Shown here: positions 1 through 11,943 of the stretch, piece after piece | Position numbering within the stretch: the stretch's first letter is position 1 | Layout of the letters: the number at the start of each line of letters is the position of its first letter | IMG/VR virus record: IMGVR_UViG_3300046359_000179 | Location: 1-11,943 of that record | DNA: 11,943 nt | Strand: one strand, 5' to 3' | Source of the DNA: a virus | Taxonomy: Duplodnaviria > Heunggongvirae > Uroviricota > Caudoviricetes | Translations under genes and position numbers: made by a program | Notes under the pieces: model-generated | The model's database searches: none | Seen by the model: the letters and a program-made list of their open reading frames with translations, nothing else | Told to the model about the DNA's origin: nothing

Positions 1-391
1 GTTCCCCAACATGTAGCTCTTGTGTTTTCTTCTTACCCGAACTATCAAAGTAAGTAAGTTCCCCTGCGGAACTATAAATGCTTTTTGAAACGGCACCAGT
101 TTTAAACGGGATCACACAGAACAAACATGGGGCGCAAACATCATCGTCATGTTCCTTTACCGAATGGTCATGCCACTGTATCTCAAAGAAACCGCCAGGA
201 ATGGCCGAATCAAAATTGCGAGACTGTTGTGGTAGGAGAGAAAATCCGAGTTCAAGGACTTCTGCGCGAATTTCATTTTCAGTTTCAGAATCAAGTTGGC
301 TCATCGGGATGAGACGGTTTACAAAATCCCCTACGGTGGTAAAGCGTTCAGGAGAATCTAGGAAATCGATTGAGGTTTTTGTGAAGTTCAT
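1..391 (-). CDS. Partial ORF (3' end outside window); possible 2OG-Fe(II) dioxygenase-like protein
   Basis: Not in the ORF track. Hand translation from ATG at 391 is open for 130 codons to the window edge: MNFTKTSIDFLDSPERF...IQWHDHSVKEHDDDVCAPCLFCVIPFKTG...SSAGELTYFDSSGKKKTQELHVGE. It has an HxD motif followed by a hydrophobic strand and a 'GEL.YF' segment. The distal His is not visible. The ORF is well supported; the function is tentative. Confidence 0.6.
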   Translation of the reverse strand, partial: MNFTKTSIDFLDSPERFTTVGDFVNRLIPMSQLDSETENEIRAEVLELGFSLLPQQSRNFDSAIPGGFFEIQWHDHSVKEHDDDVCAPCLFCVIPFKTGAVSKSIYSSAGELTYFDSSGKKKTQELHVGE

Positions 392-397
392 AAGCGA

Positions 398-413
398 ATT
401 ATACTACAGATTT
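398..413 (-). promoter_or_regulatory. Putative -10 promoter element (TGTAGTATAAT), 6 nt upstream of the ATG at 391
   Basis: Minus strand reads aaatctgtagTATAATtcgcttATG. No Shine-Dalgarno and no convincing -35. Confidence 0.5.
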
Positions 414-595
414 CGCCAAATTGCAGTTGCGGTTTTTAAATCTTTCGGAAAGAATCCTGCGGGCTGAGGCTGCGAAGAAAGTTGTTCGGGACCTGATTTA
501 GCCAGACCCCGAACTCGTGATTCTACCCAGCAAGAATTGCATGTCTGTTTTACGGCAGGCTCAGAACATTTGCAGCTTGCAAACTGAAAAGTCAT
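404..595 (-). CDS. Small Cys-containing hypothetical protein (63 aa)
   Basis: ATG overlaps the upstream stop (ATGA at 592-595). Contains CKC and CNSC motifs and is co-oriented with its neighbours. Confidence 0.55.
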   Translation of the reverse strand: MTFQFASCKCSEPAVKQTCNSCWVESRVRGLAKSGPEQLSSQPQPAGFFPKDLKTATAIWRNL

Positions 596-828
596 GGCTG
601 AACTTCAATTTCTTCGATCGTCCAGAAATCAAAGCCCGAACCACATTCTTCGCTCCACTCATCATCCCAGATATCTGGGTATTCTTCTTTAAGACGGAGG
701 AATTCCTGCTTGAGGGTTTCCTTGTGTGAAAGAACAGCCATTATTGCACACTCTTTACTAAAGTGCAAGGACAGTATGCCGGCGACAGATCCTGGCCCAT
801 CTGAGTACAATGCAGCGAAGACTTTCAT
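592..828 (-). CDS. Acidic hypothetical phage protein (78 aa)
   Basis: The track starts at a TTG (837). The ATG at 828 lies 2 nt after the upstream TGA and is the likelier start (MKVFAALYSD...). Confidence 0.75.
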   Translation of the reverse strand: MKVFAALYSDGPGSVAGILSLHFSKECAIMAVLSHKETLKQEFLRLKEEYPDIWDDEWSEECGSGFDFWTIEEIEVQP

Positions 829-830
829 GT

Positions 831-1199
831 TCACCAATCAATATTAATTAAGTAATTTCCAGGAGCAAGTTTACCTTTGGCAGCAAGATCTTCAATGATC
901 GTTGTGACGTCAGGATAGAAGTTTCTATGCCACCAAAGTTCATTGTTGTAGCTCATATTGACAGGATCGCGATCCAACCAAGCACGAAATGAAACTCCCA
1001 TTTTATCAGTGGAAGTAGTTTCTGGGATTGAAATATTTGTGTAATCCCAAGACTCACAAATCAAAGGAATACTAAATTCATATACTCCTCGATCTTTACA
1101 CCCGGCTTGCTGCTGGAATGAATATGGCTTACCATATTCGGCAACTACCATAGCATCCCATTCGGAGTCCTCGATCATATTGACAGTTTTGAATTTCAT
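831..1199 (-). CDS. Conserved-type phage hypothetical protein (122 aa)
   Basis: ATGA overlap with the upstream gene at 1196-1199. Motifs YSFQQQAGCKDRG, MGVSFRAWLDRDP and LWWHRNFYP resemble phage hypotheticals I recall (not searched). Confidence 0.85.
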   Translation of the reverse strand: MKFKTVNMIEDSEWDAMVVAEYGKPYSFQQQAGCKDRGVYEFSIPLICESWDYTNISIPETTSTDKMGVSFRAWLDRDPVNMSYNNELWWHRNFYPDVTTIIEDLAAKGKLAPGNYLINIDW

Positions 1200-1573
1200 T
1201 TCAATTCTTCTTCAGTCGGTTTACGGCATAAATTCCAAATGACTGGGGCGGATTTTGAAGTCCAAGAAGTAGTACCTTCTGCAAAAGTCATAGGGTGTCC
1301 AGTAAGGGATACACCTGCAAAATACCGTTTATGGCAATTTTCGTTATTCATAGAAACGATTACTTTGTCATCAATTTTGAAGTCATCCCATTCAGACACT
1401 TCTATGAGTTCAAGATTTGAGTTTTCGTATCGTGATACTCCATGAATATCCCAAGTGTAAATCCCATATACGTTAATTCCGATAACTGGAAAGTTTGTAT
1501 CAGGACCATCAACGCACAAAATGCGAACAGGTTCACCGTATGCGGTTTTGTATTTCTTATCCATTGAAATCAT
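1196..1573 (-). CDS. Phage hypothetical protein (125 aa), apparently two small modules
   Basis: GGGA upstream of the ATG. N-terminal 'KKYKT..G.PVRILCVDG...FPVIG' and C-terminal 'DDKVIV...KRYFAG...F..GTTSWT' segments resemble common phage hypothetical modules. Confidence 0.85.
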   Translation of the reverse strand: MISMDKKYKTAYGEPVRILCVDGPDTNFPVIGINVYGIYTWDIHGVSRYENSNLELIEVSEWDDFKIDDKVIVSMNNENCHKRYFAGVSLTGHPMTFAEGTTSWTSKSAPVIWNLCRKPTEEELK

Positions 1574-1587
1574 ATAAGTTCCCAGTT

Positions 1588-2004
1588 TTAATCAGACTCG
1601 GGATCATCAACAGTATTCAAAATGCCAAGCATGGCTTTTGCAACCGTGATGGCGTCTTCCTTGTTGTCAAAAATCAACCCACGATCAAAAAGCCGCCTTG
1701 AGTATTCATGACTTGAGTATTCATGGTCCTGCCAATCAAACCAACCATAAAATGTTTCGACGGTAATATCCGGATAAAAACAAGATGCGCCACGTTTAGG
1801 CCACACGGTCATCGGACCAGGAACCTCAATCCCATTGATAATTTGTGTCTTTGGTTTCAATCGGTATTCGGAGCGATAGTCCAAATCACGGAGAGACAGA
1901 ATGTCAGCCCATTCTCCTGATGACATTCTGTACTGAACTCCTTTACCTAAAGCAAAGGCCAAAATGTATTCGCAATTTCTGTGTTTCATAGTTTGATGTT
2001 TCAT
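1588..2004 (-). CDS. Phage hypothetical protein (138 aa; alternative start at 1989)
   Basis: Long ORF with a 'YRLKPKTQIINGIEVPGP...GLIF..KEDA...AKAM' pattern typical of phage hypotheticals. The start is duplicated by a 15-nt-period repeat. Confidence 0.85.
   Translation of the reverse strand: MKHQTMKHRNCEYILAFALGKGVQYRMSSGEWADILSLRDLDYRSEYRLKPKTQIINGIEVPGPMTVWPKRGASCFYPDITVETFYGWFDWQDHEYSSHEYSRRLFDRGLIFDNKEDAITVAKAMLGILNTVDDPESD
1697..1725. repeat. In-frame tandem duplication (14-nt unit, period 15) encoding HEYSS/HEYSR
   Basis: cttgagtattcatg occurs at 1697-1710 and 1712-1725. Confidence 0.9.
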
Positions 2005-2009
2005 AGTTT
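1982..2009. repeat. Tandem duplication (13-nt unit, period 15) spanning the start codon
   Basis: tgtttcatagttt occurs at 1982-1994 and 1997-2009, giving MKHQT-MKHRN. Confidence 0.9.
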
Positions 2010-2015
2010 AAAACG

Positions 2016-2021
2016 ATTATA
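2016..2021 (-). promoter_or_regulatory. Putative -10 element TATAAT in the intergenic gap
   Basis: TATAAT lies 11 nt upstream of the ATG at 2004. TTGAAT is only 14 nt upstream, too close for a canonical -35. Confidence 0.35.
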
Positions 2022-2079
2022 ATGTATGCACTATTATTCAATTTTGATTAAAGCTGCTCTGAAAGTAAATTTCCCAATT

Positions 2080-2598
2080 TCAAATTCCTAAAACTTTCGC
2101 GACTTGTTCAACCCTAGATCGAACGGGTCCAGTCAAAACATTATACGGTATTTTGTGCGCCTCTAAGTAATCTTCGTAAAATTTTTCTTGCAGCAAGCTA
2201 AACTCTTCAGGACCCCTAGTGCCGTCATTCACAAATGGAAAATCCCGCTTGCATAAAAACACAAAATCATAGTTCCGATTTTCAGCTTGTTCAGTAATTG
2301 ACATATCAACATAATTGTACCATACGTTAGAATAAAACATCGTTACTAACGGAGTAGTATCACAAACCACAAAATCAATACTATTCTCTTTAGCATGAAG
2401 AACCGCTTTATCCTCCATGCGACATTGCACAGAACAAATATGACGCATATCGTCTTTGTTATAAATGTTCCCAATAAACTGGCCAAGAATGCGTCCATAT
2501 TCTTGAACAACGGGGATTTCCAAAGACTGTGAAAGCGCATTTGCAAGAGTTGTCTTCCCAGAAGACTCTCCACCAATAAGAGCGATTTTTAAAGTCAT
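2080..2598 (-). CDS. nadR: NadR-type ribosylnicotinamide kinase (P-loop, AAA_28-like), stand-alone
   Basis: Walker A GGESSGKT, EYGR, CDTTPL and YDFVFL...DFPFVNDGTR are characteristic of the NadR kinase domain. Located next to an NMNAT gene and pnuC. Confidence 0.9.
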   Translation of the reverse strand: MTLKIALIGGESSGKTTLANALSQSLEIPVVQEYGRILGQFIGNIYNKDDMRHICSVQCRMEDKAVLHAKENSIDFVVCDTTPLVTMFYSNVWYNYVDMSITEQAENRNYDFVFLCKRDFPFVNDGTRGPEEFSLLQEKFYEDYLEAHKIPYNVLTGPVRSRVEQVAKVLGI

Positions 2599-3122
2599 AG
2601 TTTGATTTCCGTTTCACAAATTCGAACGTCATTTTTATCAATGACTGCTTTCAACATGATCTTTCTTACATCTGTATGAATGAACTGATGATGTATTGTA
2701 CTGTCATTTCTTAGCAAAGTTGCACTAATGGGAACATTTTTTCGTGCTTTGTCGACTTCAAAATGCTTGACTGGCTTGCCCGATCTTTTTGAAAGATATG
2801 CTGCGAATCCAACGCCATAATCTTCAGATGTAAACACAATATCAGGAAGCATATTTGCAATCTTTGCTATTTGAAAACAGAATTCCCTATGAACATCTTC
2901 TCCCCCAAAGTCGTCGGGTATTCCTTCAGTTGGCATAATTACGGTGGCAGTTGGAAACCGAGATGCTAACATCTTTTTCCTAACACTTGCTGAGAACCCA
3001 AGATCCCTAGAAGTGTAAGAAATGATTAGCAGTTGGTCAACTTTTTCAAGCGCAGTGTTAATCAGCAGCTCGTGGCCAAAGTGCAACGGGCAAAATTTTC
3101 CAACCACCAATCCAATTGTCAT
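2595..3122 (-). CDS. nadR: NadR-type NMN adenylyltransferase (HxGH cytidylyltransferase family), stand-alone
   Basis: GLVVGKFCPLHFGH (HxGH), VFTSEDYG and the C-terminal ISAT.LR motif. ATGA overlaps on both sides. Confidence 0.9.
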   Translation of the reverse strand: MTIGLVVGKFCPLHFGHELLINTALEKVDQLLIISYTSRDLGFSASVRKKMLASRFPTATVIMPTEGIPDDFGGEDVHREFCFQIAKIANMLPDIVFTSEDYGVGFAAYLSKRSGKPVKHFEVDKARKNVPISATLLRNDSTIHHQFIHTDVRKIMLKAVIDKNDVRICETEIKL

Positions 3123-3553
3123 TTTACTTCTGCGCCCAAGAGTTCAGATTTAACAGACCCGTCATCATTGACATACACTGTATCGTTTAGATTTAAACCT
3201 CTTACCCCAGTCTCAAATTTAAAAGTAAATGCTTTTCCAGCGTGGATGACCCTGCTCGTGTGGCCCGAAGCTTGCGCAGAATACGAACCCGGGTTAAGTT
3301 TGGTCTCAACGGTTTCAGGCTCTTTAGCTTCTTGCGAAACTGGCTTTCCCAAGACTTTTGAACGAACCGAACCATCACCATCAACAGTAATGGCGTCAGG
3401 TACATTAAAACCCTTGACATAATTTTCGAATTTAAATACGAATGTTTTATCCCGATAGACAACTCGACTTTCGTTGCCTGATGCAATTGCGGGGTAAGTC
3501 CCAACTTGAAGGTTATCGCCGTTAAGTGATGATAATAAATTATACACGTTCAT
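3119..3553 (-). CDS. Unknown 144-aa protein made of two ~59-aa beta-rich repeats
   Basis: ATG at 3553 has GGAG 7 nt upstream; the track's extension to 3673 overlaps pnuC by about 130 nt and is unlikely. The internal repeats align at 29/59 identity by hand. Confidence 0.85.
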   Translation of the reverse strand: MNVYNLLSSLNGDNLQVGTYPAIASGNESRVVYRDKTFVFKFENYVKGFNVPDAITVDGDGSVRSKVLGKPVSQEAKEPETVETKLNPGSYSAQASGHTSRVIHAGKAFTFKFETGVRGLNLNDTVYVNDDGSVKSELLGAEVK

Positions 3554-4160
3554 TGTTTTGCTCCGTAATAATGATTTTCCATTTGTGCCATGCCCACCAA
3601 GCATGAACCCAAAATGCTGTGTACATGATTGCAGTAGGATACAATTCTCGACTCCAATAAAGGGGAACTGCAACAGTGTTTACCAGGATCCAGAATGGCC
3701 AGTTTTCAAGTTTTCGGCGCATTAGGAGTAATTGTGCAACAACGCTAAATGTCAACACTAAACTGTCAACAAATGGTGCATAAGCCGTAGTAAATGTCTT
3801 TAGAAGTACGCCATAACAGATCGCAACAGATACTGCGCCAATAAACATGATCAGAGAAGATTTAGTCGTGGCTTTAGAAATCTTCTCGCTTGGTTCAATG
3901 AATGAAACCTTCCAATCAGGATTGGCCCAGCTGTACCAACCAATAAACCCTGTTAGTACAAAGAACATTTGCAACGACACGTCTGCAAAGAGGTTGAACT
4001 GATAAAACAGCATAGCATACAATATCGTGCCGATAATCCCAATCCACCAAGAATGGACACTGTTACGACCGGCTAAAAATACGCAGAGAACAGTTGCAAA
4101 AATTGCAGACCATTCAAGCCCGCTTACGTTCAAAAAAGCAGTAAAAATTTGATCAAACAT
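3540..4160 (-). CDS. pnuC: Nicotinamide riboside transporter PnuC (206 aa)
   Basis: Multiple transmembrane segments with LEW.A, W.IGIIG, LQ.FF...GFIGWY.W, DSLVLTFSVVAQLLL.RRKLENW.FWILVN motifs. ATG at 4160 is preceded by GAGGA. Confidence 0.95.
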   Translation of the reverse strand: MFDQIFTAFLNVSGLEWSAIFATVLCVFLAGRNSVHSWWIGIIGTILYAMLFYQFNLFADVSLQMFFVLTGFIGWYSWANPDWKVSFIEPSEKISKATTKSSLIMFIGAVSVAICYGVLLKTFTTAYAPFVDSLVLTFSVVAQLLLMRRKLENWPFWILVNTVAVPLYWSRELYPTAIMYTAFWVHAWWAWHKWKIIITEQNNERV

Positions 4161-4175
4161 AAAATTCCTCACAGT

Positions 4176-4344
4176 TCAAAATTGATTTATCAACCCGTAG
4201 ATCCGGGCAAAAAGGCATCCTATTGGCCTATTGGCCTATTGTTCGATCCAATGCCCCAATTACGTCATGTAAAGGCGTGAAATTGCAAATTGCTGATAAG
4301 GCAACCCAGCGAACAACGCCATCAACATAATTGTCGAGTGACAC
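4176..4344 (-). pseudogene. Possible small ORF (GTG start) truncated by the 8-bp repeat
   Basis: AGGGGA SD lies 9 nt before the GTG at 4344. The frame is open for 38 codons to a TAG inside the repeat (4228-4230). With one repeat copy it would give 50 aa ending at TGA 4176-4178, 15 nt before the pnuC ATG. An alternative 28-aa ORF from ATG 4346 shares the SD. Confidence 0.35.
4219..4241. repeat. 8-bp tandem repeat x3 (cctattgg; third copy 7/8)
   Basis: cctattgg cctattgg cctattg read directly. Confidence 0.9.
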
Positions 4345-4350
4345 ATGTAA

Positions 4351-4390
4351 AAATCCCCTGAAATGTATTGTACTACAAATTCAGGGATTT
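4351..4390 (-). terminator. Imperfect hairpin, terminator-like, after the 127-aa gene; overlaps a -10-like motif and an SD
   Basis: Minus strand: aaatccctgaa-tt-tgta-gtacaa-taca-t-ttcaggggattt-tt. One bulged G and a short U tail. Confidence 0.5.
4367..4382 (-). promoter_or_regulatory. Putative promoter for the pnuC cassette (gaatttgtagTACAAT)
   Basis: 14/16 identical to the motif at 6848-6863 and 13/16 to that at 398-413. Confidence 0.5.
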
Positions 4391-4407
4391 CCTAATGCTT
4401 TAAAGAA

Positions 4408-4791
4408 TTACAGCATTTTTTCCAGTTCCTCGATGCTCATATCTGCCAGTGCAGCATCCTTTTTATTCTGGATCAATTCCATGATGCGCTGTTTCTTAGC
4501 AGCAGTTTCACGTGCTGCATCCCGAATATTCTTTTCTTCGAGCTTAACCGCAATGATGTGCTTAACAACTTCGATTTGAGCTTCTAGAAGACTGTTGCTT
4601 TCGGTTTTGACTTCAACAAAAGAGGGTACGCTGCTAGCTTGGATTTCCTTGTGAAGTTGGCGAGCAACCCCATCTAGAGAAACGCCTGTGCTAGAAGTCA
4701 GCGGAAGTGCCCACAGATCTTCGGTAGTGATAAGACCTATTTTCGACGAAAAACGGAAACCTTGGCGAGTTGCTTGTTCAAAAATGTTCAT
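4408..4791 (-). CDS. Conserved helical/coiled-coil phage protein (127 aa), partner of the upstream 670-aa gene
   Basis: AAGGA SD. 'MNIFEQA.R..FRF.S..G..T.EDLW.LPL' N-terminus and a charged helical C-terminus (KKQRIMELIQNKKD...S.EEL). Confidence 0.9.
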   Translation of the reverse strand: MNIFEQATRQGFRFSSKIGLITTEDLWALPLTSSTGVSLDGVARQLHKEIQASSVPSFVEVKTESNSLLEAQIEVVKHIIAVKLEEKNIRDAARETAAKKQRIMELIQNKKDAALADMSIEELEKML

Positions 4792-4807
4792 GACTTTTCC
4801 TTTAAAA

Positions 4808-6820
4808 TTAAAAAACGATGTTAATAACGCGTGCAGTTTTACCAGTTACCCGGCATACTACCTTATTTTCAACTGTACTGGAGAATCCAACTCCGCTCAA
4901 TTGATCCTTCGTGAAGCTTGGCTTATTCTTACTTGCCAAAAGTTCAAATACTTTGCGGTGTGCATCCAAATCGCTGCGCAAGAATTCATTATAAAAGCCT
5001 CGCGAGGTTTCGTCATTCTCGCAGCCCTCAAGCATAAAGAAGTAATGTTTATTACCGACCTGTTGCTGCCAATAATTCGGTGACAACATCATTGCGTGAA
5101 CCTTCACAAATTCATTCGTTGAGATGCCCCAAACAGTTTGTTTCTTTGCAACACCTTTTGACCCCTCAATATCAATATTGCCTTTACCGTCAGAAGTCAG
5201 GATCGCAACTTCGGTATTGATTCCGCTTCGACCATTATCTTGAAATTCAAAAGAGTGAATTGTCCCCAGAATCTGAATCTGAACGGTAAATCCTTTATTG
5301 GTTTCCTCTCGGCGCGACCACTGATTTACGTACAGACGATATTTTCCGGCCTTCATAGTCTTGGCGTTTGAGAAGAAAATATTTTCAACTGGTTGACGCG
5401 TAGTTCCGAATGCAGCATTCATGTCGATGTCTAGTTTACCGCCCGAACGGGCGGTACGAGTGCGGAATGAAATTTCATTACCACATGGGCAGATCAAATG
5501 CAAATCCAAATCATCATAATTAGACCAAGCCAAACGGCAGCAAACGTCTGCATCTACGTTGCCTCCTGCGGCTTTCACACGTTCCTTGATGGCATCAGCA
5601 GTTTCGCCGCGATAAGACCAGCTAAAGTTGTTGTCCCATTTGAAAATTCGCTCTGCAGTTGCATCGTCCGCTGTCACCAAGCTAACCATTTGATTGGCGT
5701 GCTTATTATCTAGCAGCAACTCAATAGAAGTTGCTGTTGGCAGGTACTCGGCAATAAACTTTTCGATAGGTACGTCTTGTAATTTGTCCAGCTTTTTAGG
5801 AGCCGAAGAAGCCGTTGCTGACAAGTCTGCAAACACACTACCAGACAAATCAGCTTTAATAGAGCGATCTGCGAACAGCACATCATTAATGGACACATCA
5901 GACAGGGAAGCAAACCGACGACTAAAAGCACTCATTAGCCCAAGTTCTTGAACCTTTTCTTTGGCCTGATTAATCATTTTTTCAGTTACCAAAGCGGTTG
6001 GCCGCTTGTAATTGTGCGGTGCTACCACAGTTTCAAATGCTTTAACAGCAGTCTCGAGATCCATGCCTTTGCTTAGGTTATTCAGCAGGGTTCCAATTGC
6101 GCTGTTGTTAATTCGGGCGACTGCGGCATTGGTGGTAGCAGATTTTTCCCATGAAAACAATTCTTTATTTTCGGCTTTATCAAAAGCTTGTTTCAACGTT
6201 AGGAAGGAAGACACTGCAAACTTCTGTTCAGCTCCACGATATAGCGTATTCTGAGCAATCAGCTCCAATACGGTTTCCAAGGAATCGACTGTAAGCTCTG
6301 TCAAACCACGATGAAATACATGACGAGTAGATTCAAATTCACTCTTTTTAGGACCAATATTCTTTTCCGAAGCCTGCAGGCTTCGTGGAATTGTCAAGTA
6401 AAAGTGATCGTGGGGGATAACTTCATTGCCACCCGCCTTTTCAAAATTGCGTTCAATGCCAAATTTTGGTTCTGCGGTCAAAAACACGCCAGAAATATCA
6501 CATGACCGTACGTAAGCTGCAAGAGCATTTGAAACTTGTTGATATTCTGGTTCGCCTTTGATGAGCGCATCCCAAATTGTATACACTTTACCGTCTTTAA
6601 TGGCAACAGCACCTCCTACTTGGCGAATAACTGCTTTACAGCAATTACAGTCGTGCTCTGTTTTAACTTTGTAAACTGGGTTCGAACCTTCTGGGAAGGA
6701 CGAAAGATATACTTCCCAAATTTTGGTTTTGTCAATATTTGCTTGAAACAGTACTGCTCCATCAGCAGTCATGTCTTTGAATGTTTTAGCAACTGCAGCC
6801 CGAAAGTTTACAAAGTTCAT
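4808..6820 (-). CDS. 670-aa conserved phage protein with N-terminal HDCNCC motif and a YfaP/DUF2135-like domain
   Basis: Strong SD (AAGAGG). EHDCNCC near the N-terminus. The segment LAWSNYDDLDLHLICPCGNEISF...GGKLDIDMN...PVENIFF matches the DLDLH..P.G...GG.LD.D...PENI signature of YfaP/DUF2135. Confidence 0.9.
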   Translation of the reverse strand: MNFVNFRAAVAKTFKDMTADGAVLFQANIDKTKIWEVYLSSFPEGSNPVYKVKTEHDCNCCKAVIRQVGGAVAIKDGKVYTIWDALIKGEPEYQQVSNALAAYVRSCDISGVFLTAEPKFGIERNFEKAGGNEVIPHDHFYLTIPRSLQASEKNIGPKKSEFESTRHVFHRGLTELTVDSLETVLELIAQNTLYRGAEQKFAVSSFLTLKQAFDKAENKELFSWEKSATTNAAVARINNSAIGTLLNNLSKGMDLETAVKAFETVVAPHNYKRPTALVTEKMINQAKEKVQELGLMSAFSRRFASLSDVSINDVLFADRSIKADLSGSVFADLSATASSAPKKLDKLQDVPIEKFIAEYLPTATSIELLLDNKHANQMVSLVTADDATAERIFKWDNNFSWSYRGETADAIKERVKAAGGNVDADVCCRLAWSNYDDLDLHLICPCGNEISFRTRTARSGGKLDIDMNAAFGTTRQPVENIFFSNAKTMKAGKYRLYVNQWSRREETNKGFTVQIQILGTIHSFEFQDNGRSGINTEVAILTSDGKGNIDIEGSKGVAKKQTVWGISTNEFVKVHAMMLSPNYWQQQVGNKHYFFMLEGCENDETSRGFYNEFLRSDLDAHRKVFELLASKNKPSFTKDQLSGVGFSSTVENKVVCRVTGKTARVINIVF

Positions 6821-6847
6821 AAATTACCTCTTAAAGTTTAAAAATTA

Positions 6848-6863
6848 ATTATACAACAAATTC
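6848..6863 (-). promoter_or_regulatory. Putative promoter (gaatttgttgTATAAT) upstream of the 670-aa gene
   Basis: Intergenic, 27 nt upstream of the ATG at 6820. Shares the recurring motif. Confidence 0.55.
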
Positions 6864-6869
6864 TGGATT

Positions 6870-7670
6870 TTACCCAACTATTTTGACAACATCTATTTTT
6901 GCTTCCACTAGCTCAGAAGCCTCTCGCTTGATTCTCTGTGCATTTAAAATCAAAAAGACATTAAAGTCGCCGTAAGTCATAGTGGTAACCAAATTCTTAA
7001 AAGCCTTAGAAACAGCTTGTAGAAGGTGAGACTTTCGGCAAATGCCAAAATCAAAATATCGCTCAAACGCAATAACAGCAGTTTCTTCAACTGCGCAACG
7101 CATTTTATTCTCTGGTGCAGAATCATTCCATAATTTTGAACTAAAGAGCGGAGAATTCAGATTTTCCCTCATTAGTTCATTTGCAGGTCTGTTCGGGTGG
7201 GCAACCATTTCGTGGAGCTTGTCATGATCAATTTTTCGGTTAACTGCATCCACAAAAAATTCATCATTCATTTTATCCATCTTGATCCGCTTTTTAGAAT
7301 GCACTTTTTCCCAATGCGTTCTCAACATCTTCAGTAAAGCATGATCAATTTCTGCTCCGGCGACTTTCATCAAATGGATATGAAACATAGTCTTTTCCCA
7401 CTTGATATCCCAAGCAGCATGAGAAACTTTAAGCGTGAACAAAAAGTTAAGATCTAAAAAGACATCATGCTTGTTATTTTCTAGCATGTATTCAGACGCT
7501 GAACCGAACCACGTGTTTTCCAAGAGAAGTTTGGATGGACAGGGAGAAGGCTGAAAGGGCAGATTTTGGGACATGATGTCAATATCACCAGGCGGTCGAT
7601 TTAAATCGACCCAGTGCGATAAGGCGACAGACCCAATAACTAAAAATTTACGTTCTGGTTTAGGCGTCAT
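6870..7670 (-). CDS. Phage protein with a nucleotidyltransferase-like N-terminal signature (266 aa)
   Basis: VIGSVAL...R.P.DID resembles the pol-beta-fold GS/DxD motif. TLKVSHAAWD.KWEK and FF.DAV.RK.DHD.LH are patterns I recall from phage hypotheticals. The ORF is certain; the function is tentative. Confidence 0.7.
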   Translation of the reverse strand: MTPKPERKFLVIGSVALSHWVDLNRPPGDIDIMSQNLPFQPSPCPSKLLLENTWFGSASEYMLENNKHDVFLDLNFLFTLKVSHAAWDIKWEKTMFHIHLMKVAGAEIDHALLKMLRTHWEKVHSKKRIKMDKMNDEFFVDAVNRKIDHDKLHEMVAHPNRPANELMRENLNSPLFSSKLWNDSAPENKMRCAVEETAVIAFERYFDFGICRKSHLLQAVSKAFKNLVTTMTYGDFNVFLILNAQRIKREASELVEAKIDVVKIVG

Positions 7671-7676
7671 GTTGAA

Positions 7677-8030
7677 TCACTCAACGCTAAATTTCTTCCC
7701 ATCTACCAGATAAGAAATAATGAGCTGTTCGGCAGCTTTTAAAAGAGTTCTAGGGAAAGCGGTAACTACATCCCCGTTGGATGTGTGCAAAACCACACGA
7801 ACTTCGCGTTTAGCAGCATGGTTCAGCTTCTGAACTCGTGCATCGGGTAGAGTAATAACTGATCGTTTACAGTCGCCTGTGTCCCAAGAAACTTCTATTT
7901 CAGACATAGTTTTTCCAGCAAATACTCCCCACCCACTTTGGATTACAGTCCCATAAACAGGTTCTGCTTCCCAGCCAGAGTCGGTAAAACTTACACGATC
8001 CCCACAAACGAATTCATCCACAATTTTCAT
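7677..8030 (-). CDS. Hypothetical protein (117 aa), possibly with an SH3-like beta N-terminus
   Basis: AAGGAG SD 5 nt before the ATG. 'F..GDRV.F......GTV' pattern. Confidence 0.85.
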   Translation of the reverse strand: MKIVDEFVCGDRVSFTDSGWEAEPVYGTVIQSGWGVFAGKTMSEIEVSWDTGDCKRSVITLPDARVQKLNHAAKREVRVVLHTSNGDVVTAFPRTLLKAAEQLIISYLVDGKKFSVE

Positions 8031-8056
8031 CTTAGCTCCTTAAAACATCGTAGCAA

Positions 8057-8072
8057 ATTATACTCTATTTTA
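8057..8072 (-). promoter_or_regulatory. Putative promoter (taaaatagagTATAAT)
   Basis: In the gap between the 212-aa and 117-aa genes, upstream of a strong SD. Confidence 0.5.
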
Positions 8073-8708
8073 GCTCCAGAGGTTGCTAAAATATTTGCCG
8101 AAAAGCCGTTCACCGTTTTCTACTCGTTTCTCGTGTTTCATCAGGCCGACGCGGTCGATTTCAATTGACGAAATTCTTGCAGCTATAGAATCATCCTTCC
8201 GATCATGATGGGTAAAGAACTTTGAATCTGAATTCGGATCACATTTCTGCTCGAACGCCCAAATCATTTCGTCTAAAATCCAGTCCCAGCGTTCATGATG
8301 ATTGCCATCAATATCGTTTGGCCTTTCCGCAGGTTTCAATGTTGAATGAAGCCAAATCGGAACATCACAATCATCAGTGAACGGTGCGCCCTGCTTTTGG
8401 TGCTTTAATTGCTTTAGCAGCGGGAGAATGATTAGGCTTAAAGTATCGTCCGCATTCCATGTGTCATAAGAATCAATTCTGATTTTTACTGAACGGCTAC
8501 GTTTCGAGTGAACATATTCGCACAGCTTAGCAAATTTTGAGTCCCCACCGTGTCGATCCTTTGCCAGCCAGTCACCAAAGGCTTCCACCTTTCGGTAACC
8601 GTCAGTAATTTCATACTCGCTGTCATACTTCTTTACCCAGAAGAACAAAGCTTCAGCGATTTGGTATGGGCCCCAATAATTCAGGAACGGACCAATTTTG
8701 ACTTTCAT
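8070..8708 (-). CDS. Conserved hypothetical protein of T4-like phages (212 aa)
   Basis: AAGGA SD. Motifs MKVKIGP...GPYQIAE, IDSYDTWNAD.TL..IILP.LKQLK, RWDWILDEMIWAFE and NG.RLFGKY..LW, recalled from T4-like phage hypotheticals. Confidence 0.9.
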   Translation of the reverse strand: MKVKIGPFLNYWGPYQIAEALFFWVKKYDSEYEITDGYRKVEAFGDWLAKDRHGGDSKFAKLCEYVHSKRSRSVKIRIDSYDTWNADDTLSLIILPLLKQLKHQKQGAPFTDDCDVPIWLHSTLKPAERPNDIDGNHHERWDWILDEMIWAFEQKCDPNSDSKFFTHHDRKDDSIAARISSIEIDRVGLMKHEKRVENGERLFGKYFSNLWS

Positions 8709-8717
8709 AATTATCCT

Positions 8718-8888
8718 TTACGAAAAGGCACAAGCTTCTTCAATGGCCATCAGCGCATCAATCATTTCTTCACGAGGAGGCTGCTCAACATCATACCGTT
8801 GATTTTCAAAATAACACCCTGCCAACTGTTCAGTCGTCATTGATTCAAATTCGTTGCGAATTTGCTTGAGTTCATTGCGAATGTTCAT
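8718..8888 (-). CDS. Small acidic hypothetical protein (56 aa), missed by the ORF track
   Basis: MNIRNELKQIRNEFESMTTEQLAGCYFENQRYDVEQPPREEMIDALMAIEEACAFS. AAGGAG SD; its TAA runs directly into the SD of the next gene. Confidence 0.85.
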   Translation of the reverse strand: MNIRNELKQIRNEFESMTTEQLAGCYFENQRYDVEQPPREEMIDALMAIEEACAFS

Positions 8889-8917
8889 AATAAAGCTCCT
8901 TAAGTGTTGAGAAGTTT

Positions 8918-8933
8918 ATTATACTATGGTTTT
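8918..8933 (-). promoter_or_regulatory. Putative promoter (aaaaccatagTATAAT)
   Basis: Lies just downstream of the terminator at 8945-8979 and 29 nt upstream of the ATG at 8888. Confidence 0.55.
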
Positions 8934-8944
8934 GCGTGCCAAAT

Positions 8945-8979
8945 GAAAAAGTCGTGTAAACAAACGTGTTTACACGACT
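8945..8979 (-). terminator. Rho-independent terminator
   Basis: Perfect 12-bp stem agtcgtgtaaac / gtttacacgact (8950-8961 / 8968-8979), 6-nt loop, and a U-rich tail on the minus strand, 17 nt after the stop of the 333-aa gene. Confidence 0.85.
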
Positions 8980-8996
8980 ATAAGAACAATGCTTTG

Positions 8997-9998
8997 TTAA
9001 TTCTTTTGAATTGCGTCTAAGACCTCTTTCGCCTTGAATAAAGGGGAATCTGTTGACATTACCCGCAAAATTCGTTCAAGTTCTATTCTTGACATGCGCT
9101 TAGATGCAACCGCACCGAGTAGAGAAGTTGCTGCCTTCTCAGCACTTAGTGCCCCAAAAAGGACATCCATGACATACTGAGTGTTATTCACTGAACCCTG
9201 CATAGTTGCCTTTGCAGAATTTTCTCGAGCTGCTAAATCTGCTTTGCGTTCTAATTTAGAAATGCGTTCTTCATCCTGTGCTTCAGGCGAAGCAGCTTTT
9301 TGCGACCTCGCATACTCTCTGATCGCTGTCATATAGCGTGCGTAATTTGGGTAGTTTTCCAATATGTGCGGGTTGAAATGTTCTGCTCGCTCAGAGGCGG
9401 AAGTTTTAGCAGACATGGCAGTAATAACTTCTGGGTGTTTTGCTTTTTTAAGATTCAGTGTCATTACATAGAGTTTATGACTGAACAACTTTTTCAAAAG
9501 CGGGCGTGCAGCTTCAGTATCAGCTTGAAAGAGGGAATCAACAAGCGCCTTAGGAGCATTAATAATAACTGCCCTATCCATTCCTGCAGGAGCGTTCATC
9601 ATTTTACTATAGGTGAAAGAATTACCGAGGAACGCCAACTTTAGCAGTTTAGTAGTCCCGCCTTTTTTAATTGCTTCTACTTCTGCATCATCTAACGCGT
9701 CAACTAATTTCCCACCACCGCCTTTTACAAGGTAATAATTTTTGAGTTCTAAGTGCTCTAGGTAAAGTACAACGCGAACTTCGCTCCTGTCAATTCCTAA
9801 GAGCTCTGAACCAATTGTGACAAGGGCATTTTCATCGTCATCATCTTCAGGTTTTATTCGCTCTGGTTCTTCGTCAGGTTTTTGTTCAGGTTGCTCATCA
9901 GGCTTTACGGTTTTAAATGCATTCCACCCACGCTTAATGGCATCCATAACCCCCGCTTCAGATAGATAATTGATAGATGTTAAAAGTGATTTATCCAT
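8997..9998 (-). CDS. Hypothetical protein (333 aa) with an acidic Pro-rich N-terminal linker; possible virion protein
   Basis: Long ORF containing KPDEQPEQKPDEEPERIKPEDDDDE. No family recognised. Confidence 0.85.
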   Translation of the reverse strand: MDKSLLTSINYLSEAGVMDAIKRGWNAFKTVKPDEQPEQKPDEEPERIKPEDDDDENALVTIGSELLGIDRSEVRVVLYLEHLELKNYYLVKGGGGKLVDALDDAEVEAIKKGGTTKLLKLAFLGNSFTYSKMMNAPAGMDRAVIINAPKALVDSLFQADTEAARPLLKKLFSHKLYVMTLNLKKAKHPEVITAMSAKTSASERAEHFNPHILENYPNYARYMTAIREYARSQKAASPEAQDEERISKLERKADLAARENSAKATMQGSVNNTQYVMDVLFGALSAEKAATSLLGAVASKRMSRIELERILRVMSTDSPLFKAKEVLDAIQKN

Positions 9999-10004
9999 AG
10001 AAAA

Positions 10005-10056
10005 AGCCCTGCTAGTTGATGTTACGCTTATTTATGTAACATCAACTAGCAGGGCT
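10005..10056. repeat. Perfect 21-bp inverted repeat with a 10-nt loop (terminator-like; loop carries ATAAATA on the minus strand)
   Basis: agccctgctagttgatgttac (10005-10025) / gtaacatcaactagcagggct (10036-10056), followed on the minus strand by ttttct-ATG. Confidence 0.95.
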
Positions 10057-10073
10057 CCATTTCTAAATCGAAT

Positions 10074-10358
10074 TTATGCTTCTTGTGCCTTTAGCCTGAA
10101 AATAAAGGAAGGGGTTACAGACTTGTCAAATGAAGATTTCTCCCCATACTCCCACCACATTTCAACAGCCTCATCAGGATTCTTCTTCCAATGCTGATAG
10201 ACTAAATTCTCTATAACTTCCATTTCTCGAAGATTTTCTTTAATTTTCCAAACCTCATCAGAGAATTCAAACTTCCAATTAAACCCTTTCATTCGCTCTA
10301 CAATTTGGCTCTTCGGGGCGCTGGTAATCTCAGGTCGCAAAATTTCAAAAACTTTCAT
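10074..10358 (-). CDS. Hypothetical protein (94 aa)
   Basis: AAGGG SD before the ATG; co-oriented with neighbours; Trp/Glu/Lys-rich. Confidence 0.85.
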   Translation of the reverse strand: MKVFEILRPEITSAPKSQIVERMKGFNWKFEFSDEVWKIKENLREMEVIENLVYQHWKKNPDEAVEMWWEYGEKSSFDKSVTPSFIFRLKAQEA

Positions 10359-10387
10359 CTTTTACCCTTAAATTAAAAACTTTAGCC

Positions 10388-10418
10388 GATTCCAAAAATT
10401 TATTCAGGCTTTGGAATC
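10388..10418. repeat. 9-bp inverted repeat with a 13-nt loop in the intergenic gap
   Basis: gattccaaa (10388-10396) / tttggaatc (10410-10418). Confidence 0.7.
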
Positions 10419-10476
10419 TCAATTTGTAAAATACGAAGGAAAATTAATAAACTATAAAATAAAGGAACAAACATTA

Positions 10477-10800
10477 CTATCCAATTCTAAAAGTTGCAGA
10501 TTTCAAAAGTTCACACAGCTGGGACCTAGTCATTAGCGATCTACCGGGGCTGTGCTCGTCCATGTCATCATTATACCTTAAATGCTTTACAAAGTTTTTG
10601 TAGATTACTAATTCCCCATCATTTACGACAATATGCCCTTGAACAAGTTGAGAAAATAGCTGATGCCTAGAATCCTTCGTGATCAGCGAAGTTAACCCAT
10701 TTTCCGCTCCAACCAAAATCATCTCAATTCCATTGACAAGTGCCGACTGGCCGAATGCTAAAGTATTAATCTCCTCAGGAGTTTCGCTTAAATTTATCAC
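10477..10800 (-). CDS. Hypothetical protein (107 aa; GTG start uncertain)
   Basis: Fills the gap after the GNAT gene and ends in a double stop (TAG TAA). Confidence 0.75.
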   Translation of the reverse strand: MINLSETPEEINTLAFGQSALVNGIEMILVGAENGLTSLITKDSRHQLFSQLVQGHIVVNDGELVIYKNFVKHLRYNDDMDEHSPGRSLMTRSQLCELLKSATFRIG

Positions 10801-10806
10801 TTTTTA

Positions 10807-11415
10807 TTACAATCCTTTTAAAAGGGCGTTTACTAATTCCGTATTTCTGCGATAACATTTATCCACAATCGCGATTTGTTGATATGCTAAATCATGGGAA
10901 ATACATGCGGCTTTATCAAGCGGCCATTCTGCAAGCTGCAATTTTGCAATTGCATCGCCATGATCAATAATCACCTGCAACCCACTCGTTTTTGCAAGAT
11001 GTTGCATTGCTTTATTTTCCCGCAAGCATGACATATAAAGCATCCCTATATCATGCGACTTGCAAAAGACTAAAGTTCTGTCCATGAGCCTACGTGCCAG
11101 ACCGAAACCCCTAAATGATGAGTCTACTGAAATACCTAGTTCCGCACTTAGCCCAGAACCACCTTGCTCTATACCAGCAACATGAGCAAAGGCTATTAAA
11201 GTTTTTCGATCTTCATCAAAAATACCATATGCTTTAGATGCATCAAGATCAACCGTTTCATTTACATACTTATTCAGGGCGAAATCACCAAGTGCGGCAA
11301 AAAACCTGAGGTACCTATCATTTGGTGACAGGCGAAGCAAATGAGCTAAGATTTCTGGCTTATCATTGTTGTCTAATTCGGTAACTAGCAACCGCAAGTG
11401 ATTATTGATTTTCAT
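10807..11415 (-). CDS. GNAT family N-acetyltransferase (202 aa)
   Basis: HLLRLSPNDRYLRFF N-terminus, acetyl-CoA-binding motif AELGISVDSSFRGFGLARRLM, and CL.EN.AM..LA...GL. Confidence 0.9.
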   Translation of the reverse strand: MKINNHLRLLVTELDNNDKPEILAHLLRLSPNDRYLRFFAALGDFALNKYVNETVDLDASKAYGIFDEDRKTLIAFAHVAGIEQGGSGLSAELGISVDSSFRGFGLARRLMDRTLVFCKSHDIGMLYMSCLRENKAMQHLAKTSGLQVIIDHGDAIAKLQLAEWPLDKAACISHDLAYQQIAIVDKCYRRNTELVNALLKGL

Positions 11416-11417
11416 TT

Positions 11418-11663
11418 TTAATTAACGGACACATTTGGTGAACCTGTTGCAGCAGAATGATTCTTACTATCTTTATCACCGACACGTACAACAGGCTTCC
11501 CATTTGCAAAAACATTTGGTGAACCAGCAACCTTCGAATGATTCTTGTTATCTTTATCACCGACTCGCACAATAGGTTTTCCATTTGCAAAAACATTTGG
11601 AGAACCAGTTACTGCAACCTGATTAGCAGAATCTGTATCTCCGACTCTAACAATTTTTGACAT
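11418..11663 (-). CDS. PAAR-repeat protein (T4 gp5.4-like spike tip), 81 aa
   Basis: Three xxVRVGD...GSPNV repeats (KIVR, PIVR, PVVR) and NGKP turns; size typical of a stand-alone PAAR. Confidence 0.9.
   Translation of the reverse strand: MSKIVRVGDTDSANQVAVTGSPNVFANGKPIVRVGDKDNKNHSKVAGSPNVFANGKPVVRVGDKDSKNHSAATGSPNVSVN
11500..11600. repeat. 81-nt-period internal repeat of the PAAR gene
   Basis: ccatttgcaaaaacatttgg is identical at 11500-11519 and 11581-11600; the 27-aa protein period matches. Confidence 0.9.
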
Positions 11664-11665
11664 GA

Positions 11666-11854
11666 TTACTCAAGCAATCGAAAAAATGTTAGCAACAAAG
11701 CTGCAGGGATTACAGATGCCAAAGAAATCACTACTATAGAAGCCAAAATAGTGCATAGTAAAAATACAATGGTTGCAACGCCAACTGACGCTGCAAGAGC
11801 GCCAGTAATAACTAGCAAGCCGCCTAGTACGGCAAGCGCAATTGCGTTAAGCAT
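11666..11854 (-). CDS. Small hydrophobic membrane protein (62 aa; alternative start 11920)
   Basis: Almost entirely hydrophobic (about 2 TM helices). ATG at 11854 has AAGGGG upstream and overlaps the stop of an upstream frame. Confidence 0.7.
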   Translation of the reverse strand: MLNAIALAVLGGLLVITGALAASVGVATIVFLLCTILASIVVISLASVIPAALLLTFFRLLE

Positions 11855-11942
11855 CAGATTTTGACCCCTTAGAGCCCTTCGCAAAGTCGCCGTAGGTGCG
11901 AAACTTTTGCCACCAGGCATTAACCTTTGTGTGCAGTGGCGT
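11847..11942 (-). CDS. Possible 3' end of a gene starting outside the window
   Basis: Open frame TPLHTKVNAWWQKFRTYGDFAKGSKGSKSDA* whose TAA overlaps the ATG at 11854. An alternative frame stops at 11920-11922. Confidence 0.4.
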   Translation of the reverse strand, partial: TPLHTKVNAWWQKFRTYGDFAKGSKGSKSDA

Positions 11943-11943
11943 A

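Follow-up and report, generated by a model that had tools for sequence, protein, structure and literature searches.

The window analysed here, a stretch of viral DNA of 11,943 nucleotides, was found to contain a two-gene unit encoding a full-length member of the PHROG 1735/Pfam DUF8224 family and its obligate small partner, a PHROG 2018 protein. The two genes are passed on together, by descent as well as by transfer, and require no other fixed neighbour. We tentatively regard the pair as a new two-protein, metal-dependent machine acting inside the cell, present in large phages and some bacteria, with an unsolved fold and a possible role in nucleic-acid maintenance or in a Ca2+-gated stress or exclusion system. 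Few gene pairs of large phages that lack an assigned function are as widespread and as well conserved as this one, which belongs to the core genes of whole phage families employed in therapy and biocontrol (Ackermannviridae, phiCbK-like and Bastille-like phages). Its function, once known, would annotate the pair in hundreds of sequenced phages and might reveal a new biochemical activity; if a new metal-dependent machine is indeed present, a function would be assigned to thousands of phage genes at once. New in our study are the sequence homology between the beta domain of the large protein and YfaP, the absence of a recurrent neighbour, the recognition of the N-terminal 400 residues as a superfamily core and the mobile 2.7-kb cassette in Micromonosporaceae.

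The large gene, encoding the 670-aa DUF8224 protein (P0001), was located at 4808-6820 on the minus strand, and the partner gene, encoding the 127-aa PHROG 2018 protein (P0002), at 4408-4791 on the same strand. Each was identified by its open reading frame together with a profile match, and both reading frames are real, exactly as given in the initial annotation. The gap between them was 16 nucleotides, and the window genes around the pair formed a minus-strand run. A perfect -10 hexamer, TATAAT, was read at 6848-6853 (minus strand) as a promoter-like element. A ribosome-binding site, AAGAGG, was present at about 6827-6832 inside a conserved block at about 6821-6860. The 30 nucleotides around TATAAT were identical in the relative L181, whose proteins are 87% identical, whereas the adjoining upstream coding DNA had diverged; identity kept beside diverged coding DNA argues that the element is functional. 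The -35 element was weak (TTGGGT), and the consensus promoter scan did not list the site because of this poor -35. The operon was closed by an intrinsic-terminator-like hairpin followed by a U-run at about 4349-4390 on the minus strand (dG -19.5 kcal/mol, z -3.25), which was kept in the relatives L181 and L182. The initial annotation had described an own promoter motif at 6848, a downstream hairpin and a self-contained unit between them; all three stood, the first with the caveat of the weak -35. Since the pair is bounded by a conserved promoter-like element and a conserved hairpin, it is self-contained, and the two genes are one transcription unit. Between the terminator and the PnuC-like gene, about 180 non-coding nucleotides (4173-4348) contained three tandem copies of CAATAGG(C/A); this stretch was wholly absent from L181 and L182.

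The large protein matched PHROG 1735 with an E value of 3.5e-250, its residues 1-670 aligning to profile positions 2-673, and the partner matched PHROG 2018 with an E value of 2.3e-41. The precomputed PF26675 label, named DUF8224, was carried by 120/120 of the P0001 homologues listed; the assignment of P0001 to PF26675 was made through these labels of homologues and not by scoring the model directly. A profile search with P0001 retrieved 8531 cluster representatives (50% identity) at E <= 1e-3. By tblastn, 551 phage records contained the large gene and 409 the small one, the range extending over Ackermannviridae, phiCbK-like, Bacillus, Vibrio, N4-like, cyanobacterial and Cellulophaga phages. 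The identity of P0001 was 38-51% across the phages of enterobacteria, Caulobacter, Bacillus, Clostridioides and cyanobacteria and the bacterial copies. The pairs SFP_0120/0119 of Salmonella phage SFP10 and gp275/gp276 of Caulobacter phage Ccr5 were collinear full-length matches with the same motifs and the same gene order, large followed by small, as in the window. Identity to the described phages was only 43-47%, with otherwise no substantial difference. The window contributes one more, fairly divergent, DUF8224 member.

The bacterial copies were found in different settings: a myxobacterial copy was present among ordinary chromosomal genes, and the Bradyrhizobium copies were present in prophage-like regions. 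Phages that carry the pair infect hosts of many phyla, and its presence in bacterial chromosomes and prophages is patchy. No fused longer form of the family was found, and the somewhat longer members contained no additional Pfam domain. The local Pfam copy (which does not hold PF26675) and NCBIfam gave nothing for either protein, and a PDB sequence search gave no match for either. Searches of the Atlas by feature and by structure yielded nothing beyond the families of the two proteins, and BFVD only uncharacterised relatives. No paper naming DUF8224 or PF26675 was found in the literature, and the PHROG 1735 and 2018 families are uncharacterised. The pair had been put forward as an undescribed system without an assigned function, recurring side by side in diverse large phages. 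The recurrence was borne out by tblastn and the locus survey, and the homologous families are all uncharacterised; the word undescribed does not hold, the family being already catalogued as Pfam DUF8224/PHROG 1735 and PHROG 2018. Locus L006 (7971-10408) carried the pair in an 876,603-base JGI metagenome contig, where a Pfam match was found in only 2/27 called neighbours; this contig may belong to a virus of very large size or to an unusual organism.

The linkage of the two genes was surveyed in 80 cellular loci from bacterial and archaeal species genomes, 78 of them with room for the partner, and in 80 IMG/VR viral loci, 77 of them testable for the partner. In all 78 testable cellular loci the partner followed the large gene directly, on the same strand. 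In the viral set, the partner was on the same strand and no more than 1 kb away at 77/77 loci; it was directly downstream in 71, separated by one gene in 4 and upstream in 2. The proposed co-occurrence of the two genes was thus seen at every testable locus, viral and cellular. Locus L186, from the unpublished genome G326, was set aside and underlies none of the conclusions. No such constancy was found in the surroundings. The 150 ORFs that flank 38 non-redundant viral loci included no recurrent neighbour, any one Pfam or PHROG family accounting for at most 3/150. These flanks contained helicases, a ligase, a polymerase, pyrophosphatases, RIIA and similar genes, and structural genes never flanked the pair in this sample.

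Upstream of the pair, a 266-aa protein is encoded at 6870-7670 on the minus strand (DUF7275, E 5e-35; PHROG 6944/2141), with a weak similarity to DUF7277 (E 2.7e-4; 22 bits, under the cut-off of 27). It was considered as a third component and rejected, since its phage distribution is different (Vibrio, T4-like, Gordonia and Streptomyces phages) and it is unrelated to the genes that precede the pair in SFP10. On the other side, an NAD+ salvage cluster (2080-4172) contained a PnuC-like NMN transporter (3540-4172) and a split NadR-like enzyme, with one ORF (2595-3122) for the NMN adenylyltransferase and another (2080-2598) for the kinase, all on the minus strand. This gene order was common to the close relative L181. 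A general tie of the pair to NAD+ salvage was rejected, PnuC- or NadR-like genes being found near the pair in 0/80 other viral loci.

Some neighbours are connected with nucleic-acid repair. RtcB was found in the flanks of 2/63 non-redundant viral loci and 1/80 cellular loci. In the prophage-like locus L179 (8607-14003) of Bradyrhizobium sp. Tv2a-2, the order was RtcB, DUF8224, partner, HD_4 and RlaP, which placed the pair in the middle of an RNA-repair cluster. RtcB also adjoined the pair in one further viral locus, and Pnk and a DNA ligase were found beside a short form of the large protein in Xanthomonas phage Xoo-sp2. Co-location with RtcB, RlaP, HD, Pnk or ligase was not regular; it was occasional and not defining. 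A tRNA gene was found within 6 kb of the pair in 21/63 viral loci, and the 92.8-kb genome from which the window comes contained six tRNAs, all more than 10 kb from the pair. Among the tRNA genes of that genome, outside the window (C1:22418-23653, minus strand), was a gene for a 411-aa transposase (PHROG 506, E 1.7e-128).

The structure of the large protein was examined in a full-length model (pLDDT 81, pTM 0.52) and in a model of residues 1-325 (pLDDT 86, pTM 0.76). In these models residues 1-325, encoded at 5846-6820 on the minus strand, formed an alpha/beta domain (1-150) and a helical domain (152-300), which accounts for the long helical middle noted in the initial annotation, and they belong to the conserved superfamily core. 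Next in the model came a disordered linker (residues 326-345) and a mixed region (346-420). The beta sandwich that follows (421-558; 5147-5560, minus strand) is of the YfaP/DUF2135 type and has a TerD-like fold, and the secondary structure of the model showed a C-terminal beta/alpha region (559-670; 4811-5146, minus strand). Residues 559-670 together with 346-420 probably form, in this model, one domain that hosts the inserted beta sandwich. No solved fold matched residues 1-325, and P0001 as a whole showed no recognisable fold of a known catalytic or nucleic-acid-binding kind. The Pneumovirus M2-1 core and the filovirus VP30 C-terminal domain scored within the noise of helical domains and showed no sequence similarity, and are leads only. 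No hydrophobic segment, neither signal peptide nor membrane segment, was found in P0001 or P0002, and both proteins are soluble. Their pI values were 7.6 and 5.7, respectively, and the codon bias of the P0001 gene was unremarkable (ENC rank 26/90).

The N-terminal domain contained the conserved motif H56-D57-C58-N59-C60-C61, with codons at 6638-6655 on the minus strand. Among 33 homologues, D57, C58 and C61 were invariant and H56 and C60 were at least 90% conserved; H139 was also invariant. The motif had been proposed earlier as a metal site; its conservation held, and from the sequence conservation HDCNCC together with H139 is probably a Zn-type site, metal binding itself being a prediction. 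In the beta sandwich, the motifs DDLD (436-439), DxDxN (464-468) and EN (479-480) were invariant. They resemble Ca2+ ligands, and on their pattern a predicted Ca2+ binding is plausible. The CPCG sequence of the same domain (C444 and C446), which had also been pointed out, is not conserved within the family.

The short form mentioned above, a divergent protein of 545 aa in Xoo-sp2, aligned to residues 21-396 of P0001 and kept the HDCNCC motif as HNCNCC, as well as W.H, Y.RPT and RR. It contained no beta sandwich and was not accompanied by a PHROG 2018 partner; the small gene that follows it was compared with PHROG 2018 and rejected as a relative. Because the short form aligns to the N-terminal 400 residues and keeps their motifs, the superfamily has its core in these residues; what marks out DUF8224 proper is the beta sandwich, the C-terminus and the partner.

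The beta sandwich was described in the initial annotation as a DUF2135/YfaP-like domain, and here the homology to E. coli YfaP was upheld and the Pfam model was not. BLASTP between YfaP and the domain gave an E value of 5e-11 with 29% identity over 89 aa, and hhalign gave a probability of 94.5% (E 8e-8, 79 columns). The two share the motifs W..DLDLH..P.G, GG.LD.D and G.Y.v.V..y. The Pfam DUF2135 model (PF09906) scored 12.3-12.5 bits on P0001, below its gathering cut-off of 22, and gave any match in only 3/33 members of the DUF8224 family. The likeness to YfaP is limited to one domain of P0001, at residues of about 421-507. YfaP, itself uncharacterised, belongs to the yfa alpha-2-macroglobulin locus; P0001, unlike it, has neither a signal peptide nor a hydrophobic N-terminus, and no yfaS/T/A/Q or alpha-2-macroglobulin neighbours were found, either in the window or among 160 related loci. 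The domain also has the TerD beta-sandwich fold, as in K. pneumoniae TerD (PDB 2kxt) and SCO6318 (PDB 2qz7), and this fold is one domain inside a protein of 670 aa. No similarity to TerD was found at the level of sequence, hhalign of the domain profile with 10 actinobacterial TerD proteins giving a probability of 0.3%. Pfam TerD (PF02342) had no match in P0001, and a ter operon context was absent.

The partner protein contained the conserved N-terminal motif FE.A.R..LRF....G....EDLW.LPL, followed by a helical C-terminal half. It had been called a coiled coil. Its helical nature was supported, with structural neighbours that are hairpin-like, and the coiled coil was weakly supported, the heptad periodicity being weak. 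The complex prediction for P0001 with P0002 gave an ipSAE of 0.02.

In the comparison with L181, the large gene showed a dN of 0.077, the lowest of eight local genes, with a dN/dS of about 0.03, and the partner gene was next lowest (dN 0.10). On these substitution values, the pair is under strong purifying selection and evolves very slowly. It is nevertheless dispensable in at least one phage lineage. In Limestonevirus the pair is lost: Dickeya phage Kamild (L174:3492-3773) contained an N-terminal DUF8224 remnant of 93 aa, adjoining two homing-endonuclease genes, and no partner. This loss shows that basic replication does not need the pair.

In Micromonosporaceae, the pair was found in 39/301 species genomes searched. 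The cassette (L026-L088, for example L053:9870-12500) showed 88-98% DNA identity between genera, the conserved DNA ended about 130 nucleotides upstream, and beyond it there was no common flanking gene or DNA. Patchy presence, high identity and unshared flanks are together the signature of a recent horizontal spread of a 2.7-kb cassette. Its conserved leader contained GGAAATGCGTTTC and a -10-like box, TAGGAT. The conserved upstream region had no Rfam match and thus gave no riboswitch clue.

We tentatively propose that the two proteins form a metal-dependent complex in the cytoplasm and that this complex acts on a universal substrate, for which nucleic acid is the leading candidate. P0001 and P0002 would act jointly as a complex in the cytoplasm of the infected cell. 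The large subunit would contribute a novel N-terminal core with the predicted Zn-type Cys/His site (H56, C58, C61 and H139) and the invariant Y271, R273 and R301, together with an acidic, Ca2+-type beta sandwich resembling that of YfaP. The complex may perform a catalytic or binding step on the universal substrate, RNA or DNA maintenance being the leading candidate, and the beta sandwich may serve as a metal-dependent regulatory or docking module. A step on a universal substrate is favoured because the pair, in the way it evolves, resembles a captured metabolic enzyme and not a host-specific inhibitor, and because it is usually found in the early or replication region. The RtcB, RlaP/HD, Pnk and ligase neighbours and the nearby tRNA genes were counted as hints of nucleic acid. 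Against such a role, no catalytic or nucleic-acid fold was recognised and RNA-repair neighbours were rare (2/63 viral loci); the near-neutral pI of P0001 also means that it is not obviously a nucleic-acid binder, and the loss in Limestonevirus speaks against a core role.

The initial annotation had suggested host takeover or counter-defence, under which a host immune system would be disabled by the complex, or an immune signal sequestered. We consider this rather unlikely, and it seems less likely than a complex acting on a universal substrate. NAD+ salvage genes can counter NAD-depleting defences, and the pair stands beside such genes in the phage of the window and in Ackermannviridae; NAD genes like those of the window were, as described above, missing from the vicinity of all 80 other viral loci. 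A self-contained accessory operon in the early region, dispensable in Limestonevirus, would suit counter-defence. The very slow evolution (dN/dS 0.03) and the conservation across phyla (38-50% identity) are unlike known anti-defence proteins, copies are present in bacterial chromosomes, and a protein of 670 aa is far above the size of known sponge proteins. Neither protein had a match in PADLOC-DB 2.0 (2023 library) at E <= 0.1.

Somewhat less probable again is a Ter-like stress-response or exclusion module of cellular origin, in which a Ca2+-sensing complex would stabilise the infected or stressed cell or keep out competing phages. The TerD-like fold with its conserved acidic loops is consistent with it, canonical ter genes are known from phages, and the patchy, mobile cassette of Micromonosporaceae with its unshared flanks points in the same direction. 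In whole families of lytic phages, however, the pair is near-universal and not patchy. TerB, TerC and TelA were not neighbours, a vWA-TerF-like protein was found in only 1/150 flanking ORFs, and the missing sequence homology to TerD and the absent PADLOC match also stand against this module. It is very improbable that the protein is an abundant structural component or scaffold of the infected cell, or that it belongs to the virion or is ejected: its own promoter, good ribosome-binding sites and terminator would suit abundance, but the codon bias of the large gene is ordinary, structural genes never flank the pair in the sample and the cassette stands alone in bacterial chromosomes.

Elsewhere in the window, an 81-aa protein encoded at 11418-11663 on the minus strand was found to match the PAAR-motif family PHROG 281 (E 1.5e-15). 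The adjoining ORF of 202 aa was weakly similar to a PHROG of acetyltransferases (phrog_1249, E 1.2e-4).
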